Notes: generated by a model from the letters alone, not told the origin. A stretch of DNA of 64,000 nt from Candidatus Obscuribacterales bacterium (GCA_965228855.1 CBDDIJ010000003.1:2752001-2816000); one strand, 5' to 3'. Counted from the first letter of the stretch, positions 1-64,000 are shown. A program made the numbers and translations.

Positions 1-294
1 GTAGTGGTTGTTACGGATGCCGCTCTGGACCCGATCTCGGCGAAGAAGATGGCACAAAGCTGTATGACCGGCTTGACTGACGTTGTCTATCCGGCTTGCA
101 CCATATTTGATGGCGACCTTGTTATAGCTGTTTCCATCGGTGACGTTCAGGAAGACCTGACTCACCTCTGTTTACTGGGACAGGACCTGGTCAGCGAAGC
201 CATCATCGGCGGGGTGAAAGCAGCACGATCCGCGCCAGGTTTGCCCGCATACGAAGAAGAACCCTGGTACGCGGACGACCAATCAGAACTTTAA
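1..294 (+). CDS. P1/S58 (DmpA-like) peptidase, C-terminal part (5' end outside the window)
   Basis: Frame is open from the window edge. VVVTDAAL..AKKMAQ..GL...YPACTIFDGDLVIAVS resembles the C-terminal FDGD region of DmpA/P1 peptidases. Confidence 0.7.
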   Translation, partial: VVVVTDAALDPISAKKMAQSCMTGLTDVVYPACTIFDGDLVIAVSIGDVQEDLTHLCLLGQDLVSEAIIGGVKAARSAPGLPAYEEEPWYADDQSEL

Positions 295-498
295 CATACA
301 GTTCGGCTTAGCTTTGACGCGGCAGCACGGCAGACGGGAGTGACCACTTCGAGATAAGAAGCTGGAGACGACCGGAAAGAAGAGCAAGAATGGATTCCCG
401 ACATCAGCTGCCGAACTCTGTTATAGTGACACTTGTAACCAGCAAAAGCAAGCTGGTGCCGCGAGGCAGCCATCAGAAACGCACGTAAAAAAAATCAT

Positions 499-1404
499 AT
501 GTCAAAGAATTCCCGCCGGTTTAACATGGCGCTTTTACTGTCTGTTTCGATCGCATCAGGCGTCTCCATTCCTTGTTTTGCCGAGGACAGCAAAACAACT
601 AGCAGTTCATCGAGTGACCTTAATTCCGGTGACTCACTTAGCAACGACAGAGACAAAAGCACACTGTCGCCGGATGAAAGAAAAGACTCGCCGGAAGAAA
701 CAAGAAAAGACGGAACACCCCAGCAGACGGGCGACAAAACCACTGCAGCGCCGGGAAAAGATAACCCTTTTGACGGCAACTCATCTGGTGTCACAGATGG
801 TGCCGAGTCGGTGGAGGCAGGTCCTGATGCGCGCGACTCAAGTTCAGTTACGCCTTCAAAAGCTGCCGTCCCGCCGGCTCCGACCGCCGAGCAGCTGAAG
901 AAACGCAACGAGGCCTTCGGTAAGGCTGCGCAATTTATGGCGAAGAAGCAATACGACGACGCTATCAAGACTTTCGATGCAGCCTGGAAAAGCGGTGGAG
1001 ACAACGGTGAAGCCTTAATTTACATGGGCGCTTGTTATTACTCGAAGCGTCAGTATCCGCAGGCGCTAAAACAATACCAGCTCGCCTCAGTTAAGGGTAC
1101 CGATTTCAAAACCCGTCACAAAGCAGAAGGCATGGCAGCGAAATTAGCAATGTACATGCGGGGAGTTTGCCCCGACACCTGCTTGAAAGCAAGCACGCCC
1201 GGTTGGCAATATCGAGACGTGAACGGACGGCCCAGTAATAAACTTTGGATGCATTTTCGATACAGTACAAGCAACGGTTCCGGCACAGTCGCCTACACTC
1301 AGGGACATATAGGAGAGAAGATAGGAACAGTAAACGGCGTGCCGAAATCGATCGGTAAGTGCCCCACATGTGGTGGCACTGGTCGAGTTTCACTTCCTAA
1401 GTGA
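499..1404 (+). CDS. Secreted TPR-containing protein with Cys-rich C-terminal domain
   Basis: Signal-peptide-like N-terminus, low-complexity linker, TPR-like helices (ALIYMGACYYSKRQYPQALKQY), and C-terminal CPDTC...H...CPTC. Confidence 0.7.
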   Translation: MSKNSRRFNMALLLSVSIASGVSIPCFAEDSKTTSSSSSDLNSGDSLSNDRDKSTLSPDERKDSPEETRKDGTPQQTGDKTTAAPGKDNPFDGNSSGVTDGAESVEAGPDARDSSSVTPSKAAVPPAPTAEQLKKRNEAFGKAAQFMAKKQYDDAIKTFDAAWKSGGDNGEALIYMGACYYSKRQYPQALKQYQLASVKGTDFKTRHKAEGMAAKLAMYMRGVCPDTCLKASTPGWQYRDVNGRPSNKLWMHFRYSTSNGSGTVAYTQGHIGEKIGTVNGVPKSIGKCPTCGGTGRVSLPK

Positions 1405-1599
1405 GCATGAGATGCCATCGCTGTTGGTGGCATGTGAGCGAGAAACGGTCATGCAAGTCGAGCAGCCGAAGCCGACGCGAGAGGTTTAGCGCCTGGAGGA
1501 CAACTGCATACAATCGATATACAACAGGCAACTTGATTTCTGTTTCATACTTCGATCAACATTGAAGTTGAGCTAAATCAAGTGAGATAATTAGTCACG

Positions 1600-2784
1600 A
1601 TGACTATAATACAGAGCCACGGCCACCAACTACCGGACGGAAACGACGCGGCGTACACTCCTCGACAGAGCGAAGTCGCGGCAAGAGCAATCTCACCATT
1701 TATGGCAGGCGAACCAAAGAAACCAAACCGAACTACGATTCTGTCGTCGGATGAAACATCCTCCGACCAGAAGTCCGATTCGACTTTGCGCCCTGATTCG
1801 CTAGACCAATACATAGGACAGTCGCGTTTGAAAAACATGCTGAAGATGTCGATCTCGGCAGCTAAGACGCGACAGGAGCCAATCGATCACGTTTTACTTT
1901 ACGGTCCGCCAGGTCTGGGCAAGACTACGCTCGCCAGGGTTATTGCAAACGAAATGGGCGCGCGCATACATATGACCTCCGGTCCGAGCCTGGAAAGACC
2001 TCGCGATATCGTAGGTCTCGTGCACCAGTTGGAGCAGGGTGACGTTCTGTTCATCGACGAAATTCACAGGCTCAACAAGGTTGCTGAAGAACTTCTGTAT
2101 CCGGCAATCGAAGATTTCGTAATTGATTTGACCTCGGGCAAGGGTCACGCAACGCGCTCGATGCGCCTGCCGCTCCCGAAGTTCACACTGGTCGGAGCAA
2201 CTACCAAAGCCGGTAGTATATCAAAAGCGCTGCGCGATCGATTCGGGTTCGCCTGCAGATTAGAGTTCTACGACATGGACGAATTATCCCTGATCGTAAG
2301 CCGCACCTCCGGCTTGCTTGGCGTCAAGGCGGACCCGGGAGCGGTCAAAGCCATTGCATCGAGAGCGCGTGGCACGCCACGAATCGCGAACCGACTCGTG
2401 CGTCTGGTGCGCGACTTCGTTCAATTTCAGGGCTCGGATGCAATCAACGAAAAGCTGGCGATTCAAGCGCTGGAAACCTATCAAGTCGATGATTTCGGTC
2501 TCGATAACACCGATAGGCGCTTCCTGGAGATCCTGATTAATAACTACGCAGGTGGACCGGTAGGAATCGAGACGATTGCAGTCACGCTCGGCGAAGACAA
2601 CGAGACTCTCGAAGATGTCTACGAGCCGTTTCTCATTCAATCCGGCTTCATCAATCGCACCCCGCGCGGACGGGTCGCGACACTGCGCGCATATCAGCAC
2701 CTCGGATTAACACCGACAACATCCCAACAACTAAAACTCGACTTCAGTGAGCCTGAGTCCTCAGAGCCGGACAAAGGAGACTGA
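1600..2784 (+). CDS. ruvB: Holliday junction branch migration helicase RuvB
   Basis: LRP..LDQYIGQ, GPPGLGKTT, FIDEIHRL, RGTPRIANRL, YEPFL, RTPRGR. N-terminal extension makes the start uncertain. Confidence 0.97.
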   Translation: MTIIQSHGHQLPDGNDAAYTPRQSEVAARAISPFMAGEPKKPNRTTILSSDETSSDQKSDSTLRPDSLDQYIGQSRLKNMLKMSISAAKTRQEPIDHVLLYGPPGLGKTTLARVIANEMGARIHMTSGPSLERPRDIVGLVHQLEQGDVLFIDEIHRLNKVAEELLYPAIEDFVIDLTSGKGHATRSMRLPLPKFTLVGATTKAGSISKALRDRFGFACRLEFYDMDELSLIVSRTSGLLGVKADPGAVKAIASRARGTPRIANRLVRLVRDFVQFQGSDAINEKLAIQALETYQVDDFGLDNTDRRFLEILINNYAGGPVGIETIAVTLGEDNETLEDVYEPFLIQSGFINRTPRGRVATLRAYQHLGLTPTTSQQLKLDFSEPESSEPDKGD

Positions 2785-2790
2785 GGCGGT

Positions 2791-4074
2791 TTGATCGATT
2801 TATCTAGACGAGCAGCCCTGTTGAAACCGGCGATAGCGGCAATCTTCGTATTGCTCGTCGCCTTGTCGGCACCAGTTTCAACGCCGGCAGAGCCGGCGTC
2901 ATCCAAGCCGCTCCCGGTCAAGTCCGTCACGATCGAGAGCGCAATTGAAACAATCGATTCCGGCAAGAATTCCGTAACTATTCAGGCGCCGGAAAAAATG
3001 AGTGATACTGCCGGCGGTTCTACCGTCTTCGGCGGCTCATCCATCGACGAAGAGATGGTTATTGGGAAAGTGTTGTCGGTTTCAAAACCGAAAGTGAATA
3101 AAGAGCTGTTCGCCCACACCGGCATGGTCACTGAACATCAACAGGTCCGCGTGCGAGTTCTCGAAGGAGCATTGAAAGGCAAAGAATTCGTCATCCCGCA
3201 CGAACTGACCGACAACCCGGCGTTCAACGTCGCAGTTTCCGAAGGTCAAGAAGTTGTTCTGGCAATCGCACCAGGAAAAAGCAATGAGCTCGAAGTTAGC
3301 ATCGCAGATTATCACCGGGCACCGATTATCTACGGTTTGCTCGCAGTCTTTCTGATAGCGTTTCTCGCCTTCGGCGGCAAGAAGGGCGTCAAATCTCTCA
3401 TAGGCTTAGCCATAACGGTTCTATTGATCGGTGGAATTCTTCTACCTTTAAGCCTGCAGGGCTTCAACCCGCTGCTTTCCTCAATCGGCATCTGTTTTCT
3501 AGCAGGAACGACAAGCATTTTACTGATAGGTGGCATTTCAAAGAAATCGCTCTCGGCGATAATTGGCACCGTCGGTGGTGTCATCATTGCAGGTGTCGCC
3601 TCGCAAATCGTGATCGAGTTAGCTCCGCTCAACGGTCTATCCAGCGAAGAAGCGCAGATTCTGCGGGGCTCCGTACTCGTGCAGCAAATGCCGTTTTACA
3701 GTGGTCTGCTCGCAGCCGGAATGTTGATTGGCGCATTGGGCGTTATCATGGATGTCGGAATTTCAATAGCGTCTTCTGTCACCGAAGTAGCAAAGACCGA
3801 TTCGACGTTAACAACAAAACAGCTTTTCGACTCCGGAATGAACGTCGGCCGCGATATCATGGGTACAATGACCAACACGCTGATACTCGCATACGCGGGC
3901 AGCGCGTTACCGCTCTTGCTGCTGGCAACACAGATGCCATCAATAAAGTTGCTAAATCTGGACCTGTTTGCAACTGAAGTGGCCTCGGCACTCACCGGAA
4001 GTCTTGGCTTGACATTCACTATCCCACTAACTGCATTCGCAGCTGCAAAGTTGATGTCGGAAAAACGACAATGA
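2791..4074 (+). CDS. YibE/F family membrane protein
   Basis: GALGVIMDV, GMNVGRDIMGTMTNTLILAYAG, GSLGL..TIPLT motifs and multiple TM segments. Confidence 0.9.
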   Translation: MIDLSRRAALLKPAIAAIFVLLVALSAPVSTPAEPASSKPLPVKSVTIESAIETIDSGKNSVTIQAPEKMSDTAGGSTVFGGSSIDEEMVIGKVLSVSKPKVNKELFAHTGMVTEHQQVRVRVLEGALKGKEFVIPHELTDNPAFNVAVSEGQEVVLAIAPGKSNELEVSIADYHRAPIIYGLLAVFLIAFLAFGGKKGVKSLIGLAITVLLIGGILLPLSLQGFNPLLSSIGICFLAGTTSILLIGGISKKSLSAIIGTVGGVIIAGVASQIVIELAPLNGLSSEEAQILRGSVLVQQMPFYSGLLAAGMLIGALGVIMDVGISIASSVTEVAKTDSTLTTKQLFDSGMNVGRDIMGTMTNTLILAYAGSALPLLLLATQMPSIKLLNLDLFATEVASALTGSLGLTFTIPLTAFAAAKLMSEKRQ

Positions 4075-4967
4075 AGCGCATATTGTTTGGTTGGATTCTC
4101 TGCCTCACCGCGGTGGGTGGTGTTATGGCAGGCGGTTTGCTTTTTTCCGTGCTGCTTGCCATCGGTTGCATTCTGGGTGGCAAAGAGTTCATCGCCATGG
4201 CGCAGGCGAAGGGATATAAACCATCGTCACGCATCGTCATTGGCATGATTATCGCCTTCGTCGTGCTGGCGTCTTTGCCGAAAATTCCAGGTATTCATCT
4301 GCCGGAGCCGTTTCCCCTCTCGCACTATCCAATTTTGCTCACTGTCGGAATCTGTATTTCATTTTTCCGCCTCGTCTTGCGAAGTGAAAAACCGCCCGCA
4401 ACAATCGCCGATATCGCCTCGACAATCCTGGGTTTCATCTATGTCGGTTGGATGCCAAGCCACTTGATTCTCCTGCGCAACCTCGCACCGGAAGGTCAGG
4501 CCTACATCTGGAATCCGCTACAGCAGCCCGGTTTGGCATACGTATGGGTAAGTCTTTTCATCATCTGGGCAACGGACGTTTTTGCCTATTACGTAGGCAA
4601 GAAGTTCGGCAAGAATCTGCTTATTCCTGAAATCAGTCCGAAGAAAACAGTCGAAGGCGCGCTTGGCGGACTGCTTTCCGCGATATTCTGGGCTACTGTC
4701 GTCGTGTACGTAGCCGACCACTATTGTTTTCCCAATGCGCCATTTCAGTTTAAGCTCTGGCAAGCTCCTCTCATGGGACTGTTTGTGTCAGCTGCATCTC
4801 AACTTGGCGACTTGTGTGAATCTTTGCTGAAACGTGACGCCGGCATGAAGGACTCGAGCAATTTGATCCCCGGGCACGGCGGATTCTTGGATCGCGGAGA
4901 CAGCCTTCTCTTTGGTGCCCCAATCTCGTACTACTGGATCAAGATGGTCGTGCTCGGAATTCTGTGA
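4071..4967 (+). CDS. cdsA: Phosphatidate cytidylyltransferase
   Basis: ISPKKTVEG, GDLCESLLKRDAGMKDS, IPGHGGFLDR. ATGA overlap with the upstream gene. Confidence 0.95.
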   Translation: MKRILFGWILCLTAVGGVMAGGLLFSVLLAIGCILGGKEFIAMAQAKGYKPSSRIVIGMIIAFVVLASLPKIPGIHLPEPFPLSHYPILLTVGICISFFRLVLRSEKPPATIADIASTILGFIYVGWMPSHLILLRNLAPEGQAYIWNPLQQPGLAYVWVSLFIIWATDVFAYYVGKKFGKNLLIPEISPKKTVEGALGGLLSAIFWATVVVYVADHYCFPNAPFQFKLWQAPLMGLFVSAASQLGDLCESLLKRDAGMKDSSNLIPGHGGFLDRGDSLLFGAPISYYWIKMVVLGIL

Positions 4968-5011
4968 GAACGTTTCCGCGCCGCTAAACGACTAAACGAC
5001 TAATTGTTTCC

Positions 5012-5047
5012 AAAACAAAAACTGCCGGAGCCATGAGGCGCCGGCAG
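5012..5047 (-). terminator. Intrinsic terminator downstream of tRNA-Ser
   Basis: ctgccgg...ccggcag hairpin (5022-5047) followed on the minus strand by TTTTTGTTTT. Confidence 0.7.
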
Positions 5048-5055
5048 AATTTCTA

Positions 5056-5145
5056 CGGAGAGGGTGGGATTCGAACCCACGGTACAGCTTTTGACCGTAC
5101 AACTTCTTAGCAGGAAGCCGCTTTCGACCACTCAGCCACCTCTCC
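5056..5145 (-). tRNA. tRNA-Ser(GCT)
   Basis: Reverse complement GGAGAGGTGGCTGAGTGGTCGAAAGCGGCTTCCT-GCT-AAGAAGTTGTACGGTCAAAAGCTGTACCGTGGGTTCGAATCCCACCCTCTCCG has a long variable arm and GTTCGAATC T-loop. CCA is not encoded. Confidence 0.97.
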
Positions 5146-5287
5146 GGGCAGACATAAAGTATATGATACCAGACTGGCTTTTGCCAAAGGCAAGTTAAGC
5201 TACGCCTTTATAAATGTAGGCGCAATTCTCTTGAAAACAAGGTTGTAGAGAGCGTTCAAACCAACAAAATCATTTGCGACGCATAGA

Positions 5288-8200
5288 CTAAACGCTGGAG
5301 ATCTCGTCCAGAAGCTGAGTTAAGCGATCCTTTGTCGACTTCAAGCGCTTTGTGTTTTCCATGACAAGCTGAACGGACTCGAAATTGCCGCTTTGCATTG
5401 CCTCTACTCCCGCCTCTTGCAAAGTTTTCATTGCGCGGTCCAATTCACTGATGATTCCGGACAAGTTGCCGAGCGTGTGGCGCTGAGCATCTTCAACTAG
5501 TTTCGCAATATCCGAAGCATCCGCGGACGACAACGAAGCCGCTGGAGCAGCGCTCGGCATCGGCGGGGGCGAGAAAGGCGAGGGTGGAGGCGGTGGAGCA
5601 GCAAGTGCCCCCGGAGCGGTTACCGGCTCGGCAGGAGAATGCGGCGGCTCCGGATGCGTAGGTTTAAGCAAAGACTGCAGCGTGGGACGTTTTCCCTGTG
5701 CATCGGGAAGAGTGGTTGGCTCCTCCTGCGGCTCGGGCTCGTTTTCCATCCCAAAATCGACTTGCACTGCCGGAGCGCGATTCTCATCGCGAGGCGACGG
5801 AGGTGCAGCATCATGCAGAATGCTTTTACGAACCAGCCCAGCTAAACCGCGAGGCGCGGTCGGAGGGGGTTCCGCTGGTGCAGACGGCATCTGTGTATCA
5901 ACCTGTTCCGGCATCGGTGGAGCGTAGGGCTCCGGAGCCGGGGGAGGTTGAACCGCCAAAGGCGGGTGGTCACCGGTACTGGAAGACGACGTATCATCGG
6001 AACCGGAGGTATCGGCAACCGAGTCCGCTCCTACGTCGGCAGCAGCTGCTGTTTCAGATGATTCAGACACGTCGGAGGCAAATTCAGATGTTTCTTCGGC
6101 AGAATCTGGATCTGAAGTCGATTCAAAGTCTGACTCCGCCGTCGCTGGAACCTCTTCCTCAGCAGGCGGCTCGACCGCTTCCTCGAACTCGGAGTCGTCA
6201 TATGCAGCGGCTGATAGCTGTTTAGTCGGTGCAAACGGATCGTGCTGCAGGGTCTCCATTGTTTCCTCTGCAGAGGAAACAAGCTCCTCATCCGACTCCA
6301 ATCGAGGTGGAGGAGCAAAAGGCGACGGGTGAGGCAATTGAAGCTCGGCCGCAGGTTCAGGCTCAGATTGAGATTGCGATTGCCCCTCAGCTTCAGCTTG
6401 AGCCTCAGCCTCGGCTTGAGCTTCTAATGACTTCAACGAAGGCAAGTTTGTCTGAGACTTGCGTGTAACATCGCTAAGAGCAGGCTTTATCTCCGCGGCG
6501 TCCGGAGCCGGTTGCTGAGCTTTGGAAGCAGAAAGCGACAGAGAAGCCCATGGCGAGGGCGGCTCTTTGCCATCGTCCGCATTCTCACCCATCGATGGGT
6601 GCATGCCGGATTCCTCTGGCAAAAGCGCGGAATTTACACGCTCTCTTTCCTGTGGAGCGCCAAACAATGCGCCAGGTGGACGCAGCACGCCGGAAGCTTC
6701 TTGTTCTCCCGTTGAGGTTCCATAAGCTGCATTTTGCGAGCTCGAAACTGCTTGATTGTTTGTGCTCGAGACGGATTGAATCTGAGAACTTGAAACCGTC
6801 TGGTTATCACCGGTGGTCGTAGCAGAACTTGAAGCACCTGGACCGGAACCAAATGGGATGCTCGAACCGAAACCTCCCGGCGGTCCGCTCAGGAAGCCAG
6901 GCGGCGGCTGTAGAACACCAGGCGGGTTCGTACTGGATTGCGATGGGGCCGCTTGGGGTGGGAAGTTTGGCATTGAAGGTGGTGGCTGAAAACCACCTGG
7001 TGGTGTCGGAGCCAACCCTGGAGGCGCACTCGAAGCGCCGAAACCGGGAGGCGGCGCACCCATTCCTGCTGGATTGGCAAGGGCTCCGGGCGGCGGCGGC
7101 ATTCCCGCGGCTCCAGGAGGTGAGGGCATCCCCGCAGCTCCAGGCGGTGAAGGCATCCCGGCAGCTCCGGGCGGAGAGGGCATTCCTGCGGCTCCTGGCG
7201 GTGATGGCATCCCCGCAGCTCCAGGCGGCGAGGGGAATCCCGCGGCTCCAGGCGGCGAGGGCATTCCTGCCGCTCCGGGCGGTGAAGGCATTCCTGCAGC
7301 TCCAGGCGGCGAAGGCATTCCTGCGGCTCCAGGCGACGAAGGCATTCCTGCGGCTCCAGGCGACGAAGGCATTCCCATCGGTGCGCCGAGAGCACCGGGA
7401 GGCGTTGGTAGACCAGGGACGGGCGGCATCGCAGTCGCCCCCGGGGACGGCGGCATAGCAGTACTCCCGGGAGCAGTGAACGCGGCGAACGGGCGCGACT
7501 GTCCGGCTTGCGGAAGAGAAGTCGAGCTGTTCGTTGGACCATTGCCGGCTGCAGCTTCAGCACGCGCAGCCAAACGCGCCGGGCGATCCGTCACACCGAC
7601 GTTTGCCCGAGCCAGTGCCTGGGCATTCGCGCGGTCTGCTTCTTCTTGCTGAGCGGCTTCGGTCATCAATCGCTTCAGCTTTTGCGAGCGAGACTCCTTC
7701 GGTGGACCGCTTTCATGAGAAAACTCGTTTTGCCCCTCCAAAAAACTCTCGAACGAGCGATCGACCACAACTTCTTCCTCAACGACTTGATCGGAGGTAG
7801 CGTGATGGAATTTCTCATCCGGGGCGGCTTCGTTATTGGCGATTCTCACCAGCTGAGTAATAAGACGTCGAGCAAGTTTTGGAATCTCCCGAGAAGACAG
7901 GAGCTTCCCGTTGAGCGCCCATGCAATATCATCGCTCCGGGTGGGATGACGTTTGATTTCGATGTACGGCTCATAGTCTTCACTGGGGGAGAAACCGACC
8001 AAGAGTTCGGTGGGAATGAAGTATCCATCAGCCTCAAGCTCTTCAGCCCACAGGAAAAATGTCCACTGACGGGAGGCGAGGTGACCGCGCATGAAGCGTG
8101 TCTTCTTCATGTACTCGACTTTCTCATGCCAGCTGGACGGACGCTCCACACTGATCTTCATATCCGGATCTTCGGAGACTTTATTGAGTTCGTAGCTGTA

Positions 8201-8491
8201 GCGCTGAAGGTGGTCGAAAAGTAGATCGAGCAAAGCCGGCATGGACAGCTGTGAATCATCGACCAGACTGCCGCTTGCTATCGCTTCCTCCGCAGATGTC
8301 GGATTTTCTTCGAGGTGAGTCAACCATCGCGAAGTCTCCTCGCCGGTATATTTACCTCCCATACCGCTTAAAATTCTCTGCTTCGATTCGAGAATTCGCC
8401 GCTTCAGATCTGGCTTTTCCGGAGGAGCACTCGGGGTGCTTCCAAGCTGCGGCAGTGGGTTGGGGTGTCGGTTTTCTTCATCGTCGCGCAT
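5288..8491 (-). CDS. Large Pro/Ala/Ser-rich hypothetical protein (N-terminal globular domain, long disordered centre, C-terminal helical domain)
   Basis: 1067-aa ORF with an upstream AAGGA. Repeats keep frame and vary mainly at synonymous positions. Confidence 0.8.
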   Translation of the reverse strand: MRDDEENRHPNPLPQLGSTPSAPPEKPDLKRRILESKQRILSGMGGKYTGEETSRWLTHLEENPTSAEEAIASGSLVDDSQLSMPALLDLLFDHLQRYSYELNKVSEDPDMKISVERPSSWHEKVEYMKKTRFMRGHLASRQWTFFLWAEELEADGYFIPTELLVGFSPSEDYEPYIEIKRHPTRSDDIAWALNGKLLSSREIPKLARRLITQLVRIANNEAAPDEKFHHATSDQVVEEEVVVDRSFESFLEGQNEFSHESGPPKESRSQKLKRLMTEAAQQEEADRANAQALARANVGVTDRPARLAARAEAAAGNGPTNSSTSLPQAGQSRPFAAFTAPGSTAMPPSPGATAMPPVPGLPTPPGALGAPMGMPSSPGAAGMPSSPGAAGMPSPPGAAGMPSPPGAAGMPSPPGAAGFPSPPGAAGMPSPPGAAGMPSPPGAAGMPSPPGAAGMPSPPGAAGMPPPPGALANPAGMGAPPPGFGASSAPPGLAPTPPGGFQPPPSMPNFPPQAAPSQSSTNPPGVLQPPPGFLSGPPGGFGSSIPFGSGPGASSSATTTGDNQTVSSSQIQSVSSTNNQAVSSSQNAAYGTSTGEQEASGVLRPPGALFGAPQERERVNSALLPEESGMHPSMGENADDGKEPPSPWASLSLSASKAQQPAPDAAEIKPALSDVTRKSQTNLPSLKSLEAQAEAEAQAEAEGQSQSQSEPEPAAELQLPHPSPFAPPPRLESDEELVSSAEETMETLQHDPFAPTKQLSAAAYDDSEFEEAVEPPAEEEVPATAESDFESTSDPDSAEETSEFASDVSESSETAAAADVGADSVADTSGSDDTSSSSTGDHPPLAVQPPPAPEPYAPPMPEQVDTQMPSAPAEPPPTAPRGLAGLVRKSILHDAAPPSPRDENRAPAVQVDFGMENEPEPQEEPTTLPDAQGKRPTLQSLLKPTHPEPPHSPAEPVTAPGALAAPPPPPSPFSPPPMPSAAPAASLSSADASDIAKLVEDAQRHTLGNLSGIISELDRAMKTLQEAGVEAMQSGNFESVQLVMENTKRLKSTKDRLTQLLDEISSV
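7086..7376 (-). repeat. 27-bp coding tandem repeat, about 10 copies (PGAAGMPSP)
   Basis: Ten consecutive PGAAG(M/F)P(S/P)(S/P) units in the translation. Confidence 0.92.
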
Positions 8492-8517
8492 TCTTAGCGG
8501 TTCCTTTTCTGTGTTTC

Positions 8518-9168
8518 CTATTTTTTGCGAAGTCTCACAAGGTAAAAACTTTTCTCAATCTCAGCAAATTCCACGAACAAATTGGTTTCTGCGCATAACG
8601 CCTCCAGTTCAGCTTCTCCGGGCAAACGATGAGGGACAATGTGCGGTTCGTTGCGATGCAAGGAATCAACGAAACCGAATCCCAGTGGATGACTGATAAC
8701 AATCTGCCCTTTCCCGCTCAGCAAACGAGCAGCTGCCGCCAACGATTCCTGCTGATCCCACATATTCCCGAAACAGGCATTGAAGAAAACAGCATCGAAT
8801 AACTCTATATGAACTGGAAATTCCGCTGGCAACGGAAGACTTAAACTCGCAATGTCGCCCTGATAGAAACAAACATTCGGAAATCGGCTCCTGGCAATGG
8901 TCAACATCTCGTTGGACAGATCGACTCCGACGATGTTTTCCGGCTTAACACCGGATTCCAGAAAGTGACCAACAAGCGCACCGGCGCCTGTTGCCACGTC
9001 TAAAACTGTCGATTGCGGTCCGAGATTGGCACTGGCAACAATTTTGCGCGTCTGTTTCAAAATCGAATCTGGAATAGGCTGCGCAAAGAAATTCGCGCGC
9101 TCATCGAAATAATCGCGCTGGGTTTCGATATAAGGTTCTTTATCCCCAGCAGGCTGCGTCTTGGCCAT
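8518..9168 (-). CDS. Class I SAM-dependent methyltransferase
   Basis: VLDVATGAG motif I, GVDLSNEML, FDAVF. Confidence 0.9.
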   Translation of the reverse strand: MAKTQPAGDKEPYIETQRDYFDERANFFAQPIPDSILKQTRKIVASANLGPQSTVLDVATGAGALVGHFLESGVKPENIVGVDLSNEMLTIARSRFPNVCFYQGDIASLSLPLPAEFPVHIELFDAVFFNACFGNMWDQQESLAAAARLLSGKGQIVISHPLGFGFVDSLHRNEPHIVPHRLPGEAELEALCAETNLFVEFAEIEKSFYLVRLRKK

Positions 9169-9313
9169 TGCAGCAGAAGTCCTCCAGTTTTTGGCGATAC
9201 AATGAGGAGGTAATCGACTCTCTAATTATTCCTCTCAGATAGCAGAAATTACTGCTGCAAGAAGAAAAGCAAAAGTATACAGACAGTTAGTTTGACGCGA
9301 TAAGTTGGTAGCA

Positions 9314-10354
9314 ATGGCTGGAAAAGACCAGAGCGAAAAACAAAAATCAAAAATTCGTCTCAAGGTCGACGCGACTGAGAGTGACAAAGAACGCGCCGCG
9401 AAAGAACGACTGAAGCAGCTAGAGAAAGAAGTGTTGCTGGAGAACGCAGCAAAGGGCGGCTCAGCAAGCGCTCTTTCGAGTGCTCAGATCGAGTCGATAA
9501 CGGCGGCACCACTTTCAGCGGAAACTCCGGCACTCGTCAAAGACGAAAAGCTCAGGCGCGAAACAGCCGAGACAATCTTCGCGACCCACTCGCACTCGAA
9601 GAAACTTGTGCTGTTCTGGGGCGTTCTAATCGCCAGCCTGGTGCTGTCAAAAATTCCGGGCGCAGAAATTTTCTTCACACCGCTAAACCAATTCACAACC
9701 CTCGTGCACGAGATGGGCCACGCAATAGCGGCCGTGCTTGCCGGCGGACATGTTGCAAGTCTTACGATTGTTGCTGATGGTCAAGGGCACGGCGGTTTAA
9801 CTCAGTCGTATGGTGGAATCCCATTTTTCACCACCCAGGCAGGTTACTTAGGCACGGCTGTATTCGGATGCTTTCTTGTTTGGCTCAGCCAGTTTCACAA
9901 ACTCTCAAAAGGCATCTTGGTAGGCATAGGCTCAATCATCGCGATCGCTTCGGTGTTTTTCATCGCTCCTGGTTTGCTGAGCATCAACTTTATGCAGGGA
10001 TTTTTCAGCTTGCTCTGGGCATTAGCCATGGCGGGCGCCGCAATATATGCGGGTTTGAAACTCAAAGATTCCAATGCCAATATCGTAGTGATGTTCCTGG
10101 CGGTTTACACGGCGATGGATAGTTTGCGAGCCATAAGTATCATCATCACGGCAACGCTTTTAGGCTCCGCTGTTACTTCCGATGCGACACACATGGAGCA
10201 GCTTTTTATCCTTCCTGCATTTTTCTGGGCCATACTTTGGGCGACACTATCGGCGGTGATGCTCGCGACAACGGTATGGTTTACTTACGGGGTTAAGAAC
10301 GTGAAGGCGCCGAAAAAGATTTCGGCTTTCTCGCTTATGAAACCGAAGAAGTAA
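9314..10354 (+). CDS. M50 (M50B-like) family membrane metallopeptidase
   Basis: HEMGH zinc motif, GG.T, AGY, SDA motifs and many TM helices. ATG at 9314 preferred to TTG at 9305. Confidence 0.85.
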   Translation: MAGKDQSEKQKSKIRLKVDATESDKERAAKERLKQLEKEVLLENAAKGGSASALSSAQIESITAAPLSAETPALVKDEKLRRETAETIFATHSHSKKLVLFWGVLIASLVLSKIPGAEIFFTPLNQFTTLVHEMGHAIAAVLAGGHVASLTIVADGQGHGGLTQSYGGIPFFTTQAGYLGTAVFGCFLVWLSQFHKLSKGILVGIGSIIAIASVFFIAPGLLSINFMQGFFSLLWALAMAGAAIYAGLKLKDSNANIVVMFLAVYTAMDSLRAISIIITATLLGSAVTSDATHMEQLFILPAFFWAILWATLSAVMLATTVWFTYGVKNVKAPKKISAFSLMKPKK

Positions 10355-10366
10355 GCCCGTTTCGCC

Positions 10367-12463
10367 TCACAGTTTCGAGAATGAGCCGAGAATTTTTTCT
10401 TTGAGCACTTTGTCAAAGTATTCGGCTGACATCTTCCGACCAGGCACCAATTGTAGTGCCGCTAAACCCTCACCACGATTATAGTAGATCACCGCGCCCT
10501 TAGGGCTCAAGCGGGTTTTTGGATTCGGGTAACTGATTACTTGAACGAAACCAGAGAGATCATTGTTTACCCCGAAGTTTTCAACACGAACTAACTCGCC
10601 GACCAGGGCGTTTGTGTTTTCGCTCTGAAAGTTCTTGACCAGGAAAGCGGCTAATTGCGTAACTTCGGTTGCCCGCTTATCGTACAGCGCGATTTCAAAA
10701 ATGCGCCCCTCGGACTCTTTCCACGGCGGCTCCGTAGAAAGCTCCTCTGAATAGGTGTTTTCATCGAACTTCCAACCTTCCAGGTCGAGTAGCCCATGCT
10801 TGCATGGTGAAAGATCATCAAAAGGAACCTCAGCTACATGTTTAGTGGCTCCATCGCTCGGTTGATATGGCACAGGTCCTTCAAGTGGCGCCTCATCCGC
10901 CTCTGCTCGACTAACACCGACGGCAGAAGCCAAGTTCGGGCGGTCCTCCAAATCAGTCTTGGTCTGAGCATTTTCATCAGAGGTCGGAACCTGTTCGCCA
11001 TCAATATGCTTTTCGCTTTCTGGTTGCGAAACTTGATCGATCACTTGCGCGTCGTGGTTACGAGAAGAGATCATGTAAAACATGGCACCAGCACCAACGA
11101 GTCCAAGGATTAGCAGAACAATACTAAATTGCATCACCGGCTTGCGGAAGAAGCTTTTGCTCTCAGTAGTCTCAGATAGGTGCTCCGAAGATCCGGTTTG
11201 ACTCTCCTGTCTCTGCGGATTTCCTGAGCCTGACTGCGTCTTCGATGCAGACCGAAGAGACGGATCGGAAAGCAATGCCTCCGCCTCGGTTTCACTCATA
11301 TCGATATTGCCACTGCCTGTGGTGTGGTTGGAGCGAAAACCGCGTGTACCTGTTGTCTGTACTTCCCGTTTCTTAGGATGCGCTTCACCAGGCTTCTTAA
11401 CTACAGGTGCGGATTTCCCTTTTGAATTATCGGTCTGTTTCGTCTCGTGCGTGGCACCATCCTCGGTATCAGGTTGCGCACCAGGCAAGTCAGTGACAGG
11501 CAAGCCGCCGGCTTTGAGCAACGCCTTGCGAAACTCATTCATAGTTCGGTATCGAGACTCAGGATCTTTTGCAAGTGCCTTGATAACACAAATTTCCAAT
11601 GCTTGCGGAACAGTATGGTCGGGTTTGACAAACATGAAAGCGCGCGGCAGTTCCTGCATCTGGCGCATCATTGTTTCTACCGGGGTGTTGCCTTGAATGG
11701 GAGGAACACCTGTCAGGACCTGGTAGAGCACACAGCCCAGCGCATAGATATCAGTGCGCTCGTCAGCCCGCTTCGACAGACATTGTTCAGGACTCATGTA
11801 CAGGGGACTTCCGAAGACCTGTCCGGTGCCCGTTAGCTTGCTGACTGTCGAGCCGTCGGCGGCAAGCAGTTTCGCAATTCCAAAGTCTACGATAATCGGA
11901 AGCTCATCGCCGTTTGGACCTCTAGAGATAATGATATTGCCGGGTTTGATATCGCGGTGAATGACACCGCGTTGATGAGCATGAAACAGACCGTCGCAAA
12001 GCTGGGCGAAGAGCGGAACGGCACGCTCAGGCGAGAGGTGTCCTTCCGCTTTCAAGACATCACCCAGGTCTTTGCCTTCCAGGTATTCCATGGTGAGAAA
12101 GGGGACATCGTCGCTCAGGAGCCCGAAATCAAGGACCCTGACGACGTTTACGTGGCGAAGGGTGGCAACCGCTTTTGACTCCTGCTGAAACCTTTGAAGC
12201 GCATCGCCATCTGAAATCAGCTCCGTTCGCAGCATCTTGAGAGCCTCGAAGCGCTGCATGAACAGGTGGCGCACCTTATAGACGATGCTCATGCCGCCTC
12301 GCCCGAGCAGTTCGAGGACTTCGTATTTATCCGCCAGCGTTTTCCCGACGTAAGGGTCGGCGGCAATCGTGCTCAGTTTAGAGCCGTCCTCGGGGCAAAT
12401 TTCTTCACCAGCCGACGCGACAAAGCCGCATCTAAAGCAGAATCTATGACCTGTGGTCTGCAT
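10367..12463 (-). CDS. Membrane-anchored Hanks-type Ser/Thr protein kinase
   Basis: N-terminal Cys motif (CFRC..CPED), GRGGMSIVYK, HRDIKPGN, DFG, YMSPEQ, one TM helix and a C-terminal extracytoplasmic domain. Confidence 0.93.
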   Translation of the reverse strand: MQTTGHRFCFRCGFVASAGEEICPEDGSKLSTIAADPYVGKTLADKYEVLELLGRGGMSIVYKVRHLFMQRFEALKMLRTELISDGDALQRFQQESKAVATLRHVNVVRVLDFGLLSDDVPFLTMEYLEGKDLGDVLKAEGHLSPERAVPLFAQLCDGLFHAHQRGVIHRDIKPGNIIISRGPNGDELPIIVDFGIAKLLAADGSTVSKLTGTGQVFGSPLYMSPEQCLSKRADERTDIYALGCVLYQVLTGVPPIQGNTPVETMMRQMQELPRAFMFVKPDHTVPQALEICVIKALAKDPESRYRTMNEFRKALLKAGGLPVTDLPGAQPDTEDGATHETKQTDNSKGKSAPVVKKPGEAHPKKREVQTTGTRGFRSNHTTGSGNIDMSETEAEALLSDPSLRSASKTQSGSGNPQRQESQTGSSEHLSETTESKSFFRKPVMQFSIVLLILGLVGAGAMFYMISSRNHDAQVIDQVSQPESEKHIDGEQVPTSDENAQTKTDLEDRPNLASAVGVSRAEADEAPLEGPVPYQPSDGATKHVAEVPFDDLSPCKHGLLDLEGWKFDENTYSEELSTEPPWKESEGRIFEIALYDKRATEVTQLAAFLVKNFQSENTNALVGELVRVENFGVNNDLSGFVQVISYPNPKTRLSPKGAVIYYNRGEGLAALQLVPGRKMSAEYFDKVLKEKILGSFSKL

Positions 12464-12717
12464 ATGAGAGGGAGAACAGTTCGGTTGTACCAGCCAACCC
12501 TGCGATCATGACAGAAATCGGCAGCCTCTACCACTGGCAAAATGGTGAAAGCAAAAACAGAGCTTTTTTCTTAAGCCTTACAGGAAGAGCATTTAAGTTC
12601 TTTTACTTACATGCGTCCGTCACACATTGCAAAATGCTTTCAGAGTACAATTCTCGTTACCGTCCACAGAGGCTGGATCGCGGACGCTTGAATGCGACGA
12701 ATGCGACTGGAGGAAAA

Positions 12718-14022
12718 ATGACCACCGCAGAAAAAATGGGTGCTACCATCGATCACGAAGAAGACAGGAACGAATGGGACACCGAAGACTTCAAAATGGC
12801 GCAGAGTTTTCTTGATAAAACGACCCGCTGGATGAAGTTGGACGAGAACGTGCTTTTGCCGCTCAGAAACCCCAAGCGGGCTATGACAGTCATGGTTCCG
12901 GTCAGACGGGACGACGATTCAGTCAGCTCTTACATCGGTTATCGCGTTCATCACGACCTGGCGATGGGACCCGGTCTGGGCGGTGTCAGATTCAGCGCCG
13001 GGCTGAGCATGGGCGAAGTCGCCGCCATGGCCATGCGTATGACCTGGAAATGCGCTTTGATGAACCTTCCATTCGGTGGAGCTCACGGCGGGCTGAGAAT
13101 AGACCCGCGTATTCATTCCCAGAACGAATTGGAAAGAGCAACCCGGAGATACTGCTCAGAAATCATTGAACTGATCGGTCCCAACGCCGATATTCAAACT
13201 CCGGACCTGAATACGAACGAGCAAACCATGGCGTGGATTCTCGATACGTTCAGCGTTAACGTCGGAAACACTATTCCTTCAATCGTTACCGGCAAGCCCA
13301 AGTCGATCGGTGGCTCGCTGAGTTCCGCTCATGCCACCGGATACGGTGTCGCCCTCGTCACACGCAGTGTGATGAGACATAACAACCTTGACAAAAAGAC
13401 ACCGAAAGTCGTCATACAGGGTTTCGGCCAGGTCGGTTCTGCCGTAGCCCGCAGCCTTCACGCCATGGGATACGAAATCATTGCCGTCTCAGACAGCCAG
13501 GGGGGCATCTACAACCGTGACGGGCTGGACATTAATGCCATTGCGGACCACAAAGCGAAGACCGGCTCAGTGAAGGGATTCAAGGGTGCTCAAGCAGTTT
13601 CGAACGCAGATCTACTGCAGCTCGAATGCGACATTCTAGCGCCATGCGCTGTAAGAAACCAGATCAACGCGGACAATGCCGGCTCCATCAAGTGCAAAGT
13701 TCTTGTCGAGGGAGCAAACGGCCCGGTCACTCCGGACGCCGACGAGATTTTAGAGAAACAAGGCATCATCGTGGTGCCGGATATTCTTACGAACGGTACC
13801 GGAGTCACGGTCGGTTACTTCGAGTGGGTGCAAGGTTTGATGCGCCTGCTCTGGACGGAAGACGAAGTCTATGCTCGTCTGGAAGAACTGGTCGACCGAG
13901 TCACTCATAAAGTGTTTAAAACTTCCGAACAGTACGGCGGATGCTCGTTGAGAATGGCCGCAATGCGAATCGCCATCGACCGAGTGGTAGAGGCTCGTTG
14001 GCTCCGCGGTCTTTATCCGTAG
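12718..14022 (+). CDS. Glu/Leu/Phe/Val dehydrogenase family protein, probably non-catalytic (regulatory-subunit-like)
   Basis: GGAGG SD before ATG 12718. GDH fold motifs (GYRVHH, MTWKCA, TGKP..IGGS, QGFGQVG, EGANGP, YFEWVQ), but GPxKGG is GPGLGG and GGxKGG is GGAHGG. Confidence 0.9.
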   Translation: MTTAEKMGATIDHEEDRNEWDTEDFKMAQSFLDKTTRWMKLDENVLLPLRNPKRAMTVMVPVRRDDDSVSSYIGYRVHHDLAMGPGLGGVRFSAGLSMGEVAAMAMRMTWKCALMNLPFGGAHGGLRIDPRIHSQNELERATRRYCSEIIELIGPNADIQTPDLNTNEQTMAWILDTFSVNVGNTIPSIVTGKPKSIGGSLSSAHATGYGVALVTRSVMRHNNLDKKTPKVVIQGFGQVGSAVARSLHAMGYEIIAVSDSQGGIYNRDGLDINAIADHKAKTGSVKGFKGAQAVSNADLLQLECDILAPCAVRNQINADNAGSIKCKVLVEGANGPVTPDADEILEKQGIIVVPDILTNGTGVTVGYFEWVQGLMRLLWTEDEVYARLEELVDRVTHKVFKTSEQYGGCSLRMAAMRIAIDRVVEARWLRGLYP

Positions 14023-14055
14023 AACGATACGAACTCCGCTCGTTCAAGACCTCAA

Positions 14056-14838
14056 CTAAAATTTCCTTCGCTCATCATTAATGCGCCAGATGGGGTCGGA
14101 TTCGCGCAACTCCATATTAACCGCTAAGACATCTTTGAGAAGCTGCTTAACCTCAGGCGGCGCGCCGCTGTCAAGGTCCTCGCGAGCAAACATCGAGTGA
14201 ATGCTGTCGACCTGTTCATACGGACTATCATCCGGTCTGTCAACGGTACGCTTGCGAAGCAAATCCACCATTGCCGCTTGATCCGGATCACCATCCGTAT
14301 AGAGTTTCATCACTTTGCTCGCCTGATTGAAAGCGATGTCGCGCGGATCGGTTTTCTCAAACTGAGAATTATCGTCCAGGAAAGCTCGGTCTGAGCGTTC
14401 AGCCATCACGCCTTGTTCGGTATACATGTAATAGAGATGCTCATAAGGCTTGAGTTTTCGTTCCAACTCCTGCAGCTTGTCGTACTGTTCGCCTTTTGCG
14501 TCATTAGTCAATAGATCTTCTTTAGAAGCGGTCGTCTTCCCGTCCCCGGTGCTCTGGGAGACAACCAGATCGATGTCCAGCAATTCCCCAGTACTTTTAT
14601 CAATGGTCGAATCAGGCTGAATCCTTTTGCCGGTACCCTTGACGGCCTGTTCACCGTTATAGTTAATTGCATTGCTATCAAGGTCTTTGGCGAACTGCAG
14701 CTGCTCTCCCTTCGACAAACTATGTATCTCATCGTGAAAGGCGGATATATTCGAGCCCTGCTCCGCGGAATCCATAACTCTGTCGGCCAGGTCTTGAGTT
14801 TTAGTCTTCTCCGCCGGCTTATGTAGTTGCTCTCCCAT
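14056..14838 (-). CDS. Hypothetical protein
   Basis: 260-aa ORF with AGGAGAG SD; no recognised motif. Confidence 0.7.
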   Translation of the reverse strand: MGEQLHKPAEKTKTQDLADRVMDSAEQGSNISAFHDEIHSLSKGEQLQFAKDLDSNAINYNGEQAVKGTGKRIQPDSTIDKSTGELLDIDLVVSQSTGDGKTTASKEDLLTNDAKGEQYDKLQELERKLKPYEHLYYMYTEQGVMAERSDRAFLDDNSQFEKTDPRDIAFNQASKVMKLYTDGDPDQAAMVDLLRKRTVDRPDDSPYEQVDSIHSMFAREDLDSGAPPEVKQLLKDVLAVNMELRESDPIWRINDERRKF

Positions 14839-14967
14839 GATTCTCTCCTGCGTGCCTTCTCATACCGTATATGCCCATTGGCGATGCGACCGACATTAAC
14901 TTTGAGCGGGCAAATCCCGTAAAATTGAGACGGCGGAATTCGGTTGCGACAAGGAAATTTGCTTGGA

Positions 14968-16608
14968 ATGAGCGGCTCTGACGAAGAATATTCAGAAAAC
15001 ACAGACGAAAATCATCAGACAGAAAATTATCGTCCGACCGCAGAAGAACTCAGCAACGTCATCGAGCTGAATGATTTCAGACATGACTATGAGAACATGC
15101 GACCCGGTCTTCTATCGAGAACGCGGCTTACTATTGCGGCTGTGGCGTTATTCTTCATCGCCCTGATTCTGGTACCGGCTCTCACGCCACTGGGTGAACT
15201 TCTGCCGAGCAATGGTCTTACAAGAACAGACGTCGGAAAATTTAGAGTCGATGTTTTTGAGCTTCCTTCGTTGAAGCGTGTCGAAAACCGCATGACCACT
15301 CTCAATTCGTCTGTCATTTTGGAGCAACTGGGCTGGTCGACAATGTTTAGAGCCCACGACGAACACGATAACCACGCTTACTTTGAATTGAAGGTGACTG
15401 ATTTTGTGCCGTTGAAAATTGGCGAAAACGGTTCTCTTCCGAGGACTTCAGAGAAAACACTATCGCACTTTTCTTTCATGAGAAAGGATGGAAAGTTTTT
15501 TGTTTTCAAGAACGACACAAAGCTCACGGAAGTGGCTGGTATTGCATCTGGTGACATTCAGAATTGGAATCTAAATGAATGTCCGCCGTTAATATTTAAC
15601 TACGGAAAGTCAGCAGCACTATATGACGTTAAAACTGCGGGCGCTTCCTCCGTGGCGTATATAGCAGACTTAAACAATCCGTCGGCAATTCTCGTGCCGG
15701 AATTTCAAAGTTTGGAAACAGTGGCCGCAGATCGATTTGGCAAACAATTTTTCGCATTGAGCAGTGACACCATACACGATACCGCTCTTACTCAGAGAAA
15801 ACTGGTTGGCGCTAACTTCGATTACAAACCACCAGCGGTGGCAACCTTCGACACCGGAGTTTTGATGGAGACGAAATTATTCCATTGCGGACCAGCAGCG
15901 ACATTGGCCTTGATAGACGCCGAAAAACTGAGAGTTATCAGCGCACGCGATGGGCAGCCTATTGCGGTTTATTATTTCAAAGAGATTTTCGATGAACAGC
16001 AACAGAAAGATATGGCAGACACCGAACCTAAATCTGGAGATCCGGCCGGGCAAAATCGACTGTCTCATCCGCGTTTCGAAGTTCTCCCCGGAGTGCCGGC
16101 GGCAATTTGCGGAGACGAACTAATTGACATGCGCTCAGGAAAAATTGTTGATACCTTGAGGAATTTTTCGAAATTCAGCGCTTTGACAGTCGATTACAAA
16201 CATCAGATTTTCTACTACAGTTCTAACGAAGTAAGCGGGCATCCAACCGCTTCTTACATGACGGTAAACGTTTACGACCTGGACAAGGTATCACTGGTCA
16301 ATCAGGTTGTACTCGGACCGCAGAGCATGCGCGCACCGGTGAAGAAGGAAACCGCTGATGTCGAGGAGCAGCGCCTGGACAGCATTCAACACCTATTCGT
16401 CACAGAGGACGACAAGCTTATCGTGGTAACGGCTCCGGCTGACGAAGCGCGGCTCAATCGTTTCGAGCCCATGAAAATTAAGAACCCGGAGCTAACACTC
16501 CGGGTTCGGGGGATACGGGAGACACTAATCCGTGCGGCAAGACACGGAGTGGACCAAGAACGCTTAAAACTCAATCCACACAACCATTTTATGTTCGCGC
16601 GCCGTTAA
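14968..16608 (+). CDS. Hypothetical single-pass membrane protein (beta-rich extracytoplasmic part)
   Basis: Long ORF with a TM helix LTIAAVALFFIALILVPAL. Start uncertain (14944 TTG or 14968 ATG). Confidence 0.7.
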   Translation: MSGSDEEYSENTDENHQTENYRPTAEELSNVIELNDFRHDYENMRPGLLSRTRLTIAAVALFFIALILVPALTPLGELLPSNGLTRTDVGKFRVDVFELPSLKRVENRMTTLNSSVILEQLGWSTMFRAHDEHDNHAYFELKVTDFVPLKIGENGSLPRTSEKTLSHFSFMRKDGKFFVFKNDTKLTEVAGIASGDIQNWNLNECPPLIFNYGKSAALYDVKTAGASSVAYIADLNNPSAILVPEFQSLETVAADRFGKQFFALSSDTIHDTALTQRKLVGANFDYKPPAVATFDTGVLMETKLFHCGPAATLALIDAEKLRVISARDGQPIAVYYFKEIFDEQQQKDMADTEPKSGDPAGQNRLSHPRFEVLPGVPAAICGDELIDMRSGKIVDTLRNFSKFSALTVDYKHQIFYYSSNEVSGHPTASYMTVNVYDLDKVSLVNQVVLGPQSMRAPVKKETADVEEQRLDSIQHLFVTEDDKLIVVTAPADEARLNRFEPMKIKNPELTLRVRGIRETLIRAARHGVDQERLKLNPHNHFMFARR

Positions 16609-16696
16609 TTACATCACCTATTCAGGCGATTTGAAAAACACTCACCCTGGCTAAACCGTCTTAGACCTTGCGCAATCAAAATAGATGCGAATTCAG

Positions 16697-17638
16697 CTAA
16701 AATGCCACAGGTTGGAGCTTAAGAGCTTCATGCACTTCGTACTTGCGCATCTGAGCCTCGATGTCAGCTTCGCGAAGCACCCCGGTTTCGGTGACCAGCC
16801 CACTGAGCAGCTCAAACGGCACCAGGTCGAACTGATGGTTCAGGAGCGAAACGCCTTTGGGAGCATCGCTCCAGACTTCCTCGCCCGGTCGATCATGTGA
16901 TTCGAATTCAAAGAGACGTTCGTCACCGACGAACTTTTCAGAACCTGATAGTGCGTACAACGGCACTTTCAATTCACGGCAAGCTACAGCCAGCATCCAG
17001 GAGCCGACTTTGTTAACCACTCCCGGTCTGGCAATGCAATCGCACCCCATGAAAGCAGTTGCGCAATTCGGCAGAATCAGACTCATGGCGTTATCGAAGG
17101 TGTGAATGACCTCGATCCCGCCTGACGCGAAGCGCGCAGCAAGTTTGCGCCCTTCCATACTCGGTCTGGCCTCTGTGCAGGCGACTCGGAAATAGCGTCC
17201 CCGGGCACGGGCATTCAGCAGAGCCGAAACCACGGTCGAGCTGAATGAATAAGCGAACACCAGTGAGCCGGGCTCAATCAGGTCGTAAGCGGCATCGGCA
17301 ATCGTCGCTGCACTTTCACACAACATCTTCTCGTAGTCATCGAGAGTTTTCTGGCACTTCTCGGACAATTCCTGCGTGGTTGCGGCATCGTCTATGGCTA
17401 TAAGAACCTTGTTGCACAGGTGAAACAGCGGCGCCATCGCCGGTTGACCAGAAACCAGCTCTTTGCTTGCCTGTTGGATTAAACCGCGAACGACCTCAGG
17501 CGATTCCTTCGCCTTTTCGGTAAAAATAGTTTGAAACACCACAATGGCACGAAGCGCCAGTTCTGCAGCCCCCGACAAAAGGTCCTCTTTTATCGGCGCG
17601 ACCAGCTCGGAAATCCATTCTGAATCAGACTTGCTCAT
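16697..17638 (-). CDS. eIF-2B alpha/beta/delta family protein (MtnA/ribose-1,5-bisphosphate isomerase fold)
   Basis: SGA..LA, QPAMAPL, EARPSMEG, GCD, VVNKVGS, K..F, FDLVP..L.SGLVTETG. Confidence 0.85.
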   Translation of the reverse strand: MSKSDSEWISELVAPIKEDLLSGAAELALRAIVVFQTIFTEKAKESPEVVRGLIQQASKELVSGQPAMAPLFHLCNKVLIAIDDAATTQELSEKCQKTLDDYEKMLCESAATIADAAYDLIEPGSLVFAYSFSSTVVSALLNARARGRYFRVACTEARPSMEGRKLAARFASGGIEVIHTFDNAMSLILPNCATAFMGCDCIARPGVVNKVGSWMLAVACRELKVPLYALSGSEKFVGDERLFEFESHDRPGEEVWSDAPKGVSLLNHQFDLVPFELLSGLVTETGVLREADIEAQMRKYEVHEALKLQPVAF

Positions 17639-17752
17639 GACAATCACCCTAAGAAAACAGCTCTTCGACTGAAAAACCAGCCGTGACATCCCTGATTACA
17701 AGATGGAGGACATCGAAAACAATACCAGTTTAACGGCTTGTCAACGAAAACT

Positions 17753-19357
17753 CTAGAGCTTAGCTTCGGCTAGCGCTTCAGTCATCTGGCGAGTCAGTAT
17801 GGGCATTTTGTCTTCGGTTGAGACATGAGCCCAAGGCAATATTTCGGTTTCCGGAATATCTCGATAGGCGTAGTACTTCAATGAGGGAACGGAATCCTCG
17901 TACTCTCGAAGGACCTTTTTCCAGACTCCAAGAGACTCTCCGGCTTTCGCAACCGCGGTCAGAACCGGAGTGAGTCGCCGGTCACCGCGCGAGAGAAGAG
18001 CCTGTATATCGCTCCAGTTGTGACTTTCCACACGGACATCCACACCAATCTTGGCTAGATTTTTGCGTAGATACTCCAATTTTTGCTTGGACTGCGGATC
18101 TCTCCCCTTCCATTGAAAGGGCGTTTGAGCTTTGGGCACGAAAGAAGTGCAACCAAAAACGAACTTCAGCTTTTTATGCGTCTTTTTCAACTCGGTGATC
18201 AGGCGCGCTGTTTCACTGATGTCGTCTATTGTCTCGAAAGGCAATCCGGCAATACCATAGAATTTCAAACCGCTCATGCCACCAGATTCGATGGCATCCA
18301 CAGCGTGAACGATCTCGGTTTCGGTCAGATTCTTTTTCATGATTCGACGCAAACGTTCCGACCCGGACTCGATTGCAATAGTTACCGATTTTTGCCCGAG
18401 CGCTCTCAGTTTTCCAACTAGTTCGGCGTTCAGAGTATCCGCTCGGACGGACGCTACCGTCACACTCAGCCCCTCGCGAGAAAGTAAACCGTCGAGTACA
18501 TTGTCAAACTCGGGATGTTCGGTTATCGACGGTCCCATCAATCCAATTTTATTCGTAAACTGACGAGCTAGATCCACCTTCTTCAAAATCGTGTCCACAG
18601 GCGCTGTTCGAAACGGGCGAGTCAGATAACTGGCAAGACAAAAGCGACACTCCTGCGGGCAACTACGCGCAATCTCAATCAAAAATGTTTCGTTCCAGGT
18701 CGTATCGGGCGACAGCATTATCGAATGAGCCACATAATCTTCCGGGGCGCGGAAAAGCAGTTTTGACACTCGTTCCGGTGTTTCCTCATGCAAAGCGTTA
18801 ACTGCCGAAATCGGTCCGGTTGCACTCTCGAATTCGAATTCGTAAAGAGATGGAACGTACACGCCGGGATAAGTTGATAGCTTCAACAAGCGCTCGCGTC
18901 GGTCTGAGACCCCCTTCAACTCTCGCATCGCATCAAGCAATCGGGGGATCGTTACCTCCGCGTCCCCCAAAAGGACGACGTCGAAGATGTCGGCATATGG
19001 TTCCGGGTTGGCGGATAGAACAGGACCTCCGCCGAAGACGATTGGATCTTCATCGGTCCGGTCTTTAGACAGCCAGGGAATTCCGTGCTTCTCCAACATG
19101 CCAAAAACGTTGATGAAATCTAGCTCCCACGAGATGGTGAAGCCAAACAACCGGCAATCACGAGAAACATCCTCAGACACATCTTTGAACACTCGACTGA
19201 CTCGAACGTCCGGTGCGCTGTCAAACAAATCATAGATTAGCTGAAATCCCAGCCCGGACATACCGATCGAATAGTCGTGCGGAAAGCACCAGGCGACTTC
19301 AATTTCAGCCTGAGTCTTCGGATGCTTTGGAATTAATCGAATTTCCCGTTCGAACAT
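17753..19357 (-). CDS. Radical SAM protein (B12-binding/YgiQ-like)
   Basis: EIARSCPQECRFC CxxxCxxC motif, GGPVLSANPEP, FVPKAQTPFQW. Confidence 0.9.
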   Translation of the reverse strand: MFEREIRLIPKHPKTQAEIEVAWCFPHDYSIGMSGLGFQLIYDLFDSAPDVRVSRVFKDVSEDVSRDCRLFGFTISWELDFINVFGMLEKHGIPWLSKDRTDEDPIVFGGGPVLSANPEPYADIFDVVLLGDAEVTIPRLLDAMRELKGVSDRRERLLKLSTYPGVYVPSLYEFEFESATGPISAVNALHEETPERVSKLLFRAPEDYVAHSIMLSPDTTWNETFLIEIARSCPQECRFCLASYLTRPFRTAPVDTILKKVDLARQFTNKIGLMGPSITEHPEFDNVLDGLLSREGLSVTVASVRADTLNAELVGKLRALGQKSVTIAIESGSERLRRIMKKNLTETEIVHAVDAIESGGMSGLKFYGIAGLPFETIDDISETARLITELKKTHKKLKFVFGCTSFVPKAQTPFQWKGRDPQSKQKLEYLRKNLAKIGVDVRVESHNWSDIQALLSRGDRRLTPVLTAVAKAGESLGVWKKVLREYEDSVPSLKYYAYRDIPETEILPWAHVSTEDKMPILTRQMTEALAEAKL

Positions 19358-19439
19358 GATTCACATTCTCGCAGAATAATTGCGGAAGAACAGCGGCTGT
19401 ACAGCATTGTGACAATTTCGGTTCTGAGAGAAACCCAGT

Positions 19440-21932
19440 CTACTTTGCCATCATCTGAAGCAGAGACTTTTCGAGAGCCTCCACCGACTCTTTCTGGCGA
19501 TAGACGCGATGGACGTTTTCCTTGATCTGCTTTCGCAAGTCTTCACGGTAGTCCTTATCCTCTGCCAATTTAACCGCCGCGTCGACGTATCCATCCATCG
19601 AATCAACAATCGTGCTTGTCACCCCGATTCCTTCAAGAACACGGGCAGTTTGCATCGAACGCATGAATTTACCAGGCAGGGTGACTGGAACAATTCCTGT
19701 CTCCAAAGCCTCCAGTGTCGTCATCAAGCCGGAATTGAGAGGCGTATCGAGGAATACATGCCCTGACTCGCAAAGTCCGAAGTACTGGTCGTGAGATAAC
19801 TCAGGTAAGAACACGACATATTCTTGCGCGTTCAAACCGTGCTTCTCAAACGCTTGCGTCATGCGGTTCATCAGCAAAGGCGCTAAACGTGAATTTTTCC
19901 GACCGAATATGAATTGAGCGTTCGGCACCCGTTTAGCTATCCTCGGTAAAAGTTCATCATACTGCGGCAAATACTTATGCAAATGCTGGAGGCAGAGAAA
20001 GAGGGTCGAATTCGGCTTGACTCCTAGCTCCTGCAGGTCCACTTCACGAGGTTTTACACCGGCCGGTTCGTAAAACGATCCCAACCCAGGTAGACGAGTT
20101 ATGCTCTCCGAGTAGTGTTCATGGGCATCTTGCGGTTCCATCAATTCACTAACAAAGTAATGGTCTATTGTCGGCAAGCCCATCGTGATCGGGTGTCCGT
20201 AGCTGGCACACTGGACTGGAGCCAATTTCAGAGAGGCTAAACGGTATGTGTGCGACTCCAAACCAAGACCCGGATAGATGAGAATATCCTGACCGTCAGC
20301 AATAATTCGATCTCTCATCGATTCGAACTCCGAGAGTTCAACATAGTGCTCAAATAGCTCTCGCGCTTCCTCTGTTGATTTATCGCGATAAGCATTGGTC
20401 GAATATGCAGTGACTTCAAAGCGCGACTTGTCGAGTTGTTTAGCCCAACCGCGAATGATGCATTTATATACGGTATGGTCGTGGAACTGGTGAGAAACAA
20501 TGCCGACTCGCACTCTTCGAGAGGTAATCGGCTTCGGCGTGGCGAAATCCGAACATTCCGGTTTATGAGTAAGACTCGCCGAGTCGCAACACGCGCTGAT
20601 AGCAGATCCGGAGCACTCAGGATATAAGTGAGCCATAACGTCGCAGGCCAAACTTCCGAGAGTTCTCTGTAAGTCTTTAAAATTCCTGTCGTGAAGAATC
20701 AGATAGAAGGGCGTGATAAAACGCATGGCATCAGCTGTTTCAGCAGCGTATTTATCAAGGTCGGAACGAATATGTTCGACCAGCGAATTGACCGAGCTTT
20801 CGTAAAGATCGAACGAGTTCGAAATCTCGTCGTCCTCCTCATAGAAGCACTTTAGCTGGGTCATGGCCAGACCCCAGCGGGGAGTGATTGCAGCAGGTTT
20901 TAACTCCTGCGCTCGAGCAAAAGCCTCATGAGCCTCTGCATCGCACTGGATTTGCGTGAGCGCAACAGCCAGGTCAAGCCAACCTTCATAAAGATCCGGG
21001 GCAAGCATAACCACTTTATCGAGAACTTCAACGGATTCTTCAAAACGACCAATCAGATTCAGAGCCTGACCATAGTTTCTCAAAACATTGATGTCATCCG
21101 GGTTTTGACGAACAAGTTTCGCCAGGGTCTCAACAGCCTGGTCATGTTCGCCGGATTGCGTTTGGAGCACTGCAAGATTGTTTCGTGCTTCACCGAAATT
21201 TGGTTTGAACCTTACCGCTTTCTCGAGATGCTTCTTGGCCTCGAGAAGCTCGCCTGCACTGGTCAATGCGACGCCAAGATTATTCTGCAACTCGGCAGAG
21301 GACGGTTCAATCGCCTCCGCCATCTTATAGTGCTCAATTGCCTCGTTGAACTTGCCCTGATCCGAATAGCAAGTTCCAATCTCGCACCGGGCCTGAAAGT
21401 GCTTGGGGTCAAGCTTCAGCGCCCTTTCCAGGGAGTCGACGGCCTCGTCATACCGCTTCAAACCGCGAAGAGACAGCCCGAGGTTGTAGTGAACATCGGC
21501 ATAATCAGGCTGAATTGTCGCAGCCTTTCGATAGTGCTTAACGGCAGTTTCCAAATCGCCGCTGGCTGCAAATGCCGCAGCCAGATTGAAGAATGCGGGA
21601 AAACACTTAGGGTCGACTTCTATTGCCTTTGCGTAATAGAACTGAGCGGCTTTCATATCGCCGGCGACTTTAAGCAGCGTGCCAAGGTTGTTCAACAAGG
21701 CAACGCTGTCAGGCATAATATCGACGGCTTGCTTGCTGCAATTGATTGCGGCAGCCAGACTTCCTTCCTGATAATGAATCATGGACATCAAGTGCAGCGC
21801 ATCGACATTGCCGGGATCGCTGGCGAGAACTTGCTTCACGACGCCCTTGGCGTAGTCGATTTTGCCTGCAGCGATTTGCTGCGCCGCAACCTGCAATGAT
21901 TGGTTGGCGTTTAGATATCGTGGTGTCGTCAT
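19440..21932 (-). CDS. TPR-containing O-linked glycosyltransferase (GT41, OGT/SPINDLY-like)
   Basis: About 10 TPRs followed by RVGIVS..F..H.V, LAPVQ...GHP.T.G.PTIDH, KYLP, FLDTP..SG..T.LEAL. Confidence 0.88.
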   Translation of the reverse strand: MTTPRYLNANQSLQVAAQQIAAGKIDYAKGVVKQVLASDPGNVDALHLMSMIHYQEGSLAAAINCSKQAVDIMPDSVALLNNLGTLLKVAGDMKAAQFYYAKAIEVDPKCFPAFFNLAAAFAASGDLETAVKHYRKAATIQPDYADVHYNLGLSLRGLKRYDEAVDSLERALKLDPKHFQARCEIGTCYSDQGKFNEAIEHYKMAEAIEPSSAELQNNLGVALTSAGELLEAKKHLEKAVRFKPNFGEARNNLAVLQTQSGEHDQAVETLAKLVRQNPDDINVLRNYGQALNLIGRFEESVEVLDKVVMLAPDLYEGWLDLAVALTQIQCDAEAHEAFARAQELKPAAITPRWGLAMTQLKCFYEEDDEISNSFDLYESSVNSLVEHIRSDLDKYAAETADAMRFITPFYLILHDRNFKDLQRTLGSLACDVMAHLYPECSGSAISACCDSASLTHKPECSDFATPKPITSRRVRVGIVSHQFHDHTVYKCIIRGWAKQLDKSRFEVTAYSTNAYRDKSTEEARELFEHYVELSEFESMRDRIIADGQDILIYPGLGLESHTYRLASLKLAPVQCASYGHPITMGLPTIDHYFVSELMEPQDAHEHYSESITRLPGLGSFYEPAGVKPREVDLQELGVKPNSTLFLCLQHLHKYLPQYDELLPRIAKRVPNAQFIFGRKNSRLAPLLMNRMTQAFEKHGLNAQEYVVFLPELSHDQYFGLCESGHVFLDTPLNSGLMTTLEALETGIVPVTLPGKFMRSMQTARVLEGIGVTSTIVDSMDGYVDAAVKLAEDKDYREDLRKQIKENVHRVYRQKESVEALEKSLLQMMAK

Positions 21933-22214
21933 AATAGCTACCAGACTCGAATTCCTTCGTATGCTAGCGCTTATCTTCCACCATCCCATTAAGTGATTAT
22001 CAGACTTGCAGAGCAAGTTTCGCCCCTGCCACCATATACGATGGCAGTAGACTCGCAGTAGATTCGCAGCGCCAGTTGAGAAAAGGGCACAGCTAATGCC
22101 GTGCCCTCCGTTTATCTTGTATGTAAGCTTTCCGGCGCCAATATAATGAGTCGAGCTAACGATCTAAGTGGCGGTTGCGAGGAGCCGGACGCTCATGAAA
22201 ACCAGCTTTGCCGG

Positions 22215-22577
22215 TCAGGTTCCTACTTGAGGAATGTGCTTGCTCCAGTCAGCTCCGAGATTATCGAAAAACTGATGGGCGCAGAGGACATCATCGTAGG
22301 TGATTTTTGGTTTATCTGACAAACGAGCTTTGTCACGCTTAGTCCATTCACCAAAATTTTTCGGTTTACAACGCTCTCGTCTAGGACTGGTCCCGACAAT
22401 CGCCACCCCCAGGGGGTTCCCGCAGGAATTGCAGGTTACTCGTACAACTAGTACGCCTGGCTCTTGTCTTAACAGCTCTATACCATCCTCACGGAATGGT
22501 CGAGAGCAAAATCTGCACGATTTTTGCTGAAAGTACTCTTGTATAGCCTGGAATCCACCACCATGGTCAGTTCCCAT
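22215..22577 (-). CDS. Small Zn-ribbon-like hypothetical protein
   Basis: CRFC...CNSC pairs in a 120-aa ORF. Confidence 0.7.
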   Translation of the reverse strand: MGTDHGGGFQAIQEYFQQKSCRFCSRPFREDGIELLRQEPGVLVVRVTCNSCGNPLGVAIVGTSPRRERCKPKNFGEWTKRDKARLSDKPKITYDDVLCAHQFFDNLGADWSKHIPQVGT

Positions 22578-22828
22578 GTATCCGCCACTTCTAGGTTCGC
22601 TTTGCGAACTGTAAGATCACACAACCCAATTTTTTGTTATTGTAATTAGCTCGACACGAAAGTCGGACCACAATCATTTTCGTACCAATTTATTCGGTGC
22701 CGGAAATGACAAAGTGATCCGGTGCTTTAGGATTATACTTCAAGCGCAAAAAAATGCATCAGCAACATTTGCGTTTTTCGAAAAATTCTCCTGATAAAAA
22801 TGGACAGTGATACCACCCATGGAGCTAA

Positions 22829-24160
<1,332 letters not shown>

Positions 24161-24256
24161 ATCAACTCTATTGAGTAGCTACCAAATGTCCGATGATCAT
24201 CTCGATCATCGGACATCCTTTTTTACCCCTGCTTCTTCTCCATCGAGAAGAACTGA

Positions 24257-25030
24257 CTATTCTTTGCGTTCGCCCTGCGCGATTGTGTTGACCGCTCCTA
24301 CACGCGTAAGAACGGAAACCGTGCGATAACGACCTACGTAGCGGCCGTCCATATATTGGTCGACATAGCTTTTGCAATCCAAACGATCGGTTCCGGTCTG
24401 CATGAAGTGGTCACGTGATCTGGAGGCCCAGGAGCCGTTCATTCCTTCGCCAAAATAATAGCTCGTGCGATCGGTCTGCGCTTCTCGGCTGCTCCAGCTC
24501 ATTGCTGACGCCTGTGTCTCGGTCCAGCCCGGTTGAGCCCAGCGCGCAACAACTCTTCCGCCCGGAACTTCAACGAAACTCACTTCGCTTACCAATTCGG
24601 TTCCGACAGCTACTGTGTCGACCGCAGAGTCGACAACACGGGTTACACATTGCCAGCGTCCGGAATAATTCTCGGGGAACGAGTTCGGAGGTGGAACCAC
24701 CTGACCGGCGTTTGGACTACGACCGTAGGCTACTGTGGGCGCTTTTCCAAGGCTGGGTTGTCCATTACCAAAACTTTGAGTCTGAGTGGGCGCTACCTTT
24801 ATAGAAGGTTTGGCGACCTCGTCCGCGATCGGAGCACCACCGGTGGTTAATATCTGAGGGGCGTCCACCGCATCCGGTACAGCACCTCTGGTGGTATCAC
24901 CAGAGCCATTATCCATATCGATTGCTTCGATATGTCCATTCAGCAATGCCGCATTTGCAGGGCTGTTTGACAGGACTCCTATTGTCGATGCCGCCACCAT
25001 AATGAACAAACCTGACATAAGGTTCTTCAT
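24257..25030 (-). CDS. Secreted hypothetical protein
   Basis: Signal peptide ending ANA-A, then a beta-rich C-terminal domain (GRWQC...CKSYVDQY). Start uncertain. Confidence 0.72.
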   Translation of the reverse strand: MKNLMSGLFIMVAASTIGVLSNSPANAALLNGHIEAIDMDNGSGDTTRGAVPDAVDAPQILTTGGAPIADEVAKPSIKVAPTQTQSFGNGQPSLGKAPTVAYGRSPNAGQVVPPPNSFPENYSGRWQCVTRVVDSAVDTVAVGTELVSEVSFVEVPGGRVVARWAQPGWTETQASAMSWSSREAQTDRTSYYFGEGMNGSWASRSRDHFMQTGTDRLDCKSYVDQYMDGRYVGRYRTVSVLTRVGAVNTIAQGERKE

Positions 25031-25428
25031 TTTCAGTTCGGTACCAAATAGGGTGTCATCAAATCGCTTCATGGGTTTCAAAATATCACAAGATTATCCG
25101 GGTTGCCAAAATTATCATGCCCTTGAAAGCGCACACTTAGACCTATTCTGAATTTCATCCAGAAATCTTAAGCTTTCCACTTGACAATAGCAAGTTAATC
25201 CTTGTGTTTGCAACAAGTCTTCTAAGAGCATCGGTTGTACGTTCTGAATAGCATTTATGAGTGGTAACATAGCAGCCTACGTGGTCCTTTCAGCCCTACA
25301 ACTGGGCTTTGAGCGGTTTCGCCTCAGAAGAGACGATTGCAACCGACATCATAAAACCCCGACAGATGGCTGTTTCGACCTCAGTGGTATTCTTCCCACG
25401 ACAAAAGTACAAAACGTTATAGAGGTAG

Positions 25429-26709
<1,281 letters not shown>

Positions 26710-26733
26710 GCTCAGCTACGAACTAGAAGCTCT

Positions 26734-26765
26734 AAAACGCCGGACGCTATGCGACCGGCGTTTTT
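26734..26765 (+). terminator. Intrinsic terminator after ahcY
   Basis: aaaacgccgg...ccggcgtttt hairpin with a T tract. Confidence 0.8.
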
Positions 26766-26922
26766 AATTCGCGCGCAAGGTGCCGATTCGAACTCGCGCC
26801 CAACTGAACTAGCACCTTCACGACTCCTTTACTTTACAAATCACTGCTTAACCAACTGCGGTCAAACTAGGTGGTGTTACCTCCGCAAAAACACACCGTA
26901 TAAACGGCAATACCAAGCGACC

Positions 26923-27213
26923 ATGAGCCAATCGCACAAACAAAACCTGCCAAAATCTGCCGCACATCCGTCAGCCCATGAGGTTCAACATACGCTGGTC
27001 ATCGGGCTGGCTATAGTCTTACTAAGTCTTGTGTCTCTATTCATGTATAACGGTGTAAAAGAATTGCGCCTCAGTAAGAACAATCATGAGCTTGTCAGGC
27101 GTCAGGCGATCATGCGAAAGCACAACCTTGTGCGCCAGTACGATCGAGATCACGATAAACAGATTAATCAGGACGAGGCGAACTTCGGAGCGCTTAACTC
27201 GTATCAGTTTTGA
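26923..27213 (+). CDS. Small membrane protein with an EF-hand-like loop
   Basis: TM helix LVIGLAIVLLSLVSLFMY and loop DRDHDKQINQDE (D1, D3, D5, I8, E12). Confidence 0.55.
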   Translation: MSQSHKQNLPKSAAHPSAHEVQHTLVIGLAIVLLSLVSLFMYNGVKELRLSKNNHELVRRQAIMRKHNLVRQYDRDHDKQINQDEANFGALNSYQF

Positions 27214-27357
27214 GAGTGAAACAGATCGACCGCATCGTCTCAATGAACTCGACAAAGGCGGTTTCGCTCGATTGACCAGCTAATCTAACAATCGAACAAG
27301 TTTCTTTATCTCCAATGCCGGGACGGCGTGCACTAGTTCTAACTCTGCAGTAGAAAC

Positions 27358-27387
27358 GAAAAGACGCGAGTCATTCGAAACGCGTCT
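27358..27387 (-). terminator. Probable terminator after the rpaB-like gene
   Basis: agacgcg...cgcgtct hairpin with an adjacent A-run (T-run on the minus strand). Confidence 0.5.
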
Positions 27388-27416
27388 CGTCTTCAATTTG
27401 ATTGTGGACCGGATTC

Positions 27417-28175
27417 TTAATTGATCTTTTGGAACATGTATCCGATTCCGCGTGCGGTCAAAATGAGATCCGGATTCGACGAATCTTCTTCGAGCTTCGA
27501 TCTCAATCTACTGATGTGAACATCAACAACACGTGTATCAATTCGATGGTCGGGAGGATATGCCCAAACTTGCTGAAGTATCTCGCCACGCGAGAACGGT
27601 CGTCCCGAATTGGTTACGAGAAGTTCAAGCAGACTGAACTCCATGCCGGTCAATCTGATCCGTTCATTCTTTCTCGTGACCTGTCTCTTATTAAGATCGA
27701 TCTTCAGGTTGCCGATAGTAATGACATTTGTACTTTTACTTTGTCCGGCCTCTTGCTGGCGCTCCACAGTCCGACGGAGAACTGCCTTGATACGGGCTTC
27801 CAGCTCGCTTGGACTGAACGGTTTGACGACGTAATCGTCAGCACCAATCTCTAATCCTTGTATTCGGTTTGATACATCGGCTACAGCCGTCAACATAATG
27901 ATAGGCGTATCGGAAGTCTTGCGGATCTCTCGGCAAACTTCATAGCCGTCCATCTTGGGCAACATAACGTCGAGAATCACGAGGTCCGGTTGAAAACTGT
28001 TGAACTGATCAAGAGCTTCTTGACCGTCAGCAGCCGTCGCCACGTTGTACCCGGCCAATTTCAAACGAGTTTCGAGAATACGCCGAATTGACGCTTCGTC
28101 GTCGACCACAAGAATCTTCTCTTGATCGTTATTAGTTTCAGTCACTACCCTACTCTCTTCAATGCTTCCAGACAT
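27417..28175 (-). CDS. rpaB: OmpR-family response regulator, RpaB/Ycf27-like
   Basis: EKILVVDDEASIRRILETRL and LTGMEFSLLELLV...DTRVVDVHISRLRSKLEED..NPDLILTARG.GY.FQ match cyanobacterial RpaB as I recall it. Confidence 0.82.
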   Translation of the reverse strand: MSGSIEESRVVTETNNDQEKILVVDDEASIRRILETRLKLAGYNVATAADGQEALDQFNSFQPDLVILDVMLPKMDGYEVCREIRKTSDTPIIMLTAVADVSNRIQGLEIGADDYVVKPFSPSELEARIKAVLRRTVERQQEAGQSKSTNVITIGNLKIDLNKRQVTRKNERIRLTGMEFSLLELLVTNSGRPFSRGEILQQVWAYPPDHRIDTRVVDVHISRLRSKLEEDSSNPDLILTARGIGYMFQKIN

Positions 28176-28997
28176 CTTTTGTCCTTTGATTATCCTGACT
28201 GTGCCAGAGCGAGTTAAGTCCGAAATCCGCATGACACCTTAGCAACCGCAAGGCAGCGGAGGCGGACCTGCCGCCCTTGAGTATATAACATCAAACGATC
28301 GTTCTCATAAGATGAACGAAAAACAGATTCTTATCCGCATCTCAAATTCGCTAGGCCCTATAAATGCTCGTCTATTTTGCCAAAATTAACAGCAATTTAT
28401 CTCAAATAGCGACACCTTCATGTGGGCGCGGCGTCCCTGCACAACATTCTTAGAACGCACTAACAAAACGGCTGAGTGAAGAGCTCACCTCAATTTTGGC
28501 GACATTACAGATGGTGCTCATCGTTCAACTTTGGTTATCGCTACTGAATGACAACTGTCCTAAACCGCCAAAACGTCTGATATGCGCAGTAGCCCTTTTG
28601 GCACACCAACATATTCAAAGTACGCATAAAACCGCATCAGAAGCGCTATGGATCAGTTTCCAGAGACGCTGGCAGCACTACCCCCGATACCACCCGCGGT
28701 TACAACTTGACATGCCGATAAACGCCCAAAACAGCACCAAATACGGTTGTCATTTGCCAGTACGCAACAACGCGCAACATTCATCAGCACTCGATTTGAC
28801 CCGTCCCAGCCCGGTTTTAGAGGCATCGGTAAAATCTGCGAAAACTCTGTGACTCGTCTTAAAAAAGGTGAGTGCATGCCGTAGCCAGTCATGTTACTAT
28901 GCTGACCTGGTCGGACCAGTACCGATTAACTTACTAGTTTGCATTTTTAGACTCGAGTCGTTGAGATAGTTGTCGGGAGACATAGAGGGAGAGTGGA

Positions 28998-31343
28998 ATG
29001 AATAAGCCTACGTTGAGCTTAGCTCTGAGCGTATCACTGGCGCTCGCACAGGCTGGATGGCAAGGAGCGCAGTCGAAATCCAACGCCATTTGGCAACAAA
29101 TGTCGGGGACAAGTGCTGCGAAGAAAACTGCGCAACCAGCTAAAAAGGTTGCTGCTAAAACATCGCCGAAGAAAGTCGTAGCGAAAACGACGAAGCCTTC
29201 ACCGGCGGTATCACCTAATACTATTGATGAGAGTCATGCTCTCCTGTTTTTCCCAGGGAAGGACAAGAGCGCAGCCGCCATCAGTGGCCCGGTACCTAAC
29301 GCAGCTCTCTCAATCCATCCGACACTGCCGACGAATATCGAGACGTCACCGCTTGCTGAACCAGCATCGACTGCACCCTCTACCGATACTTCGATCAGCG
29401 AAATTCCGATTGACGAAAATCTCAAAGCGATTGAATCAGCTCCGGCTCCAAAGAGAAGCAGTGACCTCATTGCTCAGTTCAACGCCGACAACGTAATCGC
29501 TCAAGCGGACTCCTCCTCAGTGACTGCCAGCCCGATACCACCTGTGGTGACAGGCACAGTTGACTTCGAAGAGTTCAAACCGACTAACGCGATCGACTTG
29601 AAGGTTTCAAGATCAAGAACCTTTAAATTGAGAAATAAAGTTGTTCGTACCTCTATAAGCGATCCCGGCGTAGCCGAACCCGTAATCGTCGCTGAGAACC
29701 AGATGGTTCTCCTCGGCAAGTCCCCGGGTAAAGCAACACTCGTTCTCTGGGACGACGCTGGTAACTCGTCGGCTATCGACCTGCGCGTATCGAAAGACTA
29801 TACAGGTCTGCAATCGACCCTCCGCGAAATCGACCCCCGCATCATCGTCAAGACCTACTCGGTCGGCGGTTCGGATCGTCTGATTCTCCTCGGCGATGTC
29901 GACCACGTCGAATCAGTCATTCGTGCATTCGCAGCAGCGAACGTATATATGGATGACCGCGGCATGAACATTCAAGTCGCGAACAACCGCCTGATGGGTA
30001 CCCGTATCGGTGAAGTCGGTGCACAAGGTTCGTCGTCACAAGGTGGTCAGTCCGGACAGCTCGCGCAGTTGAATTCCGTCGATAAATACACCTTCTTCCC
30101 TAACTACAACAACAACGTGAGCTTGGCTCAAGGCATCACCTCAGACGGTGGTCGCGTAACCAGTCTCATCAAAGTCCGTAAAGTGCCGTTGATCGCGTTG
30201 CACGTCACGTTCATGGAAATGAACACACTGGCTGCTCGTTCACTCGGTTCGACGGTCGGTATCAACTACTCGGGAGCCGGATTCGGTTTCGGTATCGGTG
30301 GTTCGCCGACCGGTGTGGGTGCTCTGCCAGCCAACACAATTTTGACGTCGATTCCAGGCTCCTATAACCAGTTCTCGACATTCGATCCGGCAGTCGGTAC
30401 CGTCGACGGAGCTCCTGCAGCTTATTCGACCGGTCCGGTGTCCTTTGTCAGCCCGACCCAGTACACCGCCGGCTTGAGCGGTATCGGTTTGCCAATCTTC
30501 GCGCAAGCCTCTCAGTTGCTGAGTCAGCAGGTATTGCTCGGTGCACCTGGTGGTGCGTCATTCACACCTGGCGGTCTGGGCACTCTGTTCAACGCGATTT
30601 CGAACTTCGCAATTGCCGACCGTTACAGATTCTCGATTCAACCAAGAATCATCGGCTCGATCACTCACAACCGTGCTCGTATTCTCGCCGAACCGACTCT
30701 AGTAACTATCTCCGGCGAGCGGGCTTCGTTCCTGGCTGGTGGCGAAATCCCGATTCTCCAGTCTATCGCGACCGCAGGCGCCGCGCTGGCCTCCGTCACG
30801 TTCGAACCATTCGGTCTCAGAATCAACATGATTCCTGTGCTGATGGAAAACGGCATGATCAACTTAGAGATCTCGCCTGAAGAACGTATCGTATCCAACA
30901 CTTTCGCATTCAACTTCCCGGGCACAGCCACCAACATTCCTGGTTTCACTACCAGAAAGGCTCAGACCATCGTGGAAATGAAGCCAGGTCAGGAGCTCTT
31001 TATCGGTGGTTTGATTACCACCAACAACGGTAGAGAACTCAGCAAATATCCGATCTTCGGTGAAATCCCAGTTGTTGGAGCGCTATATCGCTCCAAAGCC
31101 TGGAACAAAAACGAGAGTGAACTCGTTGTGTCCGTAAGACCGGAAGTAATCCTGCCAGGCACACCTGGACAACTCAAACTTCCTGAAGAAATCGGGCGGG
31201 TTGAAGGTCCTCGTGACATGAACATGTTCCAAGTCGAACCGACTGTGATTGACGAACGTCACTACACCTCGGGTCGCTCGGAAAGACACCAAAAGACTTC
31301 ACCAACATTGCCAGAAGGCGCTCCGATTCCGGACAGCAGATAA
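28998..31343 (+). CDS. CpaC/RcpA-like pilus secretin (copy 1)
   Basis: Signal peptide, pilus N-terminal domain (SISDPGVAEP..LLGKSPGKATLVLWD), secretin signature ILAEPTLVTISGERASFLAGGEIP and PIFGEIPVVGALYRS. Confidence 0.88.
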   Translation: MNKPTLSLALSVSLALAQAGWQGAQSKSNAIWQQMSGTSAAKKTAQPAKKVAAKTSPKKVVAKTTKPSPAVSPNTIDESHALLFFPGKDKSAAAISGPVPNAALSIHPTLPTNIETSPLAEPASTAPSTDTSISEIPIDENLKAIESAPAPKRSSDLIAQFNADNVIAQADSSSVTASPIPPVVTGTVDFEEFKPTNAIDLKVSRSRTFKLRNKVVRTSISDPGVAEPVIVAENQMVLLGKSPGKATLVLWDDAGNSSAIDLRVSKDYTGLQSTLREIDPRIIVKTYSVGGSDRLILLGDVDHVESVIRAFAAANVYMDDRGMNIQVANNRLMGTRIGEVGAQGSSSQGGQSGQLAQLNSVDKYTFFPNYNNNVSLAQGITSDGGRVTSLIKVRKVPLIALHVTFMEMNTLAARSLGSTVGINYSGAGFGFGIGGSPTGVGALPANTILTSIPGSYNQFSTFDPAVGTVDGAPAAYSTGPVSFVSPTQYTAGLSGIGLPIFAQASQLLSQQVLLGAPGGASFTPGGLGTLFNAISNFAIADRYRFSIQPRIIGSITHNRARILAEPTLVTISGERASFLAGGEIPILQSIATAGAALASVTFEPFGLRINMIPVLMENGMINLEISPEERIVSNTFAFNFPGTATNIPGFTTRKAQTIVEMKPGQELFIGGLITTNNGRELSKYPIFGEIPVVGALYRSKAWNKNESELVVSVRPEVILPGTPGQLKLPEEIGRVEGPRDMNMFQVEPTVIDERHYTSGRSERHQKTSPTLPEGAPIPDSR

Positions 31344-31398
31344 TTGCTGGACTCGCGTAATTAGGGCAATTAGTTAACTGAATCAGAGGGAGAGTGGA

Positions 31399-33777
31399 AT
31401 GAACAAGAAGGGGACGAGCTTAGTACTAAGCCTGTCAGTACTTGTAGGACCGGTGCAGACGCTAGTCATGCAGCCGGCACAAGCAGCCGATGCAATCTGG
31501 CAAAAAATGTCGGGCAGCAAAGCCACGACGTCCAAGAAGACTGCTAAGAAATCGACGAAAGTAGCTCCGAAAAAAGCCACAGTCGCGAAGAAACCGGCAG
31601 TCAAAACCATCGCCACCACTGGTAGTGTCGCGGACGATCACGTGATGCTCTTCCTGGGCGGCAATAAAAATGCAAAAGATGAATTAGCAACCGAGCCGGT
31701 ACCGGCAGCTGCGCTGAGCATACATCCCTCATTGCTCCAAGCGGACAAGCTGTCCACTCCAGCCACCCACTCAGGCGACATCGTCGCGTTGAACTCTACA
31801 TCGACTCAAAACGGATTCGCGATGGCGGAAGTTCCGACCTCGGAGGCCGTAGTAGACAGCGACAAGCAACTAATCGCTCAGTTAGCTCCCGATCAGGTGA
31901 TCTCACAGTCAACGTCATCTGGCGTGACTGCAACGCCGATTCCTCCGGTTGTTACTGGCGCAGTTGACCTGGAAGAGTTCAAGACTACCAACGAAATCGA
32001 TTTGAAAGTCTCGCAATCGAGAACTTTCAAAATGCGCAACAAGATCGTTCGTACATCTATAAGCGATCCTGGTATCGCAGAACCGGTGGTTGTAGCTGAG
32101 AACCAAATGGTTCTCCTCGGCAAAGCTCCCGGTAGCGCCACTATGGTTCTCTGGGACGATGCCGGCAATACGGCAGCAGTAGACATCGTTGTCTCGCGCG
32201 ACTTCTCGGAATTGCAGACAGCACTTCGCGAAATCGATCCCCGTATCGTTGTGAAAGCCTTCTCCGTAGGTGGCTCGGATAGAGTACTTCTCCTCGGAGA
32301 TGTAGACCACGCCGAATCGATCATCCGTGCGATGATGGCTTGCAACGTATTCATGGACGACCGCGGTTTCAACATTCAAGTTGCTAACAACCGTCTCATC
32401 GGAGCAAGAATTGGTGAACAGGGTGCCTCTGGTAGCAGCGGTGCTGGACAAGGTGGATCCACCGGCCAGCTTGCGACTCTATCTTCGGTAGACCGCTATA
32501 CCTTCTTCCCGAACCTGCCTAACAACGTAAGCAAAGCGCAAATCATCACCAGCGATGGTGGACGCGTTACCAGTTTGATCAAGGTTAGAAAAGTACCGTT
32601 GATCGTTCTGCACGTGACGTTCATGGAAATGAACACCACGACGGCACGTAAGTTAGCTACAGCAGTTGGCGTAAACAACGCTTCGCGCGGATTCGCATTC
32701 GGTATGGGTGGTACCAATGCCCTGTCAAACGGTGTTTTCCAGTCCGGCGGTGGTCTGACTCAGAACTTCCCGGCTAGCATTGTTCCAAACGCATATACCG
32801 GCCTGATACCATCGACGGCGGGTTCGCAGCCAAACGGTTACAATACCCTTCCTGCAAACTTTGCGACTTACAACCAGCTGACCAACGCTGGTACACTGAT
32901 CGGACCAATATCCCAAATTGGTATCGGCACTCCGTTGCAGGCTCCTCAAATCGCTCAGCAATCGGTACTCTTCGGAGCACCGGGCGGCGCCAGCTTCGCG
33001 CTAGATAACATTCTCAACTTGTTCACGGCAACCAGCAACTTCGGTTCCAATGACAAATCGAGATGGTCGATAACTCCGACGATCCAGGGCTTGATCAACC
33101 AACAGCGCGCAAGAATCCTTTCGGAGCCATCGCTTGTATGTATCTCCGGTGAGCGTGCAGCGTTCCTGGCAGGCGGCGAAATTCCGATCCTCCAGGCAGT
33201 TGCAGCAGCCGGTCAGGCACAACAATCGGTTGTGTTCGAACCTTTCGGTTTGAGAATCAACTTCATTCCGGTATTGATGGAAAACGGATCGTTGACTCTG
33301 GAAATCTCTCCTGAAGAGAGAATTCCATCAACCCAGAACCAAATTCAGGCACCTGGATCAAGCACACTCATCCCGTCATTCACCACGAGAAAAGCTCAAA
33401 CCACGGTTGAAATGAAACCTGGTCAAGAACTCTTCATCGGTGGTTTGATCACCTCCAACAATGGTCGTGAATTGAACAAACTTCCGATCTTCGGTGAAAT
33501 CCCAGTTCTCGGTGCGATGTACAGATCGAAAGCTTTCGCGAAGAACGAAAGTGAATTGGTCGTAGCGGTTCGTCCGGAAATCATCCTGCCAGGTACACCT
33601 GGTCAGCTCAAGCTTCCGGAAGAAATTGGTCGTGTTGAAGGTCCTCGTGACACCAACCTGTTCCAAGTTGAACCGACAGTACTCGACGAACGTTACTTCT
33701 CGACAGGTCGCGCAGAACGTCACCAAAAGACTTCGCCGACACTGCCCGAAGGCGCACCGATTCCGGACAGCAACTAA
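31399..33777 (+). CDS. CpaC/RcpA-like pilus secretin (copy 2)
   Basis: Same architecture as copy 1, with FLAGGEIP and LPIFGEIPVLGAMYRS. Confidence 0.88.
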   Translation: MNKKGTSLVLSLSVLVGPVQTLVMQPAQAADAIWQKMSGSKATTSKKTAKKSTKVAPKKATVAKKPAVKTIATTGSVADDHVMLFLGGNKNAKDELATEPVPAAALSIHPSLLQADKLSTPATHSGDIVALNSTSTQNGFAMAEVPTSEAVVDSDKQLIAQLAPDQVISQSTSSGVTATPIPPVVTGAVDLEEFKTTNEIDLKVSQSRTFKMRNKIVRTSISDPGIAEPVVVAENQMVLLGKAPGSATMVLWDDAGNTAAVDIVVSRDFSELQTALREIDPRIVVKAFSVGGSDRVLLLGDVDHAESIIRAMMACNVFMDDRGFNIQVANNRLIGARIGEQGASGSSGAGQGGSTGQLATLSSVDRYTFFPNLPNNVSKAQIITSDGGRVTSLIKVRKVPLIVLHVTFMEMNTTTARKLATAVGVNNASRGFAFGMGGTNALSNGVFQSGGGLTQNFPASIVPNAYTGLIPSTAGSQPNGYNTLPANFATYNQLTNAGTLIGPISQIGIGTPLQAPQIAQQSVLFGAPGGASFALDNILNLFTATSNFGSNDKSRWSITPTIQGLINQQRARILSEPSLVCISGERAAFLAGGEIPILQAVAAAGQAQQSVVFEPFGLRINFIPVLMENGSLTLEISPEERIPSTQNQIQAPGSSTLIPSFTTRKAQTTVEMKPGQELFIGGLITSNNGRELNKLPIFGEIPVLGAMYRSKAFAKNESELVVAVRPEIILPGTPGQLKLPEEIGRVEGPRDTNLFQVEPTVLDERYFSTGRAERHQKTSPTLPEGAPIPDSN

Positions 33778-33803
33778 TACTTGCCAACGGACTGAGAGAA
33801 TTG

Positions 33804-33832
33804 AAAGAGGCAGCTCACGGGCTGCCTCTTTT
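33804..33832 (+). terminator. Intrinsic terminator after the secretin pair
   Basis: aaagaggcagc-tcacgg-gctgcctctttt. Confidence 0.85.
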
Positions 33833-34020
33833 GCGTTCACACTCAATCATTACACTCTCACGTACAAGTTCAAATTCTGGAACGAGCGGCAAGCCGCTTG
33901 ACACTACATCCGATACCAAGTGATTAGACCGCCTTAGTCTGATTGCAAGTAGCAAAAAGCGCCGTTGTATTCAAACGACGCTTTCAAGATTTAGTTTCAA
34001 TAGCGATTCGAAGTCAGTCT

Positions 34021-34422
34021 TTAGCGGCGTTTGCTCGACTTCTTGGCGGCTTTCTTCTCGTACTTTTCGATGAAGTGTCTGGATTCCATCGGGAATTCAT
34101 CCAGAAATACTTCGAGAACATGCTCTACTGATCTGGCGATAAATTCTTCGCGATTGTTCTCCGGGCTGTAGCAATTTGCAAGACCAGCCTTGTCAACGAT
34201 CTTAAGCAAGCCCTTCTCTGAGAGCCGCACCATCGTAGTCATTACAGTCGTGTAAGCGATTTCGCGTCGTTTGCGCAGCGTATCGTAGATTTCGCGTACA
34301 GTGACAGTCGGATTTGCGAGTTTCCACGCGAGTTCCATAATGTCACACTCTAGATCGCCGAGAAACTTCTTCAACCCCTTCTGATTGAATCTGAAAGAGG
34401 CGTTCTCGTCGTGCATTCTCAT
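34021..34422 (-). CDS. BlaI/MecI/CopY family transcriptional regulator
   Basis: LGDLECDIMELAW....TVREI....IAYTTVMTTMVRLSEKGLL. Confidence 0.9.
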   Translation of the reverse strand: MRMHDENASFRFNQKGLKKFLGDLECDIMELAWKLANPTVTVREIYDTLRKRREIAYTTVMTTMVRLSEKGLLKIVDKAGLANCYSPENNREEFIARSVEHVLEVFLDEFPMESRHFIEKYEKKAAKKSSKRR

Positions 34423-34623
34423 GAAATAACCATCCCATACCCGTTTCCGATGATCGTAACACAGCCTGACGACTTGTGGTAGTTGGTTTATCGAAATGCG
34501 AATTACGTGAAAACACGGACGAAGTGCTCTTTTCGTTGAACATGAAAGCATTCATAACTCGCAGGGCATAGATCTGAAGAAGATAAGATGACAATTTGCG
34601 CCTGGAGGTGTTTCAATGGCTCA

Positions 34624-35235
34624 ATGATAGCCCCGCGTCCGGTATCAATTATGTCTAATGGTTTAAAGCCTGTTGTCTTCCTAGATCGCGACGGAACCCT
34701 GAACGTGGAATCAGGATACATCCGCAACCTTTCGGATTTAAACTTGATCGAAGGCGCCGGAGAGGCAATCCGGAAGCTCAATTCCGCTGGAGTAGCGGCA
34801 GTGTTGGTAACCAATCAAACAGGAGCAGCACGCGGATATTATTCGGAGGAACACATCCTCGATTTGAATGCGCGACTGGTGAAACTGCTAAAAGAAGAGA
34901 ACGCCTACCTCGACGACCTCTACTATTGTCCACACCTGGCCGAGGGGACAGTTGCTCCCTATGCCAGAGAATGCGACTGTCGAAAACCGGCTCCTGGTCT
35001 GGTTGAACAAGCGTATAAAGAACATCCTGAATTGGATCGGGCTCGTTCCTTTGTGGTCGGCGACAAGGCTACCGACGTGGAACTCGCCACTAATTGCGGA
35101 GCAAAAAGCATTCTGGTTGAAACAGGATATGGCAAACAAGTTGTGGCGGGCGAATATCAGTGGAAGGTCACACCTGACTTCCAGACAGACAGCATCGTGC
35201 AAGCCGTTGAATGGATACTCGCTTCATTGAAGTGA
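34624..35235 (+). CDS. HAD-IIIA phosphatase (GmhB/histidinol-phosphatase family)
   Basis: FLDRDGTLN, VTNQ, CPH...CDCRKP, VGDK..D. Start at 34624 or 34651. Confidence 0.9.
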   Translation: MIAPRPVSIMSNGLKPVVFLDRDGTLNVESGYIRNLSDLNLIEGAGEAIRKLNSAGVAAVLVTNQTGAARGYYSEEHILDLNARLVKLLKEENAYLDDLYYCPHLAEGTVAPYARECDCRKPAPGLVEQAYKEHPELDRARSFVVGDKATDVELATNCGAKSILVETGYGKQVVAGEYQWKVTPDFQTDSIVQAVEWILASLK

Positions 35236-35300
35236 TCGGTGAACTAATAAGTGAACTAAGCTGAGAACTAATCGACTTCGGTAACTGACTTCGATAACGG

Positions 35301-36662
35301 TTACGCAAATCTCGATTTTAGTAGCTGGCTCATTTCGTTAAGCAAACTCGGAATGTCGAACGGTTTTGGAAGATAGAGGTCTGCTCCCGCTTCCAGTGCT
35401 TTCGACTGGTCCGGATGCGATGTCGCCATAACAACCCAGATCTTGCAGAGCGCCTCGTCAGATTTAAGTACACGGCAAAGTTTCCAACCGTCCATTTTGC
35501 GATCGGATAGATTCGATTCAAGAAGAATCAGATCGGGAGGCTCATGGCGAGCCATGGTCAGAGCGTCATCAGCAGAACTCGTCACTTCAACCGTGTAGCC
35601 CTCGAGCGAGAGCGTCTCTTGTAACAAACAGGCCATGGCGCCATCCGGCTCCACGACAAGGATGCGGCCGGTAACAATGTCTTCTTCGGTTTTGCGCACT
35701 TCCACTTTGGTCGTCGGAAAAGTGCTTCCTTTTCGGATTTCTTCGCGAGGATGATCGTCAAGGACAAAGCAAGACTCGAGCTTCTGCTTCGCCAGATCTC
35801 GAGCGTCGCGCGCAGAAGTCAGAACGTCGACATAGCTCTGAAAGCGCCGCTTCGTGCTATCGACGATTCCAACTGCAACCGAAATCAAAGGCACCCTTCT
35901 TCTGATGCCACCACGGCCGGTGGAAATCAAATATCCTCGCTCGATGTCACCTTTGGGGTAAAAACGGGAACTCATCTTATCGAATTGCTGGCAGATTCTC
36001 TCTGCTTTACGCAAGGCCTCTTCTGGTCGACAGGTCATCAAAAAGTCGTCAGCTTCGATGTGCCCGACGAAGTCGGTATCATCGGCGATATCAGTCAAAA
36101 TCGCACCGAGAGCCTTAATCAACTGGTCGCCCGCCAGGTCGCCGTAAGTTTCGTTGTAAACCCGAATCTTATTCAAGTCAATCGACATCGCCGCCCAGTT
36201 ACGATCGGATACTAGCAGCTGCTCCAGCATGCGACGAATCATGTTCGGTCCGGGCATAAGCGTGAGTGGATTCGAAAATTCTTCCTGGCGTCTGCGCAAA
36301 TGCGCGAGAACACGAATCGCCAGTTCGTTTTTATCGATCGGATCCTGCAGCACGTCGTCTGCACCATATCTGAAGGCATTGATGCGCTCGTTTACATCAG
36401 TGGACGGGTGGAGGAGAACGAGCACCGGTCTTGGATGCACGAGGGTGGCACGCACCTGCTGGCAGTAAAGTCTGCCGTCGCCCTCAGGCATATTTGCGGA
36501 CAGAATGATCAAATCAGGATGAATGAACGACAGGAGTTCATTCGCTTCCTCAAATGAGGTTACGGCATTTACGCGCGCACCGGTCTTCTCGAGAATCGAC
36601 GCGTATTCAGCAGCCTGTCTAGCCTGATGAATGATGAGAAGTTGCGGCGTTGGAAGCATCAT
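35301..36662 (-). CDS. REC-GGDEF-REC protein with degenerate motifs
   Basis: Two receiver-like domains flank a GGDEF domain (DLN....YNETYG...GD, GHIEADDF). Confidence 0.82.
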   Translation of the reverse strand: MMLPTPQLLIIHQARQAAEYASILEKTGARVNAVTSFEEANELLSFIHPDLIILSANMPEGDGRLYCQQVRATLVHPRPVLVLLHPSTDVNERINAFRYGADDVLQDPIDKNELAIRVLAHLRRRQEEFSNPLTLMPGPNMIRRMLEQLLVSDRNWAAMSIDLNKIRVYNETYGDLAGDQLIKALGAILTDIADDTDFVGHIEADDFLMTCRPEEALRKAERICQQFDKMSSRFYPKGDIERGYLISTGRGGIRRRVPLISVAVGIVDSTKRRFQSYVDVLTSARDARDLAKQKLESCFVLDDHPREEIRKGSTFPTTKVEVRKTEEDIVTGRILVVEPDGAMACLLQETLSLEGYTVEVTSSADDALTMARHEPPDLILLESNLSDRKMDGWKLCRVLKSDEALCKIWVVMATSHPDQSKALEAGADLYLPKPFDIPSLLNEMSQLLKSRFA

Positions 36663-37924
36663 GCGAGGTCACGCCCCCGTTGTGCTTGCTTTTCATACGT
36701 GGCTGCGGGCAATCTCACGGTGAATGTGCTGCCGCCGGCGCCACTAGCGACGGTGATATCTCCGTCCAGAGCCAGAGCGAGAGAACGCGTGATGTAGAGC
36801 CCGAGACCGGTTCCTTCCGTTTGACGAACCAGCGGATTATCGAGACGGCTGAATTTATGGAAAATTTTCGGAAGATGTTCTTCCGGTATCCCCACGCCCT
36901 GATCGGAAACGAGAAATTCGACCATCTCGGTTGGATTGGCGCCGTCGCCCGGATCGTACATGATGGAACGCGCAAGGAAAGTAACGGTAGTGCCGGCTTG
37001 CGAGTACTTGATGGCGTTGTCGATCAAGTTGGTTAGAATCTGTTCCAAACGATCCGCATCAGCCCAGACCGGCGGCAAGCCTGCCGGAATGTCGATTACT
37101 ATTTTATGTTTCTCGGCTTTCTCAGCGAGGTTGAGTTGAACTCTTTCTACCGCGTCCTGAAGATCAATTGCTCTGTTGGTGAATTGCAGCCGTTTTGATT
37201 CAAGGCGTGAAACAGCAAGTAAGTCTTCAACCAGCCGCGTGAGACGGTCAGCCTGGTCTTTGATAATACCGACATATCTTCTCTGCTGGCTGACATCAAG
37301 ACGATCTCCGGCGCGCAAAATCGTGTCGGCAAAACCTTTTATGCTGGTCAGCGGGGTTCGCAACTCGTGACTGACCGTGCTGACGAAATCGGTCTGAGCT
37401 TGCTGAAGGGAGTTTGCCTGCAGGATGTAAACAATGGTCAGATGACTGGCACCATTCTTGTCAGCGGAAGCGGTCTTGGCTGCTGCAGTTTTGGCGCCGG
37501 TAGATTTTGCGCTTGCCGCTTTGGGCGAAACCGTGTTCTCGGCCGCGGCGGTTTTAGCAGCCGATGCTGTTTCCGCACCTTCGTTGATTGGAACGTGGCT
37601 CACGGGCATCACCAGCTGCGCGCCAGTTTTTCCTATTATCGAGGCCAGCTGCTGCGCCTTCGCCGACGTTTTACCGTCCGCCACCACATTCGGTGCGCTG
37701 TTGTTGAGCAACGGATGTTTCGGAGCATCTTGCTGCGTGTCTGGAACTTCAAAGTTGATAATCGATTTGAGCGGCTGACCCTGTAAGGATGCGGCGTCTT
37801 TGCCCACGAGCTTAGCCAACGCAGCGTTTACGCTCACTATCAAGCCCTGGGAATCGCTTACTACGAACCCGTCAGCACACTCGTCCAGTAGACAACGGTA
37901 AATGTCTTCGCTCTTCAATTGCAA
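36659..37924 (-). CDS. Cytoplasmic PAS-domain sensor histidine kinase
   Basis: PAS-like N-terminus, H-box VSHELRTPLTSI, N-box NLIDNAIKYS, DQGVGI, GTGLGL. Confidence 0.92.
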   Translation of the reverse strand: MQLKSEDIYRCLLDECADGFVVSDSQGLIVSVNAALAKLVGKDAASLQGQPLKSIINFEVPDTQQDAPKHPLLNNSAPNVVADGKTSAKAQQLASIIGKTGAQLVMPVSHVPINEGAETASAAKTAAAENTVSPKAASAKSTGAKTAAAKTASADKNGASHLTIVYILQANSLQQAQTDFVSTVSHELRTPLTSIKGFADTILRAGDRLDVSQQRRYVGIIKDQADRLTRLVEDLLAVSRLESKRLQFTNRAIDLQDAVERVQLNLAEKAEKHKIVIDIPAGLPPVWADADRLEQILTNLIDNAIKYSQAGTTVTFLARSIMYDPGDGANPTEMVEFLVSDQGVGIPEEHLPKIFHKFSRLDNPLVRQTEGTGLGLYITRSLALALDGDITVASGAGGSTFTVRLPAATYEKQAQRGRDLA

Positions 37925-38038
37925 TGTTCAATGCCACGTAAGTAGGGTGTGTGCGCGAACCCAATACACGTCGAGCGGGAGGGCCCAAAACCTACGTTAT
38001 CACCACATTAAGTATCTACTGGGCATTACAACCTATTG

Positions 38039-38431
38039 TTAAGGTTTAGACCCGAGGCTCAGGTCAAGAAGCTGGCTCAATCGCCCCTTGTCAGTCAGGT
38101 AAAGATAGCCAACCAGCGCCTCCATAGCGGTTGCGTAGCGATATGAAGCCTGGTCGGCACGCCTGTTGCCCGTTAGTTTAAGATTTCTTGCTCGACGGAC
38201 AATGTCCTGCTCCGGCTCCAGGAGGTGCTCCATCAATCCTTCCAGGATTCGAGCCTGACTTTCGGCATTGACCCGGCGCACCACCTTCTGATGAAGCGAC
38301 TCCGCGGTATGGGTGGTCATCACCTCGCGCTCCCGCTCGTAGAGCTCGAAAACAGCGTCCCCCAGATGCGCGAGCATCCGTAACGGCAAGTTTTTTGCCT
38401 CTGTTGTGGACAGCGTCTTTTCAAATAACAT
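38039..38431 (-). CDS. mrnC: Mini-ribonuclease III
   Basis: LAHLGDAVFELY, VNAESQA, RRARN, YRYATAMEALVGYLYL. Confidence 0.88.
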   Translation of the reverse strand: MLFEKTLSTTEAKNLPLRMLAHLGDAVFELYEREREVMTTHTAESLHQKVVRRVNAESQARILEGLMEHLLEPEQDIVRRARNLKLTGNRRADQASYRYATAMEALVGYLYLTDKGRLSQLLDLSLGSKP

Positions 38432-38467
38432 CTGTGACGAAACCGCTCCTGTTCAGGGTTTCAATAA

Positions 38468-39328
38468 TCAATCCTTGAAGTGCTCTTTGGAGCCGCGCTT
38501 GTTATGGCGCGTGTGATGACCAGGCCCGGATTTTTTGCGAGCATCCCCCCGCGACGAGCTTTCGTCACTGCCGCCCCCACCCAGCATTCTGGCGGAAATC
38601 ACTTGCATCGCAAATGAAGGTAACGCCGACAAGATGCGCTGAGCGCGCCACGGTTCAGATACAAGACGGTAAAACCATTCGAGATGCAGCTTGCGGAAAA
38701 ATGCCGGAGCTCGCTTGGTGAAGCCGGACCAGACATCAAAGCTTCCGCCTACGCCAATTACGACTGCATGGCCAAACTTTGCCTGCCAGCGTTCAATGAA
38801 AAATTCCTGGCGCGGAACACCCATTGCGACAAGCACCAGTTTGGGATTCGCAGCGGCAATCTCATCGACCATCGCTTCTTCCTGAGCGCCATCAAAAAAT
38901 CCGTCATGGCTGGCGACAATATTGATTCCTGGATGACGGCTCGGCAGAGTTGCGAGCAGTTTTTCCAGAACTTCGCCACGACCGCCAATCAGTGCGACCG
39001 GGATACTGTGCCGCGCTGCGCTACCTAGAGCTTTATCAGCGAGTTCGATTCCCGGCACGCGATAACACTCATGTCCATCAAGACGAATCGCCCAGACAGC
39101 GCCGGCTCCGTCGGGCACGATCAGATGCGCGTGACGAATAATGCGGTCCAGATCAGCATTCTTTTGAGCCTGTATGACCATCTCAGCGTTTATCGTCACC
39201 ACGTGCATGCCGCGATCGTTAGCCCATGCTCGCTCAATTCTTTCAAGCGCCTGGGTTTCGTCGACGACGTCGACCGGATAACCCAGAACTTTCTGGCGGG
39301 CTTCTGATGTTGACGGCGTCATTGGCAT
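38468..39328 (-). CDS. WecB/TagA/CpsF family glycosyltransferase
   Basis: VVTINAE, PDG.G, VAMGVPRQE, GVGGSFDV, RAP..F....LEWFYRL..EPWR. Confidence 0.93.
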   Translation of the reverse strand: MPMTPSTSEARQKVLGYPVDVVDETQALERIERAWANDRGMHVVTINAEMVIQAQKNADLDRIIRHAHLIVPDGAGAVWAIRLDGHECYRVPGIELADKALGSAARHSIPVALIGGRGEVLEKLLATLPSRHPGINIVASHDGFFDGAQEEAMVDEIAAANPKLVLVAMGVPRQEFFIERWQAKFGHAVVIGVGGSFDVWSGFTKRAPAFFRKLHLEWFYRLVSEPWRAQRILSALPSFAMQVISARMLGGGGSDESSSRGDARKKSGPGHHTRHNKRGSKEHFKD

Positions 39329-39395
39329 TGTCTGCGGTGCCTCGCGAATTCAGGTTTCCTAAATACAGCTGCGAAATTGGCTACAGAGCCAGCAT

Positions 39396-40544
39396 TCAGC
39401 TTTCTAGAATTCTAGCTATAACATCGAAGTTCTGGCAAGCCAACTCATTTTGAGACGCTGTCACCCGCTCGGCTCGTTCTCGAAACTCTAAATTGTCGGA
39501 AGAGGCTGTTTTGACAAGGTTTGCGAGTTCAGCAGCAAGGGCGGCATCGTCGTTATCGCTCGAACTCTTGGCAAGAATTAAGCATGGCTGCTCGAAGTTT
39601 TTCATCAGGTAAGAAACTTTCGGATCGTATGCAAGCCCCACGGCAGGCACTCCCGATTTAAGCGCCATCAGCAAAGCGTGGAAGCGCATTCCCACCACAA
39701 GATCCAGCTCGGATAATAGCGATAGCCACTGGCTAGGGCGGTCGATCTTCGAAAAATCCAGGTCCAGGGTGGCATGCCCATTTGATTTCCAAATCGTCGA
39801 AAACACTCTGAGCAACTCGGCATCCTGATTATGCTGCAAAATCAGTGGAACGAGTACTGTCCCTTCACGCACGTCGGCGCTGAGGCTGCGCGCCATCGCT
39901 TCGACTGTCGAACGACTGATGTGGTGACTTTCGCGAATGGATAAACCCATTAGACTACTGCCAGGCGGACGATTTTTGAGCGAGACTTCTGTTTCAGCAG
40001 GCAAGGCAGAGGGCTGTAAACACCAGACGGGATCGGCTGTCAGACGTGCTTTGTCGATGCCCCAACTCCTGAGAAGGTCAACGGAATTGCTGTCCCTTAC
40101 CGCTATTTCTCGGGCAAAACCCATAGCAGCTTTTGTTAACGCAACGGAGAGCGGACTCTTGAGCGGACCGACCCCCTGCGCATAAATGACAGTTGGTGCG
40201 CCGCTCAACTTCGCGAGCAACGCCAGACCGGCATAGTAAACGACGGATTTGACCGAACTGGCGTCTTGATACAGCCCGCCGCCACCACTTATGAAAAGTC
40301 TCGCCTTCGAAAAATACGGTCCGATTTCAGCCAGCTTCCATCGATTGATGCTGGTGACGCCGAACACTCTGTGAGTCTTTTCCGGATTTTGAGAAAGAAC
40401 GACGATTTTTGATTTGTCAGAAATTATGCGCGAGACCTCAGCGATAATCTCCTCGAGAATCGCCTCATCGCCTAAATTGTCGAAGCCGTAGTAACCGGAA
40501 ATAACAACATATTCACGTTCAGACATGATGGGAGTGTACACCAA
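39396..40544 (-). CDS. csaB: Polysaccharide pyruvyl transferase CsaB
   Basis: SGYYGFDNLGDEAIL, SGGGGLYQD.SS, AQGVGP, VRD..S, GMRFHAL, YDPKV. Confidence 0.9.
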   Translation of the reverse strand: MVYTPIMSEREYVVISGYYGFDNLGDEAILEEIIAEVSRIISDKSKIVVLSQNPEKTHRVFGVTSINRWKLAEIGPYFSKARLFISGGGGLYQDASSVKSVVYYAGLALLAKLSGAPTVIYAQGVGPLKSPLSVALTKAAMGFAREIAVRDSNSVDLLRSWGIDKARLTADPVWCLQPSALPAETEVSLKNRPPGSSLMGLSIRESHHISRSTVEAMARSLSADVREGTVLVPLILQHNQDAELLRVFSTIWKSNGHATLDLDFSKIDRPSQWLSLLSELDLVVGMRFHALLMALKSGVPAVGLAYDPKVSYLMKNFEQPCLILAKSSSDNDDAALAAELANLVKTASSDNLEFRERAERVTASQNELACQNFDVIARILES

Positions 40545-40601
40545 GTCGCGTGGTGCGTGTAAACTTCGATTTAGTAAGTTGAATAGGATTTCGATATATC
40601 A

Positions 40602-41954
40602 ATGGGCGAATGCGCCGCGCTAGCTGAAATCGGGAACTTGGCAAATACAATCGGCACGACCGTTTTCGACGGCGGGCGCGTGCAATGCAATGAACTCGAA
40701 ATAGAAGATTCGAAGCAGCTCTGCAATGTACTCCGGCACGCCAACAATGAAAGAGTTTTTGTCTTTCGAGGTACGGTTGACGAGCATCCTGCCAAGCTCG
40801 CGAAACTGTTCCCTGCTTCTGAGAAGCATGTGCAAGCGGTGTTTCTAAACCTGAGCAAGATGAATAGAATCATCGAACACGTCAAGGGCGATCAGGTTGT
40901 CTCGGTTGAAACAGGTATCCAAATTAGTGAGTTAAACGAATATCTGAGTAAACATGGGCAATGGCTGCCGGTTGAGTATAGCTCCGCCGCCGTCTCATTG
41001 GCAGATATGTTAGATACCGCCGATGGTGGGTATCTCGAACCATTCAGCGGAGGAGTAAAACATCTTGTCCTCGGCATGGAGCTCGGGATCGCGCATGGCG
41101 AGTTGATTAAGACCGGTGGCAAGATCGTCAAAAATGTCACAGGCTACGATTTAAGCAAGGTTTTTACGGGCAGCCGCTCCTGGCTAGCAGTACCACATAT
41201 GGTGCATCTCAGATTGCATTCAAAACCGGAAACAGAGGTTGCATTCGTGGTCTCAAGCGAAAAACCACACGAGCTGGTAGGTCTGGCAAACCGACTGCAG
41301 GCAACCGGTCTACCCGCCTTCTCGCTGGAATTAATTGATATACGATTGCTGCAACGAATCGCAAACCTTGCAGACGGCTCGGCGTCAGCTAAAGAGGATA
41401 TCGCAGCTTTCTGTTCAACCACAGGCGCTCTAGAAGGTAAATTGATCGTGAGCACCCGCGGGCATCACGATGTCTGCAGAGAGGTAGCTAGAGCCCTGCA
41501 GGAAGCCGTTTTACAAAGCAACCTGGAGTTGGAAGCCGTCGAGGCCGAATCTGCATTGCTCAATCGAATTCAAAGAATCTGCTCCGACGTCTTCAAAGAT
41601 CATGACGATTATGTCGAGTTATCGATGCCGGCGTCAACAATGTCTTACTACCTCGAAACGCAGTGGCGAGGCAGCAAACGGTTGTGGTCTGCTAGACCTT
41701 CGAGTGGTAGACTTCGGTTAGCGGTTGATGATGCGGAATCATTTATCAGCGATTTATCCAATTTTGCGAATTTGATTAATAGGGATGATGCGCAACCGCT
41801 GACGGTGGCATACTCTAATAACCAGCAAGACTTCGTCACTCGACGAATTCCAGCTGACCATGAGAGTGACAGCGGTCTGCGCAACGTCATTGACAGACTG
41901 AAATCCAAGTACGATCCAAATGGCATCCTCAATCCGCTCGTGAGTTTTTGCTAG
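40602..41954 (+). CDS. glcE: FAD-binding oxidoreductase, GlcE-like
   Basis: GGKIVKNVTGYDLSKVFTGS and C-terminal LKSKYDPNGILNP; directly upstream of glcF. Confidence 0.75.
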   Translation: MGECAALAEIGNLANTIGTTVFDGGRVQCNELEIEDSKQLCNVLRHANNERVFVFRGTVDEHPAKLAKLFPASEKHVQAVFLNLSKMNRIIEHVKGDQVVSVETGIQISELNEYLSKHGQWLPVEYSSAAVSLADMLDTADGGYLEPFSGGVKHLVLGMELGIAHGELIKTGGKIVKNVTGYDLSKVFTGSRSWLAVPHMVHLRLHSKPETEVAFVVSSEKPHELVGLANRLQATGLPAFSLELIDIRLLQRIANLADGSASAKEDIAAFCSTTGALEGKLIVSTRGHHDVCREVARALQEAVLQSNLELEAVEAESALLNRIQRICSDVFKDHDDYVELSMPASTMSYYLETQWRGSKRLWSARPSSGRLRLAVDDAESFISDLSNFANLINRDDAQPLTVAYSNNQQDFVTRRIPADHESDSGLRNVIDRLKSKYDPNGILNPLVSFC

Positions 41955-41956
41955 GG

Positions 41957-43300
41957 ATGGAAACGAAATCACACGAGGGAAAATTGATTTCAACCTCGGG
42001 CACTCCCGCGGTGAATCCCGCTCTGCTGGCCAGCTGCATCCACTGCGGTCTGTGCCTGCCGGCCTGTCCGACCTACCTGGCCACTGGAAGGGAGATGGAA
42101 TCGCCCCGCGGACGCATCCACCTCATTAATCAGTGGTCGTCCGGACATGCAGAAATGACGGACCGCATGACCGGACATCTCGAGTCCTGCCTTGGCTGCC
42201 TCGGATGCCAGACGGCATGCCCGTCGGGTGTTCAGTACGAGGAAATTTTAAACCAGACGCGCCCGCACCTGGCGGTCAGGCGCAGCAGTTTTGCAAGAAC
42301 AGTGATGCGATTTGCATTTCAGCAAATTTTGCCAAGGTATAAACTGCTGCGTTTGCTTGGAAATTTGTTACGAGCCTGGCAGCTCATGTTTGGAACAGCC
42401 GTACTTGAAACCCTGTTCGGGAAGGAACGATTGCAATCAGATTCAGCGGTTGGCAAGGCTTTAAACAGATTGATCGACTGGGAAGCGTTTACTCCCATTG
42501 TTCCGCCACAAGTCAGCCTGCCACCAAGTCTGGTACCGAAGGGCAATAACGAAAAAGGGACTCACACGCAACTCTTCGCAGGTTGCGTCATGGACGTTTT
42601 CTACAATCACGTCAATCACGCGTCCATCCGCTTAATGCTGAAACAAGGACACAGTGTCGATGTACCGAAGCAGACTTGCTGCGGCGCACTGGCGTACCAT
42701 GCAGGAGAAGAAGATATTGCCATAGCCCTCGCCAAGAAAAATATCGACGATTTCGGTCACAGCAGCACACCGATAGTGGTGACATCGGCCGGTTGTGGAG
42801 CCATGCTCAAACACTACGGTCATCTATTGGAGGGCGATCGTGAGTACGCGCACAAGGCGGAGCTGTTCTCAAAGCGAGTCGAGGACATAACCCAATTTCT
42901 CGCTCACCATCAATTTCCGGATAAGCCGGAACCCTTGCCGAACAAAACGACCTACCATGCGGCTTGCCACCTTGCCCATGCCCAGAGTGTCAGAAAGGAA
43001 CCGGCGGATTTACTTAACGAGTTAAACTGCGACAGTGAGAATAAGCTCGTTCCTCTGGTTGAGTCAGAGCACTGTTGTGGCAGCGCCGGTATATACAACT
43101 TGCTGAATACGAGGCTGAGCCTAAAGGTTCTGGACCGCAAACTGGACTATATAGAAGACACAGGTGCGAAAACCGTTGTAACAACGAATCCCGGCTGCAT
43201 GATTCAACTTCAAGCGGGAATCCGCGAAAGAAAACTACCTGTCGAGGTCAAGCATCTTATTGAAGTGCTTGACGAGTCATACTTCTCAGAGCCGAAATAA
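41957..43300 (+). CDS. glcF: Glycolate oxidase Fe-S subunit GlcF-like
   Basis: CIHCGLCLPACPTY, SPRGRI, CLGCLGCQTACPSGV and two CCG domains. Confidence 0.88.
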   Translation: METKSHEGKLISTSGTPAVNPALLASCIHCGLCLPACPTYLATGREMESPRGRIHLINQWSSGHAEMTDRMTGHLESCLGCLGCQTACPSGVQYEEILNQTRPHLAVRRSSFARTVMRFAFQQILPRYKLLRLLGNLLRAWQLMFGTAVLETLFGKERLQSDSAVGKALNRLIDWEAFTPIVPPQVSLPPSLVPKGNNEKGTHTQLFAGCVMDVFYNHVNHASIRLMLKQGHSVDVPKQTCCGALAYHAGEEDIAIALAKKNIDDFGHSSTPIVVTSAGCGAMLKHYGHLLEGDREYAHKAELFSKRVEDITQFLAHHQFPDKPEPLPNKTTYHAACHLAHAQSVRKEPADLLNELNCDSENKLVPLVESEHCCGSAGIYNLLNTRLSLKVLDRKLDYIEDTGAKTVVTTNPGCMIQLQAGIRERKLPVEVKHLIEVLDESYFSEPK

Positions 43301-43604
43301 GGTTCCAGGATTCACTCGCGAAGCAAAACGGCATCCGACTGAACCGCTCAACAAATCCACGGCAAATGGCATCGGACGGCACTGCTCCACGAAACCAGTT
43401 TGCATTAGATCCGGATTCACCGTTAGCCATAACAGACTGGCTCATTACATTTTTGTTAGCAGTCTAAATTGCGCCACTCGGTGAAGATCCGCTTCATATC
43501 ACTAATCTGGAAGATTTGGTCTTTCTGGAACGATCTATAATTGTGCTTCGCCGGGTCAGGTCACCCGACGTTATCAAGACTTTCGCCAGAAAGAGGGTTC
43601 GACA

Positions 43605-44258
43605 TTGTCTACCGTGTTAGTGAAACAGCAGAAGCCCGATGTGTTCGATTTCGATTTACCGGAGGAACGGCTGAATCACTACCTCAAGAAGTCGGTCATC
43701 GCCGTAGACACCGAGACACGCGGGTTGAACCTGCGACGTGATCGCCTCTGTCTGGTGCAAATATGCGACGACGAAGGCGTTGTGAGCTTTGTTCGTTTCC
43801 GTGATCGCACTCAGCTGCCCTTCTCCGGCAACACGAATTTGAAGAAACTATTCGAAGCACAGCAAGTGATGAAGCTTTTCCATTACGCCCGCTTTGACGT
43901 CGGCGTGATGAAGTACTACCTTGATATCGACATCAACCCAATCTGGTGCACAAAGATCGCGTCGAAATTAGTCCGCACCTATACCGACAAGCACAGCCTG
44001 AAGTATCTGGTCGCGGAACTTCTCGAGATCGAGCTCGACAAGAGCGACCAGATGAGCGATTGGGCGAAGGACGATCTGACAGATTCGCAGCTTGAGTACG
44101 CCGCGAACGACGTCCGCGTGCTCATACCAATTCAGAAGAAGCTGGAAATAATTTTGGAACGAGAAGGTCGCCTGGACCTGGCAAAACGTTTGTTCGCCAC
44201 GCTGCCTCTGGTTTGCGAGATGGACAGACTCGGTTTCCAAAACATCTTCGAGCACTAA
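43605..44258 (+). CDS. Short ribonuclease D-like DEDD 3'-5' exonuclease
   Basis: AVDTETRGL..RDRLCLVQ, FHYARFD, CTKIASKL.RTYTDKH, SDW, YAANDV. TTG start. Confidence 0.88.
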   Translation: MSTVLVKQQKPDVFDFDLPEERLNHYLKKSVIAVDTETRGLNLRRDRLCLVQICDDEGVVSFVRFRDRTQLPFSGNTNLKKLFEAQQVMKLFHYARFDVGVMKYYLDIDINPIWCTKIASKLVRTYTDKHSLKYLVAELLEIELDKSDQMSDWAKDDLTDSQLEYAANDVRVLIPIQKKLEIILEREGRLDLAKRLFATLPLVCEMDRLGFQNIFEH

Positions 44259-44324
44259 ATTTTTTCGCATCACGAAAACAGTTTCCACCTAAACATTCGA
44301 ACCGGACCGGAGGACACAATAAAA

Positions 44325-45776
44325 ATGGAAAAGCTGATCTACGAGAAATCCAGCCCTGGACGCCGTGGAGTGAAGGTTCCAACATCCAATGTTCCGGAGA
44401 AAAAACTCTCGGACATGATTCCGAGTCAGTACGTGCGTAAAGAAGCGGCAGCGTTGCCGGAAGTCACAGAGCTGGACACCATGCGCCACTTCGTGAGACT
44501 GTCACATTTGAACCATTCAATCGATACAGGGTTCTATCCGCTCGGTTCTTGCACGATGAAATACAACCCCAAAGTCAATGACGCGATGGCGGCACTTGAG
44601 GGATTTAGAGAACTCCATCCGCACCAACCGGTCGATCAAATTCAAGGTGCCCTGGAACTGCTGTATAACCTGGAACAGATGATCGCGGAGATTGTCGGTT
44701 TGCCACACGTCACCTTCCAGCCAGCCGCTGGGGCTCACGGTGAGCTTACCGGTTTGTTGTTGATCCGCGCTTACTTCGAAGCAAAAGGTCAAACGAATAG
44801 AAACATCGTCATCGTGCCCGACACCGCCCACGGTACCAACCCTGCGACCGCAGCGCTCGCCGGCTTCGAAGTTGTCGAGATCGGATCGAACGAAAAAGGT
44901 TTGGTCGACATTGAAGCTCTGAAAGGCGCTTTGAACGAAAACGTAGCGGCCATCATGTTGACGAACCCGAACACCCTCGGTTTGTTCGAAGAAGAAATCA
45001 TGACGGTTCAAAAGCTCATGCACGAAGCCGGCGGTATGTTGTACTACGACGGCGCGAACTTGAACGCGATCATGGGTCTGGTCAGACCGGGCGACATGGG
45101 CTTCGACGTCTGCCACCTCAATCTGCACAAGTCGTTCTCCACTCCTCACGGTGGTGGCGGTCCTGGTGGTTGCGCCGTCGCTGCCCGCAAAGAACTTCTG
45201 CCATTCTTCCCGAAACCGGTTGTTGTCAAAACTAATGACGGGTATGAATTTGATTGGAATCGCGAGCAATCAATCGGAAAAATCAAAGGGTTCTTCGGCA
45301 ACTTCGGAATTCTGGTCAGAGCCTATACCTATATTCTTGCAAACGGAAGAGAAGGTTTAGAGCAGATATCACGAGATGCGATTCTCAACGCCAACTACCT
45401 GAAAGAACAGCTCAAGCACATCTACGATTTACCGCACACGCAATCGTGCATGCACGAGTTCGTCATATCCGGTTCGAGACAAAAGGCTCGTGGAGTTTCA
45501 ACTTCGCACATCGCCAAACGCCTTCTGGATTACGGTGTTCACGCTCCGACAGTTTACTTCCCGCTGGTAGTGCCGGAAGCAATGATGATTGAGCCGACAG
45601 AAACAGAATCGAAGGACACCCTCGACTCGTTCGTCGAAATAATGACGAGCATCGACAAAGAAACCATAGAGACACCGGATGTGGTGCTTAATGCGCCGCA
45701 CACGACGCCGGTGGCGAAATTGGACGAAGCACTTGCTGCTCGCAAACCCAATCTAAGATGGACGCCGGGCACTTAA
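44325..45776 (+). CDS. gcvPB: Glycine dehydrogenase (decarboxylating) subunit 2
   Basis: [47 protein letters not shown]. Confidence 0.96.
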
Positions 45777-45785
45777 GTGCACTTA

Positions 45786-45864
45786 GGAACCACATTTCGA
45801 AGCAGCATTCGATAACCGCAAGATTCCGAAGAGCATTGGAAACCACATTCCGAAGCACCATTCG
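45786..45864. repeat. Degenerate ~26-bp direct repeats (about 3 units)
   Basis: ggaaccacatttcgaagcagcattcg, gcaagattccgaagagcatt and ggaaaccacattccgaagcaccattcg. Confidence 0.7.
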
Positions 45865-45980
45865 GGAGTGCTCATTGCCATAGAATCCTCACCGCCGATA
45901 CATAAAATCGGCTGCCATGAGCTGGCTGGCGAACCCAATAGCGCTGCAAACAGCGTAAAATAGATTAATTACCCGGGACG

Positions 45981-48086
45981 TTGATCGCAGGCCCGTCGAT
46001 GTCGTTTCTCTTAGGCTTCCAGAATAAATCCGCTGATGCGGAGCCATACTCCCTCACCGCAGATGCCCTGCGGCAACATTTGCTCATCACCGGCGGACCA
46101 AGCACCGGTAAAACAAACACATGCTGGCAACTTCTCACGGAGCTGAGCAAAGAGCAAGTTCCTTTTCTCATGCTGGAAACGTCCGGCAAAAACTATCGGA
46201 AACTGACGACCGAGCAGGCTTCAATTCGCACGTTTTCGATATGCGACGACGCGAAAGACTCGCTCCGCTTCAATCCGCTGCGATGCGAATCGCATGTGCG
46301 CATTCTCAATCATATACAAACCATTGTGTCCCTCACGACAGCATCTTTCAATCTTTCGATAACGTCCTCAAAGGTGCTTGAGAAGGCGCTATATGCCGTC
46401 TACAACAATCATGGCTGGAATCTGTTCAGAAACAGAAACAACCGCGTCAAACCGAACGAGAGCGGTGAATCCAGCGGCTATCCGCCGGAAGCCTATCCCA
46501 CCCTTCTGGAACTCCTGGAGTTTATTGAAAGCGTTCCGTTCGCGAATGTGTTGGCAAGCAACCCGCCCCAGGAATTAGTGCGCGCGATTGATTCACTCGT
46601 ATCGGCCAGTAGTGGTGCCGTATTCAATACCAAGTTAGGACTGCCTCACGATTTCTACGAACACAGTCAGCTGCTGGTCGAGTGTGATGGTATCTCGGAT
46701 ATTCGCAACAAGTGTTTCCTCGTCGGCATGCTGTTGTTGCAAGTCAACGAACATTATATGAAACAAGTCGATGATCGAGAAAAGCGTTGCATCGTGATCG
46801 ACGATGCGATTCAACTGACCTATTTGATGGGTCTGCCCGGTCGACGCGTCGGCGACGATCAGAAGGAGGACAGCTGGATTCCACTGTCGACTCTTTTGGG
46901 AAATCTGCGCCGTCTTTCCGTGCCACTTATTCTTTCAATGCAGGCATCAAGCAAGCTCAGTCAAGATTTGATCGCACTGTTCGGTACAAAGATTTTTCAT
47001 CGGATCGACGTTCAGCAAGCCAAACAAATTTCAAACGGTTTACCAGAAGACCTTGATGAAAAGGAGCTCTACAAGTGTCCTGTCGGTGCCGCCTGGGTCG
47101 TAGGACAAGATCAACCTGCAAGTGTTTTTTTGAAAGTTCCAAAACATGACATTCCCGAGCGAGATACTTCGGTCGCGAACATCGGTTCGATGAAAAACAC
47201 TTTGAACTGCCGATACGCAGGCTGCTCCTCATTTCCCGGTGCCTGCGAGGATGACACCTTCGTCAAAGCGCGCGAGATTGCAGATAGTCAGGCGTTTCGC
47301 ACTATATATGTAAACTACTTCCTGAGCTGCCAGAAAGATCTCACTCAGCTGGTTCATTTCCGCGGAAGGCTGGTTGGCGAGTTGCAATCGCAGATAGGCA
47401 AAAAATTTCCCGACATCGTCGAGTTGAGCTGGTGCACAATTTGTCAGGCGACCGAATGGTATTTCGATAAGCTCGCTCGCGAACATGGTTGGTCCTATGC
47501 GGATTTGCATGAACAGAAGGAACGTTGGTTCAGTATGTTGCGCCCGGCGTTTCTACCGGATTGGCCGACGAGACGAATTAACATCGACGATCTTCGCCAG
47601 TGGCGTGATGAGTTTTGGAAATTGAAAGAACGCGACCAGGGTCCGCTTCCGCTCTGCGGAGAGTGTGACGCGAAGTGCAGATATGGATCGGATGTCGAAC
47701 ACATACTTCTAGATTCTCGCAACGAAAACGATTTTTTCAAAGCATTGTCCGGAGAGACGGAACCGCTCTCTAAGGCAGCTGCGTGGTTCTGCTGGCTGTT
47801 TTCCGAACGAGTGATGGGTGAACCTGACTTCGACCTCGCTTATTGCTTTGCAGCGCACTTCCTGGGGCGCGCGAACCTGAGTGTCGATGCGCAACTCGTA
47901 TTCGCGCACAAGACACGTCAGCAACTCGAAGATGCTAAACAAAAGTTCGAAGCCGGCGAACCAATTTTCCCGACGCCTGAAACCAAAACAGAAGAAACTG
48001 AAAAAGAAGCGAGAAGACGTCGCGCCAGAGAAAGAAGAAAAAATCGTCAGGATGGTGACGAGCCTCCTCTCAAGCCAGTTCCCTGA
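45981..48086 (+). CDS. HerA/FtsK-like (DUF87) P-loop ATPase with Cys-rich C-terminal domain
   Basis: HLLITGGPSTGKT Walker A, LRFNPL, Walker-B-like IVIDDAIQL, Q.SSKL....TKIFHRI. Start 45981 TTG or 45999 ATG. Confidence 0.8.
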   Translation: MIAGPSMSFLLGFQNKSADAEPYSLTADALRQHLLITGGPSTGKTNTCWQLLTELSKEQVPFLMLETSGKNYRKLTTEQASIRTFSICDDAKDSLRFNPLRCESHVRILNHIQTIVSLTTASFNLSITSSKVLEKALYAVYNNHGWNLFRNRNNRVKPNESGESSGYPPEAYPTLLELLEFIESVPFANVLASNPPQELVRAIDSLVSASSGAVFNTKLGLPHDFYEHSQLLVECDGISDIRNKCFLVGMLLLQVNEHYMKQVDDREKRCIVIDDAIQLTYLMGLPGRRVGDDQKEDSWIPLSTLLGNLRRLSVPLILSMQASSKLSQDLIALFGTKIFHRIDVQQAKQISNGLPEDLDEKELYKCPVGAAWVVGQDQPASVFLKVPKHDIPERDTSVANIGSMKNTLNCRYAGCSSFPGACEDDTFVKAREIADSQAFRTIYVNYFLSCQKDLTQLVHFRGRLVGELQSQIGKKFPDIVELSWCTICQATEWYFDKLAREHGWSYADLHEQKERWFSMLRPAFLPDWPTRRINIDDLRQWRDEFWKLKERDQGPLPLCGECDAKCRYGSDVEHILLDSRNENDFFKALSGETEPLSKAAAWFCWLFSERVMGEPDFDLAYCFAAHFLGRANLSVDAQLVFAHKTRQQLEDAKQKFEAGEPIFPTPETKTEETEKEARRRRARERRKNRQDGDEPPLKPVP

Positions 48087-48253
48087 TTCTTATCTTTTCC
48101 CGATACGATACATATCTCGATCGAGAGCACCACATATATCGCTTGTGTGAATGCGTTTAAGTTCACTCTCGTTTATTGACTTTCGTAACGAACTGGAGTT
48201 AGATCTGTCGTGTGAGGAATGCGCGAACTGGGGTAGTGCAGAAGTCACAAGTT

Positions 48254-48463
48254 TTGAAGGAACGGGGAGAACCCATCTGCTCTGGACCGCTTACGCGGTG
48301 TAGGTTGATGTTTCGTCAACCAGTTTGGTGTGGTGTCATTTCCAGCGACAAAAATTGCTGCTGGGGTTCTGAAAGAAATTCTCGAAGAACCGTTATTAAG
48401 GGACTGAGCGTTAATCCGGCGCATTGATTCCTAGCGGGGCATGGGTCTCCTCCGTTTCTTCAA
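48254..48463 (+). ncRNA. Putative retron msr-msd non-coding RNA
   Basis: Terminal inverted repeat 48254-48276 (ttgaaggaacggggagaacccat) pairs with 48441-48463 (atgggtctcctccgtttcttcaa), enclosing four short hairpins. It ends 44 nt before a retron-type RT. Confidence 0.75.
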
Positions 48464-48507
48464 TTACTGACTGAACAGTTTTCGCAGAAAACAAAGAGTT
48501 TGGTGGC

Positions 48508-49395
48508 ATGTACGATATCAATACCCTCGATCAACTCGCCGGCGAATTAGCCGTGTCCGAATTCGAGCTATTGCGGTTCGTATATCGCAGCGGTGAATTT
48601 TACAGAAGATTCAAACGCAGAAAGAGCAACGGTGACACCCGCGTCATCCACGCTCCCGATGAGCCTTTGAAGAGTCTTCACCGGGCAATTATCAAACGCT
48701 TTCTCGCTCCAATTCCATTGCCTGATGCCTGCACAGGTTTTCGTCCAGGCAAGTCGATACTAAACAACACGATTCCACATTGTGGAAGACGTTTTGTCTT
48801 CAATGTCGACATAGAAGATTTCTTTGCATCGATATCTTCTGAACGAGTTCTGGGCTTGTATCTCAGGCTTGGGTTCGCTTTTCCGGTCGCCTGCGTGTTG
48901 ACGGAACTAACTACTTTTATGGGCTCGCTGCCACAAGGCGCGCCATCCTCTCCTTATCTCGCCAATCTGATTGCGCACAGTCTCGACATGGAGATGACCG
49001 AGTACTGCAAAAACAGAGGCTGGACGTACACTCGTTATTGCGATGATATCACCATATCTGGTGACACCACTTTCACGCTCGGCGATATGAAAATGGTTAC
49101 CGAGATTCTGGACTCGGAAGGCTTCCAGTTGAACATGAAGAAAACCCGCTTCCTGCGCCGAAACTCAGCGCAAATGGTATCAGGTCTGGTAGTGAATAAA
49201 CGACCGAACTTGCCTCGCGAAAAGCGACGCAATATTCGTGCGATGTTTCACCAAGCCAGCATAAGTCCGGAGAAATACAAAGAGCGCACGCAAGAGCTGG
49301 AAAACCACCTTTCGATGCTTTCAATGTTGAATCCACAAGATGCCGAGGTTATCAAATATCGCGCGATTTTAAACAAAGTCTGCGCCCAAGCATAA
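48508..49395 (+). CDS. Retron-type reverse transcriptase
   Basis: KSNG..R.IHAP...LK, GFRPGKSI.NNTIPH (region X NAxxH-like), DIEDFFASI, LPQGAPSSPYLAN, YTRYCDDITISG, KKTR, QMVSGLVVN (region Y VTG-like). 295 aa with no fused domain. Confidence 0.93.
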   Translation: MYDINTLDQLAGELAVSEFELLRFVYRSGEFYRRFKRRKSNGDTRVIHAPDEPLKSLHRAIIKRFLAPIPLPDACTGFRPGKSILNNTIPHCGRRFVFNVDIEDFFASISSERVLGLYLRLGFAFPVACVLTELTTFMGSLPQGAPSSPYLANLIAHSLDMEMTEYCKNRGWTYTRYCDDITISGDTTFTLGDMKMVTEILDSEGFQLNMKKTRFLRRNSAQMVSGLVVNKRPNLPREKRRNIRAMFHQASISPEKYKERTQELENHLSMLSMLNPQDAEVIKYRAILNKVCAQA

Positions 49396-49441
49396 AGTTT
49401 AGCGACCGTCTGAGCCTAACTCAGCGAACCGAACACAACCG

Positions 49442-49486
49442 CAGAGAGCCGCGTGATTTCGTCGATCACGCGGCTCTCTGTTTCTT
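49442..49486 (+). terminator. Strong intrinsic terminator after the RT
   Basis: Perfect 16-bp stem cagagagccgcgtgat / atcacgcggctctctg followed by tttctt. Confidence 0.88.
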
Positions 49487-49508
49487 GGCAAACCAGATAG
49501 ACGAAGTG

Positions 49509-49655
49509 CTCAAGCGAAGCCAAGCGACTGAAGCCAAGCCATTAGCTCGAGCGAAGTGAGCAATCATCTCAAGCGAAACCAAGCGAGCGAAGCCAAGCCA
49601 TCAGCTTGATCTACCCCGAACCAGATCTACCTAGAACCAGATCTACGCAGAACCA
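49509..49655. repeat. Intergenic direct repeats: 42 bp x2 and 16 bp x3
   Basis: 49509-49550 and 49568-49609 match at 37/42. gatctacNNNgaacca occurs at 49608, 49624 and 49640. Confidence 0.85.
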
Positions 49656-49656
49656 C

Positions 49657-50892
49657 TTAACGCATCAAATTGCTGTATTCCATTTGAAACTGAACGTATT
49701 GCTTCTTCTCGAGCAATCTAGCTATTTCGCGTCTAGTGCCTTTGATGGGAGCCAGACAAGACAGTGCCACGAAATTGATGAATGTCAGCGGTGTTAGAGC
49801 CATGATAAACTTCGTCACTTCATCGCCATGCATACCGTAGTAGCAAGCCATCGCAAGGTAAAAGCCAATCAGATTGCAGACCAGAAAGATGACGCAGTGC
49901 ATAACGAGGAAAAAGCGTTCGCGAATCAATGACGCATTGAGCGACTCCATCTCACTGAGCAATGCCGGTGGAACTGATCCTGCGGCGCCACCACTGATTT
50001 GAGCGAACGTAGGAGCGCCGCCGGTCGGAGGGAGTGGAACAGTGTTGCCTGCCGGATTCATGGACGGCGTTGGTGCCCAATCCATCTTGGTTCCGGAAAT
50101 CTGCGAAAGACGAAACGCTTCCAATTTTGCCAGGTCATCATACGAAACAGTATTCGGTATTGCGACCTGCTGAGGCAGAGGCTGCGAGAATGACTGTTGC
50201 GCGTATTGAGGATTTACGTGATTGTTCTGTTGAACAAAGCCAGAAGGGACCCCGTTCTGGCTTGGATAAACTTGTGGAAAATTGTTCGTAACTTGTTGTG
50301 CCTGGAAGTTACCGGTGTTTTGCGGCCCCTGGAAATTTCCTGCTGGTGCCTGATAGTTACCCGTCTGAACCTGAGAATTTCCTGACTGAGCCTGATAGTT
50401 CCCTGTCTGAGCCTGATAGTTACCCGTCTGCGCCTGATAGTTACCGGTTTGCGCCTGAAAATTCCCTGTTGATGCCTGGAAGTTACCTGTCTGCGCTTGA
50501 AATGCTCCCGCCTGAGCTTGAGGTTGACCTGCGTGCGTTTGGTAGTGATTGTTTTGCGACTGATGCATGCCTGGCTGAGGCTGAACGGCGTGGAATGAAT
50601 TGGTTACCGCCTGCTGCGCTTGCTGGTAGTTACCTGTCACCGTCTGTGGTGGCTGCACATAACCCTGACCGAATTGATGCGCGGACGCTCCTGGCACACC
50701 CGAACTCGGATGCGATGGGTATATGCCCATACGGCTAGCAGCTTGTGCGAAGGCTGACTCTAGAGGAATGGAATTAGTAATAGTTGGTTCGACTGTAGTT
50801 CCGCATTCACCGCAGAACTTGGCGCAGGGCTCCAATAAGTTGGAGCAATTCACGCAAGGCGTCTTTTGTTGGCGTGTCAACGAGCTGGTCAT
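49657..50892 (-). CDS. Zinc-ribbon / Q-N-rich repeat / two-TM membrane protein
   Basis: CVNC...AKFCGECG N-terminus, QAQTGN(Y/F) heptad repeats, two C-terminal TM helices. Confidence 0.8.
   Translation of the reverse strand: MTSSLTRQQKTPCVNCSNLLEPCAKFCGECGTTVEPTITNSIPLESAFAQAASRMGIYPSHPSSGVPGASAHQFGQGYVQPPQTVTGNYQQAQQAVTNSFHAVQPQPGMHQSQNNHYQTHAGQPQAQAGAFQAQTGNFQASTGNFQAQTGNYQAQTGNYQAQTGNYQAQSGNSQVQTGNYQAPAGNFQGPQNTGNFQAQQVTNNFPQVYPSQNGVPSGFVQQNNHVNPQYAQQSFSQPLPQQVAIPNTVSYDDLAKLEAFRLSQISGTKMDWAPTPSMNPAGNTVPLPPTGGAPTFAQISGGAAGSVPPALLSEMESLNASLIRERFFLVMHCVIFLVCNLIGFYLAMACYYGMHGDEVTKFIMALTPLTFINFVALSCLAPIKGTRREIARLLEKKQYVQFQMEYSNLMR
50300..50520 (-). repeat. 21-bp coding tandem repeat, about 9-10 copies (QAQTGNY/F)
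   Basis: cctgatagttacccgtctg-type units visible on the + strand. Confidence 0.88.
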
Positions 50893-51314
50893 CCGCGTCT
50901 TACCTTAGTGTCGTCTTAGATATTACTGTTAAAAATCGAAGTGCGGTGGATTGCAGGGGGGATTACCGCATCAAACTCTGGATGATCTCCTTGTTCGAAG
51001 AAATTCGTGGCACCGAGCCGCATTCCATGCGACCGTGACACCTTATTAGGTATGAACTTACAGTACATCCATGTCGAGACCCTGGCAACATAGTTTCGCT
51101 TCAGCTTGGACTGAATCGGATCGATATAAAAAACCGGAAACGCCCAACTGGTAAAAATTTCAAGGCGCAAAAATTTGCCATGAAACAATGCGTAATAAAT
51201 GAAAAGCCTGTAATTTAGCACCAGCTCATCGCTGACTCATCGCTAACTCATCGCTGAACTATCGCCCGCCCGGCAGCCGGGATGCTTTGCCGAATGCATT
51301 AGCATGTGTCAACT

Positions 51315-52874
51315 TTAGCTCAACAGGCTGCCCGTAATGCTCGCAGCGGTTTTGAACAATTTGACCGCAGCTGAGCGATTGAATCTGCCGTCCGAGAAGA
51401 CTTCCTTCATTAGCGCCTGGCGGATTATCTTATTGTTTTTCATGAGCAGCTTGTGTGCGATCGGCATAGCTGCTTCGATGAAGTTGAACTTCGGATTGAT
51501 GGTTAATGCAACGCCTTCCAGCGTGAGCAAAGCACGCATCACGTATGTGAATTCCTGCGGCAAGCGGAATGGATAGCGATAACAGACATCCGAGAAATCA
51601 AACAACATCTGGCGGAATTTGACTTTGGTCATACCTTCAGCAAATCGAGCATCGATGATAGGCGCGAGATCCGCATATAGAGCGTCTCTGTCCACGTCCT
51701 GATTCAAGAAGCCCATGCCCACGAAATCGTCGATGAGCGCGCGATAGTCCTGCTGTGTCGTATGCAACAGCGCGTTAACGAGATGCTCTTTCAACTCCGG
51801 CTCAAGCCGTCCTACCATGCCGAAATCGTAGATACCGATACGTCCATCTGGCATCACGCGCATGTTGCCCGGATGCGGGTCGGCGTGAAAGAAGCCATCT
51901 TCCAGCAACTGACGCAAATAGAAAGTTGCACCGGTGCGTGTAATTTCTTCACGACTGAGTCCCATTGCATCGATAGTGTCCACATCGGTAATGCGGAATC
52001 CGTTCACATACTCGATCGTTAAAACGTGACGACCTGTCAGTCTCCAGACAATCCGCGGTATATAAATACGCTCGAAATTTCTGAAATTACGCCGGAAAAC
52101 ATCGGCATTTCGCCCTTCGCGAATGTAGTCGATTTCTTCAAATGTAGTCTTGGCGAACTCGTCGACCACGCCCGGCCAGTCAGTATGTCGGCAAAGACTG
52201 GGATAGAGCATCACCTCATCAGCAACCGCGCCAAGCACTTGCACGTCTCGAGCAAGCACCTTAGCCAGATTTGGACGTTGAACTTTGACTACGACTTCGC
52301 GGCCGTCCTTCAACACAGCTTTGTAAGCCTGAGCAAGCGAAGCAGCTGCGATCGGAACAGGATTGAATTCCTGATAGAGCTCTTCCGGGTACCCGCCGAG
52401 TTCGCGGTTGATAATTTCTTTGGCAGTTTGCAGATCGAACTCCGCTACGCCTTCCTGCAATTTCGCCAACTCGAGCATAGCGGGAAGCGGGACCAGGTCC
52501 GCGCGGGTAGACAGAGTTTGACCAATTTTGATAAATGTCGGTCCTAAATCGTGAAGCTGCGCACAGAGCCAGGCGCCTAGAGCACGATACTCTTCGTATT
52601 CCTCTGATGTGAGAGCGCGCTCTTCTGTATCGTCAGGGGCGCCACCGCGGCGCATGCGTTCGAACTCTTGAGCGTGAAACTTTGAAAAGCCTCTGACCGC
52701 ACGGATGATAATCCAGACGACAGGAAAAACTCTGAGAGCTTCCTTCCAGCCTTGCAACCGGCGAATCCGATTGAAAACACGCCATGTCGACGCAGCCAAT
52801 CGCGCTGGTGTGACATCGCGGAAGGTTTCGCTTATCGGATTCGGCTTTACAGTATTGCTCAAGTGGACGACCAT
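51315..52874 (-). CDS. ABC1/UbiB/AarF atypical kinase
   Basis: LGPTFIKIGQ.LSTR.D, PIAAASLAQ, VVKVQRP, FFHADPHPGN, DFGM. Confidence 0.93.
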   Translation of the reverse strand: MVVHLSNTVKPNPISETFRDVTPARLAASTWRVFNRIRRLQGWKEALRVFPVVWIIIRAVRGFSKFHAQEFERMRRGGAPDDTEERALTSEEYEEYRALGAWLCAQLHDLGPTFIKIGQTLSTRADLVPLPAMLELAKLQEGVAEFDLQTAKEIINRELGGYPEELYQEFNPVPIAAASLAQAYKAVLKDGREVVVKVQRPNLAKVLARDVQVLGAVADEVMLYPSLCRHTDWPGVVDEFAKTTFEEIDYIREGRNADVFRRNFRNFERIYIPRIVWRLTGRHVLTIEYVNGFRITDVDTIDAMGLSREEITRTGATFYLRQLLEDGFFHADPHPGNMRVMPDGRIGIYDFGMVGRLEPELKEHLVNALLHTTQQDYRALIDDFVGMGFLNQDVDRDALYADLAPIIDARFAEGMTKVKFRQMLFDFSDVCYRYPFRLPQEFTYVMRALLTLEGVALTINPKFNFIEAAMPIAHKLLMKNNKIIRQALMKEVFSDGRFNRSAAVKLFKTAASITGSLLS

Positions 52875-52978
52875 TGAATTGCTCTCTTGACCACTAGTTT
52901 AATGGCTTCTTGGTCGTTGTCAGCAGGCTTTGAAGATAAATTTATACTTGTCTTCGTAGCCTCCGCAGCAGTGCGGGT

Positions 52979-53704
52979 TTAGTACTGATGCACCACTTCA
53001 TACTGCTTTGAGATTATTTCCTGCACACCTTTGCTGGCAACGTTCATAAGATCCTGGAGCTTTTCTCCCGAGTAGGGCGCCGACTCCGATGAAATCTGGA
53101 GTTCGAGGATTTTTCCGGACTCGGTCAGGACAACGTTGCTGTCCATCTCGGCCTGCGAATCCTCGCTGTAATTGGGGTCCAGCAAAAGTTGACCTTTTAC
53201 CTGCGCCACACTTACAGCAGCCATGTGCTCGGTCAGAGGAAGCTCATCCCAGATTCCCTCTTTCTGTAGTTTCAATAATGAATCATATAGCGCAAGAAAG
53301 GCCCCACAGATGCTGGCAACTCTGGTGCCGCCATCTGCCTGAATTACGTCGCAATCAAGGGTGATCGTTCGCTCACCCAGCTGGCGGCGGTCAATCACGG
53401 CACGCAAGCTACGGCCGATCAATCTTTGAATTTCTTGAGTTCGGCCGGAAGCCTGACCCCTAGTAACTTCCCGTTGCGAGCGAGTGTGAGTCGAACCTGG
53501 AAGCAACGAATACTCAGCCGTTATCCAGCCTTCGCCTTTGCCGATCAGGAACGCCGGGACGCGCTCTTCAATTTTTGCAGTGCAGAAAACTTTGGTATCG
53601 CCTAGCTCAATAAAAACAGAGCCATCAGCATTCTTGGTAAAGTTTCGCGTGAACTTTATGGGTCTCAGTTGATCCCATTGTCTGTTGTCACGTCGCCGGA
53701 ACAT
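52979..53704 (-). CDS. rph: Ribonuclease PH
   Basis: GWITAEYSLLP, SGRTQEIQRLIGRSLRA, DCDVIQADGGTR. Confidence 0.96.
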   Translation of the reverse strand: MFRRRDNRQWDQLRPIKFTRNFTKNADGSVFIELGDTKVFCTAKIEERVPAFLIGKGEGWITAEYSLLPGSTHTRSQREVTRGQASGRTQEIQRLIGRSLRAVIDRRQLGERTITLDCDVIQADGGTRVASICGAFLALYDSLLKLQKEGIWDELPLTEHMAAVSVAQVKGQLLLDPNYSEDSQAEMDSNVVLTESGKILELQISSESAPYSGEKLQDLMNVASKGVQEIISKQYEVVHQY

Positions 53705-53795
53705 CGAGTCTCGCTTTCTAGGGTTTTTCGGCCGGACTTAAGTATATCCGCAAATGTTTGCGGTATCTGCGAATGTTCAGGCAATGTTCACAACC

Positions 53796-54965
53796 TTATT
53801 GGCGGCCGAATCTCAGGCGATTTACCTGCGCCGTTCCCTTGACCAAAAACCCTTTGCCTGGCTTAACTTTCAACTCAGTGAATTTGAATTTCATATCGTC
53901 GGACAATGCACCGAAGTGCGAAAGTCCATTGATTTTGTTTACAAGCATCTTCGAGATGGCCGGCGAGATCTCCTGACCGGAGGTCAAAAGCTTGCTGTCA
54001 GTGACCTGAACCCAACCGTCGACCAGGGCCAGTTGACTCTGCACTTCGACAGGAATCGGTACAGCCATCTCACCAACTCCGACCCTGGTATCGACTTTCA
54101 CATTCACATTGTTGTTTTTTCCCAAAACGATCGATCCATTTGAAACAGTCACACCGATGTTTCCAACACTGCCGAGCAAATTCGCAAACTGACCCGCTCG
54201 TTTGGCGACATTCGCCCCCAACCGATCGAGAGTGCCGGGCGAGTTGAGAAATCGATTGAGACTCTCCTGACTGATTTCGGCAGTTACGTCTGCTTGAGTC
54301 GGCTCAACAAATTGCAAGATCTTTTGATTGAACAAAACACCAGTGTCGAACCGCATGGCGCCTTGCGTCGTCATCGTAAACTTATCGACGATAAAGTCGC
54401 CGATATGTGCGCCCTCCGCAGTGACATCGAGCGATTTCAAAACACCTTCGCGCACATCCATGTCACGCGCGATTAAATGCATATGATCGACTGCGCCGTC
54501 GAGAAACTGCGCGGCTTCTAAGTCGATTTCCAGCTTTCCAAATTTGCCGGAATTGACATCAACAAATGATATCGGTGGCACCACAACTGGTGCCTGACCG
54601 CCAGGCATTTGTTGTCCGTTCAACATCCGACGAACTGGATCCGGCAGGTTCACTCCACCTTGTGCCGGTTGACCTTGCTCCTGCACCTGGCTGATCAGAA
54701 CCGGCGATATCCGGTCTTTAGCTAACAGCTCCGGAAGATTTGCGACTCTCGGTGTTGACGGAACGCAGTCTGCCTCTGTCGCTTCAGACGCAAAAGAACC
54801 GGCTGCTTTAGACCCTGATGACGCATGCTCCGCAGCTTTCGACGCAGCCGGCATGGCACTCACCGACAACGAAGTCGTGAAGCCGATTGCAATAGTAAGC
54901 GCTGTAAATGCGGACAAGAATCTGGATCGCTTGCGAGGTAGCGACCGCGTTCTACTTGTATTCAT
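53796..54965 (-). CDS. DUF2993/LmeA-like exported protein
   Basis: Signal/TM segment and a TULIP-like beta-rich domain (ISQESLNRFLNS). Start 54965 is preceded by AAGGA. Confidence 0.6.
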   Translation of the reverse strand: MNTSRTRSLPRKRSRFLSAFTALTIAIGFTTSLSVSAMPAASKAAEHASSGSKAAGSFASEATEADCVPSTPRVANLPELLAKDRISPVLISQVQEQGQPAQGGVNLPDPVRRMLNGQQMPGGQAPVVVPPISFVDVNSGKFGKLEIDLEAAQFLDGAVDHMHLIARDMDVREGVLKSLDVTAEGAHIGDFIVDKFTMTTQGAMRFDTGVLFNQKILQFVEPTQADVTAEISQESLNRFLNSPGTLDRLGANVAKRAGQFANLLGSVGNIGVTVSNGSIVLGKNNNVNVKVDTRVGVGEMAVPIPVEVQSQLALVDGWVQVTDSKLLTSGQEISPAISKMLVNKINGLSHFGALSDDMKFKFTELKVKPGKGFLVKGTAQVNRLRFGRQ

Positions 54966-55188
54966 TATTGATAGTCCTTGTTGATGTTTGTCCGAATCAA
55001 AAGCGATCCGAAGTTTCCATTTTGTTTGAGACAGATTTCTCACCGACATTGTTCCGAATTGGTTACACGCCAACGCACGAAAACAGTTTCCCCAGATACA
55101 GGAAGTCGCTCCTCGGACGAACCGAAAAGCGACTTACATTTTATACTCTTTGGTCGAATGAACTATTGTTCAAACAACTTCAGTGCGA

Positions 55189-55497
55189 TTACTCGCCACC
55201 TTCTGCAGGATCAGCACCTTCAGCTGGCTTATCGCCTTCTGCCGGCTTATCGCCTTCAGCGGCTTTGTCGCCTTCGGCAGCCTTGTCACCCTCGGTGGTG
55301 GTTGTCGTTGTTGTTGTCGTTTCGGTTGTAGCCGCTGCATCTCCACCGGTCGCTGCTGCATCAGTTGCAGGAGTGGTTGTGGTGGTTGAAGTGGTGCTTG
55401 TGGAGTCGGTGCCGCCACCGCCGCCGCATGCAGCCAAGCTGGCAACGAGGCCGAAGCTCGCAAGCGCTAAAGCTAGAGTTTTGTTTCGAATAGTCAT
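55189..55497 (-). CDS. Small low-complexity lipoprotein
   Basis: AAGGAG SD, lipobox LAAC, poly-Thr tracts and (AEGDK[A/P])n repeats. Confidence 0.8.
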   Translation of the reverse strand: MTIRNKTLALALASFGLVASLAACGGGGGTDSTSTTSTTTTTPATDAAATGGDAAATTETTTTTTTTTEGDKAAEGDKAAEGDKPAEGDKPAEGADPAEGGE

Positions 55498-55841
55498 TGG
55501 TTGACCGTCTCCTTCTGGGACCTGAAAAATCTTAGACAGCTCTCTTTGTTTTTCTGCGACAGAACAGTAAATTAGTATTCCAATCGCAAACAGCGCGATT
55601 ATACAGTCATGGTTGCGCGTAATGCAAACCGCTGGTAGTGAATTATCTTCCGTATCGCTGATAAAACGGGCTATCCGGAAGCTTTACATAACAACAATGC
55701 CAAGAGAAACTGGTCGCCAACCAGCCATCCTCTACGCTCGATTTATGCGCGGGGATTATTCAGAGGATATATGCTTGAAACTCAAGAACTCTTGACGAGT
55801 CCAGTAATTTCACGCAAAAAATTTCCGACAGGTTTCAGGCA

Positions 55842-57383
55842 CTATCTGATTAGTGAAGATCCACTCATCTCAGGTGGCTTTTCCAGACCCATTATCTGCA
55901 AAACAGTAGGGGCAACATCTGCCAGACCGCCCTCGATAAGCGTAGCGCCGTTTTGCAATCCGGCAAGATCATTCTTCTGGAAACTTGCCACTATAAACGG
56001 TACCGGATGGCTGGTGTGCGCCGTATGCGGTTCTCCCGTGACATAGTCGATCATCTGCTCCACATTGCCATGATCCGAGGTGATGAGCAATGTGCCACCA
56101 CATTCCTTGGTCGCTTCGAGAAGCGCACCAAACGCGTCGTCCACCGAAGCTACCGCATCGACGGCAGCTTCCATAATTCCAGTGTGTCCGACCATGTCGG
56201 GATTCGCAAAATTAAGCACAGTGAATGGGAAGTTACCGGACTTGATCGCCTTGATCCCCTCTTCGCAGACTTCGGAAGTCTGCATCCTGGGCGCGAGATC
56301 ATAAGTCGCCACTTTCAACGACGGTATCATCCGCCGCTCCTCACCTTCGACCGGTTGTTCGCGACCGCCGTTCAAAAAGTATGTGACATGCGCGTACTTC
56401 TCTGTTTCCGCAGCGTGGAACTGACCGATATGGTGGCACGACAACAACTCAGGCAAAGTCATAGAGATGTCCTGAGATGGAAGAGCTTCATTATTGAACG
56501 CAACCGGCAAGTTCAAACTGGCGTCATATTCCGTTAAACATACATAATGTATATTGGGCACCATCGGGCGCGCGAAGAATGAGAAATCCGCTTGCGTCAA
56601 CGCACGGCTTATCTGCCTTACGCGGTCCGGACGGAAGTTGAAACAGATTACACTGTCACCATCCTTGATGCGCCGATCGTTCACTATATAAGGACGGACA
56701 AACTCGTCATTTTCATTGCGCGCATATGCATCGTCGACGGCTGCAACTGCGCTTTCAATCGGTCGTCCGTCGCCGAGCACGAGAGCTCGCCAGTATTCCT
56801 CTATGCGTTCCCAACGATTGTCGCGATCCATCGCATAGTAGCGGCCGCAGACTACACCTATCTCTCCACGGTTTTTGAGCTTTTCTTCCAGCTCTCGCAT
56901 AAAACGCCTGGCGGAACGTGGCGGCGTATCCCGACCATCGAGAATCGGATGAACAACGAACTTGCTGATAGATGCACGAGAAGCAAGCTCGATCAGACCG
57001 TCAAGGTGATCCGGGCTAGAGTGAACACAACCGTCGCTCACCAGCCCGAAGACGTGCAGAGTGCCACCCGTCTCGCGTACATGGTCGATAGCCCGCACTA
57101 TGACTGGGTTTTTGAAAAAGGAATTGTCGCGGATTGTGTTTGAAATCAAAGTGAGTTTTTGCACGACCGTGCGACCTGCGCCGATCGTCAAATGCCCGAC
57201 TTCTGAATTGCCCATCAGACCTGGCGGTAAACCGACTGCAAGCCCGGATGAGTCAAGCAGAGTGTTCGGGAAGTTCTCAAGGAGGTAATTATAGTTGGGC
57301 GTTTTCGTGGCTAGAATCGAATTGCCCTTCTTCTCCCGAGTTACTCCCCATCCATCTAATATAAGTAGAGTTACAGGTCCCAT
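55842..57383 (-). CDS. gpmI: 2,3-bisphosphoglycerate-independent phosphoglycerate mutase
   Basis: ILDGWG, MGNSEVGH, DGRD, GRYYAMDRD, AETEKYAHVT, NPDMVGHTG, DHGN. Confidence 0.97.
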   Translation of the reverse strand: MGPVTLLILDGWGVTREKKGNSILATKTPNYNYLLENFPNTLLDSSGLAVGLPPGLMGNSEVGHLTIGAGRTVVQKLTLISNTIRDNSFFKNPVIVRAIDHVRETGGTLHVFGLVSDGCVHSSPDHLDGLIELASRASISKFVVHPILDGRDTPPRSARRFMRELEEKLKNRGEIGVVCGRYYAMDRDNRWERIEEYWRALVLGDGRPIESAVAAVDDAYARNENDEFVRPYIVNDRRIKDGDSVICFNFRPDRVRQISRALTQADFSFFARPMVPNIHYVCLTEYDASLNLPVAFNNEALPSQDISMTLPELLSCHHIGQFHAAETEKYAHVTYFLNGGREQPVEGEERRMIPSLKVATYDLAPRMQTSEVCEEGIKAIKSGNFPFTVLNFANPDMVGHTGIMEAAVDAVASVDDAFGALLEATKECGGTLLITSDHGNVEQMIDYVTGEPHTAHTSHPVPFIVASFQKNDLAGLQNGATLIEGGLADVAPTVLQIMGLEKPPEMSGSSLIR

Positions 57384-57600
57384 TACCGCCTCATGAAAAG
57401 CTCAGCACAAAACGCTGCATGAAATCGTAGCGTGATTAGAATCGATTAGGTGTTTTTCAACCGAGATCCTTAACTAAAGTGTCGAGCAATCTTCCGTCGG
57501 CGTTTCGTCAGCTGATTCGCGTTGCAGGTTAGCGTTCGATCAGCGTGCGATTCTTTAGTGTTTCGTTTGCCTTGAAGGTAGTACAATCCGGCTCGTAAAC

Positions 57601-58353
57601 TTGGATATATGGCTCGTGAATCAGGAAGCAAAAACGAGTGCCGCACAGGAAGCATCCTCGCCATCAGCGGATTCACCGCGTGAAGCAGGGCGTGATTCAG
57701 ACTGGATTGCGGAAGTTTCGCACGAGCTGCGCCTGCCTATCGCCAATATAAAACTTCTGGTGGAGACGCTTCTCGACGGAGCGCACGAGGACCCGGCGAC
57801 AGCAGTTCGTATGCTGGAGCGTACAAGACAGGAAGTTGAGCGGCTCGAGGCTCTGGTTGCCGATTTGATATCTATTGAGGAAGTAGCCGACAATCGCGAC
57901 AACGTCAAGAAGCGCATGACACCGCTGTCGGATGCGGCACGATACGCCATGGAGAGCGTTTCGAAAACAGCAGCGAAGAAGAACATTTCAGTGAAATCAG
58001 AGATCGCACCAGGGTTTCACGTCAACGCAAATCCCGACCAGCTCAACCAGGTGATGTTAAACCTGGTTGAAAACGCCGTTAAATACACGCCCGCAGGCGG
58101 CGAAGTTGTGATACGGTCCGGCGCGCGCGGCAGTTTTTCCGTCTCGGATACAGGTCTGGGAATTGCTGCCGGTGAGATTCCCAAAATCTTCAAACGTTTT
58201 TATCGAGTCGATCGAACCCGGGCACCAGGCTCTACCGGGCTAGGGCTCTCAATTGTGAAACACATCGCGGACATGCACGGTGCTAAAATTAGCGTGCAGT
58301 CCGAAGAGTCAAAGGGCTCGACATTCATCCTCCTGTTCCCGGAGGACACTTAG
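57601..58353 (+). CDS. Histidine kinase (PhoR-like) without a sensor domain
   Basis: VSHELRLP, NLVENAVKYT, DTGLGI, FKRFYRVD, TGLGLSIVKH. Start uncertain (57601 TTG or 57616 GTG). Confidence 0.88.
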   Translation: MDIWLVNQEAKTSAAQEASSPSADSPREAGRDSDWIAEVSHELRLPIANIKLLVETLLDGAHEDPATAVRMLERTRQEVERLEALVADLISIEEVADNRDNVKKRMTPLSDAARYAMESVSKTAAKKNISVKSEIAPGFHVNANPDQLNQVMLNLVENAVKYTPAGGEVVIRSGARGSFSVSDTGLGIAAGEIPKIFKRFYRVDRTRAPGSTGLGLSIVKHIADMHGAKISVQSEESKGSTFILLFPEDT

Positions 58354-58359
58354 GCAATT

Positions 58360-59181
58360 ATGACCAACAATCCAATATCGAAGCCCAAACGAATCATGGT
58401 TGTAGACGATGATGCCACCATCGTTGAGACACTGGCGTATAACTTGAAGCGTCACGGCTTCGAGGCAGTCTCTTTCTCTCGAGGAATGGAGGCTCTGTCA
58501 GGTCTCGATGATGCAGGCGCATGCCTCATTGTTTTGGACTGGATGTTGCCTGACGTCACCGGTCCGGAAGTTGTAAAACTTATTCGTGAGCGCGGTTGCG
58601 AATTGCCCGTACTCATGCTGACCGGTCGCTCCAGCCCCAACGATATCGCGCATGGATTGTCGGCCGGCGCCGATGACTATCTGGCAAAACCATTCAGCAC
58701 GATCGAGTTTATGGCGCGCATCCAGGCGTTGCTTCGACGCGCGAAAAAGGATCAGGGTGCAGCGGAAAACAAAATTACCATTGGAGACTTGATGCTCGAT
58801 GAAAGCGCTCGGCGAGTCACTTTCAAAGGACAGCCCGTCGACTTATCGCCCAAGGAATTTTCCCTGCTCAAAGCTTTGATGAAAAACGCAGACAAGACGA
58901 TGAGCACTGATGTTTTGTTAAACAAAGTCTGGGGCTCGGATTATCAGGGAGACGTCAAAACAGTCGCAGTGCACATGCGCTGGTTGAGACAGAAGCTCGA
59001 GAACGACCCGAAAAACCCAACGTTACTTGAGACCGTGCATCGCTCAGGATATCGGCTGAACTCGCCAACCTCAGCAGCCCAAACAGCAGCGAAACACGAA
59101 GCAAAAGCGGCTGACTCCGAGCACGGAAGCGGTCATGAAACGGGATCGAGTCATGGAATCGGTCACGGTCAAAGCCATTAG
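58360..59181 (+). CDS. OmpR/PhoB-family response regulator
   Basis: VVDDD, LDWMLP, GADDYLAKPF, KTVAVHMRWLRQKLE; lies next to phoU. Confidence 0.9.
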   Translation: MTNNPISKPKRIMVVDDDATIVETLAYNLKRHGFEAVSFSRGMEALSGLDDAGACLIVLDWMLPDVTGPEVVKLIRERGCELPVLMLTGRSSPNDIAHGLSAGADDYLAKPFSTIEFMARIQALLRRAKKDQGAAENKITIGDLMLDESARRVTFKGQPVDLSPKEFSLLKALMKNADKTMSTDVLLNKVWGSDYQGDVKTVAVHMRWLRQKLENDPKNPTLLETVHRSGYRLNSPTSAAQTAAKHEAKAADSEHGSGHETGSSHGIGHGQSH

Positions 59182-59198
59182 AGGAGAAGGAGATAGAC

Positions 59199-59867
59199 GT
59201 GAAAACTGAAGCACTTACCTTATTGAAAGAGGAAGTTCTCTCGATGGGACGAGGGGTCGAATCGACTGTTCAGGAACTCACGCGCATGCTCAAAAAGGAT
59301 CCGGCAGCCAGCCTGTCCCGCATGGAAGATGGCGAGGAGACGATCAACAGGCAATGCATGGAAATCGAAGAGCACTGCCTTGAGTTGCTCGTCGAAAGAG
59401 ACAAAGACGAGATGAATGAACGCGTCATCCGCAGCCTGGTGAGCACGATCTTGATTGCTACAAAACTTGAGCGCATGGCAGACCATGCCATTCGTATAGC
59501 AAAAGTAGCAGACTGGGCGCGTGAAGAAGAAATCGACGTACCGGAAGAATTGATTGAAATGTCGCAGACTGTAGGACACATGGTGCAGGAAACCTTGCTG
59601 GTGTTTCTAAGCGACGCACCAGACAAGGCGATCGAAGTGATGCGCCGCGACAACGCAGTCAATTATCTGCACGATGTTTTGTCAAAACGTCTGCTTTCAA
59701 ACTTGGGCGAACAGGACACGCAACAGGCGCAAATGCGCATGCAGTTTCTCTTCTGCACACGCTTTCTGGAGCGCATGGGTGATGCGTGCGGGTCCATCGC
59801 AAAACGCGTCTACTTCATAGCTACAGGCAAGCGCCTTAAAGCCGCAGCTACAAAAGTGGAGACATAG
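59199..59867 (+). CDS. phoU: Phosphate signalling protein PhoU
   Basis: Two PhoU repeats with LERMADHA and LERMGDAC; AGGAG SD before the GTG start. Confidence 0.88.
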   Translation: MKTEALTLLKEEVLSMGRGVESTVQELTRMLKKDPAASLSRMEDGEETINRQCMEIEEHCLELLVERDKDEMNERVIRSLVSTILIATKLERMADHAIRIAKVADWAREEEIDVPEELIEMSQTVGHMVQETLLVFLSDAPDKAIEVMRRDNAVNYLHDVLSKRLLSNLGEQDTQQAQMRMQFLFCTRFLERMGDACGSIAKRVYFIATGKRLKAAATKVET

Positions 59868-59868
59868 T

Positions 59869-60918
59869 ATGTCACCAGTGATGGTACTAGCCGGAGACGA
59901 GGATTTTGAACTCTACCGACGGCTAGCAAAATTGAAAGATTCACTTCTGGATCCGGCTTTTGCGTCGTTCAACTTCGCTCGTTTTGAAACGCCATCAATC
60001 ACCGACGTTCTCGATAACGCGCTGACCGTCCCGTTCGGTCCTGGCAATAAAGTCATAATCTTCGATAAGTGCGACTTTTTTACGCGCAAATCTGCAGGAA
60101 AAGGAAAAGACAAATCCGATTCCGGAAGCGCCACTCAAAAGCAACTCGACAGCCTTGATGATTCACTCGGCTCTGTGCATCCAAATACGCACCTGATTTT
60201 TGCGTGCCCCTTCAATTTCGACTCAAATTTGAAAATGTCGAAGATCGTGTTGAAACATGCAAAACCCGAGGAATTTCCGAAGGCTAAATACTACATAGGT
60301 TCCCCTAATCCAAAGTTGGAAACCTGGGTTCGCAAAGAAGCCAAAGCGAAGGGCGCCACTATCGACGATACCGCCATCGCATACTTGCTTGATGGAACAG
60401 AAGCAAACTTGCGCCAGATTTATTCGGAAATTGATAAAGCAGCGACGTACATAATGCCGAAAACCCACATCACTTATGATGTGGTGGTCGAGATGAGTCC
60501 GCATCACTCGCACGTTTTCACGCTTCTCGATCACTGGTTGGAAGGCCGCGCCTCGAGCGCGCTCGACAGCGCGATCGAACTGCTGTCGCGCCAGCCTGCT
60601 CTAAAAGTTATCGCCACGTTGCAGACATTTCTCGGTCGCTGGATCGAAATGAAGGTAATATGCGAGCAAGCAAATGCCAAACTGCCTTTCGCTCCCGGCG
60701 TACAAAGACGCGAACTTCCGTTTCCTGAACAACTGAAACGAGTGGCGTCGGAGATGAAGACACAACCGTTCCTGATCGAAAAAGATTTGAAACGCCTGCG
60801 CACTCACAGCTCCGCTTACCTGATAAAGAAACGCCGCCAACTAACGAATTTCGAATTCCTCGTCAAGAGCGGCCGCCTCAACGAAAAAAACGCCCTGGAA
60901 TTATTCATCGCCAGCTAA
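59869..60918 (+). CDS. holA: DNA polymerase III subunit delta
   Basis: VLAGD..F, LTVPFG....VII, L..W....AK..G..ID..A...L, L.....EIDK. Confidence 0.82.
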   Translation: MSPVMVLAGDEDFELYRRLAKLKDSLLDPAFASFNFARFETPSITDVLDNALTVPFGPGNKVIIFDKCDFFTRKSAGKGKDKSDSGSATQKQLDSLDDSLGSVHPNTHLIFACPFNFDSNLKMSKIVLKHAKPEEFPKAKYYIGSPNPKLETWVRKEAKAKGATIDDTAIAYLLDGTEANLRQIYSEIDKAATYIMPKTHITYDVVVEMSPHHSHVFTLLDHWLEGRASSALDSAIELLSRQPALKVIATLQTFLGRWIEMKVICEQANAKLPFAPGVQRRELPFPEQLKRVASEMKTQPFLIEKDLKRLRTHSSAYLIKKRRQLTNFEFLVKSGRLNEKNALELFIAS

Positions 60919-61193
60919 TCTCCAAGCTCTCCAAGCATATTCGAAAGTACCGAGCGAGGAAACCATGCCAGCTTTTTCCAAGCATATTCGAAAGTCCCGC
61001 CAATTCCGCCCAGCGATTCAAACTCGGCAGAGGAAGCGGCTTTCCGGCATTTTTCTTAGTTTTTTGGCTACGACACTACGACGCTTTTTCGAAAATGCGT
61101 CGTAGTCAGATAGACATCGTGCCGAGGTGCACAACTCTTTAGGTCAGGATATACTGTGTTCAAGGCAACTCAAAGACACTGAGAGAGGAAACC

Positions 61194-61919
61194 ATGCCAG
61201 ACACAAGATATGTTCTCGATGACATGACGGTCAAAGACACCTGGCGAATTTTTCGTATGATGGCTGAGATGGTCGAGGGCTTCGAGGAACTATCAAAGAT
61301 AGGTCCGGCGGTTTCTATTTTCGGAAGTGCCCGCTGCAAGCCGTCCGACCCTGAGTATCTGCTGGCGGAAACCATCGCCAGGAAATTAGCGGAGCGCGGT
61401 TTTGCTGTCATCACCGGCGGTGGTCCGGGTGTGATGGAGGGCGGCAACAAAGGTGCCATCGCTGCTGGTGGCACGTCCGTTGGACTTAACATCCAACTTC
61501 CCCGCGAGCAGGCGCCCAACCCCTATCAGACTGTCTCTGTAGACTTCCGCTATTTTTTCGTGCGAAAGCTCATGTTCGTAAAATACGCGGTTGCATTCAT
61601 CATCATGCCAGGAGGCTACGGAAGTCTCGACGAACTGTTCGAGGCTCTCACCCTGATTCAAACTAACAGGATAAAACGCTTTCCGCTTTTCCTCGTCGAC
61701 TCGACCTTTTGGAAACCAATGCTGGACTGGATTCGCGAAGGTCCCGTCAAACGCGGTTTTATCGCGGAATCAGAGCTGGACTTAATCACTCTAGTCGACG
61801 ATCCGGATGAACTCGTCGCCCAGATTGTCTGGTGCGAAGAAGAGAAGTGCTATCTAAATCCGGATGGTTTGATGGCTCATCCCAGCCGTAAGCTGCCGAA
61901 GCCCGACACCGAAATATGA
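61194..61919 (+). CDS. LOG family (TIGR00730) nucleotide-monophosphate nucleosidase
   Basis: SIFGSAR, TGGGPGVMEG.NKGA, FRYFFVRK.MF, PGGYGSLDELFE. Confidence 0.92.
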   Translation: MPDTRYVLDDMTVKDTWRIFRMMAEMVEGFEELSKIGPAVSIFGSARCKPSDPEYLLAETIARKLAERGFAVITGGGPGVMEGGNKGAIAAGGTSVGLNIQLPREQAPNPYQTVSVDFRYFFVRKLMFVKYAVAFIIMPGGYGSLDELFEALTLIQTNRIKRFPLFLVDSTFWKPMLDWIREGPVKRGFIAESELDLITLVDDPDELVAQIVWCEEEKCYLNPDGLMAHPSRKLPKPDTEI

Positions 61920-62932
61920 TCGAAATAGACGGAAGCCTCGGTGAGGGTGGCGGACAAATAGTCCGCTCGTCTCTCGCGCTGTCCATCATAACCGGAAAAC
62001 CTTTCCGCATAAGACAAGTACGCGCCAATAGGTCAAAACCAGGTCTGTTGAATCAGCACCTGACGGCGGTCAATGCGGCTGTGAAGATATCCGGCGCCGA
62101 CACCAGCGGAGTTAAGCTCGGGTCAACGAATTTCACTTTCTCACCTGGTCCTTGCGTACCTGGCGATTACACTTTCTCCAACGGCACTGCCGGCAGTACC
62201 ACACTCGTATTTCAAACTGTTTTGCCGCCCTTGATGATAGCGAACTCGGCGAGTTCAATCACCCTCGATGGTGGCACTCACAACCCGATGGCGCCGCCAT
62301 TCGAATTTCTGCGCGACACATTCCTTCCAGCACTTAAAGAGATGGGCGTAAGTGTCAAAGCGAATTTAAAGCGCTACGGTTTCTACCCCAAAGGCGGCGG
62401 CACTCTGCATTTCGAAATTCAGCCAGCGGAGACAATGACGCCCATTCATCTGGCCGAAAAAGAAGGTATCAAATCTGTCAACGCCCAGGCTCTTGTAGTC
62501 AAGCTTCCGGAAGACATCGGTCACCGTGAATTGAAAACGCTGAAGGCGAAGCTTTCACGACTGGACCACGCGAAAGTAACAGCGGTGGATGAAGGCGTTT
62601 CACAAGGCAACGTCGTGATAGTGCAAGTGAAAACCGGTGCACTCACGGAAACCATAACCGCGATAGGCGAGCGCGGTTTGAAGGCTGAACTGGTCGCTGA
62701 CGCAGCTGCGCTTGAAACCAATCAATATTTATCAAATAGCGCCGCAGTCGGAGAGCACCTCGCCGATCAACTTTTGATTCCAATGGCCCTTGCCGGTGAA
62801 GGTTCTTTCATAACTTCCGTTCTCTCGAGCCACACCACAACTAACATTGATGTGATCCAAAAATTTCTCGATATCAATATCAAAACAAAACAGCTCGGCG
62901 ATTCACAATGGAAGATCGAAGTATTCAAGTAG
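61916..62932 (+). CDS. rtcA: RNA 3'-terminal phosphate cyclase
   Basis: IDGSLGEGGGQIVR, R.KPGL..QHL, GGTHNP.AP, GFYPKGGG, EHLADQLL. Confidence 0.95.
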   Translation: MIEIDGSLGEGGGQIVRSSLALSIITGKPFRIRQVRANRSKPGLLNQHLTAVNAAVKISGADTSGVKLGSTNFTFSPGPCVPGDYTFSNGTAGSTTLVFQTVLPPLMIANSASSITLDGGTHNPMAPPFEFLRDTFLPALKEMGVSVKANLKRYGFYPKGGGTLHFEIQPAETMTPIHLAEKEGIKSVNAQALVVKLPEDIGHRELKTLKAKLSRLDHAKVTAVDEGVSQGNVVIVQVKTGALTETITAIGERGLKAELVADAAALETNQYLSNSAAVGEHLADQLLIPMALAGEGSFITSVLSSHTTTNIDVIQKFLDINIKTKQLGDSQWKIEVFK

Positions 62933-63083
62933 TGAGATCACATTAAAAACCGCTCAGCATCTATGATTTCGTACATCTTCGTTACATCGCTATTAAGGAT
63001 TTTGGTAAAAATTTCGGTTTCTTCTTAACTCATACATACAATGTTCTTTCGATCAGGTGTCAGACCGCCGGAGGAAACAGGCT

Positions 63084-63866
63084 TTGAAGATCGCAGTATG
63101 TGTGAAATCAGTCCCCGATACGGAAACAAAAATCAGCATCGCAGCGGACAAAAAGAACATCGAATTGAACGGTGTACGTTTTATCACCAGCCCCTTTGAT
63201 GAATTCGCAATCGAAGAAGCTATCAAGCTCAAAGAGAAAAACGGTGGAGAAACCGTTGCCATCTCTGTCGGCGGCAAAGAAGTAACTGACGTTCTAAGAG
63301 ACAGCCTGGCGCGCGGCATCGACTCAGCAGTGCATGTTGACGACCCGGACCTAACCTGGCTCGACCCCCTCAGCACAGCAAAGGTTCTTGCTGCTGCCAT
63401 CAAAGATGGTGGCTACGACGTTGTGCTCTGCGGACAGCAAGGTGTCGGCGGAGACAACTCGCAGGTCCCCTCGATTCTCGCTGAGCTTCTCAACATTCCG
63501 CAAGTAACCCTGGTTGTAAAACTTGAAATCGACGGCACGAAATTCAGAGCGGAGCGTGAAATCGAAGGCGCTCACGAATTCGTAGAAGGCTCACTACCGG
63601 CTGTATTCAGCGCTCAGAAAGGCTTGAACGAGCCCCGCTACCCCTCCATCAAAGGCGTCATGGCAGCACGCAGAAAAGAGATCGCAGTAAAAAATGCTGA
63701 AGCTCTCGGCATCAAAGGCACTGTAGGTGGTGACAATCGCAAAGTCGTCATCAAAGAAATGACGTTGCCGCCGGACCGAGGTCAAGGACGCCGTCTCGAA
63801 GGCGATGTTGACGCTCAAGTCAAAACGCTCGTAGACCTGCTTCGCAAAGAAGCACACGTTATCTAA
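63084..63866 (+). CDS. etfB: Electron transfer flavoprotein subunit beta
   Basis: GGAGG SD then TTG. VCVKSVPD, PFDEFAIEEA, LNEPRYPS.KG.M.A. Confidence 0.93.
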   Translation: MKIAVCVKSVPDTETKISIAADKKNIELNGVRFITSPFDEFAIEEAIKLKEKNGGETVAISVGGKEVTDVLRDSLARGIDSAVHVDDPDLTWLDPLSTAKVLAAAIKDGGYDVVLCGQQGVGGDNSQVPSILAELLNIPQVTLVVKLEIDGTKFRAEREIEGAHEFVEGSLPAVFSAQKGLNEPRYPSIKGVMAARRKEIAVKNAEALGIKGTVGGDNRKVVIKEMTLPPDRGQGRRLEGDVDAQVKTLVDLLRKEAHVI

Positions 63867-63898
63867 TTGCCGTCGCCAAGAAATTCAGGAGATAAAAA

Positions 63899-64000
63899 AT
63901 GAGTCAAGGTATTCTGGTTTTCATCGAACAACGCAACGGTCAAATCCGCAAAGCAAGTCTCGAAGCCCTTTGTGAAGCACAAAAGCACGCCGGACTTTCA
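63899..64000 (+). CDS. etfA: Electron transfer flavoprotein subunit alpha (N-terminal part, runs off the window)
   Basis: AGGAG SD, MSQGILVFIEQRNGQIRKASLEAL..A, directly after etfB. Confidence 0.8.
   Translation, partial: MSQGILVFIEQRNGQIRKASLEALCEAQKHAGLS

Follow-up and report, generated by a model that had tools for sequence, protein, structure and literature searches.

A probably effector-less retron in Obscuribacterales, neighboured in one genus by a HerA/VirB4-like ATPase gene

Described retrons and the layout of the locus

Retrons usually serve in toxin-based phage defence. In type II-A (Ec86/Eco1, II-A3) the effector is an NDT-wHTH protein. Types I-A and I-B (Ec78, Ec83, Eco8) are adjoined by an ATPase gene, the ATPases being of the ABC family and paired with an HNH or TOPRIM nuclease (accessible parts of PMC7736814 and PMC12819146), type VI retrons carry a small toxin within the RNA (bioRxiv 2025.10.22.683967, in part), and the myxobacterial type XIII retrons, with SWIM/WGR/ARM partner genes, are vertically inherited and have been suggested to be domesticated (PMC7736814, in part). 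Orphan retrons, in which ncRNA and reverse transcriptase (RT) stand alone between genes with no mobile element nearby, are represented by the Ec107 branch (clade 2) and by clade 11 (available text of PMC7736814, PMC6868368 and PMC13712802). Their function is left open in the accessible parts of PMC7736814 and PMC13712802, the former, the classification paper, posing effectors in trans or another function as the open question. HerA-fold ATPases are found in the Sir2-HerA and DUF4297-HerA systems.

The locus described here lies in a window of 64,000 nucleotides from Candidatus Obscuribacterales bacterium (GCA_965228855.1, CBDDIJ010000003.1:2752001-2816000), to which all positions refer. An ATPase-like ORF (45981-48086, + strand) and an RT ORF (48508-49395, + strand) are co-oriented, separated by 421 nt, and bracketed by gcvPB (44325-45776), the upstream flank of the ATPase gene, and by a convergent zinc-ribbon/membrane gene (49657-50892) downstream of the RT. 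The GC content of the locus resembles that of its flanks. ORF calls, fold and profile matches bear out the preliminary description in that ATPase, structured RNA and RT are real and lie where it had placed them; the perfect 16-bp hairpin that it reported past the RT is located at 49442-49480 and, with T-rich tails on both strands (49442-49486, no strand assigned), forms a predicted bidirectional terminator. That description took the ATPase for the only plausible effector in cis, and hence the locus for an unusual retron architecture, with an orphan retron as its alternative. The data favour the alternative, and we conclude that this is very probably an effector-less retron of which the ATPase is not a partner. 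We also lean towards the fuller account in which the ATPase is a bystander and DNA-damage stress the leading function. In its sequence features the unit appears to be a retron, and to be neither a type II-A or type I retron nor a HerA defence system; it does not constitute a new retron class, since orphan retrons such as Ec107 are already known.

The reverse transcriptase and its RNA

The stand-alone RT (295 aa) carries the retron motifs, with NTIPH in region X, YCDD, and VSG in region Y; the N, H, DD and G residues are invariant among 15 aligned RTs, many relatives having NAxxH and VTG in place of NTIPH and VSG. It matches PF00078 (74.9 bits), its best PADLOC model is RT_II-A (250.9 bits, a small margin over the 243 bits of III-A), and its top PDB match is RT-Ec86 (E 5e-44), all of which upholds the earlier retron-type call; the NCBIfam retron St85 model scores 216, under its cut-off of 235. 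The top structure and top model are likenesses to type II-A. The YCDD core, the lack of an accessory gene, the stand-alone position between genes and the absence of mobile elements close by are shared with Ec107, but the window RT scores lower on the PADLOC Ec107-like model (217 bits) than on that of II-A (251), and the trees do not include Ec107 itself. Searches for a close RT were negative both in 577 plasmid records (all below 60%, the best among the matches listed 30-41%) and in viral contigs (best 39%).

The RT is under strong purifying selection. Its dN/dS is 0.01-0.11 where synonymous distances are not saturated and near that of gcvPB where they are, and the frame is intact in all 20 gcvPB-type loci. 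RT distances also track those of gcvPB (Spearman 0.94 over 55 non-independent pairs, for a linked gene). That the unit is a functionless II-A relic, kept between two genes by inertia, is therefore largely refuted, and we regard it as very improbable. Such a relic would fit the patchy spread of the effector-less clade, whose RT occurs in 34 of the 104 Obscuribacterales genomes of the family set (a profile search, many genomes being incomplete; the count excludes G109 and four genomes in which the sole match is a distant RT of 390 aa), and it would fit the visible decay of a second copy beside ligD, but the conserved promoter geometry and RNA pairing described below also speak against it.

The structured RNA that had been noticed in the gap proves to be an ncRNA (48256-48461) with retron anatomy. 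Fold and covariation define a closing stem, with 5' arm a2 (48256-48284, + strand) and 3' arm a1 (48435-48461, + strand), and msr stem-loop a (48286-48299, + strand). The predicted branching G (48285, + strand) is unpaired and faces an unpaired G at 48434; its position after the stem is common to the gcvPB lineage and its sister lineage, and opposing G residues belong to the published retron ncRNA consensus (PMC7736814, in its accessible part). Stem-loop b (48303-48321, + strand), with an 8-bp stem and UUU loop, has the shape of the recognition hairpin bound by RT-Ec86 (PMC6868368, in part), a further likeness to type II-A. The RT-DNA specified by the msd template (48322-48434, + strand) would be at most 113 nt long and would form three short hairpins, a difference from type II-A.

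The predicted fold of the gap beats that of every one of 100 shuffled sequences (z -3.31). Across 10 orthologues 95.7% of alignment cells pair, against about 50% in slid controls; two-sided changes are seen at 10 of the 45 pairs, and the covariation score is reached by none of 500 shuffles, in a test whose structure was drawn from the same alignment and whose sequences are kin. The predicted msd DNA by itself folds no better than shuffles (z -0.74). A model of the RNA (R1) matches 33 of the 104 family genomes, an Rfam search of the gap gave no match, and a loose pattern scan of metagenome contigs found the full ncRNA core in 3 of 120 loci among the matches listed. Together, ncRNA and RT are likely to make a branched msDNA. 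No small ORF of at least 20 aa is conserved in start and length across the ncRNA regions of 13 loci, which argues against a hidden toxin of the type VI kind. In sequencing run X20 a contig covers the ncRNA and none covers the ATPase; cover and gap were both set aside because the run is flagged as probably DNA and ku-ligD is covered just as patchily.

The ATPase-like neighbour

Judged from sequence and a structural model, the 701-aa product of the upstream gene (start possibly ATG 45999) is a copy, truncated at the N terminus and altered in Walker B, of a family-wide HerA/VirB4-fold protein. Relative to the family-wide paralogue (1066 aa) it lacks the first ~380 residues; Walker A is retained, while in Walker B the EE pair has become DD. 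All 12 short forms have lost the catalytic Glu in this way, whereas all 17 long forms have EE. These altered catalytic motifs had been overlooked in the preliminary description. Of its HerA/DUF87 label the first half stands, the model (pLDDT 74.5) matching HerA, DndH-C, VirB4 and TrwB and not ABC ATPases, whereas DUF87 is missed in the protein's own Pfam search and recovered with the full-length paralogue; a PDB sequence search with the ATPase found nothing. Any ATPase match occurs in 92 of the 104 genomes, the non-orthologues being at most 46% identical and mostly the 1060-1250-aa paralogue, which in the window's genome adjoins a coupling-protein-like gene.

The distribution of the two genes separates them. 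A gcvPB-type RT orthologue is found in 20 of the 104 genomes. The 8 of these that belong to the window's genus have the ATPase upstream of the retron; in 11, from four other genera, gcvPB itself lies directly upstream, and the remaining genome is unscorable as its contig ends 746 nt upstream. ATPase orthologues (74-100% identity) are confined to the same 8 genomes, the other 96 having none, and in 3 of the 8 the ATPase is set 0.7-1.2 kb apart from the ncRNA, with a 250-aa gene in between. The unusual architecture that had been suggested is thus not supported. Among nine genomes examined that lack the gcvPB-type RT, the zinc-ribbon gene lies within 1.5 kb of gcvPB in five, and the ATPase follows gcvPB within that distance in none. 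This gives empty site, retron, then ATPase as the likely order of events.

Might the truncated ATPase nonetheless have been newly co-opted as effector in the window's genus, creating a retron-HerA system? All 8 genus genomes have it next to the retron in the same orientation and keep it under purifying selection (dN/dS 0.04-0.12), it has lineage-specific conserved motifs, and the recruitment of an ATPase by the Ec78 retron offers a precedent (PMC12819146, in part). We nevertheless consider such co-option unlikely. The retron is older than the ATPase at the gcvPB site, as the 11 genomes indicate, and the ATPase gene has its own conserved -10-like element, distinct from the promoter-like site of the retron. 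In genomes without the ATPase the msd layout is unchanged in four and shorter in a fifth. The loss of the catalytic Glu, the gene intervening in 3 of 8 genomes and the fact that other truncated paralogues have no RT nearby at any of the three loci inspected also speak against co-option. The ATPase tree, a quick tree with long branches, was left out of the ancestry argument.

Like types I-A and I-B the locus has an ATPase gene next to a retron, but the fold is HerA/VirB4, Walker B is altered and the gene is not co-distributed with the RT; the window locus yielded neither a PtuA/OLD model match nor an HNH or TOPRIM partner. With Sir2-HerA and DUF4297-HerA it shares a HerA-fold ATPase, but one with altered catalytic motifs and no adjacent NADase or nuclease, its neighbours being gcvPB and the retron. 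The ATPase is thus likely to be no part of the retron, a later and unrelated arrival in one genus. There is a caution in this: although every one of the 8 genomes of the genus has this neighbour, the reading of other genera made it an unlikely component of the system.

Origin, promoter and possible function

The RT groups with those of NDT-bearing retrons, its nearest effector-bearing relatives being type II-A; the gcvPB lineage forms one branch (99) in a tree whose deep nodes are not settled. Within the same RT radiation, the ncRNA of two loci (L083, E 3e-32; L074, E 9e-22) is immediately preceded by an NDT_II-A gene, and the next RT outgroup consists of NDT-bearing loci of viral contigs. The unit is therefore likely to be a derivative of type II-A retrons that has settled in the chromosome and become domesticated. 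Unlike type II-A, it has no NDT in cis or trans: an HMM built from 16 NDT proteins finds none in the window's genome, and the single NDT of the 104 family genomes, in G109, adjoins its own RT. A weak tblastn match in the window's genome (E 0.001) falls within an unrelated 494-aa ORF, and the HMM does not recover this match. As had been noted, no effector gene is fused to the RT or follows it at the window locus. With neither an NDT nor a conserved small ORF found, the unit counts as effector-less within the reach of these tests, and this loss of the effector appears to be independent of that in the Ec107 branch, from which the lineage also differs in being inherited across genera. Vertical inheritance and suggested domestication it shares with type XIII, without the partner genes found there.

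Other neighbours were considered as effectors. The zinc-ribbon gene was rejected because it adjoins gcvPB also where there is no retron, and a 634-aa membrane gene found after the RT in five of the eight genomes of the genus is absent from the window locus and outside the genus. A defence retron with a toxic effector encoded in trans, and not recognisable as an NDT, would explain why RT and msd hairpins are so strongly conserved, as if in need of a partner, and effectors in trans were left open for orphan retrons by Mestre 2020 (PMC7736814, in part). This reading is also improbable, if marginally less so than co-option of the ATPase, because no NDT was found in trans, no neighbouring gene is conserved across lineages, and five of the eight genus genomes have lost the RT of their ligD copy to deletion or frameshift, though the gcvPB copy remains.

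This second copy belongs to a sister lineage. Eighteen further loci of the effector-less clade have RNA core and promoter in common with the gcvPB lineage, and 15 of them lie directly after ku-ligD, one after an inserted gene and two elsewhere. In the window's genus the ligD copy is intact in three genomes, frameshifted in one and reduced to a promoter and RNA remnant in four, the window's genome included, unlike the gcvPB copy, which is intact in all eight. Because it went undetected in roughly two thirds of the genomes of the family set and its ligD copy is decaying in the window's genus, the element is dispensable, which counts against our reading. We found no ku-ligD linkage of orphan retrons in the literature searched, and searches combining retron with HerA, LigD or taxon names brought up no account of the lineage among the matches listed in the open literature, supplements aside.

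Between ATPase and ncRNA lies a separate promoter-like site that had been overlooked. The predicted sigma70-type promoter of ncRNA and RT (48176-48205, + strand; -35 TTGACT at 48176, -10-like hexamer at 48200) is preceded by a pair of ATATAY-type boxes spaced by 22 nt (48112-48139, + strand; -64 and -42 relative to the -35 hexamer), a predicted regulator site, and by a third conserved element at -26 to -17 (48150-48160, + strand). The same geometry of boxes, third element, TTGAC and -10-like hexamer recurs in 27 of 27 hairpin-bearing loci and is kept across RTs of 43-100% identity; after dereplication TTGAC is invariant in 17 of 17 retron loci and ATAT stands at -42 in 16 of 17. A generic promoter scan did not pick up the site. 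The two retron loci are the only places in the window's genome with the complete pattern (scores 62 and 31; the next is 16). A predicted promoter of its own directly before the ncRNA, and fixed chromosomal sites, set the unit apart from type II-A.

What might this promoter respond to? The proximal box lies 64-68 nt ahead of the -10. Of 28 recA promoters examined, 24 could be scored, and 15 of these have a matching box 62-68 nt ahead of the -10; among TATAAT sites of the window's genome the figure is 3 of 247. The comparison carries the caveat that box and spacing window were picked after the recA of the window's genome had been viewed. A box common to retron and recA promoters hints at DNA-damage control, with four WYL-domain proteins and LexA as candidate binders. 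It is only a lead, because the box is not conserved in radA promoters (2 of 19 scorable, 30 examined) and genome-wide candidates show no repair-gene enrichment among the 20 of 27 scanned; a genome-wide regulon is unsupported beyond recA, and the upstream motif of ku differs from the retron box. With no toxin gene and a probable bystander ATPase, a host role other than toxin-based phage defence is likely, and a role in DNA damage specifically is a tentative suggestion.

We envisage the following history and mechanism, in which the working unit would comprise promoter-like site, ncRNA and RT, with no effector gene. An NDT-bearing II-A retron would have lost its effector and settled behind ku-ligD, and a copy would then have entered the space that separates gcvPB from the zinc-ribbon gene. 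Later, in a single genus, a resident ATPase would have given rise to a truncated copy that landed upstream of the retron promoter. An activator of the upstream boxes, possibly common to recA, would turn on transcription of ncRNA and RT; the RT would bind stem-loop b, prime on the 2'-OH of G48285 and copy the msd into a branched DNA of ~100 nt with three hairpins. With no toxin to restrain, this msDNA might bind or titrate DNA-processing proteins of host repair or of phage. Overexpressed msDNA can titrate MutS, and the orphan retron Ec107 is starvation-induced (both from the accessible part of PMC6868368). More speculative still, and on present evidence improbable, is that a toxin-shedding retron has been domesticated into the Obscuribacterales DNA-damage response under an activator shared with recA, its msDNA acting as decoy, signal or patch with Ku-LigD or other repair proteins; if this is true, a natural role in DNA repair rather than defence would be a first for a retron. 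As to whether orphan retrons have effectors in trans or another function, the lineage offers a clean test case: relatives with effectors are known, the ancestral site is empty, both loci are fixed, purifying selection is strong and a promoter of its own is predicted. As a compact, toxin-free pair, its RT and ncRNA may also suit msDNA engineering.

Degenerate and complete relatives of the retron

In the genome that holds the window, a second copy of the retron promoter and ncRNA lies after ku-ligD on contig C2 (L319:3400-3790). Its RT has been deleted and hairpin b, the 8-bp UUU-loop stem-loop of the msr, has decayed, while the closing a1/a2 stem of the remnant retains its pairing. Similar promoter/ncRNA remnants were also found in genomes G007, G002 and G006, and the RT of the ku-ligD copy is frameshifted in G005. 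Two complete type II-A retrons, each consisting of an NDT-wHTH effector gene, an ncRNA and an RT (L083:4780-6879 and L074:4945-6921), are close kin of the effector-less clade and would be of use as positive controls.

Contig C2 also encodes another stand-alone, retron-like RT (L320:4459-5628; 389 aa, 39% identity), with no evident effector adjoining it at this locus. A short hairpin immediately upstream of it recurs ahead of similar RTs in other family genomes.

Promoters of recA and ku

The recA promoters (L141, L143-L169) have in common a conserved -10 and a T-rich element at -29, with ATATAY boxes, of the type that forms a predicted regulator site at the retron promoter, both upstream and downstream. 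The regions upstream of ku (L075-L087) carry a conserved motif that differs from that of the recA promoters. The window's own genome encodes lexA and four WYL-domain proteins.

Surroundings of the insert and the parent ATPase

Short degenerate direct repeats, comprising a 29-nt pair, a 42-nt pair and three 16-nt tandem copies, occur on both sides of the insert (window 45783-45864 and 49509-49655). A 634-aa multi-pass membrane protein, presumably resembling amino-acid permeases and without a Pfam match, is encoded after the RT in five of the eight genus members (L056:11176-13080); the gene is absent from the window, and two paralogues are encoded elsewhere in the window's own genome.

The parent ATPase is a HerA/VirB4-fold protein of 1066 aa; upstream of its gene, the locus (L318:2174-12026) encodes a protein of 1503 aa that contains a T4SS coupling-protein-like domain. 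This ATPase shows high conservation, with matches in 92 of the 104 family genomes. Other genera have their own truncated, degenerate copies (L047:6937-8988, L048:7042-9159 and L049:6521-8371), which lie in unrelated contexts, distant from RTs; truncation of this ATPase appears to be recurrent.
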